Source: Escherichia coli
GTDB taxonomy: Bacteria; Pseudomonadota; Gammaproteobacteria; Enterobacterales; Enterobacteriaceae
Direction: 5' to 3' (one strand)
Assembly: GCF_048403405.1 (NCBI RefSeq)
Contig: NZ_CP183129.1
Length of the DNA: 64,000 nucleotides
Shown here: positions 1 to 64,000 of the stretch, piece by piece
How the letters are laid out: the number at the start of each line of letters is the position of its first letter
Numbering within the stretch: the first letter of the stretch is position 1
The notes under the pieces: model-generated
The model's database searches: none
What the model saw: the letters and a program-made list of their open reading frames with translations, nothing else
What the model was told of the DNA's origin: nothing
Program-made: the position numbers and the translations under genes

Positions 1-8
1 AGGTTCAC

Positions 9-1445
9 ATGTCAAACAACATTCGTATCGAAGAAGATCTGTTGGGTACCAGGGAAGTTCCAGCTGATGCCTACTATGGTGTTCACACTCTGAGAGCGAT
101 TGAAAACTTCTATATCAGCAACAACAAAATCAGTGATATTCCTGAATTTGTTCGCGGTATGGTAATGGTTAAAAAAGCCGCAGCTATGGCAAACAAAGAG
201 CTGCAAACCATTCCTAAAAGTGTAGCGAATGCCATCATTGCCGCATGTGATGAAGTCCTGAACAACGGAAAATGCATGGATCAGTTCCCGGTAGACGTCT
301 ACCAGGGCGGCGCAGGTACTTCCGTAAACATGAACACCAACGAAGTGCTGGCCAATATCGGTCTGGAACTGATGGGTCACCAGAAAGGTGAATATCAGTA
401 CCTGAACCCGAACGACCATGTTAACAAATGTCAGTCCACTAACGACGCCTACCCGACCGGTTTCCGTATCGCAGTTTACTCTTCCCTGATTAAGCTGGTA
501 GATGCGATTAACCAACTGCGTGAAGGCTTTGAACGTAAAGCTGTCGAATTCCAGGACATCCTGAAAATGGGTCGTACCCAGCTGCAGGACGCAGTACCGA
601 TGACCCTCGGTCAGGAATTCCGCGCTTTCAGCATCCTGCTGAAAGAAGAAGTGAAAAACATCCAACGTACCGCTGAACTGCTGCTGGAAGTTAACCTTGG
701 CGCAACAGCAATCGGTACTGGTCTGAACACGCCGAAAGAGTACTCTCCGCTGGCAGTGAAAAAACTGGCTGAAGTCACTGGCTTCCCATGCGTACCGGCT
801 GAAGACCTGATCGAAGCGACCTCTGACTGCGGCGCTTATGTAATGGTTCACGGCGCGCTGAAACGCCTGGCTGTGAAGATGTCCAAAATCTGTAACGACC
901 TGCGCTTGCTCTCTTCTGGCCCACGTGCCGGCCTGAACGAGATCAACCTGCCGGAACTGCAGGCGGGCTCTTCCATCATGCCAGCTAAAGTAAACCCGGT
1001 TGTTCCGGAAGTGGTTAACCAGGTATGCTTCAAAGTCATCGGTAACGACACCACTGTTACCATGGCAGCAGAAGCAGGTCAGCTGCAGTTGAACGTTATG
1101 GAGCCGGTCATTGGCCAGGCCATGTTCGAATCCGTTCACATTCTGACCAACGCTTGCTACAACCTGCTGGAAAAATGCATTAACGGCATCACTGCTAACA
1201 AAGAAGTGTGCGAAGGTTACGTTTACAACTCTATCGGTATCGTTACTTACTTGAACCCGTTCATCGGTCACCACAACGGTGACATCGTGGGTAAAATCTG
1301 TGCCGAAACCGGTAAGAGTGTACGTGAAGTCGTTCTGGAACGCGGTCTGTTGACTGAAGCGGAACTTGACGATATTTTCTCCGTACAGAATCTGATGCAC
1401 CCGGCTTACAAAGCAAAACGCTATACTGATGAAAGCGAACAGTAA
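9..1445 (+). CDS. aspA: aspartate ammonia-lyase (aspartase), 478 aa
   Basis: Full-length ORF; translation matches recalled E. coli AspA ([24 protein letters not shown]...); fumarase/aspartase family signature region [10 protein letters not shown] present. Confidence 0.97.
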
Positions 1446-1471
1446 TCGTACAGGGTAGTACAAATAGAGAA

Positions 1472-1500
1472 GGCACGTCAGATGACGTGCCTTTTTTCTT
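1472..1500 (+). terminator. rho-independent terminator downstream of aspA
   Basis: GC-rich inverted repeat ggcacgtc/gacgtgcc followed by a T-tract (cttttttctt). Confidence 0.6.
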
Positions 1501-1562
1501 GTGAGCAGTAACTTAAAAATAACAATCTAATATCAACTTGTTAAAAAACAAGGAAGGCTAAT

Positions 1563-2864
1563 ATGCTAGTTGTAGAACTCATCATAGTTTTGCTGGCGAT
1601 CTTCTTGGGCGCCAGATTGGGGGGAATAGGTATTGGTTTTGCAGGCGGATTGGGGGTGCTGGTTCTTGCCGCTATTGGCGTTAAACCCGGTAACATCCCG
1701 TTCGATGTCATTTCCATTATCATGGCGGTTATCGCCGCTATTTCTGCCATGCAGGTTGCTGGCGGTCTGGACTATCTGGTTCATCAGACAGAAAAGCTGC
1801 TGCGCCGTAACCCGAAATACATCACGATCCTCGCACCGATCGTGACCTATTTCCTGACAATCTTTGCTGGTACTGGCAACATCTCTCTGGCGACACTGCC
1901 AGTTATCGCTGAAGTTGCGAAGGAACAAGGCGTTAAACCTTGCCGTCCGCTGTCTACTGCAGTGGTATCCGCGCAGATTGCGATCACCGCATCGCCAATC
2001 TCAGCAGCAGTGGTTTACATGTCTTCCGTGATGGAAGGTCATGGCATCAGCTACCTCCATCTGCTCTCCGTGGTCATCCCGTCCACCCTGCTGGCGGTTC
2101 TGGTGATGTCCTTCCTGGTCACTATGCTGTTCAACTCCAAACTCTCTGACGATCCGATTTATCGCAAGCGTCTGGAAGAGGGCCTGGTTGAACTGCGCGG
2201 TGAAAAGCAGATTGAAATCAAATCCGGTGCAAAAACGTCCGTCTGGCTGTTCCTGCTGGGCGTAGTTGGCGTTGTTATCTATGCAATCATCAACAGCCCA
2301 AGCATGGGTCTGGTTGAAAAACCGCTGATGAACACCACCAACGCAATCCTGATCATCATGCTCAGCGTTGCAACTCTGACCACCGTTATCTGTAAAGTCG
2401 ATACCGACAACATCCTCAACTCCAGCACCTTCAAAGCAGGTATGAGCGCCTGTATTTGTATCCTGGGTGTTGCATGGCTGGGCGATACTTTCGTTTCCAA
2501 CAACATCGACTGGATCAAAGATACCGCTGGTGAAGTGATTCAGGGTCATCCGTGGCTGCTGGCCGTCATCTTCTTCTTTGCTTCTGCTCTGCTGTACTCT
2601 CAGGCTGCAACCGCAAAAGCACTGATGCCGATGGCTCTGGCACTGAACGTTTCTCCGCTGACCGCTGTTGCTTCTTTCGCTGCGGTGTCTGGTCTGTTCA
2701 TTCTGCCGACCTACCCGACGCTGGTTGCTGCGGTACAGATGGATGACACGGGTACTACCCGTATCGGTAAATTCGTCTTCAACCATCCGTTCTTCATCCC
2801 GGGTACTCTGGGTGTTGCCCTTGCCGTTTGCTTCGGCTTCGTGCTGGGTAGCTTCATGCTGTAA
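1563..2864 (+). CDS. dcuA: anaerobic C4-dicarboxylate transporter DcuA, 433 aa
   Basis: ORF with RBS aaggaagg; highly hydrophobic product matching recalled DcuA; paralog of the dcuB product in this window; conserved aspA-dcuA linkage. Confidence 0.95.
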   Translation: MLVVELIIVLLAIFLGARLGGIGIGFAGGLGVLVLAAIGVKPGNIPFDVISIIMAVIAAISAMQVAGGLDYLVHQTEKLLRRNPKYITILAPIVTYFLTIFAGTGNISLATLPVIAEVAKEQGVKPCRPLSTAVVSAQIAITASPISAAVVYMSSVMEGHGISYLHLLSVVIPSTLLAVLVMSFLVTMLFNSKLSDDPIYRKRLEEGLVELRGEKQIEIKSGAKTSVWLFLLGVVGVVIYAIINSPSMGLVEKPLMNTTNAILIIMLSVATLTTVICKVDTDNILNSSTFKAGMSACICILGVAWLGDTFVSNNIDWIKDTAGEVIQGHPWLLAVIFFFASALLYSQAATAKALMPMALALNVSPLTAVASFAAVSGLFILPTYPTLVAAVQMDDTGTTRIGKFVFNHPFFIPGTLGVALAVCFGFVLGSFML

Positions 2865-2873
2865 TGACCAATC

Positions 2874-2900
2874 GCGGGGCTTCAGGCCCCGCTTTCTTTC
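2874..2900 (+). terminator. rho-independent terminator downstream of dcuA
   Basis: Hairpin gcggggc-ttcag-gccccgc followed by tttcttt. Confidence 0.55.
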
Positions 2901-2978
2901 CCGCCGACTAACATCCTTCCCCCGTCCGTTGTATAGTGACCTCTCTCTTGCGGTTCCATCTGTTCTTGCGAGGTGTTT

Positions 2979-3317
2979 ATGCTTGATGAAAAAAGTTCGA
3001 ATACCGCGTCTGTCGTGGTGCTATGTACGGCACCGGATGAAGCGACAGCCCAGGATTTAGCCGCCAAAGTGCTGGCGGAAAAACTGGCGGCCTGCGCGAC
3101 CTTGATCCCCGGCGCTACCTCTCTCTATTACTGGGAAGGTAAGCTGGAGCAAGAATACGAAGTGCAGATGATTTTAAAAACTACCGTATCTCACCAGCAG
3201 GCACTGCTGGAATGCCTGAAGTCTCATCATCCATATCAAACCCCGGAACTTCTGGTTTTACCTGTTACACACGGAGACACAGATTACCTCTCATGGCTCA
3301 ACGCATCTTTACGCTGA
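2979..3317 (+). CDS. cutA: divalent-cation tolerance protein CutA, 112 aa
   Basis: ORF track starts at GTG 2973; ATG at 2979 gives [21 protein letters not shown]... matching recalled CutA; 3' end overlaps dsbD start. Confidence 0.9.
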
Positions 3318-4990
3318 TCCTGCTACTTTGCAGCACTTCCGTTTTTGCCGGATTATTCGACGCGCCGGGACGTTCACAATTTGTCCCCGCGGATCAAGCC
3401 TTTGCTTTTGATTTTCAGCAAAACCAACATGACCTGAATCTGACCTGGCAGATCAAAGACGGTTACTACCTCTACCGTAAACAGATCCGCATTACGCCGG
3501 AACACGCGAAAATTGCCGACGTGCAGCTGCCGCAAGGCGTCTGGCATGAAGATGAGTTTTACGGCAAAAGCGAGATTTACCGCGATCGGCTGACGCTTCC
3601 CGTCACCATCAACCAGGCGAGTGCGGGAGCGACGTTAACTATCACCTACCAGGGCTGTGCTGATGCCGGTTTCTGTTATCCGCCAGAAACCAAAACCGTT
3701 CCGTTAAGCGAAGTGGTCGCCAACAACGCAGCGTCACAGCCTGTGTCTGTTCCGCAGCAAGAGCAGCCCACCGCGCAATTGCCCTTTTCCGCGCTCTGGG
3801 CGTTGTTGATCGGTATTGGTATCGCCTTTACGCCATGCGTGCTGCCAATGTACCCACTGATTTCTGGTATCGTGCTGGGCGGTAAACAGCGGCTCTCCAC
3901 TGCCAGAGCATTGTTGCTGACCTTTATTTATGTGCAGGGGATGGCGCTGACTTACACGGCACTGGGTCTGGTGGTTGCCGCCGCAGGGTTACAGTTCCAG
4001 GCGGCGCTACAGCACCCATACGTGCTCATTGGCCTCGCTATCGTCTTTACCTTGCTGGCGATGTCAATGTTTGGCTTGTTTACTCTGCAACTCCCCTCTT
4101 CGCTGCAAACACGTCTCACGCTGATGAGCAATCGCCAACAGGGCGGCTCACCTGGCGGTGTGTTTGTTATGGGGGCGATTGCCGGACTGATCTGTTCACC
4201 ATGCACCACCGCACCGCTTAGCGCGATTCTGCTGTATATCGCCCAAAGCGGGAACATGTGGCTGGGGGGCGGCACGCTTTATCTCTATGCGTTGGGCATG
4301 GGCCTGCCGCTGATGCTAATTACCGTCTTTGGTAACCGCTTGCTGCCGAAAAGCGGCCCGTGGATGGAACAAGTCAAAACCGCGTTTGGTTTTGTGATCC
4401 TCGCACTGCCGGTCTTCCTGCTGGAGCGAGTGATTGGTGATATATGGGGATTACGCTTGTGGTCGGCGCTTGGTGTCGCATTCTTTGGCTGGGCCTTTAT
4501 CACCAGCCTACAGGCCAAACGCGGCTGGATGCGCGTGGTGCAAATAATCCTGCTGGCAGCGGCATTGGTTAGCGTGCGCCCACTTCAGGATTGGGCATTT
4601 GGTGCGACGCATACCGCGCAAACTCAGACGCATCTCAACTTTACACAAATCAAAACGGTAGATGAGTTAAATCAGGCGCTCGTTGAAGCCAAAGGCAAAC
4701 CGGTGATGTTAGATCTCTATGCCGACTGGTGCGTCGCCTGTAAAGAGTTTGAGAAATACACCTTCAGCGACCCGCAGGTGCAAAAAGCGTTAGCAGACAC
4801 GGTATTACTTCAGGCCAACGTCACTGCCAACGACGCACAAGATGTGGCGCTGTTAAAGCATCTTAATGTCCTTGGCCTACCGACAATTCTCTTTTTTGAC
4901 GGACAAGGCCAGGAGCATCCACAAGCACGCGTCACGGGCTTTATGGATGCTGAAACCTTCAGCGCACATTTGCGCGATCGCCAACCGTGA
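3293..4990 (+). CDS. dsbD: thiol:disulfide interchange protein DsbD (DipZ), 565 aa
   Basis: ORF track starts at 3212; internal ATG at 3293 gives [19 protein letters not shown] signal peptide matching recalled DsbD; CxxC motifs (CVLPMYPL..., CSPC, WCVAC thioredoxin-like) visible in the translation. Confidence 0.93.
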
Positions 4991-5026
4991 ACGACACTTG
5001 CAGTGGGAAAGACGGAGGAAAATAGC

Positions 5027-5602
5027 GTGCAACGTGAAGATGTACTGGGAGAAGCCCTGAAATTATTAGAATTACAAGGGATTGCCAACACCACGCTGGA
5101 GATGGTTGCTGAACGTGTGGATTATCCACTGGACGAGCTGCGCCGCTTCTGGCCAGACAAAGAGGCAATCCTCTACGATGCGCTGCGTTATCTTAGCCAA
5201 CAGATAGATGTCTGGCGTCGTCAGCTGATGCTGGACGAAACGCAAACCGCCGAACAAAAGTTGCTGGCACGTTATCAGGCGTTATCGGAGTGCGTTAAAA
5301 ACAACCGCTATCCGGGCTGTCTGTTTATCGCTGCCTGTACGTTTTATCCCGATCCTGGCCACCCTATTCATCAACTGGCCGATCAGCAAAAAAGCGCGGC
5401 CTACGATTTCACCCACGAACTGTTAACCACACTGGAAGTTGACGATCCGGCGATGGTAGCAAAGCAGATGGAACTGGTGCTGGAAGGCTGTTTAAGCCGA
5501 ATGCTGGTGAATCGCAGCCAGGCGGATGTCGACACCGCACATCGGCTGGCGGAAGATATCCTGCGCTTCGCCCGCTGCCGCCAGGGTGGTGCTTTGACCT
5601 GA
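5027..5602 (+). CDS. yjdC: TetR-family transcriptional regulator YjdC, 191 aa
   Basis: GTG start at 5027 preceded by ggagg RBS; translation [31 protein letters not shown] has an N-terminal HTH typical of the TetR family; matches recalled YjdC. Confidence 0.85.
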
Positions 5603-5708
5603 CAGAAACACAGAAAAGAAGCGATTTGCCGCAATCTTAAGCAGTTGAATCGCTTTTACTGAAATTAGGTTGACGAGATGTGCAGATTACGGTTTAATGC
5701 GCCCCGTT

Positions 5709-5784
5709 GCCCGGATAGCTCAGTCGGTAGAGCAGGGGATTGAAAATCCCCGTGTCCTTGGTTCGATTCCGAGTCCGGGCACCA
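5709..5784 (+). tRNA. pheU: tRNA-Phe (anticodon GAA)
   Basis: 76-nt sequence GCCCGGATAGCTCAGTCGGTAGAGCAGGGGATTGAAAATCCCC...GGTTCGATTCCGAGTCCGGGCACCA with canonical D and T-psi-C arms, anticodon loop tGAAa and encoded CCA end. Confidence 0.97.
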
Positions 5785-5794
5785 AATTCATATA

Positions 5795-5826
5795 AACGGA
5801 CCTCCACGGAGGTCCGTTTTTCGTTT
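5795..5826 (+). terminator. rho-independent terminator downstream of pheU
   Basis: Perfect hairpin aaacggacctcc-acgg-aggtccgttt followed by ttttcgtttc. Confidence 0.7.
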
Positions 5827-6400
5827 CAGGACGCCACAATTTAAGCGTTCTGCCTAAAAATCATTTCTACCGAACTCAACCAAATTCTCCCCACAACACC
5901 AGCAATTTGCGGGCATATCCCAATTCGGGAAAATTTGTTCCTGAGCTATAGCACTGACTGACGTGAAATGTCGCGCGGCCCCGTGATGCTGTTGAACGTC
6001 AAATGACGTCATCAGGAGCGTAACGCATCCATAAAGCACAACCTCGGGCAGAACGCCGACTGATGAGATTTTCTGAATGAGAACAAAGAGAAATGTATCA
6101 GTCCGCTTGCTCATGCAAAGACTAACAATCCATAAAAATAGTAAGCGCGCCGGGCAATTTCCCATGGATTATTTTCTGAACATTTTTCTTTGGCAAAGAT
6201 GATGAATTTTGATGATAAGGAATATTACTTCTGGTTCTCAGTAAAATCCTTTCGTAATACTATGTAATCAAGAAGTTTATGGCTGGTAAAAATAACGTCT
6301 TGCATTCACCAATAATATGTAAATAAAACCATCTATAGATGGTAAAAATAGGTTGTGGCAATTATCATTGCATCATTCCCTTTTCTAATGAGTTTCTATT

Positions 6401-7939
6401 ATGCAACAACCTGTAGTTCGCGTTGGCGAATGGCTTGTTACTCCGTCCATAAACCAAATTAGCCGCAATGGGCGTCAACTTACCCTTGAGCCGAGATTAA
6501 TCGATCTTCTGGTTTTCTTTGCTCAACACAGTGGCGAAGTACTTAGCAGGGATGAACTTATCGATAATGTCTGGAAGAGAAGTATTGTCACCAATCACGT
6601 TGTGACGCAGAGTATCTCAGAACTACGTAAGTCATTAAAAGATAATGATGAAGATAGTCCTGTCTATATCGCTACTGTACCAAAGCGCGGCTATAAATTA
6701 ATGGTGCCGGTTATCTGGTACAGCGAAGAAGAGGGAGAGGAAATAATGCTATCTTCGCCTCCCCCTATACCAGAGGCGGTTCCTGCCACAGATTCTCCCT
6801 CCCACAGTCTTAACATTCAAAACACCGCAACGCTCCCTGAACAATCCCCAGTTAAAAGCAAACGATTCACTACCTTTTGGGTATGGTTTTTTTTCCTGTT
6901 GTCGTTAGGTATCTGTGTAGCACTGGTAGCGTTTTCAAGTCTTGATACACGTCTTCCGATGAGCAAATCGCGTATTTTGCTCAATCCACGCGATATTGAC
7001 ATTAATATGGTAAATAAAAGTTGTAACAGCTGGAGTTCCCCGTATCAGCTCTCTTACGCGATAGGCGTGGGTGATTTGGTGGCGACATCACTTAACACCT
7101 TCTCCACCTTTATGGTGCATGACAAAATCAACTACAACATTGATGAACCGAGCAGTTCCGGTAAAACATTATCTATTGCGTTTGTTAATCAGCGCCAATA
7201 CCGTGCTCAACAATGCTTTATGTCGGTAAAATTGGTAGACAATGCAGATGGTTCAACCATGCTGGATAAACGTTATGTCATCACTAACGGTAATCAACTG
7301 GCGATTCAAAATGATTTACTGGAGAGTTTATCAAAAGCGTTAAACCAACCGTGGCCACAACGAATGCAGGAGATGCTCCAGCAAATTTTGCCTCATCGTG
7401 GTGCGTTATTAACTAATTTTTATCAGGCACATGATTATTTACTGCATGGCGATGATAAATCATTGAACCGTGCCAGTGAATTATTGGGTGAGATTGTTCA
7501 ATCATCCCCAGAATTTACCTACGCGAGAGCAGAAAAAGCATTAGTTGATATCGTGCGCCATTCTCAACATCCTTTAGATGAAAAACAATTAGCAGCACTG
7601 AATACAGAAATAGATAACATTGTTACACTGCCGGAATTGAATAACCTGTCCATTATATATCAAATAAAAGCGGTCAGTGCTCTGGTAAAAGGTAAAACAG
7701 ATGAGTCTTACCAGGCGATAAATACTGGCATTGATCTTGAAATGTCCTGGCTAAATTATGTATTGCTTGGCAAGGTTTATGAAATGAAGGGGATGAACCG
7801 GGAAGCAGCTGATGCATATCTCACCGCCTTTAATTTACGCCCAGGGGCAAACACCCTTTACTGGATTGAAAATGGTATATTCCAAACTTCTGTTCCTTAT
7901 GTTGTACCTTATCTCGACAAATTTCTCGCTTCAGAATAA
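6401..7939 (+). CDS. cadC: ToxR-like membrane-bound transcriptional activator CadC, 512 aa
   Basis: Full ORF; N-terminal winged-helix OmpR-like DNA-binding domain, a single TM segment (FWVWFFFLLSLGICVALVAF) and a periplasmic sensor domain; matches recalled CadC. Confidence 0.95.
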   Translation: MQQPVVRVGEWLVTPSINQISRNGRQLTLEPRLIDLLVFFAQHSGEVLSRDELIDNVWKRSIVTNHVVTQSISELRKSLKDNDEDSPVYIATVPKRGYKLMVPVIWYSEEEGEEIMLSSPPPIPEAVPATDSPSHSLNIQNTATLPEQSPVKSKRFTTFWVWFFFLLSLGICVALVAFSSLDTRLPMSKSRILLNPRDIDINMVNKSCNSWSSPYQLSYAIGVGDLVATSLNTFSTFMVHDKINYNIDEPSSSGKTLSIAFVNQRQYRAQQCFMSVKLVDNADGSTMLDKRYVITNGNQLAIQNDLLESLSKALNQPWPQRMQEMLQQILPHRGALLTNFYQAHDYLLHGDDKSLNRASELLGEIVQSSPEFTYARAEKALVDIVRHSQHPLDEKQLAALNTEIDNIVTLPELNNLSIIYQIKAVSALVKGKTDESYQAINTGIDLEMSWLNYVLLGKVYEMKGMNREAADAYLTAFNLRPGANTLYWIENGIFQTSVPYVVPYLDKFLASE

Positions 7940-8304
7940 GTAACTCCCGGGTTGATTTATGCTCGGCAATATTTGTTGTTGAGTTTTTGTATGTTCCTGT
8001 TGGTATAATATGTTGCGGCAATTTATTTGCCGCATAATTTTTATTACATAAATTTAACCAGAAAATGTCCCGCAATCCATTGTAAACATTGAATGTTTAT
8101 CTTTTCATGATATCAACTTGCGATCCTGATGTGTTAATAAAAAACCTCAAGTTCTCACTTACAGAAACTTTTGTGTTATTTCACCTAATCTTTAGGATTA
8201 ATCCTTTTTTCGTGAGTATTCTTAGCGCCAGTTTGGTCTGGTCAGGAAATAGTTATACATCATGACCCGGACTCCAAATTCAAAAATGAAATTAGGAGAA
8301 GAGC
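7940..8304 (+). promoter_or_regulatory. AT-rich cadBA promoter/regulatory region (Pcad; expected CadC and H-NS binding)
   Basis: 365-bp AT-rich intergenic region between cadC and cadB; individual binding sites not delimited here. Confidence 0.4.
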
Positions 8305-9639
8305 ATGAGTTCTGCCAAGAAGATCGGGCTATTTGCCTGTACCGGTGTTGTTGCCGGTAATATGATGGGGAGCGGTATTGCATTATTACCTGCGAACCTA
8401 GCAAGTATCGGTGGTATTGCTATCTGGGGTTGGATTATCTCTATTATTGGTGCAATGTCGCTGGCGTATGTATATGCCCGACTGGCAACAAAAAACCCGC
8501 AACAAGGTGGCCCAATTGCTTATGCCGGAGAAATTTCCCCTGCATTTGGTTTTCAGACAGGTGTTCTTTATTACCATGCTAACTGGATTGGTAACCTGGC
8601 GATTGGTATTACCGCTGTATCTTATCTTTCCACCTTCTTCCCAGTATTAAATGATCCTGTTCCGGCGGGTATCGCCTGTATTGCTATCGTCTGGGTATTT
8701 ACCTTTGTAAATATGCTCGGCGGTACCTGGGTAAGCCGTTTAACCACTATTGGTCTGGTGCTGGTTCTTATTCCTGTGGTAATGACAGCTATTGTTGGCT
8801 GGCATTGGTTTGATGCTGCGACTTATGCTGCTAACTGGAATACTGCGGATACCACTGATGGTCATGCGATCATTAAAAGTATTCTGCTCTGCCTGTGGGC
8901 CTTCGTGGGTGTTGAATCCGCAGCAGTAAGTACTGGTATGGTTAAAAACCCGAAACGTACCGTTCCGCTGGCAACCATGCTGGGTACTGGTTTAGCAGGT
9001 ATTGTTTATATCGCTGCGACTCAGGTGCTTTCCGGTATGTATCCGTCTTCTGTAATGGCAGCTTCCGGTGCTCCGTTTGCAATCAGTGCTTCAACTATCC
9101 TCGGTAACTGGGCTGCGCCGCTGGTTTCTGCATTCACCGCCTTTGCGTGCCTGACCTCTCTGGGCTCCTGGATGATGTTGGTAGGCCAGGCAGGTGTACG
9201 TGCCGCTAACGACGGTAACTTCCCGAAAGTTTATGGTGAAGTCGACAGCAACGGTATTCCGAAAAAAGGTCTGCTGCTGGCTGCAGTGAAAATGACTGCC
9301 CTGATGATCCTCATCACTCTGATGAACTCTGCCGGTGGTAAAGCATCTGACCTGTTCGGTGAACTGACCGGTATCGCAGTACTGCTGACTATGCTGCCGT
9401 ACTTCTACTCTTGCGTTGACCTGATTCGTTTTGAAGGCGTTAACATCCGCAACTTTGTCAGCCTGATCTGCTCTGTACTGGGTTGCGTGTTCTGCTTCAT
9501 CGCGCTGATGGGCGCAAGCTCCTTCGAGCTGGCAGGTACCTTCATTGTCAGCCTGATTATCCTGATGTTCTACGCTCGCAAAATGCACGAGCGCCAGAGC
9601 CACTCAATGGATAACCACACAGCGTCTAACGCACATTAA
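8305..9639 (+). CDS. cadB: lysine:cadaverine antiporter CadB, 444 aa
   Basis: ORF with RBS aggaga; APC-family transporter; paralogous to the adiC product in this window; matches recalled CadB. Confidence 0.95.
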   Translation: MSSAKKIGLFACTGVVAGNMMGSGIALLPANLASIGGIAIWGWIISIIGAMSLAYVYARLATKNPQQGGPIAYAGEISPAFGFQTGVLYYHANWIGNLAIGITAVSYLSTFFPVLNDPVPAGIACIAIVWVFTFVNMLGGTWVSRLTTIGLVLVLIPVVMTAIVGWHWFDAATYAANWNTADTTDGHAIIKSILLCLWAFVGVESAAVSTGMVKNPKRTVPLATMLGTGLAGIVYIAATQVLSGMYPSSVMAASGAPFAISASTILGNWAAPLVSAFTAFACLTSLGSWMMLVGQAGVRAANDGNFPKVYGEVDSNGIPKKGLLLAAVKMTALMILITLMNSAGGKASDLFGELTGIAVLLTMLPYFYSCVDLIRFEGVNIRNFVSLICSVLGCVFCFIALMGASSFELAGTFIVSLIILMFYARKMHERQSHSMDNHTASNAH

Positions 9640-9718
9640 TTAAAAGTATTTTCCGAGGCTCCTCCTTTCATTTTGTCCCATGTGTTGGGAGGGGCCTTTT
9701 TTACCTGGAGATATGACT

Positions 9719-11866
9719 ATGAACGTTATTGCAATATTGAATCACATGGGGGTTTATTTTAAAGAAGAACCCATCCGTGAACTTCATCGCGCGCTTGAAC
9801 GTCTGAACTTCCAGATTGTTTACCCGAACGACCGTGACGACTTATTAAAACTGATCGAAAACAATGCGCGTCTGTGCGGCGTTATTTTTGACTGGGATAA
9901 ATATAATCTCGAGCTGTGCGAAGAAATTAGCAAAATGAACGAGAACCTGCCGTTGTACGCGTTCGCTAATACGTATTCCACTCTCGATGTAAGCCTGAAT
10001 GACCTGCGTTTACAGATTAGCTTCTTTGAATATGCGCTGGGTGCTGCTGAAGATATTGCTAACAAGATCAAGCAGACCACTGACGAATATATCAACACTA
10101 TTCTGCCTCCGCTGACCAAAGCATTGTTTAAATATGTTCGTGAAGGTAAATATACTTTCTGTACTCCTGGTCACATGGGCGGTACTGCATTCCAGAAAAG
10201 CCCGGTAGGTAGCCTGTTCTATGATTTCTTTGGTCCGAACACCATGAAATCTGATATTTCCATTTCAGTATCTGAACTGGGTTCTCTGCTGGATCACAGT
10301 GGTCCACACAAAGAAGCAGAACAGTATATCGCTCGCGTCTTTAACGCAGACCGCAGCTACATGGTGACCAACGGTACTTCCACTGCGAACAAAATTGTTG
10401 GTATGTACTCTGCTCCGGCAGGCAGCACCATTCTGATTGACCGTAACTGCCACAAATCGCTGACCCACCTGATGATGATGAGCGATGTTACGCCAATCTA
10501 TTTCCGCCCGACCCGTAACGCTTACGGTATTCTTGGTGGTATCCCACAGAGTGAATTCCAGCACGCTACCATTGCTAAGCGCGTGAAAGAAACACCAAAC
10601 GCAACCTGGCCGGTACATGCTGTAATTACCAACTCTACCTATGATGGTCTGCTGTACAACACCGACTTCATCAAGAAAACACTGGATGTGAAATCCATCC
10701 ACTTTGACTCCGCGTGGGTGCCTTACACCAACTTCTCACCGATTTACGAAGGTAAATGCGGTATGAGCGGTGGCCGTGTAGAAGGGAAAGTGATTTACGA
10801 AACCCAGTCTACTCACAAACTGCTGGCGGCGTTCTCTCAGGCTTCCATGATCCACGTTAAAGGTGACGTAAACGAAGAAACCTTTAACGAAGCCTACATG
10901 ATGCACACCACCACCTCTCCGCACTACGGTATCGTGGCGTCCACTGAAACCGCTGCGGCGATGATGAAAGGCAATGCAGGTAAGCGTCTGATCAACGGTT
11001 CCATTGAACGTGCGATCAAATTCCGTAAAGAGATCAAACGTCTGAGAACGGAATCTGATGGCTGGTTCTTTGATGTATGGCAGCCGGATCATATCGATAC
11101 CACTGAATGCTGGCCGCTGCGTTCTGACAGCACCTGGCACGGCTTCAAAAACATCGATAACGAGCACATGTATCTTGACCCGATCAAAGTCACCCTGCTG
11201 ACTCCGGGGATGGAAAAAGACGGCACCATGAGCGACTTTGGTATTCCGGCCAGCATCGTGGCGAAATACCTCGACGAACATGGCATCGTTGTTGAGAAAA
11301 CCGGTCCGTATAACCTGCTGTTCCTGTTCAGCATCGGTATCGATAAGACCAAAGCACTGAGCCTGCTGCGTGCTCTGACTGACTTCAAACGTGCGTTCGA
11401 CCTGAACCTGCGTGTGAAAAACATGCTGCCGTCTCTGTATCGTGAAGATCCTGAATTCTATGAAAACATGCGTATTCAGGAACTGGCTCAGAATATCCAT
11501 AAACTGATTGTTCACCACAATCTGCCGGATCTGATGTATCGCGCATTTGAAGTGCTGCCGACAATGGTAATGACTCCGTATGCTGCGTTCCAGAAAGAGC
11601 TGCACGGTATGACCGAAGAAGTTTACCTCGACGAAATGGTAGGTCGTATTAACGCCAATATGATCCTTCCGTATCCGCCGGGAGTTCCTCTGGTAATGCC
11701 GGGTGAAATGATCACCGAAGAAAGCCGTCCGGTTCTGGAGTTCCTGCAGATGCTGTGTGAAATCGGCGCTCACTATCCGGGCTTTGAAACCGATATTCAC
11801 GGTGCATACCGTCAGGCTGATGGCCGCTATACCGTTAAGGTATTGAAAGAAGAAAGCAAAAAATAA
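9719..11866 (+). CDS. cadA: inducible lysine decarboxylase CadA, 715 aa
   Basis: ORF track starts at 9680; ATG at 9719 gives MNVIAILNHMGVYFKEEP matching recalled CadA; PLP-lysine motif region STHKLL present; paralog of the adiA product. Confidence 0.95.
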   Translation: MNVIAILNHMGVYFKEEPIRELHRALERLNFQIVYPNDRDDLLKLIENNARLCGVIFDWDKYNLELCEEISKMNENLPLYAFANTYSTLDVSLNDLRLQISFFEYALGAAEDIANKIKQTTDEYINTILPPLTKALFKYVREGKYTFCTPGHMGGTAFQKSPVGSLFYDFFGPNTMKSDISISVSELGSLLDHSGPHKEAEQYIARVFNADRSYMVTNGTSTANKIVGMYSAPAGSTILIDRNCHKSLTHLMMMSDVTPIYFRPTRNAYGILGGIPQSEFQHATIAKRVKETPNATWPVHAVITNSTYDGLLYNTDFIKKTLDVKSIHFDSAWVPYTNFSPIYEGKCGMSGGRVEGKVIYETQSTHKLLAAFSQASMIHVKGDVNEETFNEAYMMHTTTSPHYGIVASTETAAAMMKGNAGKRLINGSIERAIKFRKEIKRLRTESDGWFFDVWQPDHIDTTECWPLRSDSTWHGFKNIDNEHMYLDPIKVTLLTPGMEKDGTMSDFGIPASIVAKYLDEHGIVVEKTGPYNLLFLFSIGIDKTKALSLLRALTDFKRAFDLNLRVKNMLPSLYREDPEFYENMRIQELAQNIHKLIVHHNLPDLMYRAFEVLPTMVMTPYAAFQKELHGMTEEVYLDEMVGRINANMILPYPPGVPLVMPGEMITEESRPVLEFLQMLCEIGAHYPGFETDIHGAYRQADGRYTVKVLKEESKK

Positions 11867-11877
11867 TTAGCTCGTAC

Positions 11878-11906
11878 AAGGGAAGTGGCTTGCCACTTCC
11901 CTTTTT
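11878..11906 (+). terminator. rho-independent terminator downstream of cadA
   Basis: Hairpin gggaagtgg-cttg-ccacttccc followed by ttttttg. Confidence 0.7.
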
Positions 11907-11924
11907 TGCTCATAAGGAGAACAC

Positions 11925-13382
11925 ATGAAAACACCCTCACAGCCGCGCGCGATATACTATATCGTGGCGATCCAAATCTGGGAGTACTTCAGTTTTTACG
12001 GCATGCGTGCCTTACTCATTCTCTATCTCACCCATCAGCTTGGTTTTGATGATAACCATGCCATCAGCCTGTTCAGCGCATATGCTTCTCTGGTTTACGT
12101 TACCCCTATTCTCGGCGGCTGGCTTGCCGACCGCCTGCTCGGCAACCGCACTGCAGTGATTGCCGGCGCGCTGTTAATGACCCTTGGCCATGTAGTGCTG
12201 GGCATTGATACAAATTCAACCTTTAGCCTGTATCTGGCGCTGGCAATCATTATTTGTGGCTACGGTTTATTCAAATCAAACATCAGCTGTTTGCTTGGCG
12301 AGCTCTACGACGAGAACGATCATCGACGTGATGGCGGTTTTTCGCTGCTGTATGCTGCAGGCAATATCGGTTCTATCGCCGCCCCCATCGCCTGCGGCCT
12401 GGCTGCTCAGTGGTATGGATGGCATGTTGGCTTTGCCCTTGCGGGTGGCGGCATGTTTATCGGTTTGTTGATTTTCTTAAGCGGTCATCGTCATTTCCAG
12501 TCCACGCGTAGTATGGATAAGAAAGCGCTCACTAGCGTCAAATTTGCCTTACCAGTATGGAGCTGGTTAGTGGTGATGCTCTGTTTAGCCCCAGTATTTT
12601 TTACCCTGCTGCTGGAGAACGACTGGTCCGGATATTTGCTGGCGATCGTTTGCCTCATTGCAGCACAAATCATTGCCCGCATGATGATCAAATTCCCCGA
12701 ACACCGCCGTGCTCTTTGGCAAATTGTATTGTTGATGTTTGTCGGGACGTTGTTCTGGGTACTGGCACAACAGGGCGGCAGTACCATCAGCTTGTTTATC
12801 GATCGCTTTGTGAATCGTCAGGCATTCAATATTGAAGTACCTACAGCACTATTCCAGTCGGTGAATGCCATTGCGGTGATGCTCGCTGGGGTTGTTCTGG
12901 CCTGGCTGGCGTCGCCAGAAAGCCGCGGCAATTCAGCATTGCGCGTCTGGCTGAAGTTTGCCTTTGGCTTACTGCTGATGGCTTGTGGCTTTATGTTGCT
13001 GGCATTTGATGCCCGACATGCAGCGGCTGGCGGTCAAGCGTCAATGGGCGTGATGGTATCCGGGCTGGCGCTAATGGGCTTTGCTGAACTCTTTATTGAC
13101 CCGGTGGCGATTGCGCAAATCACGCGTCTGAAAATGTCTGGCGTATTAACCGGTATTTATATGCTGGCAACAGGCGCGGTCGCCAACTGGCTGGCAGGCG
13201 TCGTGGCACAGCAGACGACAGAGTCGCAAATTAGCGGTATGGCAATTGCCGCTTACCAGCGATTCTTTTCTCAGATGGGAGAGTGGACGTTGGCTTGTGT
13301 CGCGATCATCGTGGTATTGGCCTTTGCTACCCGTTTTCTGTTTAGCACGCCGACGAATATGATACAGGAGAGCAACGATTAA
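11925..13382 (+). CDS. dtpC: proton-dependent di/tripeptide transporter DtpC (YjdL), 485 aa
   Basis: ORF with RBS aaggag; POT/PTR2-family MFS transporter; matches recalled DtpC. Confidence 0.93.
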
Positions 13383-13618
13383 CTGTCGTAAAAACAATTG
13401 GTTATGAATAAATTAACTTTCAGTTTATCACACTAGCAAATCGAGATTAATAAGTCATTTAAACCATTTTTATGGTTATTTATTAGTGATATCAACTTGA
13501 GGTAAGCGTTAGTTTCGATAAGATAAACTGAGTTATTAATAGTCGAGGCAGATAATACAGTGTACCGATCTGTCTCTTTATCTACGCTAAATTGAAAGCT
13601 GGATTTAGAGGAACCAAA

Positions 13619-15136
13619 ATGTCTGAACGAGAAACACGGGGAGCCAATGAGGCTATTGATTTTAACGATGAACTGAGAAATCGCCGCGAAAAACTGGCGG
13701 CACTACGTCAGCAAGGTGTGGCGTTTCCCAATGATTTTCGCCGCGACCATACCTCTGACCAGTTGCACGAAGAGTTTGATGCGAAGGATAACCAGGAACT
13801 GGAATCCTTAAACATTGAAGTCTCGGTTGCTGGCCGAATGATGACCCGTCGTATCATGGGGAAAGCCTCCTTTGTAACGTTGCAGGATGTCGGTGGCCGT
13901 ATTCAACTGTACGTTGCAAGAGATAGCCTGCCAGAAGGTGTTTATAACGATCAGTTTAAAAAATGGGATCTGGGTGACATTATCGGTGCCCGCGGTACGC
14001 TGTTTAAGACGCAAACGGGTGAGCTTTCCATTCACTGTACTGAGCTGCGCCTGCTGACTAAAGCACTACGTCCTTTACCAGATAAATTCCATGGTCTGCA
14101 GGATCAGGAAGTCCGTTATCGTCAACGTTATCTGGACCTCATCGCTAACGATAAATCCCGTCAAACGTTTGTTGTCCGTTCAAAAATTCTGGCCGCTATC
14201 CGTCAGTTCATGGTCGCGCGCGGCTTTATGGAAGTAGAAACCCCGATGATGCAGGTAATTCCAGGTGGGGCATCTGCTCGCCCGTTTATTACCCATCATA
14301 ACGCTCTGGATTTAGATATGTACCTGCGTATCGCGCCAGAGCTGTATCTGAAACGTCTGGTTGTAGGCGGTTTTGAACGGGTATTCGAAATCAACCGTAA
14401 CTTCCGTAATGAAGGTATTTCTGTTCGCCATAATCCTGAGTTCACAATGATGGAACTCTACATGGCGTATGCGGATTACCACGATTTGATTGAACTGACA
14501 GAGTCACTGTTCCGCACCCTGGCACAAGAGGTTCTGGGTACCACTAAAGTCACTTATGGCGAGCATGTGTTTGATTTCGGCAAACCGTTTGAAAAACTCA
14601 CCATGCGCGAAGCAATCAAAAAATATCGTCCAGAAACCGATATGGCCGACCTGGATAATTTTGATGCCGCTAAAGCATTAGCTGAATCTATTGGTATTAC
14701 GGTAGAGAAAAGCTGGGGGCTGGGACGTATTGTCACGGAGATCTTTGATGAAGTGGCAGAAGCACATCTGATTCAGCCAACCTTTATTACGGAATATCCC
14801 GCAGAAGTGTCACCGCTGGCGCGCCGTAATGATGTTAACCCGGAAATCACCGACCGATTTGAATTCTTCATCGGTGGTCGTGAAATCGGTAATGGTTTTA
14901 GCGAATTAAACGACGCAGAAGATCAGGCTGAACGTTTCCAGGAACAGGTTAACGCTAAAGCTGCAGGTGACGACGAAGCCATGTTCTATGACGAAGATTA
15001 CGTGACTGCGCTGGAATATGGTTTGCCACCAACCGCTGGTCTGGGTATTGGTATCGACCGAATGATTATGCTGTTTACAAACAGTCATACTATTCGCGAC
15101 GTTATTCTCTTCCCGGCGATGCGCCCACAGAAATAA
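13619..15136 (+). CDS. lysU: lysyl-tRNA synthetase, heat-inducible isoform LysU, 505 aa
   Basis: ORF track starts at 13592; ATG at 13619 gives the [25 protein letters not shown]-terminus of class II LysRS; position next to dtpC/cadA identifies it as lysU rather than lysS. Confidence 0.93.
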
Positions 15137-15148
15137 TTTTCACTTTAA

Positions 15149-15182
15149 TGAACGAAGCAGTCAGGCGACTGCTTCGTTCATC
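15149..15182. terminator. hairpin between convergent lysU and ghoT (possible bidirectional terminator)
   Basis: 12-bp perfect inverted repeat tgaacgaagcag/ctgcttcgttca; no strong T-tract on either side. Confidence 0.4.
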
Positions 15183-15254
15183 ATTCCGCAAATCCAGTTT
15201 TGAGGAGAGACGCTTCGTTTCACGATAACCAGCGGGTCCACTCAACTACAGCTC

Positions 15255-15428
15255 CTAAAAGAGAGAAAAAAGTAATGCCACAGGCAGACTCATTGGCCAG
15301 GTTATTCCGACCAGGAATGCACTAAGTAAACGAATATGTGTTTTCTCATGTGAGATAAACCAGATAATGACAAAGGATATGTTCACACCAATCACATAAA
15401 AAATTAATATTTTAGAGAATAGTGCCAT
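15255..15428 (-). CDS. ghoT: type V toxin GhoT, small membrane-lytic peptide, 57 aa
   Basis: Not in the supplied ORF track (below size cutoff); minus-strand translation read by hand gives MALFSKILIFYVIGVNISFVIIWFISHEKTHIRLLSAFLVGITWPMSLPVALLFSLF, matching recalled GhoT; immediately downstream of ghoS. Confidence 0.85.
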   Translation of the reverse strand: MALFSKILIFYVIGVNISFVIIWFISHEKTHIRLLSAFLVGITWPMSLPVALLFSLF

Positions 15429-15455
15429 TTTTTATGTTCTTCTTATCCTTCCTGG

Positions 15456-15752
15456 CTACTTGTAAAACTGACGGAAATAGTCATCAACGGTCATAATGTT
15501 GAGGTCAAAATCAATATCCGGTAAGTCTAAGCATTTAAGCCTGATTAAATCTTCGATTTCACTTGCGGCTAACGATGTCGTTATTGCGAAGGAGTTTTCA
15601 TTCAATTGTCGTGGTATCCCATATTCATCAGCCACGATAGAGGAGAAATTCATATCATACATCAATGATCTTAACCTTAAGAACACTGAGGAATAAGATG
15701 ATGGATAATCAAAAGAAACAACATAAGTATTGAACTTGTTTTTACCTTCCAT
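15456..15752 (-). CDS. ghoS: type V antitoxin GhoS (endoribonuclease cleaving ghoT mRNA), 98 aa
   Basis: ORF MEGKNKFNTYVVSFDYPSSYSSVFLRLRSLMYDMNFSS... matches recalled GhoS (YjdK). Confidence 0.9.
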   Translation of the reverse strand: MEGKNKFNTYVVSFDYPSSYSSVFLRLRSLMYDMNFSSIVADEYGIPRQLNENSFAITTSLAASEIEDLIRLKCLDLPDIDFDLNIMTVDDYFRQFYK

Positions 15753-15978
15753 AATATGACTCCTATCAATATTGAACGCTCTGGGGACGCAAAACTTATT
15801 AACCCCGATTGATGATTCTCATATAGGAGATATTCTTTTTTTTGCTCAGTAAAGGGGATGACTTGGGACAAAAAAACGCGCTCTCTGCCCATTCTTTGTG
15901 CATCCCCCTACCCTTCAGATGCTCACCTGCATCACACCGCGGAGAGCATGAAAAATATTGTGACTCTGTACTCTCCCA

Positions 15979-16251
15979 TCAACTGCGAATATCATCATAC
16001 TCCCGCGTTTTATCAAATTCGTGTTTCGCAAATGGGCATAGTGGGATAATTTTTCGTTTTTCCCGACGCATTTTTTCCACGACTTTCGCAACCAGCTGTT
16101 TACCAATCCCCTGCCCTTTCAGGCTTTCATCGACATCGGTATGTTCGATAATCGCTAAATTCTCTCCGGTCGGCACAAAGACAATTTCAGCGATTTGCTT
16201 GCCCTGTTCGTCATTAATGTAAAATTTATTGTGGCCTTCGCGTATTTCCAT
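15979..16251 (-). CDS. yjdJ: GNAT-family N-acetyltransferase YjdJ, 90 aa
   Basis: ORF with acetyl-CoA-binding-like motif ([18 protein letters not shown]); matches recalled YjdJ. Confidence 0.85.
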
Positions 16252-16262
16252 TTTACCCTCGC

Positions 16263-16493
16263 TTATTTATGACGGTATTTCAGCGCGCCGCTCGGGCACG
16301 TATCAATCACTTTAACCACAGTGGCAACGTCGACTTCATCCGGCATGATCCACGGCTTTCGTTTGAGATTAAATAACTTGCCGTTGCCACGTACGCAATT
16401 GCCAGAATGCTGACATATCGCAGTATTGAAATAGACATCGATCTTTTCGCCGGTATAACAGCGATAACCCCCGTCCAGTAGCGCCCGATCCAT
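16263..16493 (-). CDS. yjdI: small cysteine-rich protein YjdI (DUF1271, putative Fe-S/ferredoxin-like), 76 aa
   Basis: [41 protein letters not shown]...CPSGALKY with spaced cysteines; matches recalled YjdI. Confidence 0.85.
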
Positions 16494-16673
16494 GACCTTC
16501 CCTCTCTCATCAGTATGATTATCGCTATAAGCATAGCCCCGGAATCTTCATTCAGCACTGGCAGTTTCCGTTGCCAGAATCTCTTCCCCTATATAGCCAA
16601 TCATTCTTACTCCCTTTGAATTACCCGCCTCATCAGAGATAATGCTTAAGAAATTTGTCACACAAGGAAGCTG

Positions 16674-18305
16674 ATGAGACATTCATTGCCCTACCGCATG
16701 TTACGCAAACGTCCGATGAAATTGAGTACCACAGTGATCTTAATGGTCAGCGCGGTACTGTTCTCGGTGCTATTGGTGGTGCATCTGATTTACTTCTCGC
16801 AAATCAGTGATATGACGCGAGACGGGCTAGCCAACAAGGCACTGGCGGTGGCGCGTACCCTCGCCGACTCGCCGGAAATCCGGCAGGGCTTGCAGAAAAA
16901 ACCGCAGGAGAGCGGCATCCAGGCCATCGCGGAAGCCGTGCGCAAACGCAACGATCTGCTGTTTATTGTCGTTACCGATATGCAAAGTCTTCGCTATTCG
17001 CACCCTGAAGCCCAGCGTATTGGTCAGCCATTTAAAGGTGATGACATCCTTAAGGCGCTGAATGGCGAAGAAAATGTCGCTATCAATCGCGGTTTTCTGG
17101 CGCAGGCTTTACGCGTATTTACCCCCATCTACGATGAAAATCATAAACAAATTGGCGTGGTGGCGATCGGCCTTGAGTTAAGTCGCGTGACCCAACAGAT
17201 CAATGACAGTCGCTGGAGCATTATCTGGTCGGTATTATTTGGCATGCTGGTCGGACTGATTGGCACCTGCATTCTGGTTAACGTACTGAAAAAAATTCTT
17301 TTTGGCCTGGAACCCTACGAAATCTCCACGCTGTTTGAGCAACGCCAGGCCATGTTGCAGTCCATCAAAGAAGGCGTCGTTGCCGTGGACGATCGCGGCG
17401 AGGTCACGCTGATCAACGATGCCGCACAAGAATTGCTGAATTACCGTAAGTCGCAGGACGATGAGAAACTGTCGACGCTCAGCCACGCGTGGTCACAGGT
17501 GGTAGATGTCTCGGAAGTGTTACGCGACGGTACCCCGCGCCGCGACGAAGAGATTACGATTAAAGATCGGCTATTACTGATCAACACCGTTCCGGTGCGC
17601 AGTAATGGCGTTATCATCGGTGCCATTTCAACCTTCAGGGACAAAACTGAAGTACGTAAACTGATGCAGCGACTCGACGGTCTGGTCAACTATGCTGACG
17701 CACTTCGTGAACGATCCCACGAATTTATGAATAAATTGCATGTGATTCTCGGATTATTGCATCTGAAGAGTTATAAGCAGTTGGAAGATTACATTCTCAA
17801 AACAGCCAATAACTATCAGGAAGAGATTGGCTCTCTGCTGGGTAAGATCAAATCTCCGGTTATCGCTGGTTTTTTGATCAGCAAGATTAACCGCGCGACC
17901 GATTTAGGCCATACGCTGATTTTAAACAGTGAAAGCCAGCTGCCAGACAGCGGCAGTGAGGACCAGGTCGCGACGCTGATTACCACATTGGGAAATCTGA
18001 TAGAAAACGCGCTGGAAGCATTAGGGCCGGAACCCGGAGGCGAAATTAGCGTAACATTGCACTACCGTCACGGCTGGCTGCACTGTGAAGTTAACGATGA
18101 TGGACCGGGGATCGCACCCGACAAAATCGATCACATTTTTGACAAAGGTGTCTCGACAAAAGGAAGCGAGCGAGGCGTCGGTTTAGCACTTGTCAAACAA
18201 CAGGTAGAAAATCTCGGCGGCAGCATCGCCGTGGAATCGGAACCCGGGATTTTCACACAATTTTTTGTCCAGATACCCTGGGACGGGGAGAGGTCGAACA
18301 GATGA
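16674..18305 (+). CDS. dcuS: C4-dicarboxylate sensor histidine kinase DcuS, 543 aa
   Basis: Full ORF; TM segments flank a periplasmic sensing domain; H-box and HATPase motifs (DDGPGI) present; matches recalled DcuS. Confidence 0.95.
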   Translation: MRHSLPYRMLRKRPMKLSTTVILMVSAVLFSVLLVVHLIYFSQISDMTRDGLANKALAVARTLADSPEIRQGLQKKPQESGIQAIAEAVRKRNDLLFIVVTDMQSLRYSHPEAQRIGQPFKGDDILKALNGEENVAINRGFLAQALRVFTPIYDENHKQIGVVAIGLELSRVTQQINDSRWSIIWSVLFGMLVGLIGTCILVNVLKKILFGLEPYEISTLFEQRQAMLQSIKEGVVAVDDRGEVTLINDAAQELLNYRKSQDDEKLSTLSHAWSQVVDVSEVLRDGTPRRDEEITIKDRLLLINTVPVRSNGVIIGAISTFRDKTEVRKLMQRLDGLVNYADALRERSHEFMNKLHVILGLLHLKSYKQLEDYILKTANNYQEEIGSLLGKIKSPVIAGFLISKINRATDLGHTLILNSESQLPDSGSEDQVATLITTLGNLIENALEALGPEPGGEISVTLHYRHGWLHCEVNDDGPGIAPDKIDHIFDKGVSTKGSERGVGLALVKQQVENLGGSIAVESEPGIFTQFFVQIPWDGERSNR

Positions 18306-19021
18306 TCAATGTATTAATTATCGATGACGACGCAATGGTCGCGGAGCTGAATCGCCGATACGTAGCACAAATCCCGGGCTTTCAATGCTGTGGAACAGCC
18401 TCGACGCTGGAGAAAGCCAAAGAGATTATCTTCAATAGCGATACGCCTATCGACCTGATATTGCTCGATATCTATATGCAAAAAGAGAACGGGCTCGATT
18501 TACTGCCTGTCCTGCATAACGCACGTTGCAAAAGTGATGTGATTGTCATCTCCTCCGCAGCCGATGCGGCAACCATTAAAGATTCGCTGCATTACGGTGT
18601 CGTGGATTACCTGATCAAACCCTTCCAGGCTTCCCGCTTTGAAGAGGCGCTCACCGGCTGGCGGCAAAAGAAAATGGCGCTGGAAAAACATCAGTATTAT
18701 GACCAGGCCGAGCTTGATCAGCTAATCCACGGCAGCAGCTCCAACGAGCAGGATCCTCGTCGCTTGCCAAAAGGCTTAACGCCGCAGACGTTACGCACGC
18801 TGTGCCAGTGGATTGACGCGCATCAGGACTATGAGTTTTCAACCGACGAGCTGGCTAACGAGGTTAACATTTCGCGTGTTTCCTGCCGTAAATACCTCAT
18901 CTGGCTGGTCAACTGCCACATCTTGTTCACCAGTATCCATTATGGCGTCACGGGGCGTCCGGTTTACCGTTACCGTATTCAGGCAGAACACTACTCACTG
19001 CTGAAACAATATTGCCAATAA
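18302..19021 (+). CDS. dcuR: response regulator DcuR, 239 aa
   Basis: ATGA start/stop overlap with dcuS; CheY-like receiver (IIDDD...LLDIYM) and C-terminal HTH; matches recalled DcuR. Confidence 0.95.
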   Translation: MINVLIIDDDAMVAELNRRYVAQIPGFQCCGTASTLEKAKEIIFNSDTPIDLILLDIYMQKENGLDLLPVLHNARCKSDVIVISSAADAATIKDSLHYGVVDYLIKPFQASRFEEALTGWRQKKMALEKHQYYDQAELDQLIHGSSSNEQDPRRLPKGLTPQTLRTLCQWIDAHQDYEFSTDELANEVNISRVSCRKYLIWLVNCHILFTSIHYGVTGRPVYRYRIQAEHYSLLKQYCQ

Positions 19022-19591
19022 CGGATCGCTGGTTATCTGTAAGTAATAATTATTACTGTAATGCAAAATATTCCTGGCACAAGTTACATTCTTCATCAGT
19101 AAAACTTGTGCCAGATCAAATATAATTATCCCTCCATCATCGTTAAAAATTAATATCTCTTCAGATGAACGGTGTTTTTAATTTCAAAACGCTAACAAAA
19201 GTTAATTAACTATTATGTCACCCGCATTATGTGTATTTTTACCCACAAATGGGTAGATCAGATTAATCTATATACCTAATGATATCTGCCCTGAGAACAA
19301 AAAATAGACCGATAAATATCAATAAGATAATAGCAAACAAAACATTAACATCTGCGCAGTACAAACTATAAACCCATCGCCAGAGAGTTTTTCTCTCTGA
19401 AAAAGCCGCTTATCACAGTGCATAAATTTGCCGCTGCTTTAATCAGCCAATATTCACTGTGAGGTATTTGCTAAAGCCGGTAACGACCAAACGGATATTT
19501 AGTCAGGCTCTGAAAACAGTTCATACAAAACAGAACGTGACTGTGATCTATTCAGCAAAAATTTAAATAGGATTATCGCGAGGGTTCACAC

Positions 19592-20932
19592 ATGTTATTT
19601 ACTATCCAACTTATCATAATACTGATATGTCTGTTTTATGGTGCCAGAAAGGGTGGTATCGCGCTGGGTTTATTAGGCGGTATCGGTCTGGTCATTCTGG
19701 TCTTCGTCTTCCACCTTCAGCCAGGTAAACCACCGGTTGATGTCATGCTGGTTATCATTGCGGTGGTGGCGGCATCGGCGACCTTGCAAGCTTCGGGCGG
19801 TCTTGATGTCATGCTGCAAATTGCCGAGAAGCTGCTGCGCCGCAACCCGAAATATGTCTCAATTGTCGCGCCGTTTGTGACCTGTACGCTGACCATTCTT
19901 TGCGGTACGGGTCATGTGGTTTACACCATTCTGCCGATCATCTACGACGTCGCCATTAAGAACAACATCCGTCCGGAACGCCCGATGGCGGCAAGTTCTA
20001 TCGGTGCACAGATGGGGATTATCGCCAGTCCGGTGTCGGTTGCAGTCGTGTCTCTGGTTGCGATGCTGGGTAATGTCACCTTTGATGGTCGCCATCTTGA
20101 GTTCCTCGACCTGCTGGCAATCACCATTCCATCGACGTTAATCGGTATCCTGGCGATCGGTATCTTCAGCTGGTTCCGCGGTAAAGATCTGGATAAAGAC
20201 GAAGAGTTCCAGAAATTCATCTCCGTACCGGAAAACCGTGAGTATGTTTACGGTGATACCGCGACGCTGCTCGATAAAAAACTGCCGAAAAGCAACTGGC
20301 TTGCAATGTGGATCTTCCTCGGGGCAATCGCTGTAGTCGCACTTCTTGGTGCTGATTCGGACCTGCGTCCATCCTTCGGTGGCAAACCGCTGTCGATGGT
20401 ACTGGTTATTCAGATGTTTATGCTGCTTACCGGGGCGCTGATTATTATCCTGACCAAAACCAATCCCGCGTCTATCTCAAAAAACGAAGTCTTCCGTTCC
20501 GGTATGATCGCCATCGTGGCGGTGTACGGTATCGCATGGATGGCTGAAACCATGTTCGGTGCGCATATGTCTGAAATTCAGGGCGTACTGGGTGAAATGG
20601 TGAAAGAGTATCCGTGGGCCTATGCCATTGTTCTGCTGCTGGTTTCCAAGTTTGTAAACTCTCAGGCTGCGGCGCTGGCGGCGATTGTTCCGGTCGCGCT
20701 GGCGATCGGCGTTGATCCGGCATACATCGTGGCTTCAGCACCGGCTTGCTACGGTTATTACATCCTGCCGACTTATCCGAGCGATCTGGCAGCGATTCAG
20801 TTTGACCGTTCCGGCACCACCCACATCGGTCGCTTCGTCATCAACCACAGCTTTATTCTGCCGGGGTTGATTGGTGTGAGCGTATCGTGCGTCTTCGGCT
20901 GGATCTTCGCCGCGATGTACGGGTTCTTATAA
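19592..20932 (+). CDS. dcuB: anaerobic C4-dicarboxylate antiporter DcuB, 446 aa
   Basis: Hydrophobic ORF paralogous to the dcuA product (shared LLRRNPKY motif); preceded by a 570-bp AT-rich regulatory region; matches recalled DcuB. Confidence 0.95.
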
Positions 20933-21009
20933 ATGCACTTTGCGTGCCGCCCGTGACTACGCGGCACGCCATTTTCGAATAACAAATACAGAGTTACAGG
21001 CTGGAAGCT

Positions 21010-22656
21010 ATGTCAAACAAACCCTTTATCTACCAGGCACCTTTCCCGATGGGGAAAGACAATACCGAATACTATCTACTCACTTCCGATTACGTTAGCG
21101 TTGCCGACTTCGACGGCGAAACCATTCTGAAAGTGGAACCAGAAGCCCTGACCCTGCTGGCGCAGCAAGCCTTTCACGACGCTTCTTTCATGCTCCGCCC
21201 GGCCCACCAGAAACAGGTCGCGGCTATTCTTCACGATCCAGAAGCCAGCGAAAACGACAAGTACGTGGCGCTGCAATTCTTAAGAAACTCCGAAATCGCC
21301 GCCAAAGGCGTGCTGCCGACCTGCCAGGACACCGGCACTGCGATCATCGTCGGTAAAAAAGGCCAGCGCGTGTGGACCGGTGGCGGTGATGAAGAAGCGC
21401 TGTCGAAAGGCGTCTATAACACCTATATCGAAGATAACCTGCGCTATTCACAGAACGCGCCGCTGGACATGTATAAAGAGGTCAACACCGGCACGAACCT
21501 GCCTGCGCAAATCGACCTGTACGCGGTAGATGGCGATGAGTACAAATTCCTTTGCGTTGCGAAAGGCGGCGGCTCTGCCAACAAAACGTATCTCTACCAG
21601 GAAACCAAAGCCCTGCTGACTCCCGGCAAACTGAAAAACTTCCTCGTCGAGAAAATGCGTACCCTCGGTACTGCAGCCTGCCCGCCGTACCATATCGCGT
21701 TTGTGATTGGCGGTACGTCTGCGGAAACCAACCTGAAAACCGTCAAGTTAGCAAGCGCTCACTATTACGATGAACTGCCGACGGAAGGGAACGAACATGG
21801 TCAGGCGTTCCGCGATGTCCAGCTGGAACAGGAACTGCTGGAAGAGGCCCAGAAACTCGGTCTTGGCGCGCAGTTTGGTGGTAAATACTTCGCGCACGAC
21901 ATTCGCGTTATCCGTCTGCCACGTCACGGTGCATCCTGCCCGGTAGGCATGGGCGTCTCCTGCTCCGCTGACCGTAACATTAAAGCGAAAATCAACCGCG
22001 AAGGTATCTGGATCGAAAAACTGGAACACAACCCAGGCCAGTACATTCCGGAAGAACTGCGCCAGGCCGGTGAAGGCGAAGCGGTGAAAGTTGACCTTAA
22101 CCGCCCGATGAAAGAGATCCTCGCCCAGCTTTCGCAATACCCGGTATCCACCCGCTTGTCGCTCACCGGCACCATTATTGTGGGTCGAGATATTGCACAC
22201 GCCAAGCTGAAAGAGCTGATTGACGCCGGTAAAGAACTGCCGCAGTACATCAAAGATCACCCGATCTACTACGCGGGTCCGGCGAAAACGCCTGCCGGTT
22301 ATCCATCAGGTTCACTTGGCCCAACCACCGCAGGTCGTATGGACTCCTACGTGGATCTGCTGCAATCCCACGGCGGCAGCATGATCATGCTGGCGAAAGG
22401 CAACCGCAGCCAGCAGGTTACCGACGCGTGCCATAAACACGGCGGCTTTTACCTCGGTAGCATCGGCGGTCCAGCGGCGGTACTGGCGCAGCAGAGCATC
22501 AAGCATCTGGAATGCGTCGCTTATCCGGAGCTGGGTATGGAAGCTATCTGGAAAATCGAAGTAGAAGATTTCCCGGCGTTTATCCTGGTCGATGACAAAG
22601 GCAACGACTTCTTCCAGCAAATCGTCAACAAACAGTGCGCGAACTGCACTAAGTAA
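21010..22656 (+). CDS. fumB: class I (Fe-S) fumarate hydratase FumB, 548 aa
   Basis: Full [27 protein letters not shown]...; conserved dcuB-fumB linkage; matches recalled FumB. Confidence 0.95.
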
Positions 22657-22778
22657 CCTCTTCGGCCCAGCGCCTGGCAGCATGCTGCCAGGTGATCCCC
22701 CTGGGCCACCTCTTTTGCGATTGTAATTTCACGCTTGCTGGTGAATAGTCAGTATTTTCCCTGACTTGCGAACTCACC

Positions 22779-23408
22779 ATGACCCGCACACTCAAGCCGT
22801 TAATTCTTAACACCAGCGCACTGACGCTAACGTTAATCCTGATTTATACCGGCATTTCGGCCCATGACAAACTCACCTGGCTGATGGAAGTGACACCGGT
22901 GATTATTGTCGTGCCGCTACTGCTTGCCACCGCCAGACGTTATCCGTTAACGCCGCTGCTCTATACGCTCATTTTCTTTCACGCCATCATCCTGATGGTC
23001 GGCGGACAATACACCTACGCGAAAGTCCCCGTTGGTTTTGAGGTGCAGGAATGGCTGGGGTTGAGCCGTAATCCGTATGACAAACTGGGGCATTTTTTCC
23101 AGGGGCTGGTGCCTGCACTGGTGGCACGAGAGATCCTTGTGCGCGGGATGTACGTTCGCGGACATAAGATGGTGGCGTTTCTGGTCTGCTGCGTGGCGCT
23201 GGCGATAAGCGCGATGTATGAATTAATCGAGTGGTGGGCGGCGCTGGCAATGGGCCAGGGAGCGGATGATTTTCTCGGCACCCAGGGCGACCAGTGGGAC
23301 ACGCAATCCGATATGTTCTGCGCGCTGCTTGGCGCATTAACGACGGTGATATTTCTCGCTCGCTTTCATTGCCGCCAGCTACGGCGCTTTGGCTTGATAA
23401 CCGGATAA
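22779..23408 (+). CDS. yjdF: inner-membrane protein YjdF (DUF2238), 209 aa
   Basis: Hydrophobic multi-TM ORF; matches recalled YjdF; function unknown. Confidence 0.85.
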   Translation: MTRTLKPLILNTSALTLTLILIYTGISAHDKLTWLMEVTPVIIVVPLLLATARRYPLTPLLYTLIFFHAIILMVGGQYTYAKVPVGFEVQEWLGLSRNPYDKLGHFFQGLVPALVAREILVRGMYVRGHKMVAFLVCCVALAISAMYELIEWWAALAMGQGADDFLGTQGDQWDTQSDMFCALLGALTTVIFLARFHCRQLRRFGLITG

Positions 23409-23424
23409 CAACGTGCGCTTTGTT

Positions 23425-23460
23425 GACGCCGGATGCGGCGTGAATTCCTTATCCGGTCTA
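23425..23460. repeat. REP (repetitive extragenic palindromic) element between convergent yjdF and melB
   Basis: gacgccggatgcggcgtgaa...ccttatccggtctac imperfect palindrome of the REP family. Confidence 0.5.
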
Positions 23461-23546
23461 CAAAATTTGCAAATCCAAAGCATTACATTAAGACATGGCC
23501 TGATAAACATATCGCATCAGGCCATTTTCGTTAGCTATTGTCCACG

Positions 23547-24968
23547 TCAGGCTTTCACATCACTCACTGCACCGACCGGAATATCAGCATGAACAGGCTC
23601 GGGCGGTACTTTGCGATATTTATCCAGCAGATGGATCTGGATCCTGCGCAGCGTGTCACCATTGAGGCGATAGAAACGGAAGTAGAGAATCAGCGTTACC
23701 ATGAAAAACAGAGTCGGTAGAGCAATCATAATAAACTGCATACCTAATAGGGCTTGCGTAGACTGTTCAACATTCGGTACATAGCCAATCATCCCTAACA
23801 CAACCGCAATGAAAAAAGCCGCAAAGGCTGAACCGCCCTTCACCACCATAGTCTGCACGGAGTAAGCGATGCTTTCACAGCGTACGTGCAGTTTATATTC
23901 ACCGTAATCAACGGTATCTGCCACCATGATGACCTGTAATACCCAGAAAAGCGCCGTTCCCACATTCAGCAAGATACCCGCAATCACAATGAGGACGACG
24001 TTGTGATAGCTCATTAATGCCATTAACAGGAGAACACCACAGCTTAACACCGGAAGAATAGATGCTCCGGCCCATAAAATGCGTCGGGATAATGATTTAA
24101 CTAAGCGTGGGAAGAATACTAACGTCACCAGGTTAGCAGCTCCCGCATACGACAGATAATAGGGGAACAAATCCGCATCACCGATAACATATGAGAAATA
24201 ATAGATAGCAAAGCCGGTAATAATATTGCTGGCTACATTATAAGCAAGAGCCATACCCAAGAGGCATGAAAGCTGATCGTTTTTATAAATAAGCGCAACG
24301 ATGGCTTTAAGTGTCAGATGGCTTCCTTCAGCAGACGGTTGATTGTCTGACGAAAAGACTTCATGCACATTGCGCAGAGTGATGATGGTTGAAACAATAA
24401 AAAAGGCGATCAGTACCAGAGTGAACATCTGAAAGCCAAATCCCCGATCGCCACCGCCGACATAATTAACAAATGGTAGCGTCACACCTGCCGTAACAAA
24501 GCCCGCCAGACTGGCAAAAAAACGCGGATAAGGAACCAGTTGTTCGCGCTCACGTTTATCGAGCGTTATGGTTGGAACCAGCGACCAGAAGGGAATATCC
24601 ATAATGGTGTAAGTCATGCCCCAGAGGATGTAGGTCACGCAAACAAAGACAATCTGAGTAGTACCTTCAAACAGATGCGCACTAAAGAGGAGAAATAAGA
24701 TTACAGAGTTTGCCAACGTACCGATCAGGATCCAGGGTTTGAACTTACCCCATCGCGATCGCGTAGCATTTACAATCCATCCCATAATCGGATCGTTAAT
24801 AGCATCCCAGATCCTCGCCACCAGAAACAAAGTACCGACCAAACCCACAGACAGCCCGACGACATCGGTGTAGTAATACATGAGGTACATATACACAATG
24901 CCGATCGCAAAATCCTTCCCGAACGCTCCAAATCCATAACTGAGTTTTGTAGTCATTGAAATGCTCAT
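23547..24968 (-). CDS. melB: melibiose:Na+/H+/Li+ symporter MelB, 473 aa
   Basis: ORF track starts at 24992; ATG at 24968 gives [20 protein letters not shown] matching recalled MelB. Confidence 0.93.
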
Positions 24969-25070
24969 AGGGTATCGGGTCGCTGTTACCAACGCCCGCC
25001 TTCTGTTATTGGTATCGTCAGAGGTGTGCGCCGGAATAAATCCCCCGGCGCAGTAGCGTTTAGTCGCGTT

Positions 25071-26426
25071 TTAACGGTGCAACCAGCCTGGCAGCCAGTC
25101 GCCGTGGGCGGCAATCAGGTCGTCAACAAGAGCATATATTTCGTCAATGCCCAGCACGGCGGCAGTATGCGGGTCCATCATCGCGGCGTGGTAAACACGG
25201 TCGCGATTTTCCGTAAGAATAGCTTCAGTCAGCAGCGTCTGTACGTTGATGTTGGTTTGCATCAGGGCGGCCAGATGCGAAGGTAGCGTACCGACTTTGG
25301 TCGGCTGAATGCCATTAGCATCAACCAGACAGGCTACTTCCACGCAACATCCTTGTGGCAGGTTATCAATCAAACCCTCGTTACGGACGTTGCCGTAAAT
25401 CACACTCGGCTCGCCAGTCCAGATAGCGTTCATGATTGTGCTGGCATATTCCCGTGACGGTTTAATATCAATCCGGGAGGCGTTTTTATACTCCTCCAGC
25501 TCTTTATGCCAGTTCGCCAGCTGCTCGACGCAGCGTTTCGGGTACTCATCCAGCGGTACTTTATAACGCTCAATCAAATCCTCACGACCTGGCTTAATAA
25601 ACCACGGTGTGTACTCAGCAAAATGTTCTGACGATTCCGTGACGAAGTAGCCCAGCTTTTTGAACATTTCGTAGCGCACAATATTCTGGCAGCGAGTATT
25701 GCCATGAATATTCGGCTTCGGTGCCTGCCCTGCTTCATAAGCCGCCAGCAGTTCCGGGTAGAGATTCACGTAACTGCCGTCGGCGGTTTTGCGCTCCAGT
25801 TCCAGGTAAAACGCCATATGGTTGATACCTGCGCAACGGTAACGCAGCGTAGCCGGGTCGATATTGAGGTCACGCGCCAGCTCTTCCGCCGTTCCCTGCA
25901 CCGAATGGCACAGCCCGACCTGTTTGATATGCGGATAGCGGGCATACATCGCCCAGGTATTCATCGCCATTGGGTTAACGTAGTTGAGCATGGTGGCATC
26001 GGGGCAGACTTCCGTCATGTCCTCGCAAATTTGCCACAGGTGCGGAATGGTACGTAGCGCGCGCATAATACCGCCCGGCCCCAACGTATCGGCAATGGTT
26101 TGTTCCAGACCATGCCGCTTACAGACCTCGAAATCAGTCACCGTGCAAGGTTCATAACCGCCAATCTGAAATGCCACCACCACAAAATCGGCATCCTGTA
26201 AGGCTTCTTTCTGTTGGGTGTGGCAGGTGATTTTGCCGCTGGCCCCTGCTGAATCCATCAGCTTACGCACCACAATGTGCGACTCTTCCAGGCGGGTGGG
26301 ATCAATGTCCATCAGGGCAATATGCGCCGTTTTCAGCGCCTCGCGATGGAACACATCACCAAGAATATTTTTAACGAAAATCGTCGAACCAGCGCCGATA
26401 AATGTAATTTTGGGTGCAGACATCAT
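25071..26426 (-). CDS. melA: alpha-galactosidase MelA (GH4, NAD+/Mn2+ dependent), 451 aa
   Basis: Full ORF MMSAPKITFIGAGSTIFVKN with N-terminal Rossmann GxGS motif; matches recalled MelA. Confidence 0.95.
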   Translation of the reverse strand: MMSAPKITFIGAGSTIFVKNILGDVFHREALKTAHIALMDIDPTRLEESHIVVRKLMDSAGASGKITCHTQQKEALQDADFVVVAFQIGGYEPCTVTDFEVCKRHGLEQTIADTLGPGGIMRALRTIPHLWQICEDMTEVCPDATMLNYVNPMAMNTWAMYARYPHIKQVGLCHSVQGTAEELARDLNIDPATLRYRCAGINHMAFYLELERKTADGSYVNLYPELLAAYEAGQAPKPNIHGNTRCQNIVRYEMFKKLGYFVTESSEHFAEYTPWFIKPGREDLIERYKVPLDEYPKRCVEQLANWHKELEEYKNASRIDIKPSREYASTIMNAIWTGEPSVIYGNVRNEGLIDNLPQGCCVEVACLVDANGIQPTKVGTLPSHLAALMQTNINVQTLLTEAILTENRDRVYHAAMMDPHTAAVLGIDEIYALVDDLIAAHGDWLPGWLHR

Positions 26427-26708
26427 GCAGATCTCCTGGCTTGCTTGAATAACTTCATCATGGCAGGCGAATCTGCAGAAAACCTCCGGCTTCCAGGTTG
26501 AGCATTCCCATAAACTCAGATCCTGCGTGAAGCAGCAGTAAATCTGAGTTTATGGGAATAAGTTACCTGAAAAGCAGAGTTTTCGGCCTCATGATGCTCG
26601 GACGCTCCCCTCGCCGCTGTGGGAAGAGGGTGAAAACCGTGCTCCCACTCGCAGTCATCCTCCCTCACTCCTGCCATAATTCTGATATTCCAGGAAAGAG
26701 AGCCATCC

Positions 26709-27617
26709 ATGAATACAGATACGTTTATGTGCAGCAGCGACGAAAAACAGACCCGCAGCCCGCTGTCGCTGTATTCGGAATACCAGCGGATGGAGATTGA
26801 GTTTCGCTCACCGCATATCATGCCCACCAGCCACTGGCATGGTCAGGTCGAAGTGAATGTGCCTTTCGATGGCGATGTGGAATACCTGATCAACAATGAA
26901 AAAGTGAGTATCAATCAGGGACATATCACGCTGTTCTGGGCCTGTACACCGCACCAACTAACAGATACCGGAACCTGTCAGAGCATGGCGATTTTTAATC
27001 TGCCGATGCATCTGTTTCTCTCCTGGCCGCTGGATAAAGACCTGATTAACCACGTCACTCACGGCATGGTGATCAAATCACTGGCGACACAGCAACTTAG
27101 TCCGTTTGAAGTGCGCCGCTGGCAGCAGGAATTAAACAGTCCGAATGAGCAAATTCGCCAGCTCGCCATTGATGAAATTGGCCTGATGCTCAAGCGATTT
27201 AGCCTCTCTGGCTGGGAACCGATTCTGGTCAATAAAACCTCGCGCACACACAAAAACAGCGTCTCGCGCCATGCGCAATTTTATGTCAGCCAGATGCTGG
27301 GCTTTATTGCCGAAAACTATGATCAGGCGCTGACCATCAACGATGTGGCTGAGCACGTCAAACTTAACGCCAACTATGCAATGGGGATATTCCAGCGGGT
27401 CATGCAATTGACGATGAAACAGTACATTACCGCGATGCGCATCAACCACGTTCGCGCGTTACTGAGCGATACCGATAAAAGTATTCTCGATATTGCCCTG
27501 ACGGCAGGCTTTCGTTCAAGTAGTCGTTTTTACAGCACGTTCGGCAAATATGTCGGCATGTCGCCGCAACAATACCGCAAACTTAGCCGACAGCGCCGCC
27601 AGACGTTTCCCGGCTAA
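26709..27617 (+). CDS. melR: AraC-family melibiose operon activator MelR, 302 aa
   Basis: Divergent from melAB; C-terminal AraC-type HTH; matches recalled MelR. Confidence 0.93.
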   Translation: MNTDTFMCSSDEKQTRSPLSLYSEYQRMEIEFRSPHIMPTSHWHGQVEVNVPFDGDVEYLINNEKVSINQGHITLFWACTPHQLTDTGTCQSMAIFNLPMHLFLSWPLDKDLINHVTHGMVIKSLATQQLSPFEVRRWQQELNSPNEQIRQLAIDEIGLMLKRFSLSGWEPILVNKTSRTHKNSVSRHAQFYVSQMLGFIAENYDQALTINDVAEHVKLNANYAMGIFQRVMQLTMKQYITAMRINHVRALLSDTDKSILDIALTAGFRSSSRFYSTFGKYVGMSPQQYRKLSRQRRQTFPG

Positions 27618-27815
27618 AGACGATATCAGTATCAGCCAAAAAAATAGTTTAGCCGTCGATAATAAGCAGTGAAAATAATTTAAAATAATCACATAACATA
27701 TTGTTTATAAAAACAAATATTTCAAAAATGTTTGTTTTTCACGCGCTTTACAGCCCGAAAAGGCCGGAAGATACTTGCCCGCAACGAAGATTCCTTCATA
27801 ACCGGGTAAGCAATG

Positions 27816-30083
27816 ATGAAAGTATTAATTGTTGAAAGCGAGTTTCTCCATCAAGACACCTGGGTCGGTAACGCCGTTGAGCGTCTGGCTGATGCTTTAA
27901 GCCAGCAAAATGTTACCGTGATTAAATCCACCTCCTTTGATGATGGTTTTGCCATTCTCTCTTCAAACGAAGCCATTGACTGCCTGATGTTCAGCTATCA
28001 AATGGAACATCCGGACGAACATCAAAACGTCAGACAATTGATCGGTAAGCTTCATGAGCGCCAACAAAACGTGCCGGTCTTCCTGTTGGGCGATCGGGAA
28101 AAAGCCCTCGCCGCAATGGACCGGGATCTGCTGGAGCTTGTCGATGAATTCGCCTGGATTCTGGAAGATACCGCCGACTTTATCGCCGGACGCGCCGTTG
28201 CCGCGATGACCCGCTACCGCCAGCAGCTGTTGCCGCCACTGTTTAGCGCGCTGATGAAATATAGCGACATCCATGAATATTCCTGGGCAGCACCAGGCCA
28301 CCAGGGCGGCGTTGGTTTTACCAAAACACCCGCCGGACGTTTCTACCATGACTACTATGGTGAAAACCTGTTCCGCACCGACATGGGCATCGAACGAACT
28401 TCCCTCGGTTCTTTGCTTGACCATACTGGCGCATTTGGCGAAAGCGAAAAATATGCCGCACGCGTATTTGGTGCCGATCGCTCCTGGTCGGTAGTCGTCG
28501 GTACTTCCGGCTCTAACCGCACCATCATGCAGGCTTGCATGACCGATAACGATGTCGTGGTCGTTGACCGTAACTGCCATAAATCCATCGAACAAGGCTT
28601 GATGCTGACAGGCGCGAAACCGGTCTACATGGTGCCAAGCCGCAACCGCTACGGCATTATCGGGCCAATCTATCCGCAGGAAATGCAACCTGAAACCTTG
28701 CAGAAGAAAATCAGTGAAAGCCCGCTGACTAAAGACAAAGCCGGGCAAAAACCGTCTTACTGCGTGGTGACCAACTGCACCTATGACGGCGTGTGTTATA
28801 ACGCTAAAGAAGCGCAGGATCTGCTGGAAAAAACCTCCGATCGTCTGCACTTTGACGAAGCCTGGTACGGCTATGCACGTTTCAACCCGATCTATGCCGA
28901 TCACTATGCCATGCGCGGCGAACCTGGCGATCACAACGGTCCTACCGTTTTCGCCACCCACTCCACCCACAAACTGCTGAATGCGCTGTCACAGGCCTCT
29001 TATATTCATGTACGTGAAGGTCGTGGGGCGATTAACTTCTCCCGCTTCAACCAGGCCTACATGATGCATGCCACCACCTCCCCGCTGTATGCCATCTGCG
29101 CATCCAACGACGTGGCGGTGTCGATGATGGACGGCAACAGCGGCCTGTCACTGACTCAGGAAGTGATCGACGAAGCGGTTGATTTCCGTCAGGCGATGGC
29201 GCGGCTGTATAAAGAGTTCACCGCTGACGGTAGCTGGTTCTTCAAACCGTGGAACAAAGAAGTCGTCACCGACCCACAAACCGGCAAAACCTATGACTTT
29301 GCTGACGCACCAACCAAACTGCTGACCACCGTTCAGGACTGCTGGGTCATGCATCCGGGCGAAAGCTGGCACGGCTTCAAAGATATTCCGGATAACTGGA
29401 GTATGCTCGACCCAATTAAAGTCAGCATCCTTGCTCCGGGAATGGGTGAAGATGGTGAACTGGAAGAAACCGGTGTTCCGGCGGCGCTGGTCACTGCCTG
29501 GCTTGGTCGCCACGGCATTGTGCCTACCCGCACCACTGACTTCCAAATCATGTTCCTGTTCTCTATGGGCATAACCCGTGGGAAATGGGGGACTCTGGTT
29601 AACACCCTTTGCTCCTTCAAACGCCACTATGACGCCAACACACCGCTGGCGCAGGTGATGCCGGAACTTGTTGAACAATATCCTGACACTTACGCGAACA
29701 TGGGGATTCACGATCTGGGTGACACCATGTTTGCCTGGCTGAAAGAAAACAACCCTGGCGCACGGTTGAACGAAGCCTATTCCGGCCTGCCGGTGGCGGA
29801 AATCACCCCACGTGAAGCGTACAACGCGATTGTCGACAACAATGTCGAACTGGTATCCATTGAAAACCTACCAGGACGCATCGCGGCAAACTCAGTTATC
29901 CCGTATCCGCCAGGAATCCCGATGCTGCTGTCTGGTGAAAACTTCGGCGATAAAAACAGTCCGCAAGTAAGTTATTTACGCTCGCTGCAATCCTGGGACC
30001 ATCATTTCCCTGGATTTGAACACGAAACTGAAGGGACTGAAATTATTGACGGTATTTACCACGTTATGTGTGTGAAAGCGTAA
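27816..30083 (+). CDS. adiA: biodegradative (acid-inducible) arginine decarboxylase AdiA, 755 aa
   Basis: ORF track starts at tandem ATG 27813; second ATG gives MKVLIVESEFLHQD matching recalled AdiA; PLP motif STHKLL; paralog of the cadA product. Confidence 0.94.
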   Translation: MKVLIVESEFLHQDTWVGNAVERLADALSQQNVTVIKSTSFDDGFAILSSNEAIDCLMFSYQMEHPDEHQNVRQLIGKLHERQQNVPVFLLGDREKALAAMDRDLLELVDEFAWILEDTADFIAGRAVAAMTRYRQQLLPPLFSALMKYSDIHEYSWAAPGHQGGVGFTKTPAGRFYHDYYGENLFRTDMGIERTSLGSLLDHTGAFGESEKYAARVFGADRSWSVVVGTSGSNRTIMQACMTDNDVVVVDRNCHKSIEQGLMLTGAKPVYMVPSRNRYGIIGPIYPQEMQPETLQKKISESPLTKDKAGQKPSYCVVTNCTYDGVCYNAKEAQDLLEKTSDRLHFDEAWYGYARFNPIYADHYAMRGEPGDHNGPTVFATHSTHKLLNALSQASYIHVREGRGAINFSRFNQAYMMHATTSPLYAICASNDVAVSMMDGNSGLSLTQEVIDEAVDFRQAMARLYKEFTADGSWFFKPWNKEVVTDPQTGKTYDFADAPTKLLTTVQDCWVMHPGESWHGFKDIPDNWSMLDPIKVSILAPGMGEDGELEETGVPAALVTAWLGRHGIVPTRTTDFQIMFLFSMGITRGKWGTLVNTLCSFKRHYDANTPLAQVMPELVEQYPDTYANMGIHDLGDTMFAWLKENNPGARLNEAYSGLPVAEITPREAYNAIVDNNVELVSIENLPGRIAANSVIPYPPGIPMLLSGENFGDKNSPQVSYLRSLQSWDHHFPGFEHETEGTEIIDGIYHVMCVKA

Positions 30084-30202
30084 CCACTATTCCGCTGAAG
30101 GCGTAATTGTTTAAATAACATTACGCCGCCTGGCTTGAGGCCTTTTAAGTATGGCAACGTTTTCATAAAAATTGCTGCAAACAAAAAATGTCATACTTTT
30201 TG

Positions 30203-30228
30203 CGCGGTCCCACCCCGCGCTTTTTTTT
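30203..30228 (+). terminator. rho-independent terminator downstream of adiA
   Basis: Hairpin gcgcgg-tcccacc-ccgcgc followed by tttttttt. Confidence 0.65.
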
Positions 30229-30408
30229 GCCTGTTATTTACCCTGTAAAAAAATATGTACATGAGAAATTACTATAAAAATTTGTAATATTAGTAAAACT
30301 TGTTATTTTTATGCATGTTTATATTCATCATACAATTATATAACCATTTCCCGGTATCGCTTCGCTTTAGCGAGAACTGGTCTTTTATTCGCACTCAGGA
30401 GTACATGT

Positions 30409-31170
30409 ATGAGGATTTGCAGCGACCAACCTTGTATTGTTTTATTGACTGAAAAAGATGTCTGGATAAGGGTGAATGGGAAAGAACCTATTAGCCTTAA
30501 AGCTAACCATATGGCGTTATTAAATTGTGAAAATAATATTATCGACGTCTCCTCTCTTAATAACACTTTGGTTGCTCATATTAGTCACGACATCATCAAA
30601 GATTACCTCCGGTTTCTGAATAAAGATCTCTCGCAAATACCAGTATGGCAACGTAGTGCTACGCCCATCCTCACCCTGCCATGCCTGACGCCAGACGTCT
30701 TTCGCGTTGCCGCGCAACATAGCATGATGCCCGCTGAAACTGAGTCAGAAAAGGAACGAACACGTGCATTATTATTCACTGTGCTATCCCGTTTTCTCGA
30801 CAGTAAAAAATTCCTTTCACTAATGATGTATATGTTACGTAATTGTGTAAGTGACAGCGTTTATCAAATTATTGAAAGCGATATCCACAAAGACTGGAAT
30901 CTTAGTATGGTAGCCAGTTGTTTATGTCTTAGCCCGAGTCTGTTAAAGAAAAAGCTGAAAAGCGAAAACACCAGTTATAGCCAAATAATCACCACCTGCC
31001 GCATGCGTTATGCCGTAAATGAATTAATGATGGACGGTAAAAATATCTCTCAGGTATCACAATCCTGCGGCTACAACAGTACGTCGTACTTTATTTCTGT
31101 CTTTAAAGACTTCTACGGTATGACGCCTCTGCATTATGTTAGTCAGCACAGAGAACGCACTGTCGCCTGA
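30409..31170 (+). CDS. adiY: AraC-family regulator AdiY, 253 aa
   Basis: ORF MRICSDQPCIVLLTEKDVWIRVNG...; located between adiA and adiC; preceded by a very AT-rich upstream region; matches recalled AdiY. Confidence 0.92.
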   Translation: MRICSDQPCIVLLTEKDVWIRVNGKEPISLKANHMALLNCENNIIDVSSLNNTLVAHISHDIIKDYLRFLNKDLSQIPVWQRSATPILTLPCLTPDVFRVAAQHSMMPAETESEKERTRALLFTVLSRFLDSKKFLSLMMYMLRNCVSDSVYQIIESDIHKDWNLSMVASCLCLSPSLLKKKLKSENTSYSQIITTCRMRYAVNELMMDGKNISQVSQSCGYNSTSYFISVFKDFYGMTPLHYVSQHRERTVA

Positions 31171-31306
31171 TTTTTAACCTTAACGAAGAGCTATATTAAT
31201 AACGGCATCAGCGATAACCCGGTCGATAATAATTCAACTATCGAATGCAGGCGTATGATATGACGTAATTTATTGTCACGAAGCTCGCCTTCGCAGGAGT
31301 TTAATT

Positions 31307-32644
31307 ATGTCTTCGGATGCTGATGCTCACAAAGTGGGCTTAATCCCCGTCACCCTGATGGTGTCGGGGAATATTATGGGGTCAGGTGTTTTTCTGTTAC
31401 CTGCAAACCTGGCCTCCACTGGCGGGATTGCCATTTATGGATGGTTGGTGACGATTATCGGTGCGCTGGGGCTCTCGATGGTATACGCCAAAATGTCGTT
31501 CCTCGACCCAAGTCCTGGTGGTTCTTACGCTTACGCCCGCCGCTGCTTTGGGCCGTTTCTCGGTTATCAAACCAACGTCCTCTACTGGCTGGCCTGCTGG
31601 ATCGGCAATATCGCCATGGTGGTCATTGGCGTAGGTTATTTAAGTTACTTCTTCCCGATTCTGAAAGATCCATTGGTATTAACCATCACCTGCGTCGTGG
31701 TGCTGTGGATCTTCGTCCTGCTGAACATTGTCGGTCCGAAAATGATCACCCGCGTGCAGGCCGTTGCCACCGTGCTGGCGCTGATCCCCATCGTCGGGAT
31801 TGCCGTATTTGGCTGGTTCTGGTTCCGTGGTGAAACCTATATGGCGGCATGGAACGTCAGCGGCCTGGGCACCTTCGGCGCGATTCAAAGTACCCTTAAC
31901 GTTACGCTGTGGTCGTTCATCGGTGTGGAAAGTGCCTCCGTTGCCGCAGGTGTGGTGAAAAACCCGAAACGCAACGTCCCTATCGCCACCATTGGTGGGG
32001 TATTGATTGCCGCCGTTTGCTATGTGCTCTCCACCACCGCGATTATGGGGATGATCCCTAATGCCGCACTGCGCGTTTCTGCCTCGCCATTCGGTGATGC
32101 CGCACGGATGGCGTTGGGTGACACCGCCGGGGCCATTGTTTCCTTCTGCGCAGCTGCGGGTTGCTTAGGTTCACTGGGCGGCTGGACATTGCTGGCGGGT
32201 CAAACGGCGAAAGCCGCTGCCGATGACGGACTGTTCCCACCAATTTTTGCCCGTGTAAATAAAGCGGGCACGCCAGTGGCGGGGCTGATTATCGTCGGTA
32301 TTTTGATGACCATCTTCCAGCTCAGCAGCATTTCACCAAACGCGACCAAAGAGTTCGGTCTGGTTTCTTCCGTCTCGGTCATCTTTACACTGGTGCCATA
32401 TCTTTACACCTGTGCGGCGTTACTGCTGCTCGGCCACGGTCACTTTGGTAAAGCACGTCCGGTATATCTGGCAGTTACTACCATTGCCTTCCTCTACTGC
32501 ATCTGGGCCGTGGTGGGGTCCGGGGCGAAAGAGGTTATGTGGTCATTTGTCACCCTGATGGTCATCACCGCCATGTATGCGCTGAATTACAACCGGCTGC
32601 ATAAAAACCCGTATCCCTTAGATGCACCAATAAGCAAAGATTAA
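31307..32644 (+). CDS. adiC: arginine:agmatine antiporter AdiC, 445 aa
   Basis: APC-family transporter paralogous to the cadB product; matches recalled AdiC. Confidence 0.95.
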
Positions 32645-32668
32645 TTCCCCTTAATCCAGCAAACATAA

Positions 32669-32709
32669 AAGCCAACCTTAAGAACTTAAGGTTGGCTTAA
32701 TTTTGCTTT
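32669..32709 (+). terminator. rho-independent terminator downstream of adiC
   Basis: Hairpin aagccaaccttaag-aac-ttaaggttggctt followed by aattttgcttt. Confidence 0.6.
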
Positions 32710-32747
32710 GCGAGCATATGCGCACTTTGTTCGATGGAAACACCGTG

Positions 32748-34391
32748 ATGTTGAAGCGCCTACTAAAAAGACCCTCTTTGAATTTACTCGCCTGGCTATT
32801 ATTGGCCGCTTTTTATATCTCTATCTGCCTGAATATTGCCTTTTTTAAACAGGTGTTGCAGGCGCTGCCGCTGGACTCGCTGCATAACGTACTGGTTTTC
32901 TTGTCGATGCCGGTCGTCGCCTTCAGCGTGATTAATATTGTCCTGACACTAAGCTCTTTCTTATGGCTTAATCGACCGCTGGCCTGCCTGTTTATTCTGG
33001 TCGGCGCGGCTGCACAATATTTCATAATGACTTACGGCATCGTCATCGACCGCTCGATGATTGCCAATATTATTGATACCACTCCGGCAGAAAGTTATGC
33101 GTTGATGACGCCGCAAATGTTATTAACGCTGGGATTCAGCGGCGTGCTTGCTGCGCTGATTGCCTGCTGGATTAAAATCAAACCAGCCACCTCGCGCCTG
33201 CGCAGTGTTCTTTTCCGTGGTGCCAATATTCTGGTTTCTGTACTGCTGATTTTGCTGGTCGCCGCACTGTTTTATAAAGACTACGCCTCGTTGTTTCGCA
33301 ATAACAAAGAGCTGGTGAAATCCTTAAGCCCCTCTAACAGCATTGTTGCCAGCTGGTCATGGTACTCCCATCAGCGACTGGCAAATCTGCCGCTGGTGCG
33401 AATTGGTGAAGACGCGCACCGCAACCCATTAATGCAGAAAGAGAAACGTAAAAATTTGACCATCCTGATTGTCGGCGAAACCTCGCGGGCGGAGAACTTC
33501 TCCCTCAATGGCTATCCGCGTGAAACTAACCCGCGGCTGGCAAAAGATAACGTGGTCTATTTCCCTAATACCGCATCTTGCGGCACGGCAACGGCAGTTT
33601 CAGTACCGTGCATGTTCTCGGATATGCCGCGTGAGCACTACAAAGAAGAGCTGGCACAGCACCAGGAAGGCGTGCTGGATATCATTCAGCGAGCGGGCAT
33701 CAACGTGCTGTGGAAAGACAACGATGGCGGCTGTAAAGGCGTTTGCGATCGCGTACCTCACCAGAACGTCACCGCGCTGAACCTGCCTGGTCAGTGCATC
33801 AACGGCGAATGCTATGACGAAGTGCTGTTCCACGGGCTGGAAGAGTACATCAATAACCTGCAGGGTGATGGCGTGATTGTCTTACACACCATCGGCAGCC
33901 ACGGTCCGACCTATTACAACCGCTATCCGCCGCAGTTCAGGAAATTTACCCCAACCTGCGATACTAACGAGATCCAGACCTGTACCAAAGAGCAACTGGT
34001 GAACACTTACGACAACACGTTGGTTTACGTCGACTATATTGTTGATAAAGCGATTAATCTGCTGAAAGAACATCAGGATAAATTCACCACCAGCCTGGTT
34101 TATCTTTCTGACCACGGTGAGTCGTTAGGTGAAAATGGCATCTATCTGCACGGTCTGCCTTATGCCATCGCCCCGGATAGCCAAAAACAGGTACCAATGC
34201 TGCTGTGGCTGTCGGAGGATTATCAAAAACGGTATCAGGTTGACCAGAACTGCCTGCAAAAACAGGCGCAAACGCAACACTATTCACAAGATAATTTATT
34301 CTCCACGCTATTGGGATTAACTGGCGTTGAGACGAAGTATTACCAGGCTGCGGATGATATTCTGCAAACTTGCAGGAGAGTGAGTGAATGA
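32748..34391 (+). CDS. eptA: lipid A phosphoethanolamine transferase EptA (PmrC/YjdB), 547 aa
   Basis: ORF track starts at TTG 32703; ATG at 32748 gives [26 protein letters not shown] matching recalled EptA; N-terminal TM domain plus sulfatase-like periplasmic domain. Confidence 0.9.
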
Positions 34392-35056
34392 AAATTCTGA
34401 TTGTTGAAGACGATACGCTGTTATTGCAGGGATTGATTCTGGCGGCGCAAACCGAAGGCTACGCGTGCGATGGCGTGACAACCGCGCGGATGGCGGAACA
34501 AAGCCTTGAGGCCGGTCATTACAGCCTGGTGGTACTGGATTTAGGGTTACCCGACGAAGATGGACTGCATTTTCTCGCCCGTATCCGGCAGAAAAAATAC
34601 ACCCTGCCGGTACTGATCCTCACCGCTCGCGATACGCTGACCGACAAAATCGCCGGGCTGGATGTCGGTGCCGATGACTATCTGGTGAAGCCTTTTGCGC
34701 TGGAAGAGTTACACGCCCGTATCCGCGCCCTGCTACGACGCCATAATAATCAGGGCGAAAGTGAGCTGATTGTTGGCAATCTGACGCTGAATATGGGTCG
34801 CCGTCAGGTATGGATGGGCGGTGAAGAGTTGATTCTGACGCCCAAAGAATATGCTCTGCTGTCACGGTTAATGCTCAAAGCAGGCAGTCCGGTGCATCGG
34901 GAAATTCTCTACAACGACATCTATAACTGGGACAATGAACCCTCGACTAACACCCTGGAAGTGCATATCCACAATCTGCGCGACAAAGTGGGCAAAGCCC
35001 GTATCCGCACCGTGCGCGGCTTTGGCTATATGCTGGTCGCAAATGAGGAAAACTAA
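34388..35056 (+). CDS. basR: response regulator BasR (PmrA), 222 aa
   Basis: ATGA overlap with eptA; OmpR-family receiver plus winged helix ([16 protein letters not shown]...); matches recalled BasR. Confidence 0.95.
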
Positions 35057-35065
35057 TTGAATCTG

Positions 35066-36157
35066 ATGCGTTTTCTGCGCCGACCAATATCGCTGCGCCA
35101 ACGGCTGATATTGACCATTGGGGCCATTTTGTTGGTGTTTGAGCTGATCAGCGTCTTCTGGCTATGGCATGAAAGTACCGAGCAGATTCAGCTGTTTGAG
35201 CAGGCGCTACGCGACAATCGCAACAACGATCGCCACATCATGCGTGAGATCCGCGAGGCGGTCGCCAGCCTGATCGTCCCCGGCGTCTTTATGGTCAGCC
35301 TGACGCTATTTATCTGCTATCAGGCGGTACGCCGCATCACCCGCCCGCTGGCGGAGCTGCAAAAAGAGCTGGAAGCGCGCACCGCCGACAACTTAACGCC
35401 CATTGCCATTCACAGCGCCACCCTCGAAATCGAAGCGGTGGTTTCGGCGTTAAACGATCTGGTCAGTCGCCTGACCAACACGCTGGATAACGAAAGGTTG
35501 TTTACCGCTGACGTCGCGCACGAACTGCGAACGCCACTGGCGGGGGTGCGTTTGCATCTGGAACTGCTGGCGAAAACGCATCACATTGATGTAGCACCGT
35601 TAGTGGCACGGCTTGATCAGACGATGGAGAGCGTCTCCCAGCTGCTGCAACTGGCGCGTGCCGGACAGTCATTTTCTTCCGGTAATTATCAACATGTAAA
35701 ACTGCTGGAAGATGTCATTCTCCCCTCGTATGACGAACTCAGTACCATGCTCGACCAGCGACAGCAAACCCTGCTATTGCCAGAGAGCGCCGCCGACATC
35801 ACCGTTCAGGGTGATGCAACCCTGCTGCGGATGTTATTGCGAAACCTGGTAGAAAACGCCCATCGTTACAGCCCGCAAGGCAGCAACATTATGATTAAGC
35901 TGCAAGAAGATGGCGGAGCGGTCATGGCCGTTGAAGATGAAGGACCGGGTATTGATGAGAGTAAATGCGGGGAGTTGAGTAAAGCGTTTGTACGTATGGA
36001 CAGCCGTTATGGCGGGATTGGTCTGGGGTTAAGTATTGTCAGCCGCATTACACAGTTGCATCACGGGCAGTTTTTCCTGCAAAACCGGCAAGAGACTTCC
36101 GGCACGCGGGCCTGGGTACGGCTGAAGAAAGATCAGTACGTGGTAAACCAGATATAA
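35066..36157 (+). CDS. basS: sensor histidine kinase BasS (PmrB), 363 aa
   Basis: ORF track starts at TTG 35057; ATG at 35066; two TM segments, H-box (VAHELRTPL) and HATPase (EDEGPGI); matches recalled BasS. Confidence 0.9.
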   Translation: MRFLRRPISLRQRLILTIGAILLVFELISVFWLWHESTEQIQLFEQALRDNRNNDRHIMREIREAVASLIVPGVFMVSLTLFICYQAVRRITRPLAELQKELEARTADNLTPIAIHSATLEIEAVVSALNDLVSRLTNTLDNERLFTADVAHELRTPLAGVRLHLELLAKTHHIDVAPLVARLDQTMESVSQLLQLARAGQSFSSGNYQHVKLLEDVILPSYDELSTMLDQRQQTLLLPESAADITVQGDATLLRMLLRNLVENAHRYSPQGSNIMIKLQEDGGAVMAVEDEGPGIDESKCGELSKAFVRMDSRYGGIGLGLSIVSRITQLHHGQFFLQNRQETSGTRAWVRLKKDQYVVNQI

Positions 36158-36222
36158 AGAAAGCTGCTGACCACCAGCACGCTGAACACGGTAGTTAAAC
36201 TTTCATAAACACGGTTTTTCAT
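36133..36222 (-). CDS. pmrR: small membrane protein PmrR, 29 aa, convergently overlapping basS 3' end
   Basis: Hand translation of the minus strand: strong RBS ggaggagag then ATG giving MKNRVYESLTTVFSVLVVSSFLYIWFTTY*; matches recalled PmrR; overlaps the last 25 nt of basS. Confidence 0.75.
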   Translation of the reverse strand: MKNRVYESLTTVFSVLVVSSFLYIWFTTY

Positions 36223-36330
36223 TGCACTCTCCTCCGTTAACCTGGAGGAGAGTATGCGCGTCAGAGATTAAGTGAACCTTAAGACTTCAATTGGCCTGAT
36301 AAGACAGCGTCTCAGGCCATCCGTTTCAGC

Positions 36331-37833
36331 TTATTCATCAATTCGCGGATGTTGCTGCACCAGGCGGGTACGTTTCGCCTGCAAATCGGCAATCTCGTGG
36401 TCAATATCATCGATTTTCTGCTCGATATTATCGTAATGCTCGACGAGAATTTCCTTCGCTTCCTGTATATCTGACGCCGCCGGTGTCGCACCTTTCAACG
36501 GACGATTTGCCGTCTCTTTCATGGTTACGCCGGTGATTAAACCAACCACCGCCACTACCATCAGGTAATAGGCAGGCATCATCAGATTCTGCGAGCTTTC
36601 GACCAGCCAGGCCGCCAGTGTTGGCGTCAGACCGGCAACCAGCACCGAAATATTAAATGCCGCCGCCAGCGCGCTGTATCGGATATGCGTCGGGAACATC
36701 GCTGGCAAGGTAGAAGCCATAACGCCCGTAAAGCAGTTAAGGATCACCGCCAGCATCAGTAACCCGGCAAAAATCAGGCCGATGACGTTACTGTTAATCA
36801 GAATAAACGCCGGGATCGCCAACACAAACAGTGCAACACTACCAAGTAGCACAAACGGACGACGGCCAAAACGGTCACTCAGCAAGCCCATCACCGGCTG
36901 GACAAACAGCATACCGATCATAATGGCGATAATAATCAGCACCCCGTGGTCTTCGGAGTAATGCAGGTTATGCGACAAATAACTCGGCATATAGGTCAGC
37001 AACATGTAGTAAGTCACGTTGGTGGCAATTACCAGACCAATACACGTCAACAGGCTGCGCCAGTGTTTGGTGGCAATCTCTTTAAACGAGACTTTCGGGC
37101 CATCCTGCAAACCTTCGCGGTCGCCCTGTTCCAGTTTATCAACATGCTGCTGGAACGCCGGAGTCTCTTCCAGCGCATGGCGCAGGTAAAGCCCGATAAT
37201 CCCTAACGGCAGAGCAATAAAGAACGGAATACGCCAGCCCCAGTCGAGGAAGTTCGCTTCGCCGACAATGGTCGAAATTAACACCACCACGCCCGCACCC
37301 AGCACAAACCCGGCAATAGAACCGAAGTCCAGCCAGCTGCCCATAAATCCACGTTTACGGTCAGGGGAGTATTCCGCAACAAATATCGACGCCCCGGTAT
37401 ATTCACCGCCGACCGAGAAACCTTGTGCCATCTTACAGATCAACAGCAGAATCGGTGCCCAAATACCAATCGTATCGTAGGACGGTATTAAGCCAATACA
37501 GAACGTACTGATCGACATAATCACAATAGTGATAGCGAGGATCTTCTGGCGACCATATTTATCGCCCAACATACCAAAGAAGAGTCCACCAAGCGGTCGA
37601 ATCAGAAAGGGAACGGAGAAAGTGGCAAGTGCAGCAACCATCTGCACGCTGGGGTCAGCCCCCGGGAAAAAAACTTTACCTAATGCGTAAGCAACAAAAC
37701 CATAAACACCAAAATCAAACCATTCCATTGCATTACCCAGTGATGCTGCGGTAATGGCTTTACGCAGTTTACCGTCATCAATAATGGTGACATCACGAAG
37801 GGTAATTGGTTTTACTTTTTTCCTTTTCAGCAT
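36331..37833 (-). CDS. proP: osmosensing proline/glycine betaine:H+ symporter ProP, 500 aa
   Basis: ORF track starts at 37866; ATG at 37833 gives MLKRKKVKPITLRDVTIIDDGKLRK matching recalled ProP; MFS with C-terminal coiled-coil tail (DDIDHEIADLQAKRTRLVQQ). Confidence 0.93.
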   Translation of the reverse strand: MLKRKKVKPITLRDVTIIDDGKLRKAITAASLGNAMEWFDFGVYGFVAYALGKVFFPGADPSVQMVAALATFSVPFLIRPLGGLFFGMLGDKYGRQKILAITIVIMSISTFCIGLIPSYDTIGIWAPILLLICKMAQGFSVGGEYTGASIFVAEYSPDRKRGFMGSWLDFGSIAGFVLGAGVVVLISTIVGEANFLDWGWRIPFFIALPLGIIGLYLRHALEETPAFQQHVDKLEQGDREGLQDGPKVSFKEIATKHWRSLLTCIGLVIATNVTYYMLLTYMPSYLSHNLHYSEDHGVLIIIAIMIGMLFVQPVMGLLSDRFGRRPFVLLGSVALFVLAIPAFILINSNVIGLIFAGLLMLAVILNCFTGVMASTLPAMFPTHIRYSALAAAFNISVLVAGLTPTLAAWLVESSQNLMMPAYYLMVVAVVGLITGVTMKETANRPLKGATPAASDIQEAKEILVEHYDNIEQKIDDIDHEIADLQAKRTRLVQQHPRIDE

Positions 37834-38096
37834 AGCTTTCCTCGCAGAGTTGGCCCATTTCCGCAAACGCCAGAAAAATCAGCGCGACGGCCGCAAAAGG
37901 GGAGCGGGAATTGCAGGATGCAATCTCTGTAACAAGCGTAGCGGGTTTGCTTACACCCTCCGGTTAAGGAATGTACAATCAAACCAGTTGACGCCTGAAT
38001 TGGGCAGTTAATGACCTTTTTACCCTACCAGTGTTTAAATTTGTGATCAACTTCACACATGTATTTCGTTTAGGACTCATTGGTGTAACTGATTAT

Positions 38097-38975
38097 TTAC
38101 ACCAAATTTACAGAGAAGATTTCCTCGACCATTGCCCCCGCCAGACGCTGCGCTGAACAGAGTCGTGGCATCCCCAGCGCGACAGTTTGCCAGCGTTGGG
38201 TCACTGACCAGCAAACGGGTTGTTTATCTGCCGTGGTCCACTTTCCCAGCCAACTTAAAAAATCAGCATGATCCCCGCCCGTCGGAATGGTCGAAGAGGC
38301 AAACCACTGATGGTAATAGTGACGCGTGGTCGGTGCCGCATTGATACTCTCTGCCAGATGTTGTGTCGCTTTCTCGCGCAAATCACCCAGCAACAACGCC
38401 ACCGCTTGCGGGCTTCCCAGACGGCAGGCATCGCCAAATGCCCCCCAGCGCAACTCCTCCAGAACGATAAAACAGCGCCCAGGCAACGACCAGGCGTTAT
38501 ACGCCCCAGCACGCCAGCGGGTAAAAATTTGCTCGCTCTGTTCACCCGCCTGCACCAGTAGGCCTCGTTGCGTTAACGCCTTTTCCTTCCAGCGACAACG
38601 GGCTGAAAACCACTCATACAAGGCGGCAATTTGCTGGGGGAGCTCCGGGAAAGCAGAGTGCTGGCGGTGATCCATTTTTTGCAGCAGCGCCAGATGCTGC
38701 GCGATCTGCGTCAGCGCCAGATGACCGGGATCCAGCATCGACGCCAGTTTTTCCACCAATGTCAGACGCAGGCTAAGCGGCGCATTTAACATCCCGCCGT
38801 TCGTCCATGCCTGAAGCTGCACACGCGCAAGAAGTTCCTGCATCAGTCGTTCACGAAACTGCTGCTGATGGGTTTGTGGATGGCGGGCATCATCGCCCTG
38901 CGCCAGATCCACTAAAAAGCGCGGATGAACCGACTCCAGCACGCGACCGGGGCCGTCCAGTAACGTCTTGATCAA
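38097..38975 (-). CDS. yjcZ: uncharacterised protein YjcZ, 292 aa (co-operonic partner of the dynamin-like CrfC)
   Basis: ORF whose start overlaps the crfC stop by 4 nt; matches recalled YjcZ. Confidence 0.88.
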   Translation of the reverse strand: MIKTLLDGPGRVLESVHPRFLVDLAQGDDARHPQTHQQQFRERLMQELLARVQLQAWTNGGMLNAPLSLRLTLVEKLASMLDPGHLALTQIAQHLALLQKMDHRQHSAFPELPQQIAALYEWFSARCRWKEKALTQRGLLVQAGEQSEQIFTRWRAGAYNAWSLPGRCFIVLEELRWGAFGDACRLGSPQAVALLLGDLREKATQHLAESINAAPTTRHYYHQWFASSTIPTGGDHADFLSWLGKWTTADKQPVCWSVTQRWQTVALGMPRLCSAQRLAGAMVEEIFSVNLV

Positions 38976-41200
38976 TATCGTTCTGCCGTGAAAAGTGTTT
39001 GAATATCATCGCGTAACAGCTGAGCGTCGGTGTAAATCCAGCTGTGAGTCATCACAGCCTGCTGCAATTGCTGCTGCATCAGCCTGACCACCGATTCATT
39101 TTGTTGACGCAGAGCCAGGCTTTCGCGTAAACGCGTCTGTAATTCCGTCAAACATGAAGCGAACTCAGCGAAAAAAGTATTCATGCCTGCCGTAACAGAT
39201 TCATCGACCTGCTCTGCCAGAACTTTAGCCATTTGTTGGCAATAAAGATCGACTTCTGCGCTTAATGCTCGTTGCAACACACTGTAATCAACCGTCTCTG
39301 TCGGGGATTTCTCATTTCCCCGTCCCCAGTCGGGCTGATTCAACCAGCGCGAAAAAGTCTCACGCACAACGCCTAAACGCGTGCTCTGCTCGTCCGTTGC
39401 TTCCTGGCGCGAAATGACTTCACTGAACAGCTGGCGAGTGTTGAAGTGGGGAACTGCGCCGTGAAAAACAGGAAAATGAAACCCAGGACGAAACCCTGAC
39501 TCGCTCAATTCCATTTTGACTTGTTGCTCAATGGGGCGAATAACATCGGTTAACACCCGGCAAAGGGTGGATTCCAGCTCGGCAAAACGCAGCGTAAAGT
39601 CGCGACTGATGGTGTTCTGCGCCGTCTGTAACAGTGTCTCACAGCGGGTACGAATCTCGCTTAACGGCTCCGAATCATCCTGAAACAAGGCGGCTAACTG
39701 CGCATTCACCGCATCTTGCTGTTGACGCAGAAAGTAGTTGGCGGAGGTCAGGGCCAGCTCGATTTCATGTTTAATTTCGCCGCTCACCTGCGCCTGATTG
39801 AGTTGCAATAGCTGCAAACTTTCTTCGATCTGATGGATATTTTGCCGCAATTGTTCACAAGCGACGTTTAACCCGTGCGCACGAAAATCCAGGTATTCCC
39901 GCGCCTGCTGCCCGTAATTCAACAGTTTATGCGCGGCAGATCGCAGAGCATACAACGAGGCGTTAGTGTAAGCGGCATGAAGCAACGCCTGAATTGGCTT
40001 GGCGAACAGCGAATCTTCCCACAACTGATCGGCAGCATGACGAATATGTTCGAGGTCCGCCAGATCGGCATGACGCCAGCGCCTGCCGAGCGCGGCATGG
40101 GCAAAATCTTCCACCCAGCGTTGTTGCTCTGGCGCGGGTAACTTACCGTTGTTGGCTAACTCATGGCGCGCCCGATTCGCCAGGTAGCCCCACATCGACG
40201 ACACTGGAAATATCTGCTGTGGCGTAATACAGCCTTTCATCAGCGTCCCGGAAATCAGTGCCCGCACCTGGTCGGCGTCGTCACTGTTACGATCCTGTTG
40301 ATCGAACTTATTGACCAGCACATACAGCGGCACCGATTGCCCCACCGCCAAAATCGCCTCACGGACCTCTTCATCGGAGATCGATTTCAGTTGCGTATAA
40401 TCCAGCACCGCCAGTACCGCCGAGGCGCGTGCCAGCTGCTGGTTAAGCATTTTTTGCAGATGCGGTTGCCCGGCTTCATTTGGCCCGGGGGTATCCAGTA
40501 ACGTCAACTGACCGGGATAACTCTCCAGCCCCGCCAGATGGACAAACTCCACTTCAATCACGGGAATATGCTCAATGGCGGCGTAAGCAGAAAAAGGAAA
40601 ATCGACGTCCAGCGCCTTCGCCAGTCGCACCAAATCATTCAAACTTTTCAGACAATGAAAAATAGGCTGGGCACCCAGATAATATTTTTCGAAAGCGACG
40701 CCATTTTCGATCCGCTGCATAAGCGCACGCATATCTTTATCTATTTCCAGCACATCGGTCAGATGCTTAATATCGCAATCACGCAGGCGCTGTTGTAATT
40801 TTTGAATTAAACAATCGATTGGCGCGACATGTGAAAAATGCAGTACCGGTTCCTTTTGCCCGGGCGTATGGCGAATAAGCGTCGGCAGCGCAGTCATTGG
40901 GCGATTACGATTAGGCAGAACCTCCGTACCAACAATGGCATTAATGGTGGTTGATTTCCCTGCTTTCATGGTACCGACAATCGCCAGCACCATTTCCAGT
41001 CGGGAAATTTTACGCAACTCATTATTCAGCATCGCGTGACGTTCGGCGATATTAGGCTGACTCCAGGGTAAAGCCAGTTGTGGCGCATCGTCTCCGGGGA
41101 CAGAGAGAGGCATTTTTTCCAGTAACTGCAACTGTTGGCGAGAAAGCTGTAACAGGCGTTCAGCCTCCTGACTTAACTCATACAGGGTCTGTGTGTACAT
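38972..41200 (-). CDS. crfC: dynamin-like GTPase CrfC (YjdA), 742 aa
   Basis: ORF with P-loop/G1 motif GTMKAGKST near the N-terminus and long predicted helical/coiled-coil regions; matches recalled YjdA/CrfC. Confidence 0.9.
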   Translation of the reverse strand: MYTQTLYELSQEAERLLQLSRQQLQLLEKMPLSVPGDDAPQLALPWSQPNIAERHAMLNNELRKISRLEMVLAIVGTMKAGKSTTINAIVGTEVLPNRNRPMTALPTLIRHTPGQKEPVLHFSHVAPIDCLIQKLQQRLRDCDIKHLTDVLEIDKDMRALMQRIENGVAFEKYYLGAQPIFHCLKSLNDLVRLAKALDVDFPFSAYAAIEHIPVIEVEFVHLAGLESYPGQLTLLDTPGPNEAGQPHLQKMLNQQLARASAVLAVLDYTQLKSISDEEVREAILAVGQSVPLYVLVNKFDQQDRNSDDADQVRALISGTLMKGCITPQQIFPVSSMWGYLANRARHELANNGKLPAPEQQRWVEDFAHAALGRRWRHADLADLEHIRHAADQLWEDSLFAKPIQALLHAAYTNASLYALRSAAHKLLNYGQQAREYLDFRAHGLNVACEQLRQNIHQIEESLQLLQLNQAQVSGEIKHEIELALTSANYFLRQQQDAVNAQLAALFQDDSEPLSEIRTRCETLLQTAQNTISRDFTLRFAELESTLCRVLTDVIRPIEQQVKMELSESGFRPGFHFPVFHGAVPHFNTRQLFSEVISRQEATDEQSTRLGVVRETFSRWLNQPDWGRGNEKSPTETVDYSVLQRALSAEVDLYCQQMAKVLAEQVDESVTAGMNTFFAEFASCLTELQTRLRESLALRQQNESVVRLMQQQLQQAVMTHSWIYTDAQLLRDDIQTLFTAERY

Positions 41201-41505
41201 AGAAAATTCTTCCTTAAAGCAAATTTTGTTACTTTTATTTAGCCAGATTGTTTTTGAGTTCTGTTTTCGGCTTTTATAATTACTGCAAGAAATAATTTTA
41301 TATTTAGAGTGTTGTTTTTTATTAGAATAAATAACGTCTTCCGATACGTTTAAAACGTCAGAAAGATAAAAATATCATTTGAATTAAAAAAAGAACAAGT
41401 AGAGCATTAACCTTATCTTAAATAATAAATGGAGGCAAAAAGATTATTTTCTTTTTGCGTTTCCTTTCAAATGAAAACGATCGTCGTCTAAAATCAGCAG
41501 TACCC

Positions 41506-41534
41506 CCGACAAACTCAGGGATTTTGTGTATAAT
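41506..41534 (+). promoter_or_regulatory. putative sigma-70 promoter for yjdM
   Basis: Perfect -10 TATAAT at 41529-41534 preceded by tgtg; candidate -35 ccgaca 17 bp upstream; about 68 bp before the yjdM ATG. Confidence 0.35.
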
Positions 41535-41601
41535 TGCGGCCTTTTTCGGCAATCTGCCGTTTTTTGGCGCTTTTGCCCTGCTGACTTTTGAGGAAATCCA
41601 C

Positions 41602-41937
41602 ATGTCATTACCACACTGCCCAAAATGCAACTCCGAATACACCTACGAAGATAACGGCATGTACATCTGCCCGGAATGTGCCTACGAATGGAACGACGCA
41701 GAACCTGCACAGGAAAGCGACGAGCTGATCGTTAAAGATGCTAACGGCAATCTGCTGGCTGACGGCGACAGCGTTACCATCATTAAAGATCTGAAGGTGA
41801 AAGGTAGCTCTTCGATGCTGAAAATTGGCACCAAAGTGAAAAACATCCGCCTGGTTGAAGGCGACCATAACATCGATTGCAAAATCGACGGTTTTGGTCC
41901 GATGAAACTGAAATCTGAGTTTGTGAAAAAGAACTGA
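41602..41937 (+). CDS. yjdM: zinc-ribbon protein YjdM (PhnA-like), 111 aa
   Basis: ORF track starts upstream in frame; ATG at 41602 with RBS gagga gives [30 protein letters not shown] with a CxxC...CxxC zinc ribbon; matches recalled YjdM. Confidence 0.9.
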
Positions 41938-41955
41938 TTGTATTGTGATCGGTAA

Positions 41956-42031
41956 GCCGGATAAGGCGCTCGCGCCGCATCCGGCAACGATGCCGACTGC
42001 CTGATGCGACGCTGACCGCGTCTTATCAGGC
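41956..42031. repeat. BIME (two inverted REP elements) between yjdM and yjdN
   Basis: gccggataaggcgctcgcgccgcatccggc and gcctgatgcgacgctgaccgcgtcttatcaggc REP-family palindromes. Confidence 0.6.
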
Positions 42032-42096
42032 TTCCCTCTCATCTGTATAAATTTCGAACTACACTTAAGTGGCTTCTCTTAACTGAGGTCACCATC

Positions 42097-42540
42097 ATGC
42101 CGTTAAGTCCCTACCTCTCTTTTGCCGGTAACTGTGCCGACGCAATTGCTTATTATCAACGTACGTTGGGCGCTGAACTGCTCTATAAAATCAGCTTCGG
42201 CGAAATGCCAAAATCAGCGCAGGACAGCGCCGAGAACTGCCCTTCCGGAATGCAATTTCCCGATACCGCCATCGCCCACGCCAATGTGCGCATTGCCGGA
42301 AGCGATATCATGATGAGCGATGCTATACCGTCAGGAAAAGCCAGCTACTCCGGCTTTACGCTGGTGCTCGATTCGCAACAGGTCGAAGAAGGAAAACGCT
42401 GGTTTGACAACCTTGCCGCTAACGGAAAAATCGAAATGGCCTGGCAGGAAACTTTCTGGGCGCATGGCTTCGGCAAAGTCACCGATAAATTTGGCGTACC
42501 GTGGATGATTAATGTCGTCAAACAACAACCAACGCACTAA
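42097..42540 (+). CDS. yjdN: glyoxalase/VOC-family protein YjdN (PhnB), 147 aa
   Basis: ORF MPLSPYLSFAGNCADAIAYYQRTLGAELLYKISFGEM...; matches recalled YjdN. Confidence 0.88.
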   Translation: MPLSPYLSFAGNCADAIAYYQRTLGAELLYKISFGEMPKSAQDSAENCPSGMQFPDTAIAHANVRIAGSDIMMSDAIPSGKASYSGFTLVLDSQQVEEGKRWFDNLAANGKIEMAWQETFWAHGFGKVTDKFGVPWMINVVKQQPTH

Positions 42541-42595
42541 CCCGCCGGGAGGGCCGCCCTCCCGCACTGTCATCGAAATCTCGTTAACTCTTCAT

Positions 42596-42638
42596 CCGTT
42601 AGTCACTTTTAGTTAACAAAATCGTCACAATAATCCGC
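42596..42638 (+). promoter_or_regulatory. candidate Pho box (PhoB binding) in the phnC promoter
   Basis: ccgttagtcacttttagttaacaaaatcgtcacaataa contains GTCAC-containing direct repeats at roughly 11-bp spacing, ending about 35 bp upstream of phnC; resembles the Pho-box consensus. Confidence 0.45.
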
Positions 42639-42672
42639 CACGATGGAGCCACTTTTTTAGGGAGGCTGCATC

Positions 42673-43461
42673 ATGCAAACGATTATCCGTGTCGAGAAGC
42701 TCGCCAAAACCTTCAATCAGCATCAGGCGCTGCACGCGGTTGATCTGAACATTCATCACGGTGAAATGGTGGCTCTGCTTGGGCCGTCGGGTTCCGGCAA
42801 ATCCACCCTTTTACGTCACTTAAGCGGTTTGATTACCGGCGATAAATCTGCCGGTAGCCATATCGAGCTGCTGGGCCGCACAGTCCAGCGCGAAGGCCGC
42901 CTGGCCCGCGATATCCGCAAAAGCCGCGCCAACACCGGCTACATCTTCCAACAATTCAACCTGGTGAATCGCCTGAGCGTACTGGAGAACGTGCTGATTG
43001 GCGCGCTCGGCAGCACGCCATTCTGGCGCACCTGTTTTAGCTACTTCACTCGCGAGCAGAAACAGCGCGCGTTACAGGCGCTAACCCGCGTTGGCATGGT
43101 GCACTTTGCCCATCAGCGCGTTTCCACCCTCTCCGGCGGACAGCAGCAGCGTGTGGCGATTGCCCGCGCGCTGATGCAGCAGGCGAAGGTGATTCTGGCG
43201 GACGAACCCATCGCCTCGCTGGACCCGGAATCAGCGCGCATCGTGATGGACACCCTGCGCGACATCAACCAGAACGACGGCATTACCGTGGTCGTCACGC
43301 TGCATCAGGTGGATTACGCCCTGCGCTACTGCGAACGCATCGTCGCCCTGCGCCAGGGGCACGTCTTCTACGACGGCAGCAGCCAACAGTTTGATAACGA
43401 ACGCTTTGATCATCTCTATCGCAGCATCAACCGCGTCGAAGAGAACGCGAAAGCTGCCTGA
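42673..43461 (+). CDS. phnC: phosphonate ABC transporter ATP-binding protein PhnC, 262 aa
   Basis: Walker [13 protein letters not shown] signature LSGGQQQRV, Walker B ILADEP; matches recalled PhnC. Confidence 0.95.
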
Positions 43462-43485
43462 CATCCCCATCATTGAGGAAAACGA

Positions 43486-44502
43486 ATGAACGCTAAGATA
43501 ATTGCCTCGCTGGCCTTCACCAGCATGTTCAGCCTCAGCACCCTGTTAAGCCCGGCGCACGCCGAAGAGCAGGAAAAGGCGCTGAATTTCGGCATTATTT
43601 CAACGGAATCACAGCAAAACCTGAAACCGCAATGGACGCCGTTCTTACGGGATATGGAGAAGAAGCTGGGCGTAAAGGTCAACGCCTTCTTTGCCCCGGA
43701 CTACGCGGGCATTATCCAGGGGATGCGCTTCAATAAAGTGGATATCGCCTGGTACGGCAACCTGTCGGCGATGGAAGCGGTGGATCGCGCCAACGGTCAG
43801 GTCTTCGCCCAGACGGTCGCGGCGGATGGATCGCCAGGTTACTGGAGCGTGTTGATCGTCAACAAAGACAGCCCGATCAACAACCTGAACGATCTGCTGG
43901 CGAAGCGGAAAGATCTCACCTTCGGTAATGGCGATCCTAACTCCACCTCTGGCTTCCTCGTCCCCGGTTACTACGTCTTCGCCAAAAACAATATCTCCGC
44001 CAGCGACTTCAAGCGCACCGTCAATGCCGGGCATGAAACCAACGCGCTGGCCGTCGCCAACAAGCAGGTGGATGTGGCGACCAACAACACCGAGAACCTC
44101 GACAAGCTGAAAACCTCCGCACCGGAGAAGCTCAAAGAGCTGAAAGTGATCTGGAAATCGCCGCTGATTCCAGGCGATCCGATCGTCTGGCGCAAAAATC
44201 TGTCCGAAACCACCAAAGACAAGATCTACGACTTCTTTATGAATTACGGCAAAACGCCGGAAGAGAAAGCGGTGCTGGAACGCCTGGGCTGGGCCCCGTT
44301 CCGCGCCTCCAGCGACCTGCAACTGGTACCGATTCGCCAGCTCGCGCTGTTTAAAGAGATGCAGGGCGTGAAAAGCAATAAAGGGCTGAATGAGCAGGAC
44401 AAGCTGGCGAAAACCACCGCGATTCAGGCGCAGCTGGATGACCTGGACCGCCTGAACAACGCGTTAAGCGCGATGAGTTCGGTAAGTAAAGCGGTGCAGT
44501 AA
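43486..44502 (+). CDS. phnD: phosphonate ABC transporter periplasmic binding protein PhnD, 338 aa
   Basis: Signal peptide MNAKIIASLAFTSMFSLSTLLSPAHA; matches recalled PhnD. Confidence 0.95.
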   Translation: MNAKIIASLAFTSMFSLSTLLSPAHAEEQEKALNFGIISTESQQNLKPQWTPFLRDMEKKLGVKVNAFFAPDYAGIIQGMRFNKVDIAWYGNLSAMEAVDRANGQVFAQTVAADGSPGYWSVLIVNKDSPINNLNDLLAKRKDLTFGNGDPNSTSGFLVPGYYVFAKNNISASDFKRTVNAGHETNALAVANKQVDVATNNTENLDKLKTSAPEKLKELKVIWKSPLIPGDPIVWRKNLSETTKDKIYDFFMNYGKTPEEKAVLERLGWAPFRASSDLQLVPIRQLALFKEMQGVKSNKGLNEQDKLAKTTAIQAQLDDLDRLNNALSAMSSVSKAVQ

Positions 44503-44516
44503 TGTGCTCGATCGAT

Positions 44517-44604
44517 CCCCTCTCCCTTGAGGGAGAGGGTTAGGGTGAGGGGGAAATGCGCACGCTGATGCCCTCACCCCGGCCCTCTCCCACAGGGAGA
44601 GGGA
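44517..44604. repeat. nested GC-rich palindromic intergenic repeat between phnD and phnE
   Basis: Two CCCTCTCCC-N4-GGGAGAGGG hairpins flanking complementary GGGTGAGGG / CCCTCACCC segments; resembles small E. coli intergenic repeat families. Confidence 0.55.
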
Positions 44605-44627
44605 GAAAACATTAAACGGAGCAATAT

Positions 44628-45407
44628 ATGCAAACCATCACCATCGCCCCACCCAAGCGCAGCTGGTTCTCGCTTCTGAGCTGGGCCATTGTACTCGCCG
44701 TGCTGGTCGTCTCGTGGCAGGGCGCGGAAATGGCCCCGCTCACGCTGATCAAAGACGGCGGCAACATGGCAACCTTCGCCGCCGACTTCTTCCCGCCCGA
44801 TTTCAGCCAGTGGCAGGATTACCTCACCGAAATGGCCGTCACGCTGCAAATCGCCGTCTGGGGCACCGCGCTGGCGGTGGTTCTCTCCATCCCCTTTGGC
44901 CTGATGAGCGCCGAAAACCTGGTGCCGTGGTGGGTTTACCAACCCGTTCGCCGCCTGATGGACGCCTGCCGCGCCATTAACGAGATGGTCTTCGCCATGC
45001 TGTTCGTGGTCGCCGTCGGTCTCGGTCCGTTCGCTGGCGTACTGGCGCTGTTTATCCACACCACCGGCGTGCTCTCCAAACTGCTTTCCGAAGCGGTAGA
45101 AGCAATTGAACCCGGCCCGGTGGAAGGTATTCGCGCCACCGGTGCCAACAAGCTGGAAGAGATTCTCTACGGCGTGCTGCCACAGGTGATGCCGCTGCTG
45201 ATCTCCTACTCCCTCTATCGCTTCGAATCCAACGTCCGCTCGGCGACCGTCGTCGGCATGGTCGGCGCGGGCGGGATCGGCGTCACCCTGTGGGAAGCGA
45301 TTCGCGGTTTCCAGTTCCAGCAAACCTGCGCCCTGATGGTGCTGATTATCGTCACGGTCAGCCTGCTGGATTTCCTCTCTCAACGGTTGCGTAAGCACTT
45401 TATCTGA
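44628..45407 (+). CDS. phnE: phosphonate ABC transporter permease PhnE, intact 259-codon ORF
   Basis: Uninterrupted [38 protein letters not shown]... with multiple TM segments and ABC-permease EAA-like loop. Confidence 0.9.
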
Positions 45408-45427
45408 TAAGCGAGGCATTGATATCT

Positions 45428-46153
45428 ATGCACTTGTCTACACATCCGACCAGCTACCCAACACGCTATCAGGAGATAGCCGCAAAACTTGAGCAGGAGC
45501 TTCGTCAACACTACCGCTGCGGCGACTATCTTCCCGCCGAGCAGCAACTGGCGGCGCGCTTTGAGGTGAACCGCCACACCCTGCGCCGCGCCATCGACCA
45601 ACTGGTGGAAAAAGGCTGGGTACAGCGCCGTCAGGGCGTCGGCGTGCTGGTGCTGATGCGCCCGTTCGATTACCCGCTCAACGCCCAGGCGCGTTTTAGC
45701 CAGAACCTGCTGGATCAGGGCAGCCATCCCACCAGCGAAAAACTGCTGTCTGTGCTGCGCCCGGCCTCCGGTCACGTCGCTGACGCGCTGGGGATAACCG
45801 AGGGCGAGAACGTTATCCACCTGCGCACCCTGCGTCGGGTCAACGGCGTCGCGCTCTGTTTAATCGACCACTACTTTGCGGACCTCACCCTCTGGCCGAC
45901 GCTGCAACGCTTCGACAGCGGCTCGCTGCACGATTTTCTGCGCGAGCAAACGGGGATTGCGCTGCGCCGCAGCCAGACGCGGATCAGCGCCCGCCGCGCC
46001 CAGGCCAAAGAGTGCCAGCGTCTTGAAATCCCGAATATGTCGCCGCTGCTGTGCGTGCGCACCCTTAACCACCGTGACGGTGAAAGCAGCCCGGCGGAGT
46101 ACTCCGTCAGCCTGACGCGCGCCGACATGATTGAATTCACTATGGAGCACTGA
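45428..46153 (+). CDS. phnF: GntR-family repressor PhnF, 241 aa
   Basis: ATG at 45428 (MHLSTHPTSYPTRYQEIAAKLEQ) with N-terminal GntR HTH; ORF track begins at TTG 45419. Confidence 0.92.
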   Translation: MHLSTHPTSYPTRYQEIAAKLEQELRQHYRCGDYLPAEQQLAARFEVNRHTLRRAIDQLVEKGWVQRRQGVGVLVLMRPFDYPLNAQARFSQNLLDQGSHPTSEKLLSVLRPASGHVADALGITEGENVIHLRTLRRVNGVALCLIDHYFADLTLWPTLQRFDSGSLHDFLREQTGIALRRSQTRISARRAQAKECQRLEIPNMSPLLCVRTLNHRDGESSPAEYSVSLTRADMIEFTMEH

Positions 46154-46606
46154 ATGCACGCAGATACCGCGACCCGCCAGCACTGGATGTCCGTGCTGGC
46201 ACACAGCCAACCGGCTGAACTGGCAGCCCGCCTGAAGGCGCTGAACATCACTGCCGACTATGAAGTAATCCGCGCCGCTGAAACCGGCCTGGTGCAGATT
46301 CAGGCGCGGATGGGTGGCACCGGCGAACGCTTTTTTGCTGGCGACGCCACGCTCACCCGCGCCGCCATACGCCTGACTGACGGCACGCTCGGCTACAGCT
46401 GGGTGCTGGGGCGCGACAAACAGCACGCCGAACGCTGCGCGCTGATCGACGCGCTGATGCAGCAAACCCGCCATTTTCAAAACTTATCAGAAACTCTTAT
46501 TGCCCCGCTGAACGCTGACCGTATGGCACGCATTGCCGCACGCCAGGCCGAAGTAAACGCCAGCCGGGTCGACTTCTTTACGATGGTTCGCGGAGACAAC
46601 GCATGA
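46154..46606 (+). CDS. phnG: C-P lyase core complex subunit PhnG, 150 aa
   Basis: ORF and operon position; matches recalled PhnG. Confidence 0.93.
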
Positions 46607-47187
46607 CCCTGGAAACCGCTTTTATGCTTCCCGTGCAGGATTCCCAGCACAGTTTTCGTCGCCTGTTAAAGGCCATGAGCGAGCCGGGCGTGATTGTCGC
46701 CCTGCATCAGCTCAAACGCGGCTGGCAGCCGCTGAATATCGCCACCACCAGCGTGCTGCTGACGCTGGCCGATAACGACACGCCGGTGTGGCTTTCTGCG
46801 CCATTAAGTAACGATATCGTCAGCCAGAGCCTGCGTTTTCATACCAACGCGCCGCTGGTCAATCAGCCGGAACTGGCGACCTTCGCGGTAACGGATGAGG
46901 CGATTTCCAGCGAACAGCTCAACGCTCTTTCCAGCGGCACCGCTGTTGCGCCGGAAGCGGGCGCGACGCTGATTTTACAGGTCGTCAGCCTGAGCGGCGG
47001 GCGCATGCTGCGCCTTACTGGCGCGGGTATTGCCGAAGAACGAATGATCGCTCCGCAGCTGCCGGAGTGCATTCTGCACGAACTCACCGAGCGCCCGCAC
47101 CCGTTCCCGCTCGGCATCGACCTGATCCTGACCTGCGGCGAGCGGCTGCTGGCTATCCCGCGAACCACTCATGTGGAGGTGTGCTGA
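46603..47187 (+). CDS. phnH: C-P lyase core complex subunit PhnH, 194 aa
   Basis: ATGA overlap with phnG; matches recalled PhnH. Confidence 0.93.
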
Positions 47188-48251
47188 TGTACGTTGCCGT
47201 GAAAGGGGGCGAGAAGGCGATCGACGCCGCCCACGCCCTGCAAGAGAGCCGACGCCGGGGCAATACCGATTTGCCTGAACTGAGCGTCGCCCAGATTGAA
47301 CAGCAGCTTAATCTTGCAGTAGATCGCGTGATGACCGAAGGCGGCATTGCCGACCGCGAACTGGCGGCGCTGGCGCTGAAACAGGCCAGCGGCGATAACG
47401 TCGAAGCGATTTTCCTGCTACGCGCCTACCGCACCACGCTGGCGAAGCTCGCGGTAAGCGAGCCGCTCGACACCACGGAGATGCGTCTCGAACGGCGTAT
47501 TTCAGCGGTTTATAAAGACATTCCCGGCGGCCAACTGCTTGGCCCAACCTACGACTACACCCATCGCCTGCTCGATTTCACCCTGCTGGCAAACGGCGAA
47601 GCGCCGACGCTGACCACCGCCGACAGCGAACAACAGCCGTCGCCGCACGTTTTCAGCCTGCTGGCGCGTCAGGGGCTGGCGAAGTTTGAAGAAGATAGCG
47701 GCGCACAGCCGGACGACATCACCCGCACGCCGCCGGTTTACCCCTGCTCACGCTCCTCCCGCCTGCAACAATTAATGCGCGGCGACGAAGGCTATTTGCT
47801 GGCGCTGGCCTACTCCACCCAGCGTGGTTACGGACGCAATCATCCGTTCGCAGGCGAAATCCGCAGCGGCTATATCCACGTGTCGATTGTGCCGGAAGAG
47901 CTGGGATTTGCGGTGAACGTCGGCGAACTGCTGATGACCGAATGTGAAATGGTCAACGGTTTTATCGACCCGCCGGATGAGCCGCCGCACTTCACGCGCG
48001 GCTACGGGCTGGTGTTCGGCATGAGCGAGCGCAAAGCGATGGCGATGGCGCTGGTTGACCGCGCTCTACAAGCCCCGGAGTACGGCGAGCACGCGACAGG
48101 CCCGGCGCAGGATGAAGAGTTCGTGCTGGCGCATGCCGACAACGTCGAAGCCGCAGGCTTTGTCTCGCACCTTAAACTCCCGCACTACGTCGATTTCCAG
48201 GCCGAACTGGAGCTACTCAAACGTCTGCAACAGGAGCAGAACCATGGCTAA
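47187..48251 (+). CDS. phnI: C-P lyase core complex subunit PhnI, 354 aa
   Basis: ATG at 47187 overlapping the phnH stop ([19 protein letters not shown]); ORF track starts at an upstream in-frame codon. Confidence 0.92.
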   Translation: MYVAVKGGEKAIDAAHALQESRRRGNTDLPELSVAQIEQQLNLAVDRVMTEGGIADRELAALALKQASGDNVEAIFLLRAYRTTLAKLAVSEPLDTTEMRLERRISAVYKDIPGGQLLGPTYDYTHRLLDFTLLANGEAPTLTTADSEQQPSPHVFSLLARQGLAKFEEDSGAQPDDITRTPPVYPCSRSSRLQQLMRGDEGYLLALAYSTQRGYGRNHPFAGEIRSGYIHVSIVPEELGFAVNVGELLMTECEMVNGFIDPPDEPPHFTRGYGLVFGMSERKAMAMALVDRALQAPEYGEHATGPAQDEEFVLAHADNVEAAGFVSHLKLPHYVDFQAELELLKRLQQEQNHG

Positions 48252-49089
48252 TCTGAGCGGCTACAACTTTGCCTACCTCGACGAGCAGACCAAACGCATG
48301 ATCCGCCGCGCCATCTTAAAAGCGGTGGCGATCCCCGGTTATCAGGTGCCGTTTGGCGGGCGCGAGATGCCGATGCCGTACGGCTGGGGAACTGGTGGTA
48401 TCCAGCTTACCGCCAGCGTGATTGGCGAAAGCGACGTGTTGAAGGTGATTGACCAGGGTGCGGATGACACCACCAACGCCGTGTCGATTCGCAACTTCTT
48501 TAAGCGCGTGACCGGGGTAAACACCACTGAACGTACGGACGATGCGACGCTTATCCAGACGCGTCACCGCATCCCCGAAACGCCGCTGACTGAAGATCAG
48601 ATCATTATCTTCCAGGTGCCAATCCCGGAACCGCTGCGCTTTATCGAGCCGCGCGAAACGGAGACCCGCACTATGCACGCGCTGGAGGAGTACGGCGTGA
48701 TGCAGGTGAAACTGTATGAAGATATCGCCCGCTTCGGTCATATCGCCACCACTTATGCCTATCCGGTGAAGGTGAACGGGCGCTACGTGATGGACCCGTC
48801 GCCGATCCCGAAATTCGATAACCCGAAAATGGACATGATGCCCGCCCTGCAGCTGTTCGGCGCAGGGCGCGAGAAGCGCATCTATGCGGTGCCGCCGTTT
48901 ACCCGCGTGGAAAGCCTCGATTTCGACGATCACCCGTTCACCGTTCAGCAGTGGAATGAGCCATGCGCCATCTGCGGATCGACCCACAGCTATCTTGATG
49001 AAGTGGTGCTGGATGACGCCGGAAACCGCATGTTTGTCTGCTCCGATACCGATTATTGCCGCCAACAGAGCGAGGCAAAAAACCAATGA
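48244..49089 (+). CDS. phnJ: C-P lyase catalytic subunit PhnJ (radical SAM-related, 4-Cys cluster), 281 aa
   Basis: ATG at 48244 (MANLSGYNFAYLDEQTKRMIRRAILKA); C-terminal CxxC...C...C cysteines (CAICGS...CSDTDYC). Confidence 0.93.
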   Translation: MANLSGYNFAYLDEQTKRMIRRAILKAVAIPGYQVPFGGREMPMPYGWGTGGIQLTASVIGESDVLKVIDQGADDTTNAVSIRNFFKRVTGVNTTERTDDATLIQTRHRIPETPLTEDQIIIFQVPIPEPLRFIEPRETETRTMHALEEYGVMQVKLYEDIARFGHIATTYAYPVKVNGRYVMDPSPIPKFDNPKMDMMPALQLFGAGREKRIYAVPPFTRVESLDFDDHPFTVQQWNEPCAICGSTHSYLDEVVLDDAGNRMFVCSDTDYCRQQSEAKNQ

Positions 49090-49844
49090 ATCAACCGTTA
49101 CTTTCGGTCAATAACCTGACCCACCTTTACGCGCCGGGCAAAGGCTTTAGCGATGTCTCTTTTGATTTATGGCCGGGGGAAGTGCTGGGCATCGTCGGGG
49201 AATCCGGCTCCGGGAAGACCACGCTGCTGAAATCAATCTCCGCGCGCCTGACGCCGCAGCAGGGGGAGATTCGCTATGAAAACCGCTCCCTCTATGGCAT
49301 GAGCGAAGCCGACCGCCGCCGTTTACTGCGCACCGAATGGGGCGTGGTACATCAGCATCCGCTCGACGGCCTGCGCCGCCAGGTGTCGGCAGGCGGCAAT
49401 ATCGGCGAGCGGCTGATGGCGACCGGGGCGCGTCATTACGGCGATATTCGCGCCACCGCGCAGAAGTGGCTGGAAGAGGTGGAGATTCCCGCTAACCGGA
49501 TCGACGACCTGCCAACCACCTTTTCCGGCGGCATGCAGCAGCGTTTGCAGATTGCCCGCAACCTGGTGACGCATCCGAAGCTGGTGTTTATGGACGAACC
49601 AACCGGCGGGCTGGATGTGTCGGTGCAGGCGCGCCTGCTCGACCTGCTGCGCGGCCTGGTGGTGGAGCTGAACCTGGCGGTGGTGATTGTCACCCACGAT
49701 TTAGGCGTCGCCCGCCTGCTGGCGGACCGTTTGCTGGTGATGAAGCAGGGGCAAGTAGTGGAGAGTGGGTTAACCGACCGCGTGCTCGACGACCCTCACC
49801 ATCCATATACCCAGCTGCTGGTGTCATCGGTTTTGCAGAATTGA
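49086..49844 (+). CDS. phnK: C-P lyase accessory ABC-type ATPase PhnK, 252 aa
   Basis: ATG at 49086 overlapping the phnJ stop; Walker [10 protein letters not shown], signature FSGGMQQRL. Confidence 0.93.
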
Positions 49845-49850
49845 GCCAGT

Positions 49851-49934
49851 GCCGGATACGGCGTAAACGCCTTATCCGGCCGACAAATGCGCTCCCCGTA
49901 GGTCGGATAAGACGCGTCAGCGTCGCATCCGACA
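49851..49934. repeat. BIME (two inverted REP elements) inside the phn operon between phnK and phnL
   Basis: gccggatacggcgtaaacgccttatccggc and gtaggtcggataagacgcgtcagcgtcgcatccgaca. Confidence 0.6.
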
Positions 49935-49954
49935 CCCGAACCACGAGGCGAAAA

Positions 49955-50635
49955 ATGATTAACGTACAAAACGTCAGTAAAACCTTCATCCTGCACCAGC
50001 AAAACGGCGTGCGCCTGCCCGTCTTACAACGTGCCTCGCTCACCGTCAACGCAGGCGAATGCGTGGTGCTTCACGGCCACTCCGGCAGCGGCAAATCAAC
50101 TCTGCTGCGCTCGCTGTACGCCAACTATCTGCCCGATGAAGGGCAAATCCAGATCAAACATGGTGACGAGTGGGTAGACCTGGTCACTGCGCCAGCGCGC
50201 AAAGTGGTGGAAATCCGCAAAACCACTGTCGGCTGGGTGAGCCAGTTTCTGCGCGTCATCCCGCGTATTTCGGCACTGGAAGTGGTGATGCAGCCTCTGC
50301 TCGATACCGGCGTACCGCGTGAAGCCTGCGCCGCTAAAGCCGCCCGATTACTGACGCGCCTGAACGTGCCTGAGCGCCTGTGGCACCTTGCGCCATCAAC
50401 CTTCTCCGGCGGTGAACAACAGCGCGTCAACATCGCCCGCGGCTTTATCGTCGACTACCCTATTCTGCTGCTCGACGAACCCACCGCCTCGCTGGACGCC
50501 AAAAACAGCGCCGCGGTGGTGGAACTAATTCGCGAAGCCAAAGCCCGTGGCGCGGCCATCGTCGGCATTTTCCATGACGAAGCCGTACGCAATGACGTCG
50601 CCGACCGCCTGCACCCAATGGGAGCCTCTTCATGA
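49955..50635 (+). CDS. phnL: C-P lyase accessory ABC-type ATPase PhnL, 226 aa
   Basis: ATG at 49955 ([21 protein letters not shown]); Walker [10 protein letters not shown]. Confidence 0.93.
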
Positions 50636-51768
50636 TTATCAATAACGTTAAGCTGGTGCTGGAAAACGAAGTGGTGCACGGTTCGCTGGAGATGCAGGAC
50701 GGTGAAATCCGCGCCTTTGCCGAAAGCCAGAGCCGCCTGCCGGACGCGATGGACGGCGAAGGTGGCTGGCTGCTGCCGGGGCTGATTGAGCTGCATACCG
50801 ATAATCTGGATAAATTCTTCACCCCGCGCCCGAAAGTTGACTGGCCCGCCCATTCAGCGATGAGCAGCCACGACGCGCTGATGGTGGCAAGCGGCATCAC
50901 CACCGTACTGGACGCCGTGGCGATTGGTGATGTGCGCGACGGCGGCGATCGGCTGGAGAATCTGGAGAAGATGATCAACGCCATCGAAGAGACGCAGAAA
51001 CGCGGCGTCAACCGCGCCGAGCACCGCCTGCACCTGCGCTGCGAACTGCCGCACCACACCACGTTGCCGCTGTTTGAAAAACTGGTGCAGCGCGAACCGG
51101 TGACGCTGGTATCGCTGATGGACCACTCGCCAGGCCAGCGCCAGTTCGCCAATCGCGAGAAGTATCGCGAATATTATCAGGGCAAATATTCCCTCACCGA
51201 TGCGCAGATGCAGCAGTACGAAGAAGAGCAATTGGCGCTCGCCGCACGCTGGTCGCAGCCAAATCGCGAAACCATCGCCGCAATGTGCCGCGCGCGACAC
51301 ATTGCGCTCGCCAGCCACGATGACGCCACGCACGCCCACGTTGCCGAATCCCACCAGCTTGGCAGCGTGATCGCCGAATTTCCCACCACGTTCGAAGCGG
51401 CAGAAGCCTCGCGCAAGCATGGCATGAACGTGCTGATGGGCGCGCCGAATATCGTGCGCGGCGGTTCGCACTCCGGCAACGTGGCGGCCAGTGAACTGGC
51501 GCAGCTTGGCCTGCTGGATATCCTCTCTTCCGACTACTACCCCGCCAGCCTGCTCGATGCGGCATTTCGCGTCGCCGATGACGAGAGCAACCGCTTTACG
51601 CTGCCGCAGGCGGTGAAGTTGGTGACCAAAAATCCGGCGCAGGCGCTTAATCTCCAGGATCGCGGGGTGATTGGCGAGGGCAAACGCGCCGACCTGGTGC
51701 TGGCGCATCGCAAGGGCAATCACATTCATATCGACCACGTCTGGCGTCAGGGTAAAAGGGTGTTCTGA
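50632..51768 (+). CDS. phnM: amidohydrolase-family PhnM (ribosyl-triphosphate diphosphohydrolase), 378 aa
   Basis: ATGA overlap with phnL; metal-dependent hydrolase motif region HTDNLD. Confidence 0.93.
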
Positions 51769-52325
51769 TGACGGGAAAACTGATTTGGTTAATGGGGGCC
51801 TCTGGCTCCGGAAAAGACAGTCTGTTGACGGAACTCCGCCAGCGGGAACAAACTCAGCTACTGGTAGCGCATCGCTACATCACGCGCGCCGCCAGCGCCG
51901 GAAGTGAAAACCATATCGCCCTGAGCGAGCAGGAGTTTTTTACCCGCGCGGGGCAAAATCTGCTGGCCTTAAGCTGGCACGCTAACGGCCTGTATTATGG
52001 CGTCGGCGTCGAGATTGACCTCTGGCTGCACGCTGGATTTGACGTGATGGTCAACGGCTCACGCGCCCATCTGCCGCAGGCGCGGGCGCGCTATCAATCG
52101 GCGCTGCTGCCCGTTTGTTTACAGGTTTCGCCGGAGATCCTGCGCCAGCGCCTCGAAAACCGTGGTCGTGAAAATGCCAGTGAAATTAACGCCCGACTGG
52201 CACGCGCTGCCCGCTATACTCCTCAGGATTGTCTTACGCTCAATAATGACGGCAGCCTGCGCCAGTCGGTCGACAAGCTGCTGACGCTGATTCATCAGAA
52301 GGAGAAACACCATGCCTGCTTGTGA
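51768..52325 (+). CDS. phnN: ribose 1,5-bisphosphate phosphokinase PhnN, 185 aa
   Basis: P-loop GASGSGKDS; overlaps phnM stop. Confidence 0.93.
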
Positions 52326-52746
52326 GCTTCGCCCGGCTACGCAGTACGACATCGACGCAGTTTACGCGCTGATTTGTGAGCTAAAACAGGCGGAGTTTGA
52401 CCACCACGCGTTTCGCGTGGGGTTTAACGCCAATCTGCGCGACCCGAACATGCGCTACCATTTGGCGCTGCTGGATGGCGAGGTTGTCGGCATGATCGGT
52501 CTGCATTTGCAGTTTCATCTGCATCATGTCAACTGGATCGGCGAAATTCAGGAACTGGTGGTGATGCCGCAGGCGCGCGGTCTGAACGTCGGTAGTAAAT
52601 TACTGGCATGGGCAGAAGAAGAAGCCCGCCAGGCCGGGGCAGAAATGACCGAGCTTTCCACCAACGTCAAGCGCCACGACGCGCACCGTTTCTATCTGCG
52701 CGAAGGCTATGAGCAGAGCCACTTCCGCTTCACCAAGGCGCTGTAA
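52312..52746 (+). CDS. phnO: aminoalkylphosphonate N-acetyltransferase PhnO (GNAT), 144 aa
   Basis: ORF and operon position; overlaps phnN 3' end. Confidence 0.92.
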
Positions 52747-52747
52747 C

Positions 52748-53506
52748 ATGAGCCTGACCCTCACACTTACTGGCACTGGCGGCGCACAGGGCGTTCCCGC
52801 ATGGGGCTGTGAGTGCGCGGCCTGCGCCAGAGCGCGGCGCTCATCGCAGTATCGCCGCCAGCCATGCAGCGGCGTCGTGAAGTTTAACGACGCGATCACC
52901 CTGATCGACGCCGGGCTGCACGATCTCGCCGATCGCTGGTCGCCCGGATCGTTCCAGCAGTTTTTGCTGACGCACTACCATATGGATCACGTGCAGGGGC
53001 TGTTTCCGCTGCGCTGGGGCGTGGGCGATTCGATCCCGATCTACGGCCCGCCGGATGAACAGGGCTGCGACGATCTGTTTAAACATCCGGGCCTGCTTGA
53101 TTTCAGCCACACGATGGAACCGTTTGTGGTGTTTGATTTACAGGGGTTACAGGTCACGCCCCTGCCGCTCAACCACTCAAAACTGACCTTCGGTTATCTG
53201 CTGGAAACGGCACACAGCCTGGTGGCGTGGCTGTCTGACACCGCTGGCTTGCCGGAAAAAACGCTGAAATTTTTACGCAATAATCAGCCGCAGGTAATGG
53301 TGATTGATTGCAGCCATCCGCCGCGTGCGGATGCGCCGCGTAATCACTGTGATTTAAACACCGTGCTGGCGCTGAATGAGGTTATCCGCTCGCCACGGGT
53401 GATTCTGACGCATATCAGCCACCAGTTTGATGCGTGGCTGATGGAAAACGCACTGCCGTCGGGGTTTGAGGCGGGGTTTGATGGGATGGAGATTGGGGTG
53501 GCGTGA
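52748..53506 (+). CDS. phnP: phosphodiesterase PhnP (metallo-beta-lactamase fold), 252 aa
   Basis: ATG at 52748 ([23 protein letters not shown]); HxHxDH-type motif THYHMDH; ORF track starts upstream in frame. Confidence 0.92.
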
Positions 53507-53560
53507 TGGGATGGAGATTGGGGTGGCGTGATGGGATGGAGATTGGGGTGGCGTGATGGG
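53481..53560. repeat. tandem direct repeat, about 3.2 copies of a 25-bp unit spanning the phnP stop codon
   Basis: Unit atgggatggagattggggtggcgtg at 53481-53505, 53506-53530 and 53531-53555, then partial atggg; copy 1 encodes the phnP C-terminus ...DGMEIGVA*. Confidence 0.9.
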
Positions 53561-53597
53561 GAGAATGTGCTCGCTGGCCCCCTCACCCGAGCCTACC

Positions 53598-53927
53598 TCA
53601 TCGCCCATACTCATCTTCCATTCTCCGCTCTTCATCCTCCAGTTGCCGACGCTCCTGATCAAGCTGGCGCTGGCGATCGTCCAGCTGCCTGCGGCGATCT
53701 TCAAACTGGCGGCGGCGGTCGTCATATTGTCTGCGCCGATCGTCGCTCACTTCACGCTGCCAGCCGTCGTCGTGCGAATCTTCATAGTCTCGCCCACGGT
53801 CAGGGTTATAAGCATCGTTAATCGCCTGCTGAATATTGCCAATGGTGTCGTCGATAATATCGGCCTGGGCCGGAACGGTGGACAGCGTGAGCAGGGTGAA
53901 TAAAAGAAATAGCGGAAAGCGTTTCAT
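53598..53927 (-). CDS. yjdP: secreted charged repeat protein YjdP, 109 aa
   Basis: Signal peptide MKRFPLFLLFTLLTLSTVPAQA; C-terminal Arg/Asp/Gln-rich heptad repeats; matches recalled YjdP. Confidence 0.85.
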   Translation of the reverse strand: MKRFPLFLLFTLLTLSTVPAQADIIDDTIGNIQQAINDAYNPDRGRDYEDSHDDGWQREVSDDRRRQYDDRRRQFEDRRRQLDDRQRQLDQERRQLEDEERRMEDEYGR

Positions 53928-53995
53928 TAGCCAACCTCAAAAAGAAACTCTATCCACATTAGTCATTACTCATCCATGCAAGTAGTGGATGAATC

Positions 53996-54313
53996 TCAAT
54001 TTCTCCGCTGCTCTATTGCCGTAATCGCCTCCACGTGTTGTTGATGACGACCGCCTTCGTACTGCGCGCCCAGCCACGCATCCACAATCATTTTTGCCAG
54101 TTCGAGGCCAACCACTCGTGAACCAAAAGCCAGTGCAACTTCACTGGCATAATGCGGATAATCAGTGCGCTCTGACGACCTGGTGTCTTTATCAATCACC
54201 TCACTCATTGACCATGAATAAAAGGCTGGCACAGCAACGCAGAATCCTGCGGTGCCAGCGACATGACCGCCCATTGCTCCGGTACGTTTTTTAATAAAAA
54301 ACACCGGTTGCAT
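53996..54313 (-). pseudogene. rpiB: rearranged remnant of ribose-5-phosphate isomerase B (rpiB), 105-codon ORF
   Basis: C-terminal 42 aa (FGSRVVGLELAKMIVDAWLGAQYEGGRHQQ.VEAITAIEQRRN) and an internal block (VIDK.T.SSERTDYPHYAS.VALA) match recalled RpiB, but about 50 central residues are missing and the first 34 residues are unrelated. Confidence 0.5.
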
Positions 54314-54565
54314 TGATTAATTGTGCTCAGTATTTGCCGAAGTACAATATATATAATAAATATATAAAACACCTCATATTATTTACAGAGATAATAAATT
54401 CGCGTAATTTTCCCTCTTCAGCACAAATGCCTAATAAAATGGCGCGTTCAGCTCACACTTCTACTTATTAAAGTCGCAATTTCCCAATTATGATAACGCC
54501 AGCTTTAAATGACGTATTTTGCATGGATTACATATTTACGACACAAATGATAAATGGAGATTTAT

Positions 54566-56551
54566 ATGAATAACTCTCGGTTATTCCGTTTGAGCAGGAT
54601 TGTTATTGCGTTAACTGCCGCCAGCGGCATGATGGTAAATACCGCTTACGCAACAGATGAAGCGAAAGCCGCCACTCAATATACCCAACAGATTAATCAG
54701 AATTACGCCAAATCATTACCGTTTAGCGATCGTCAGGATTTTGACGATGCCCAGCGTGGATTTATCGCCCCGCTGCTGGATGAAGGTATTCTGCGTGATG
54801 CTAACGGTAAAGTTTACTACCGCGCAGACGATTACAAATTTGATATTAATGCCGCTGCGCCGGAAACCGTAAACCCCAGCCTGTGGCGTCAGTCGCAAAT
54901 CAACGGTATTTCTGGCCTGTTCAAAGTCACCGATAAAATGTATCAGGTGCGCGGCCAGGATATCTCTAACATTACGTTCGTTGAGGGCGAGAAAGGCATT
55001 ATTGTTATCGACCCACTGGTGACGCCGCCTACCGCAAAAGCCGCACTTGATCTTTACTTCCAGCATCGTCCGCAAAAACCGATTGTTGCTGTGATTTACA
55101 CCCACAGCCACGCCGACCATTATGGCGGTGTGAAAGGCATTATCTCTGAAGCCGATGTTAAATCCGGCAAAGTTCAGGTGATTGCTCCAGCTGGCTTTAT
55201 GGACGAAGCCATCAGCGAAAACGTGCTGGCGGGTAACATCATGAGCCGCCGTGCGCTCTACTCTTACGGTCTGTTACTGCCGCACAACGCGCAAGGCAAC
55301 GTGGGCAACGGCCTTGGCGTGACGCTGGCAACGGGCGACCCGAGCATTATTGCACCGACTAAAACTATCGTCAGAACTGGCGAGAAGATGATTATCGACG
55401 GCCTGGAGTTTGACTTCCTGATGACCCCAGGTAGCGAAGCGCCAGCCGAAATGCACTTCTATATTCCGGCCCTGAAAGCCCTGTGTACCGCCGAGAACGC
55501 CACGCATACCCTGCACAACTTCTACACTCTGCGCGGCGCGAAAACCCGCGATACCAGCAAGTGGACCGAGTACCTGAACGAAACGCTGGATATGTGGGGT
55601 AACGACGCGGAAGTACTGTTTATGCCGCACACCTGGCCGGTCTGGGGCAATAAGCATATCAATGATTATATTGGTAAATATCGCGATACTATCAAGTACA
55701 TTCACGACCAGACCCTGCACCTGGCGAACCAGGGCTACACCATGAATGAAATCGGCGACATGATTAAGCTGCCGCCTGCGCTTGCCAATAATTGGGCCAG
55801 CCGCGGCTATTACGGTTCTGTCAGCCACAACGCCCGCGCGGTATATAACTTCTATCTTGGCTATTACGACGGTAACCCGGCTAACCTGCATCCCTATGGT
55901 CAGGTGGAGATGGGTAAACGTTACGTGCAGGCGCTGGGCGGTTCTGCCCGTGTCATCAACCTGGCGCAAGAAGCGAACAAGCAAGGTGATTACCGTTGGT
56001 CGGCAGAACTGCTGAAACAGGTGATTGCCGCCAACCCAGGTGACCAGGTCGCGAAGAATCTGCAAGCGAATAACTTTGAACAGCTGGGCTATCAGGCCGA
56101 GTCCGCCACCTGGCGCGGTTTCTACCTGACCGGCGCGAAAGAGCTGCGCGAAGGGGTACATAAGTTCAGCCACAGCTCCACCGGTTCCCCGGACACCCTT
56201 CGCGGGATGTCGGTCGAAATGCTATTCGACTTTATGGCCGTTCGCCTCGATAGCGCGAAAGCCGCAGGTAAGAATATCAGCCTGAACTTCAATATGAGCA
56301 ACGGCGATAACCTCAACCTGACGCTGAACGATAGCGTGCTTAACTACCGTAAAACGCTGCAACCTGAAGCCAACGCCTCTTTCTACATCAGCCGTGAAGA
56401 TCTTCACGCCGTGCTGACCGGACAAGCCAAAATGGCGGATCTGGTAAAAGCGAAGAAAGCCAAAATTATTGGCAATGGTGCGAAACTGGAAGAAATTATT
56501 GCCTGTCTGGATAATTTCGATTTGTGGGTGAATATCGTAACCCCAAATTAA
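54566..56551 (+). CDS. yjcS: putative alkyl/aryl-sulfatase YjcS (metallo-beta-lactamase superfamily), 661 aa
   Basis: ATG at 54566 with RBS tggaga ([21 protein letters not shown]...YA signal peptide); HxHxDH motif HSHADH; ORF track starts 12 nt upstream. Confidence 0.9.
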
Positions 56552-56561
56552 TGCCACTCAC

Positions 56562-56595
56562 TTTTGGGGGCCCTTAAGCCCCCAAAAGCATTTAT
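56562..56595 (+). terminator. rho-independent terminator downstream of yjcS
   Basis: Hairpin ttttgggggc-ccttaa-gcccccaaaa followed by a T/A-rich tail. Confidence 0.55.
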
Positions 56596-56759
56596 TTAAA
56601 AAATATATACAGCAAATTAATACATAAAATATATAAGTTATGAATGCGGTGGCTGAATAAAGCTATTTTTATTCATCGAGAAAATAGCCATACTGACGCC
56701 TTCAATGGATATTGATATTCACTACAGATATTGTTCGCAGCAGACAGGATGTATTTAAT

Positions 56760-57035
56760 ATGCCAACAGTTCTCTCTCGCATGGCGATGCAACTCAAAAA
56801 AACAGCCTGGATAATTCCCGTCTTCATGGTTTCGGGATGCTCATTATCTCCGGCAATCCCGGTGATCGGCGCTTATTATCCCAGCTGGTTTTTCTGCGCC
56901 ATTGCCAGCCTTATTTTGACGCTCATCACGAGGCGAATTATTCAGCGGGCAAATATCAATCTGGCATTTGTCGGAATTATTTATACCGCCCTTTTTGCTC
57001 TCTACGCCATGCTGCTCTGGCTGGCATTTTTCTAA
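56760..57035 (+). CDS. ytcA: small lipoprotein YtcA, 91 aa
   Basis: ATG at 56760 (MPTVLSRMAMQLKKTAWIIPVFMVSGCSL lipobox); ORF track starts upstream in frame; directly upstream of mdtN. Confidence 0.85.
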   Translation: MPTVLSRMAMQLKKTAWIIPVFMVSGCSLSPAIPVIGAYYPSWFFCAIASLILTLITRRIIQRANINLAFVGIIYTALFALYAMLLWLAFF

Positions 57036-57053
57036 TTTATTTGAGACGCGCTC

Positions 57054-58085
57054 ATGGAAAGTACGCCGAAAAAAGCTCCTCGCAGTAAATTCCCTGCTCT
57101 GTTAGTGGTTGCGTTGGCGCTGGTTGCCCTTGTTTTCGTTATCTGGCGCGTAGACAGTGCGCCATCAACTAATGACGCCTACGCGTCAGCAGATACCATT
57201 GATGTGGTGCCGGAAGTCAGCGGTCGCATTGTAGAACTGGCGGTCACCGACAACCAAGCGGTGAAACAGGGCGATTTGCTGTTCCGCATCGACCCGCGCC
57301 CGTACGAAGCCAATCTGGCGAAAGCCGAAGCCTCCCTCGCGGCGCTGGATAAGCAAATTATGCTCACCCAGCGTAGCGTTGACGCGCAACAGTTTGGTGC
57401 CGACTCGGTTAATGCCACGGTAGAAAAAGCCCGTGCCGCCGCGAAACAGGCCACAGATACATTACGCCGCACCGAGCCATTACTGAAAGAAGGTTTTGTC
57501 TCAGCGGAAGACGTTGACCGTGCAAGAACTGCGCAGCGCGCTGCAGAAGCGGATCTTAATGCCGTATTGTTACAGGCGCAGTCAGCCGCCAGCGCCGTCA
57601 GCGGCGTCGATGCGCTGGTGGCGCAACGTGCGGCGGTCGAAGCGGATATTGCCCTGACCAAACTGCATCTGGAAATGGCGACCGTTCGCGCGCCGTTTGA
57701 TGGCCGGGTCATTTCCCTCAAAACCTCCGTCGGGCAATTTGCTTCTGCCATGCGCCCTATTTTCACCCTAATCGACACTCGTCACTGGTACGTGATCGCC
57801 AATTTCCGCGAAACTGATCTGAAAAATATTCGCTCAGGTACACCCGCAACGATTCGCCTGATGAGCGACAGCGGCAAAACCTTCGAGGGTAAAGTGGATT
57901 CGATTGGCTACGGCGTGCTACCGGATGACGGCGGCCTGGTGCTGGGCGGCCTGCCGAAAGTGTCTCGTTCTATTAACTGGGTCCGCGTTGCCCAGCGTTT
58001 TCCGGTCAAAATCATGGTTGATAAACCTGACCCGGAAATGTTCCGCATCGGCGCTTCGGCAGTCGCTAATCTTGAGCCGCAATAA
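57054..58085 (+). CDS. mdtN: efflux system membrane fusion protein MdtN (SdsR), 343 aa
   Basis: HlyD/EmrA-family ORF with N-terminal TM anchor and coiled-coil region; matches recalled MdtN. Confidence 0.93.
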   Translation: MESTPKKAPRSKFPALLVVALALVALVFVIWRVDSAPSTNDAYASADTIDVVPEVSGRIVELAVTDNQAVKQGDLLFRIDPRPYEANLAKAEASLAALDKQIMLTQRSVDAQQFGADSVNATVEKARAAAKQATDTLRRTEPLLKEGFVSAEDVDRARTAQRAAEADLNAVLLQAQSAASAVSGVDALVAQRAAVEADIALTKLHLEMATVRAPFDGRVISLKTSVGQFASAMRPIFTLIDTRHWYVIANFRETDLKNIRSGTPATIRLMSDSGKTFEGKVDSIGYGVLPDDGGLVLGGLPKVSRSINWVRVAQRFPVKIMVDKPDPEMFRIGASAVANLEPQ

Positions 58086-60136
58086 TGAGCGCGCTCAACT
58101 CCCTGCCATTACCGGTGGTCAGGCTGCTGGCGTTCTTTCATGAAGAGTTAAGCGAGCGGCGACCAGGCCGCGTGCCGCAGACTATGCAACTCTGGGTAGG
58201 CTGCCTGCTGGTGATTCTGATCTCGATGACTTTTGAGATCCCTTTTGTGGCGTTATCACTGGCAGTGCTGTTTTACGGTATTCAGTCGAACGCGTTTTAC
58301 ACCAAATTTGTGGCGATCTTGTTTGTGGTCGCCACGATGCTGGAAATCGCCAGCCTGTTTTTGATCTACAAATGGTCATATGGCGAACCGTTGATCCGAT
58401 TGATCATTGCCGGACCGATCCTGATGGGCTGCATGTTTTTGATGCGCACCCATCGGTTGGGGCTGGTCTTTTTCGCCGTCGCCATTGTCGCTATTTACGG
58501 GCAAACCTTCCCCGCCATGCTCGACTATCCGGAAGTGGTCGTGCGCTTAACCCTGTGGTGTATCGTTGTTGGCCTCTATCCAACCTTGCTGATGACGTTA
58601 ATCGGCGTGCTGTGGTTTCCCAGCCGCACCATTACGCAAATGCATCAAGCGCTTAATGATCGGCTTGATGATGCCATTAGTCACCTGACGGACAGCCTCG
58701 CACCGCTACCCGAAACGCGGATTGAAAGAGAGGCGCTGGCGCTGCAAAAACTCAATGTCTTTTGCCTCGCGGACGATGCCAACTGGCGAACTCAGAGCGC
58801 ATGGTGGCAAAGCTGCGTGGCAACGGTAACCTACATTTACTCGACGCTGAATCGCTACGATCCCACCTCTTTTGCTGATTCTCAGGCAATTATTGAATTT
58901 CGGCAAAAATTAGCCACAGAAATCAACAAACTGCAGCATGCCATTGCCGAAGGTCAGTGCTGGCAAAGCGACTGGCGGATCACTGAAAGTGAAGCGATGG
59001 CGGCACGGGAATGTAACCTGGAGAATATCTGCCAGACATTGTTGCAACTGGGTCAGATGGACCCGAATACGCCGCCAACGCCCGCCACCAAACCGCCATC
59101 AATGGTCGCCGACGCTTTTACCAATCCAGACTATATGCGCTACGCGGTAAAAACGCTGCTCGCCTGTTTGATCTGTTACACCTTCTACAGCGGCGTGGAC
59201 TGGGAAGGCATTCACACCTGTATGCTGACCTGCGTGATCGTCGCTAACCCGAATGTTGGTTCGTCGTATCAGAAAATGGCGCTGCGTTTTGGCGGTGCCT
59301 TCTGCGGTGCAATTCTGGCGCTGTTATTCACGCTACTGGTCATGCCCTGGCTGGACAATATTGTCGAATTGCTGTTTGTGCTGGCACCGATTTTCCTGTT
59401 GGGCGCATGGATTGCCACCAGCTCTGAACGCTCTTCTTATATCGGCACACAGATGGTGGTTACCTTCGCGCTCGCCACGCTCGAAAATGTTTTTGGCCCG
59501 GTGTACGACCTGGTGGAAATTCGCGATCGCGCCCTGGGTATCATCATTGGTACCGTGGTGTCCGCGGTGATTTACACCTTTGTCTGGCCTGAAAGTGAAG
59601 CGCGCACACTGCCGCAAAAACTGGCTGGCGCGCTGGGTATGTTGAGTAAAGTAATGCGGATCCCACGCCAGCAGGAAGTCACGGCTCTGCGCACTTATCT
59701 GCAAATTCGTATAGGTCTGCATGCGGCGTTTAATGCCTGTGAAGAGATGTGCCAACGCGTGGCGCTGGAGCGTCAACTGGACAGCGAAGAACGCGCTTTA
59801 CTGATTGAACGTTCGCAAACGGTTATTCGTCAGGGCCGCGATATTCTTCACGCCTGGGATGCAACCTGGAACTCGGCGCAAGCGCTGGATAACGCACTAC
59901 AGCCGGACAGAGCAGGTCAGTTTGCCGACGCACTGGAGAAATACGCCGCCGGTCTGGCAACCGCACTCAGCCGTTCTCCTCAAATAACGCTTGAAGAAAC
60001 ACCCGCCTCGCAGGCCATCCTGCCGACCTTATTAAAACAGGAGCAACACGTCTGCCAGCTTTTCGCCCGCTTGCCAGACTGGACAGCCCCGGCATTAACG
60101 CCCGCCACGGAACAGGTACAAGGAGCCACGCAATGA
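58085..60136 (+). CDS. mdtO: efflux system inner-membrane component MdtO (SdsQ), 683 aa
   Basis: Start overlaps mdtN stop by 1 nt; FUSC/aromatic acid exporter-like membrane protein; matches recalled MdtO. Confidence 0.93.
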   Translation: MSALNSLPLPVVRLLAFFHEELSERRPGRVPQTMQLWVGCLLVILISMTFEIPFVALSLAVLFYGIQSNAFYTKFVAILFVVATMLEIASLFLIYKWSYGEPLIRLIIAGPILMGCMFLMRTHRLGLVFFAVAIVAIYGQTFPAMLDYPEVVVRLTLWCIVVGLYPTLLMTLIGVLWFPSRTITQMHQALNDRLDDAISHLTDSLAPLPETRIEREALALQKLNVFCLADDANWRTQSAWWQSCVATVTYIYSTLNRYDPTSFADSQAIIEFRQKLATEINKLQHAIAEGQCWQSDWRITESEAMAARECNLENICQTLLQLGQMDPNTPPTPATKPPSMVADAFTNPDYMRYAVKTLLACLICYTFYSGVDWEGIHTCMLTCVIVANPNVGSSYQKMALRFGGAFCGAILALLFTLLVMPWLDNIVELLFVLAPIFLLGAWIATSSERSSYIGTQMVVTFALATLENVFGPVYDLVEIRDRALGIIIGTVVSAVIYTFVWPESEARTLPQKLAGALGMLSKVMRIPRQQEVTALRTYLQIRIGLHAAFNACEEMCQRVALERQLDSEERALLIERSQTVIRQGRDILHAWDATWNSAQALDNALQPDRAGQFADALEKYAAGLATALSRSPQITLEETPASQAILPTLLKQEQHVCQLFARLPDWTAPALTPATEQVQGATQ

Positions 60137-61599
60137 TCAATCGTCAACTTTCACGTCTGCTGTTGTGCAGCATTCTCGGCAGCACGACGCTGATTTCCGG
60201 CTGTGCCCTGGTACGCAAGGATTCTGCGCCTCATCAACAGCTCAAACCTGAACAAATCAAACTGGCCGATGATATTCATCTTGCCAGCTCCGGCTGGCCG
60301 CAGGCGCAGTGGTGGAAACAACTCAATGACCCGCAGTTGGATGCCCTGATCCAACGGACGCTAAGTGGTTCACACACCCTCGCCGAAGCGAAACTGCGGG
60401 AAGAAAAAGCGCAGTCCCAGGCCGATTTGTTAGATGCTGGTTCACAGTTGCAGGTGGCAGCGTTAGGGATGCTCAACCGCCAACGTGTCTCGGCGAACGG
60501 CTTTTTAAGCCCTTATGCGATGGATGCGCCCGCACTGGGGATGGACGGGCCGTACTATACGGAAGCCACAGTCGGTTTGTTTGCCGGATTGGATCTTGAT
60601 TTGTGGGGTGTGCATCGCTCAGCGGTTGCCGCCGCCATTGGCGCGCATAATGCCGCGCTGGCAGAAACCGCAGCAGTAGAGCTATCGCTGACCACGGGCG
60701 TAGCGCAGCTTTATTACAGTATGCAGGCCAGCTATCAGATGCTCGATCTGTTAGAACAAACTCGCGATGTGATTGATTACGCGGTAAAAGCGCACCAGAG
60801 TAAAGTGGCGCACGGTCTGGAAGCGCAAGTGCCTTTCCACGGCGCGCGGGCACAGATTCTGGCGGTCGATAAACAAATTGCTGCCGTTAAAGGGCAAATC
60901 TCCGAAACGCGAGAATCTCTGCGCGCATTGATTGGCGCGGGAGCCAGCGATATGCCGGAGATCAGACCGGTGGCATTACCGCAAGTCCAGACCGGCATTC
61001 CGGCGACACTCTCTTATGAGTTGCTCGCCAGACGCCCGGATCTGCAAGCCATGCGCTGGTATGTTCAGGCGTCATTAGATCAGGTGGATTCCGCGCGGGC
61101 GTTGTTCTACCCGAGCTTTGATATCAAAGCGTTTTTCGGCCTGGATTCTATCCACCTGGATACCTTATTCAAAAAAACCAGTCGCCAGTTCAACTTTATC
61201 CCAGGTCTGAAATTGCCGCTGTTTGACGGTGGACGGTTGAATGCCAATCTCGAAGGCACTCGCGCCGCCAGCAACATGATGATTGAACGTTACAACCAGT
61301 CAGTGCTGAATGCGGTGCGCGACGTTGCCGTCAACGGCACGCGTCTGCAAACGCTCAACGACGAGCGAGAGATGCAGGCTGAACGCGTGGAAGCAACGCG
61401 CTTCACCCAGCGCGCTGCCGAGGCCGCCTATCAGCGCGGCTTAACCAGCCGCTTACAGGCCACCGAAGCCCGGTTGCCAGTGCTTGCCGAGGAGATGTCA
61501 TTACTGATGCTGGACAGCCGCCGGGTGATCCAAAGCATTCAGTTGATGAAATCGCTGGGCGGCGGGTATCAGGCAAGTCCCGTCGTCGAGAAAAAATAA
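60133..61599 (+). CDS. mdtP: efflux system outer-membrane factor MdtP (SdsP), 488 aa
   Basis: ATGA overlap with mdtO; lipoprotein signal (LLLCSILGSTTLISGC); TolC/OprM-like; matches recalled MdtP. Confidence 0.93.
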   Translation: MINRQLSRLLLCSILGSTTLISGCALVRKDSAPHQQLKPEQIKLADDIHLASSGWPQAQWWKQLNDPQLDALIQRTLSGSHTLAEAKLREEKAQSQADLLDAGSQLQVAALGMLNRQRVSANGFLSPYAMDAPALGMDGPYYTEATVGLFAGLDLDLWGVHRSAVAAAIGAHNAALAETAAVELSLTTGVAQLYYSMQASYQMLDLLEQTRDVIDYAVKAHQSKVAHGLEAQVPFHGARAQILAVDKQIAAVKGQISETRESLRALIGAGASDMPEIRPVALPQVQTGIPATLSYELLARRPDLQAMRWYVQASLDQVDSARALFYPSFDIKAFFGLDSIHLDTLFKKTSRQFNFIPGLKLPLFDGGRLNANLEGTRAASNMMIERYNQSVLNAVRDVAVNGTRLQTLNDEREMQAERVEATRFTQRAAEAAYQRGLTSRLQATEARLPVLAEEMSLLMLDSRRVIQSIQLMKSLGGGYQASPVVEKK

Positions 61600-61607
61600 A
61601 ATGTCTG

Positions 61608-61680
61608 CCGCGTGATGGCTGTCACGCGGTATTTCGTTTCGTCACGTCAAAACTGACGACAGCCTGTTTTTCGTCAGAGT
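61608..61680 (+). promoter_or_regulatory. mdtP terminator hairpin and fdhF upstream activating region (candidate FhlA binding repeats)
   Basis: Hairpin ccgcgtgatggctgtcacgcgg followed by repeated tttcgtc / gtcacg / tgacgac motifs about 60-120 bp upstream of the sigma-54 promoter. Confidence 0.45.
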
Positions 61681-61729
61681 TTTGAATAAATAGTGCCCGT
61701 AATATCAGGGAATGACCCCAAATAAAATG

Positions 61730-61746
61730 TGGCATAAAAGATGCAT
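61730..61746 (+). promoter_or_regulatory. sigma-54 (-24/-12) promoter of fdhF
   Basis: TGGCAT-aaaaga-TGCAT matches the TGGCAC-N5-TTGCA consensus, with GG and GC 12 bp apart. Confidence 0.75.
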
Positions 61747-61796
61747 ACTGTAGTCGAGAGCGCGTATGCGTGATTTGATTAACTGGAGCGAGACCG

Positions 61797-63944
61797 ATGA
61801 AAAAAGTCGTCACGGTTTGCCCCTATTGCGCATCAGGTTGCAAAATCAACCTGGTCGTCGATAACGGCAAAATCGTCCGGGCGGAGGCAGCGCAGGGGAA
61901 AACCAACCAGGGTACCCTGTGTCTGAAGGGTTATTATGGCTGGGACTTCATTAACGATACCCAGATCCTGACCCCGCGCCTGAAAACCCCCATGATCCGT
62001 CGCCAGCGTGGCGGCAAACTCGAACCTGTTTCCTGGGATGAGGCACTGAATTACGTTGCCGAGCGCCTGAGCGCCATCAAAGAGAAGTACGGTCCGGATG
62101 CCATCCAGACGACCGGCTCCTCGCGTGGTACGGGTAACGAAACCAACTATGTAATGCAAAAATTTGCGCGCGCCGTTATTGGTACCAATAACGTTGACTG
62201 CTGCGCTCGTGTCTGACACGGCCCATCGGTTGCAGGTCTGCACCAATCGGTCGGTAATGGCGCAATGAGCAATGCTATTAACGAAATTGATAATACCGAT
62301 TTAGTGTTCGTTTTCGGGTACAACCCGGCGGATTCCCACCCAATCGTGGCGAACCACGTAATTAACGCTAAACGTAACGGGGCGAAAATTATAGTCTGCG
62401 ATCCACGCAAAATTGAAACCGCGCGCATTGCGGACATGCACATTGCACTGAAAAACGGCTCGAACATCGCGCTGTTGAATGCGATGGGCCATGTCATTAT
62501 TGAAGAAAATCTGTACGACAAAGCATTCGTCGCTTCCCGTACAGAAGGCTTTGAAGAGTATCGTAAAATCGTTGAAGGCTACACGCCGGAGTCGGTTGAA
62601 GATATCACCGGCGTCAGCGCCAGTGAGATTCGTCAGGCGGCACGGATGTATGCCCAGGCGAAAAGCGCCGCCATCCTGTGGGGCATGGGTGTAACCCAGT
62701 TCTACCAGGGCGTGGAAACCGTGCGTTCTCTGACCAGCCTCGCGATGCTGACCGGTAACCTCGGTAAGCCGCATGCGGGTGTAAACCCGGTTCGTGGTCA
62801 GAACAACGTGCAGGGTGCCTGCGATATGGGCGCGCTGCCGGATACGTATCCGGGATACCAGTACGTGAAAGATCCAGCTAACCGTGAGAAATTCGCCAAA
62901 GCCTGGGGCGTGGAAAGCCTGCCAGCGCATACCGGCTATCGCATCAGCGAGCTGCCGCACCGCGTAGCGCATGGCGAAGTGCGTGCCGCGTACATTATGG
63001 GCGAAGATCCGCTGCAAACTGACGCGGAGCTGTCGGCAGTACGTAAAGCCTTTGAAGATCTGGAACTGGTTATCGTTCAGGACATCTTTATGACCAAAAC
63101 CGCGTCGGCGGCGGATGTTATTTTACCGTCAACGTCGTGGGGCGAGCATGAAGGCGTGTTTACTGCGGCTGACCGTGGCTTCCAGCGTTTCTTCAAAGCA
63201 GTTGAGCCGAAATGGGATCTGAAAACGGACTGGCAAATCATCAGTGAAATTGCCACTCGTATGGGTTATCCGATGCACTACAACAACACCCAGGAGATCT
63301 GGGATGAGTTGCGTCATCTGTGCCCGGATTTCTACGGTGCGACTTACGAGAAAATGGGCGAACTGGGCTTCATTCAGTGGCCTTGCCGCGATACTTCAGA
63401 TGCCGATCAGGGGACTTCTTATCTGTTTAAAGAGAAGTTTGATACCCCGAACGGTCTGGCGCAGTTCTTCACCTGCGACTGGGTAGCGCCAATCGACAAA
63501 CTCACCGACGAGTATCCGATGGTACTGTCAACGGTGCGTGAAGTTGGTCACTACTCTTGCCGTTCGATGACCGGTAACTGTGCGGCACTGGCGGCGCTGG
63601 CTGATGAACCTGGCTACGCACAAATCAATACCGAAGACGCCAAACGTCTGGGTATTGAAGATGAGGCATTGGTTTGGGTGCACTCGCGTAAAGGCAAAAT
63701 TATCACCCGTGCGCAGGTCAGCGATCGTCCGAACAAAGGGGCGATTTATATGACCTACCAGTGGTGGATTGGTGCCTGTAACGAGCTGGTTACCGAAAAC
63801 TTAAGCCCGATTACGAAAACGCCGGAATACAAATACTGCGCCGTGCGCGTCGAGCCGATCGCCGATCAGCGCGCCGCCGAGCAGTACGTGATTGACGAGT
63901 ACAACAAGTTGAAAACTCGCCTGCGCGAAGCGGCACTGGCGTAA
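61797..63944 (+). CDS. fdhF: formate dehydrogenase H, selenocysteine-containing (in-frame UGA = Sec140), 715 aa
   Basis: Two ORF-track ORFs (61797-62216 and 62265-63944) are in the same frame across TGA at 62214-62216; N-terminal 4Fe-4S cysteine motif CPYCASGCKINL; matches recalled FdhF. Confidence 0.93.
62214..62260 (+). other. selenocysteine UGA codon plus downstream SECIS stem-loop
   Basis: TGA followed by cacggcccatcggttgcaggtctgcaccaatcggtcggtaatggcg, which can form the SelB-binding hairpin. Confidence 0.8.
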
Positions 63945-63958
63945 TACAGTCCTTTCTA

Positions 63959-63987
63959 CAGCCTCCTTTCGGAGGCTGTTTTTTTAT
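63959..63987 (+). terminator. rho-independent terminator downstream of fdhF
   Basis: Hairpin cagcctcc-tttc-ggaggctg followed by tttttttat. Confidence 0.75.
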
Positions 63988-64000
63988 CCATTCGAACTCT

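Follow-up and report, generated by a model that had tools for sequence, protein, structure and literature searches.

The region at positions 61400-64000 of the window, that is, of the whole 64,000-nucleotide stretch of DNA analyzed, is the Escherichia coli locus of fdhF, the already-known gene of formate dehydrogenase H (FDH-H), and it almost certainly comprises fdhF with a sigma-54 promoter, an FhlA enhancer and a UGA codon 140 that is recoded through a SECIS to yield one selenoprotein. This explanation is based on the sequence, the reading frame, the match to a SECIS model, cross-species constraint, identity to a characterized locus and published sigma-54 occupancy, and none of the results obtained contradicts it. 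The region showed 100% identity to E. coli chromosomes in which it is annotated as mdtP-fdhF, and the fdhF region, annotated as fdhF adjoining mdtP, was found in 5419 of 5426 complete genomes. The interval singled out by the first-pass annotation is the 5′ control region and recoding site of E. coli fdhF. The selenocysteine (Sec) codon, SECIS, sigma-54 promoter and FhlA enhancer of this gene are textbook elements described decades ago. For comparison, the 80 closest Enterobacteriaceae loci were used, with alignments of 81 distinct sequences; all features described below lie on the plus strand unless otherwise indicated.

A sigma-54 promoter is recognized ahead of a gene by a GG and a GC spaced by 12 bp, with TGGCAC-N5-TTGCW as the context. 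Both this spacing and this context were found upstream of fdhF, where the motif TGGCATAAAAGATGCA at 61730-61745 places GG at 61731-61732 and GC at 61743-61744 within the -24/-12 element TGGCAT-AAAAGA-TGCAT (61730-61746). The earlier description of TGGCAT-N6-TGCAT as a near-consensus -24/-12 element was borne out by the literature, as GTGGCATAAAAGATGCA, the same as the sequence here, is the sigma-54 ChIP-seq site for fdhF (b4079), and sigma-54 occupancy of the promoter is taken from that ChIP-seq work on this exact motif (PMC4591121). Supportively, the orthologous Salmonella site TGGCATAAAACATGCATA is bound, sigma-54 dependent and up-regulated 29-fold (PMC3844500). TGGCA-N7-TGCA was present in 80 of the 81 sequences, and this bare pattern matched the 64 kb once against 1.13 matches expected, showing no excess over chance; because the motif alone is not diagnostic, the promoter call rests on its position, its conservation and the published ChIP-seq. 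With the RpoN weight matrix of PMC7658346, the fdhF promoter scored 13.6 bits and ranked third in the window behind two intragenic sites, and no sigma-54 sites within mdtO or the phn genes were found among those published in PMC4591121. By standard sigma-54 geometry, transcription would start at 61755-61757, about 12 nt past the C of the -12 GC, and the predicted start would give a 5′ UTR of about 41 nt. Birkmann and Bock, in 1989, reportedly mapped the fdhF promoter.

An enhancer is expected some 70-150 bp before the -24/-12 element, and conserved repeats were found in this range, at -118 to -79. The putative enhancer core TTCGTCACGTCAAAACTGACGA (61638-61659), a candidate FhlA site by its conservation, spacing and hexamer clustering, contains the hexamers TCGTCA (61639), ACGTCA (61644) and inverted TGACGA (61654), as well as a palindrome CGTCA-N4-TGACG (61645-61658) centred at about -104.5 from the predicted start. 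The core was at least 95% conserved across the 81 distinct sequences, and CGWCACGTCA occurred in 80 of the 81, located 90 bp before TGGCA in 70 of 80. A second element, GTTTTTCGTCAG (61666-61677), embeds a direct TCGTCA copy (61671-61676) at about -85 from the predicted start; it could be aligned across about 20 genera, with positions 61670-61676 at least 95% conserved. The two parts share the direct repeat D3, in which TTTCGTCA appears twice, 32 bp apart.

The first-pass annotation had described these repeats as TTTCGTC/TGACGA-like motifs of an enhancer-binding protein site, and the array itself stood up in its conservation, its fixed spacing and its shared hexamer, whereas the repeat unit did not. 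TTTCGTC is located at 61637-61643 and 61669-61675, and TCGTCA/TGACGA at 61639, 61654 (minus strand) and 61671. The TTTCGTC 7-mer was not enriched window-wide (9 found vs. 9.55 expected) and a further TTTCGT at 61632-61637, the first copy, was not conserved outside Escherichia, so that TTTCGTC was rejected as the unit and replaced by TCGWCA, of which the 197 bp upstream of fdhF hold three copies against 0.26 expected (P = 0.0025). The sequence comparison indicates that the conserved unit is TCGWCA/TGWCGA rather than TTTCGTC. The 14-nt FhlA matrix of PMC7658346 found its best local match in the fdhF enhancer core, and was set aside as evidence because 8.15 bits and rank 95 in the window are too weak. 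Both PMC11291172 and PMC11841067 state that fdhF is controlled by FhlA, the former being a secondary source for the binding of FhlA upstream of fdhF. From the literature on the identical K-12 sequence, FhlA would be expected to bind here and formate to induce the gene. Schlensog 1994 and Leonhartsberger 2000 reportedly describe the original FhlA footprints.

An element of another kind occupies the start of the interval given in the first-pass annotation. Positions 61606-61631, which correspond to the inverted repeat I2 and begin 7 nt past the mdtP stop codon, form a terminator-like hairpin with an 11-pair stem, including 6 G-C pairs, and the T-rich tail TTTCGTTTCG; this lies outside the repeat array, is no fdhF control element in itself, has flanks that are not conserved outside Escherichia, and probably insulates fdhF from mdtNOP read-through. 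The presence of this hairpin, the inclusion of the first TTTCGT copy in its T-rich tail and the lack of TTTCGTC enrichment would all suit an explanation in which the upstream repeats are by-products of the mdtP terminator or REP-like intergenic sequence and fdhF is transcribed from another promoter, but this is highly improbable, given that conservation of the block 61638-61677 reached at least 95% among genera with unrelated sequence upstream of it, that its distance to the -24 element is fixed at 90 bp, that TCGWCA recurs in other FhlA-dependent K-12 control regions, and that no sigma-70-like promoter was found in 61400-64000 while sigma-54 occupancy has been published.

Besides the sigma-54 promoter and the FhlA enhancer, three less familiar features were observed in the control region. 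A GTCAC (61621-61625), sharing bases with the 3′ arm of the mdtP hairpin, precedes the enhancer core by about two helical turns and may be an extra weak activator contact; of 80 sequences, 69 have GTCA[CT] at 18-21 bp before the core, 40 of them at an offset of 20, and positions 61620-61624 were at least 80% conserved. Between the enhancer and the -24 element is a spacer block, CCGTAATATCAGG followed by CCCC/CCCAC and then an A-tract (61697-61720), which is partially conserved across genera and may be a bending or architectural element. The consensus for IHF is WATCARNNNNTTR. An IHF site in this block was considered and is not claimed, because by eye the consensus match was poor, with one mismatch in E. 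coli and a worse fit in other genera, and was not conserved. Near the mRNA 5′-end, GCGC-GUAU-GCGU (61760-61771) can form a small hairpin whose pairing is kept across genera by different but still pairing sequences, e.g., GCGCA-AA-UGCGC, ACGCAU-UU-AUGCG and CGCGC-AA-GCGCG; it is absent from Enterobacter, Lelliottia and Kosakonia, which have 35-40 nt from the -12 element to the ATG, and may act as a 5′ stabilizing stem-loop. As far as could be checked, these three features, conserved across genera, are not explained by sigma-54, FhlA or SelB, and a rather speculative idea, which we hold to be unlikely, is that the spacer block, the covarying 5′ hairpin and the GTCAC are undescribed inputs to fdhF expression; they could, for instance, include a site for an architectural protein or a further regulator, and an element acting on mRNA stability or translation. 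Further downstream, the ribosome-binding region AACTGGAGC (61781-61789), with GGAG at 61785-61788 located 8 nt before the ATG, was at least 95% conserved in the 81 sequences, and at the other end of the gene an intrinsic terminator, ACAGCCTCCTTTCGGAGGCTGT followed by TTTTTTTATCC (63958-63986), with a 9-pair stem and a T7 run, lies 14 nt past the stop codon.

The coding sequence of FDH-H occupies 61797-63944 as one frame of 715 codons, in which the only internal stop is the TGA at 62214-62216, codon 140. A mechanical list of open reading frames divides it there into a 139-aa piece (61797-62216) and a 559-aa piece (62265-63944) in the same frame, and the start of the latter is merely the first ATG past the TGA, the frame being open directly 3′ of it; coordinates and translation therefore agree with the earlier statement that a naive call splits fdhF at this codon into two pieces of one frame. 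RefSeq annotates a single fdhF CDS. The product carries the Pfam domains Fe4S4 (PF04879), Molybdopterin (PF00384) and Molydop_binding (PF01568), a set that indicates the molybdopterin oxidoreductase architecture of the formate dehydrogenase alpha family, and all 715 of its 715 residues aligned to the FDH-H structures PDB 1AA6, 1FDO, 2IV2 and 7Z0T (1667 bits), the 1AA6 chain having a non-standard residue X at position 140. The assignment of the gene as fdhF is confirmed by these domains, this full-length match and the 100% nucleotide identity; within formate hydrogenlyase, its product is the subunit that contains molybdopterin and selenocysteine.

The frame, the X at position 140, the conservation of the codon and the literature concur in the decoding of UGA codon 140 as selenocysteine. 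The codon is followed by a C, giving the context UGAC, and Sec140 of E. coli fdhF is named in PMC4513850 and PMC10945757. Each of the 80 Enterobacteriaceae loci has TGA here. Furthermore, the synonymous codon entropy of codons 141-152 was 0.19 bits against a median of 0.87, the lowest of any 12-codon window among the first 357 codons, and only the third positions of P143 and Q150 vary freely within it, the former being part of a pair in the lower stem that is not preserved and the latter changing U-A to U-G and back only. These results indicate that codons 141-152 are under selection as RNA, in addition to that on the encoded protein.

The RNA element in question was identified through a covariance model. 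Positions 62209-62263, which include the UGA in the lower stem, matched Rfam SECIS_2 (RF01988) over its full length (model positions 1-55 of 55) at 87.1 bits (E = 8.5e-19), above the curated gathering score of 70, and a gathering-threshold scan of the whole window recovered the same match. A single hairpin with the apical loop GGUC is the predicted fold of 62214-62260, at -14.9 kcal/mol; this energy is unexceptional (z = -0.94; equalled or bettered by 27 of 200 shuffles) and was dropped as a test of the SECIS because it does not discriminate. The minimal apical stem-loop predicted to be bound by SelB, GGUUGCAGGUCUGCACC (62228-62244), spans nt 15-31, with the U of UGA as nt 1. Its loop GGUC is at 62235-62238 (nt 22-25), with G23 at 62236 and U24 at 62237; the bulged U17/U18 of the apical stem corresponds to 62230/62231, and in the minimum free energy structure nt 15-17 and 19-21 pair with nt 26-31, leaving U18 unpaired. 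The published element is a 17-nt upper stem-loop of nt 15-31, located 11 nt from the UGA, with a bulged U17 and the loop residues G23/U24 (PMC8659212). The fold, when compared with the canonical fdhF SECIS as the first-pass annotation had proposed, reproduced the published placement of the loop GGUC and of the bulged U, and together with the SECIS_2 score this upholds the claim of a SelB-type stem-loop 3′ of the TGA. In the alignment, 96.6% of cells form standard pairs, compared with 20-47% in slid controls. The columns of the apical stem-loop (nt 15-31) were invariant in the 81 sequences, the lower-stem pair nt 12-34 was unpaired in 10 of 19 distinct sequences, and no compensatory base-pair changes were found in the SECIS among the 81 sequences, covariation being uninformative there because the element is almost invariant. 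SelB binding and selenium-dependent readthrough are established for the identical K-12 sequence (PMC4513850, PMC10945757), and on that literature SelB would be expected to bind and selenocysteine to be inserted here.

That TGA 62214 is a genuine stop in a split or decaying fdhF, leaving a fragment of 139 aa and perhaps another of 559 aa with its own start, has a negligible probability even though the mechanical call yields exactly these pieces and hairpin stability alone is not significant, since the pseudogene reading is ruled out by the one 715-residue chain of the solved structures with its non-standard residue at 140, by the TGA at codon 140 in all 80 closest loci with the frame intact on both sides, and by the strongest synonymous constraint of the gene's first half falling on the 12 codons after it, and is further opposed by the SECIS_2 score above the gathering threshold and the single RefSeq CDS.

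For the one recoded gene, we propose a model that joins these elements. Transcription of fdhF would start from the sigma-54 promoter at 61730-61746. Sigma-54 promoters cannot open unaided. The activating enhancer would lie some 80-120 bp upstream, at 61638-61677 and possibly reaching 61621, and its direct and inverted TCGWCA hexamers would be bound by the formate-sensing activator FhlA. The mRNA would be translated through UGA codon 140, where the SECIS just 3′ of it (apical part 62228-62244) would recruit SelB-GTP and Sec-tRNA(Sec) to the ribosome, and selenocysteine would therefore be inserted in place of RF2 termination; one selenoprotein of 715 residues is predicted to result, and no separate pieces of 139 and 559 aa.

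Bacterial selenocysteine recoding has its founding example in fdhF, which is also a standard model of activation by sigma-54 and an enhancer, and the recoded gene and its control signals were recognizable from raw sequence alone. For annotation, the lesson is that a naive ORF caller splits the gene in two. Neither the hairpin energy nor the bare -24/-12 pattern was statistically distinctive for the fdhF elements; these were identified by model-based evidence (Rfam) and comparative evidence, namely synonymous constraint and the phylogenetic footprint.

Compared with known systems, the locus is the same as K-12 fdhF (b4079), with mdtP upstream and, in a matching strain, yjcO downstream. The UGA, SECIS, 5′ UTR, -24/-12 element and enhancer core are identical to those of K-12; 26 SNPs distinguish the two across 61400-64000, none in any functional element, with one in the enhancer-promoter spacer (61721, A vs. 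C), and V390A is the sole amino-acid difference in FDH-H. Among RNA elements, Rfam SECIS_3 (RF01989) and its relatives likewise have an in-frame UGA and, after it, a hairpin whose apical loop contains G/U, but SECIS_3, with its gathering score of 63, gave the window only 35.8 bits, which indicates that this SECIS belongs to the enterobacterial fdhF-type model and not to the SECIS_3 family. Among control regions, those of hycA-hypA, hydN-hypF and hyf resemble fdhF in combining a -24/-12 promoter with upstream TCGWCA/TGWCGA hexamers, and the promoters of the FhlA/sigma-54 regulon are all formate inducible through FhlA (PMC11841067). In K-12, TCGWCA occurs three times in the hycA-hypA intergenic region (0.28 expected) and twice upstream of hydN (0.20 expected), with a single exact copy and no significant enrichment upstream of hyf. 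The regulon promoters differ in hexamer number, orientation and spacing, and also in the hexamer variant, which is mainly TCGTCA at fdhF and mainly TCGACA at hyc/hyp.

The fdhF gene, encoding formate dehydrogenase H, occupies 61797-63944 (+) as one frame of 715 codons, in which translation revealed a sole internal stop, the TGA at 62214-62216 (codon 140). The split at this TGA that the first-pass annotation had described, with both pieces in one frame, was reproduced in a mechanical ORF list, where 61797-62216 (139 aa) and 62265-63944 (559 aa) appear as separate pieces sharing a frame; the longer piece starts at the first ATG 3′ of the TGA, and the frame is already open right after the TGA. 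RefSeq lists mdtP and then fdhF as a single CDS ("formate dehydrogenase subunit alpha"), and an intrinsic terminator lies 3′ of fdhF at 63958-63986. The translated product carries the Pfam domains Fe4S4, Molybdopterin and Molydop_binding and aligned across 715 residues to the PDB formate dehydrogenase H entries 1AA6, 1FDO, 1FDI, 2IV2 and 7Z0T, which have a non-standard residue, X, at position 140. The entire window is E. coli chromosome from aspA through fdhF, and region 61400-64000 was found in 5419 of 5426 complete E. coli genomes, with 100% identity to several complete chromosomes. The sequence features, their conservation and the identity to the characterised locus are direct observations, and no aspect of the locus is new.

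Codon 140 was compared in 80 loci from 80 species-level Enterobacteriaceae genomes (protein identity 92-100%), and was TGA in 80/80. Over the first 357 codons synonymous codon entropy averaged 0.83 bits, and the lowest 12-codon window was codons 141-152, at 0.19 bits (window median, 0.87), a constraint that acts on the RNA independently of the protein. Although the ORF list breaks the gene in two, a true stop at 62214-62216 and a split fdhF are excluded by the full-length PDB match with X140, the invariant TGA and this synonymous-diversity minimum. One enterobacterial-type fdhF came from contig CACSKA010000007.1 of an assembly attributed to Chryseobacterium sp. 18061, where it would not be expected in a member of the Bacteroidota. 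This contig encodes a protein 95% identical to that of E. coli and carries an enterobacterial SECIS; the public assembly is probably mislabelled or contaminated.

The SECIS hairpin proposed downstream of the UGA was borne out by both model matching and folding. Sequence 62209-62263 gave a full-model match to Rfam SECIS_2 (RF01988; 87.1 bits, gathering score 70), and only 35.8 bits with the related model SECIS_3 (threshold 63). At minimum free energy, 62214-62260 adopts a single hairpin. Numbered from the U of UGA, its helix joins nt 15-17 and 19-21 to nt 26-31, leaving U18 as a bulge and nt 22-25 as the loop GGUC. This is how the SECIS has been described: its upper stem-loop spans 17 nt (nt 15-31), lies 11 nt from the UGA, and is contacted by SelB at a bulged U17 and at loop G23/U24 (PMC8659212). 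A failure to fold, named beforehand as grounds for abandoning the assignment, would have been a weak test in either direction, because hairpin stability alone is unremarkable (-14.9 kcal/mol, z = -0.94; 27 of 200 shuffled sequences are at least as stable). Across the 80 loci the 55-nt SECIS showed 97% column-by-column identity and the apical stem-loop (62228-62244) was invariant. Within codons 141-152 only Pro143 and Gln150 have variable third positions; the Gln150 change turns a U-A pair into U-G, and Pro143 sits in the lower-stem pair nt 12-34 (62225/62247), which is A-U in the Rfam model; of 19 distinct enterobacterial sequences, 10 have U-U or C-U there and leave it unpaired. This pair is under no selection, in contrast to the invariant apical stem, which agrees with the reported dispensability of the lower stem (PMC8659212). 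No pairs changed on both sides were found in the SECIS of this set, so that covariation was uninformative.

The near-consensus sigma-54 -24/-12 element, TGGCAT-AAAAGA-TGCAT, was located at 61730-61746, with GG (61731-61732) and GC (61743-61744) spaced by 12 bp within TGGCATAAAAGATGCA. Its support comes not from the bare pattern, which is at chance level (1 match vs 1.13 expected in 64 kb), but from ChIP-seq and conservation: sigma-54 ChIP-seq in E. coli assigns this very 17-mer, GTGGCATAAAAGATGCA, to fdhF (b4079; PMC4591121), and TGGCA-N7-TGCA occurs in 80 of 81 distinct upstream sequences. The orthologous Salmonella site, TGGCATAAAACATGCATA, is bound by sigma-54, and Salmonella fdhF shows 29-fold sigma-54-dependent up-regulation (PMC3844500). 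The sole altered -24 element among the 81, TGGTAT for TGGCAT, is that of Raoultella sp. BIGb0138, whose ribosome-binding site reads AACGGGAGC in place of AACTGGAGC. By an RpoN matrix (PMC7658346) the fdhF promoter ranked third in the window, after two intragenic sites, 42916-42931 (-) and 60042-60057 (-) (TGGCGCGGCTTTTGCG and TGGCAGACGTGTTGCT), the latter antisense within mdtO; the main text of the ChIP-seq paper (PMC4591121) does not mention mdtO or those phn genes that were looked up in it. A consensus scan of 61400-64000 found no sigma-70-like promoter. From standard sigma-54 promoter geometry we infer a transcription start near 61756, leaving a leader of ~41 nt with a conserved Shine-Dalgarno region at 61781-61789.

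Several copies of TTTCGTC, TCGTCA or TGACGA lie at 61632-61677. In a MAFFT alignment of the 81 distinct upstream regions, flanks 5′ of ~61620 were unrelated from genus to genus, and 95-100% conservation was found at 61638-61650 (TTCGTCACGTCAA), 61654-61659 (TGACGA) and 61666-61677 (GTTTTTCGTCAG). The motifs reported earlier as TTTCGTC/TGACGA-like are present in this region, but what is conserved is a hexamer, TCGWCA. The first TTTCGT copy belongs to the T-rich tail of a terminator-like hairpin directly after mdtP (61606-61631), at the 5′ end of the interval first described, and is not conserved. The hexamer is found at 61639 as TCGTCA (TCGACA in many genera), at 61644 as ACGTCA, at 61654 inverted as TGACGA and at 61671 again as TCGTCA; the second and third copies form the palindrome CGTCA-N4-TGACG. 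The core CGWCACGTCA occurs in 80 of 81 sequences and lies exactly 90 bp 5′ of TGGCA in 70/80, a fixed phasing as would be expected of an enhancer having to face its promoter. TCGWCA, present three times upstream of fdhF (0.26 expected), is over-represented elsewhere in K-12 too, with three copies in the hycA-hypA intergenic region (0.28 expected) and two upstream of hydN (0.20 expected), and occurs once upstream of hyfA; fdhF, hyc/hyp, hydN and hyf are members of the FhlA-controlled formate regulon (PMC11841067, PMC11291172). The conservation, the fixed promoter distance and the shared hexamer thus support well the suggested enhancer-binding protein site. Because the repeats are conserved in genera whose flanks are unrelated, and keep a fixed distance from the promoter, they cannot be mere debris of a terminator or intergenic sequence. 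FhlA is the known activator of fdhF, and individual bases of the repeats are putative FhlA contacts; an FhlA matrix (PMC7658346) scored the palindrome weakly (8.15 bits, rank 95).

Three further small conserved elements were found, to which no described factor could be matched. GTCAC at 61621-61625 (+), which in E. coli contributes to the 3′ arm of the hairpin after mdtP, stands 18-21 bp 5′ of the enhancer core in 69/80 species amid unrelated sequence. A spacer block between enhancer and -24 element, 61697-61720 (+), reads CCGTAATATCAGG ... CCCC/CCCAC followed by an A-tract, is conserved in ~20 genera and, by eye, matches the IHF consensus poorly. Near the inferred mRNA 5′ end, 61760-61771 (+) forms a hairpin (GCGC-GUAU-GCGU) whose counterparts in other genera differ in their stems yet pair (GCGCA-AA-UGCGC, ACGCAU-UU-AUGCG, CGCGC-AA-GCGCG); it is absent from the shorter-leader genera Enterobacter, Lelliottia and Kosakonia.

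In the proposed mechanism, whose biochemistry is taken from the cited work on the characterised fdhF, cytoplasmic formate build-up would activate FhlA, which would be bound at the hexamer cluster ~80-120 bp upstream and, at the expense of ATP, convert the closed sigma-54 complex at 61730-61746 to the open form. As the ribosome elongates, the SECIS hairpin (11 nt beyond the UGA) would bind SelB-GTP-Sec-tRNA(Sec) and bring it to the UGA, where RF2 competes, with a reported efficiency of 30-40% (PMC4513850), yielding a 715-residue selenoenzyme.

Elsewhere in the window, Rfam gathering-level matches were obtained for the sRNA STnc630 (36126-36291, -; 183 bits), naRNA4/CssrE (41955-42032, +; 87.5 bits) and tRNA-Phe (GAA) (5709-5784, +). 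Between yjcS and yjdP, where K-12 has alsK-alsE-alsC-alsA-alsB-alsR and full rpiB, only a 318-bp rpiB remnant was found (~53996-54313, -); the D-allose operon is thus missing from this strain background. Compared with K-12 MG1655, 61400-64000 differs by 26 SNPs, one of which changes an amino acid of fdhF (V390A), and the only promoter-region SNP, 61721 A/C, lies at the edge of the spacer block. Because none of the 26 falls in the enhancer core, -24/-12 element, 5′ UTR, UGA or SECIS, experimental results for K-12 fdhF carry over to this identical sequence.
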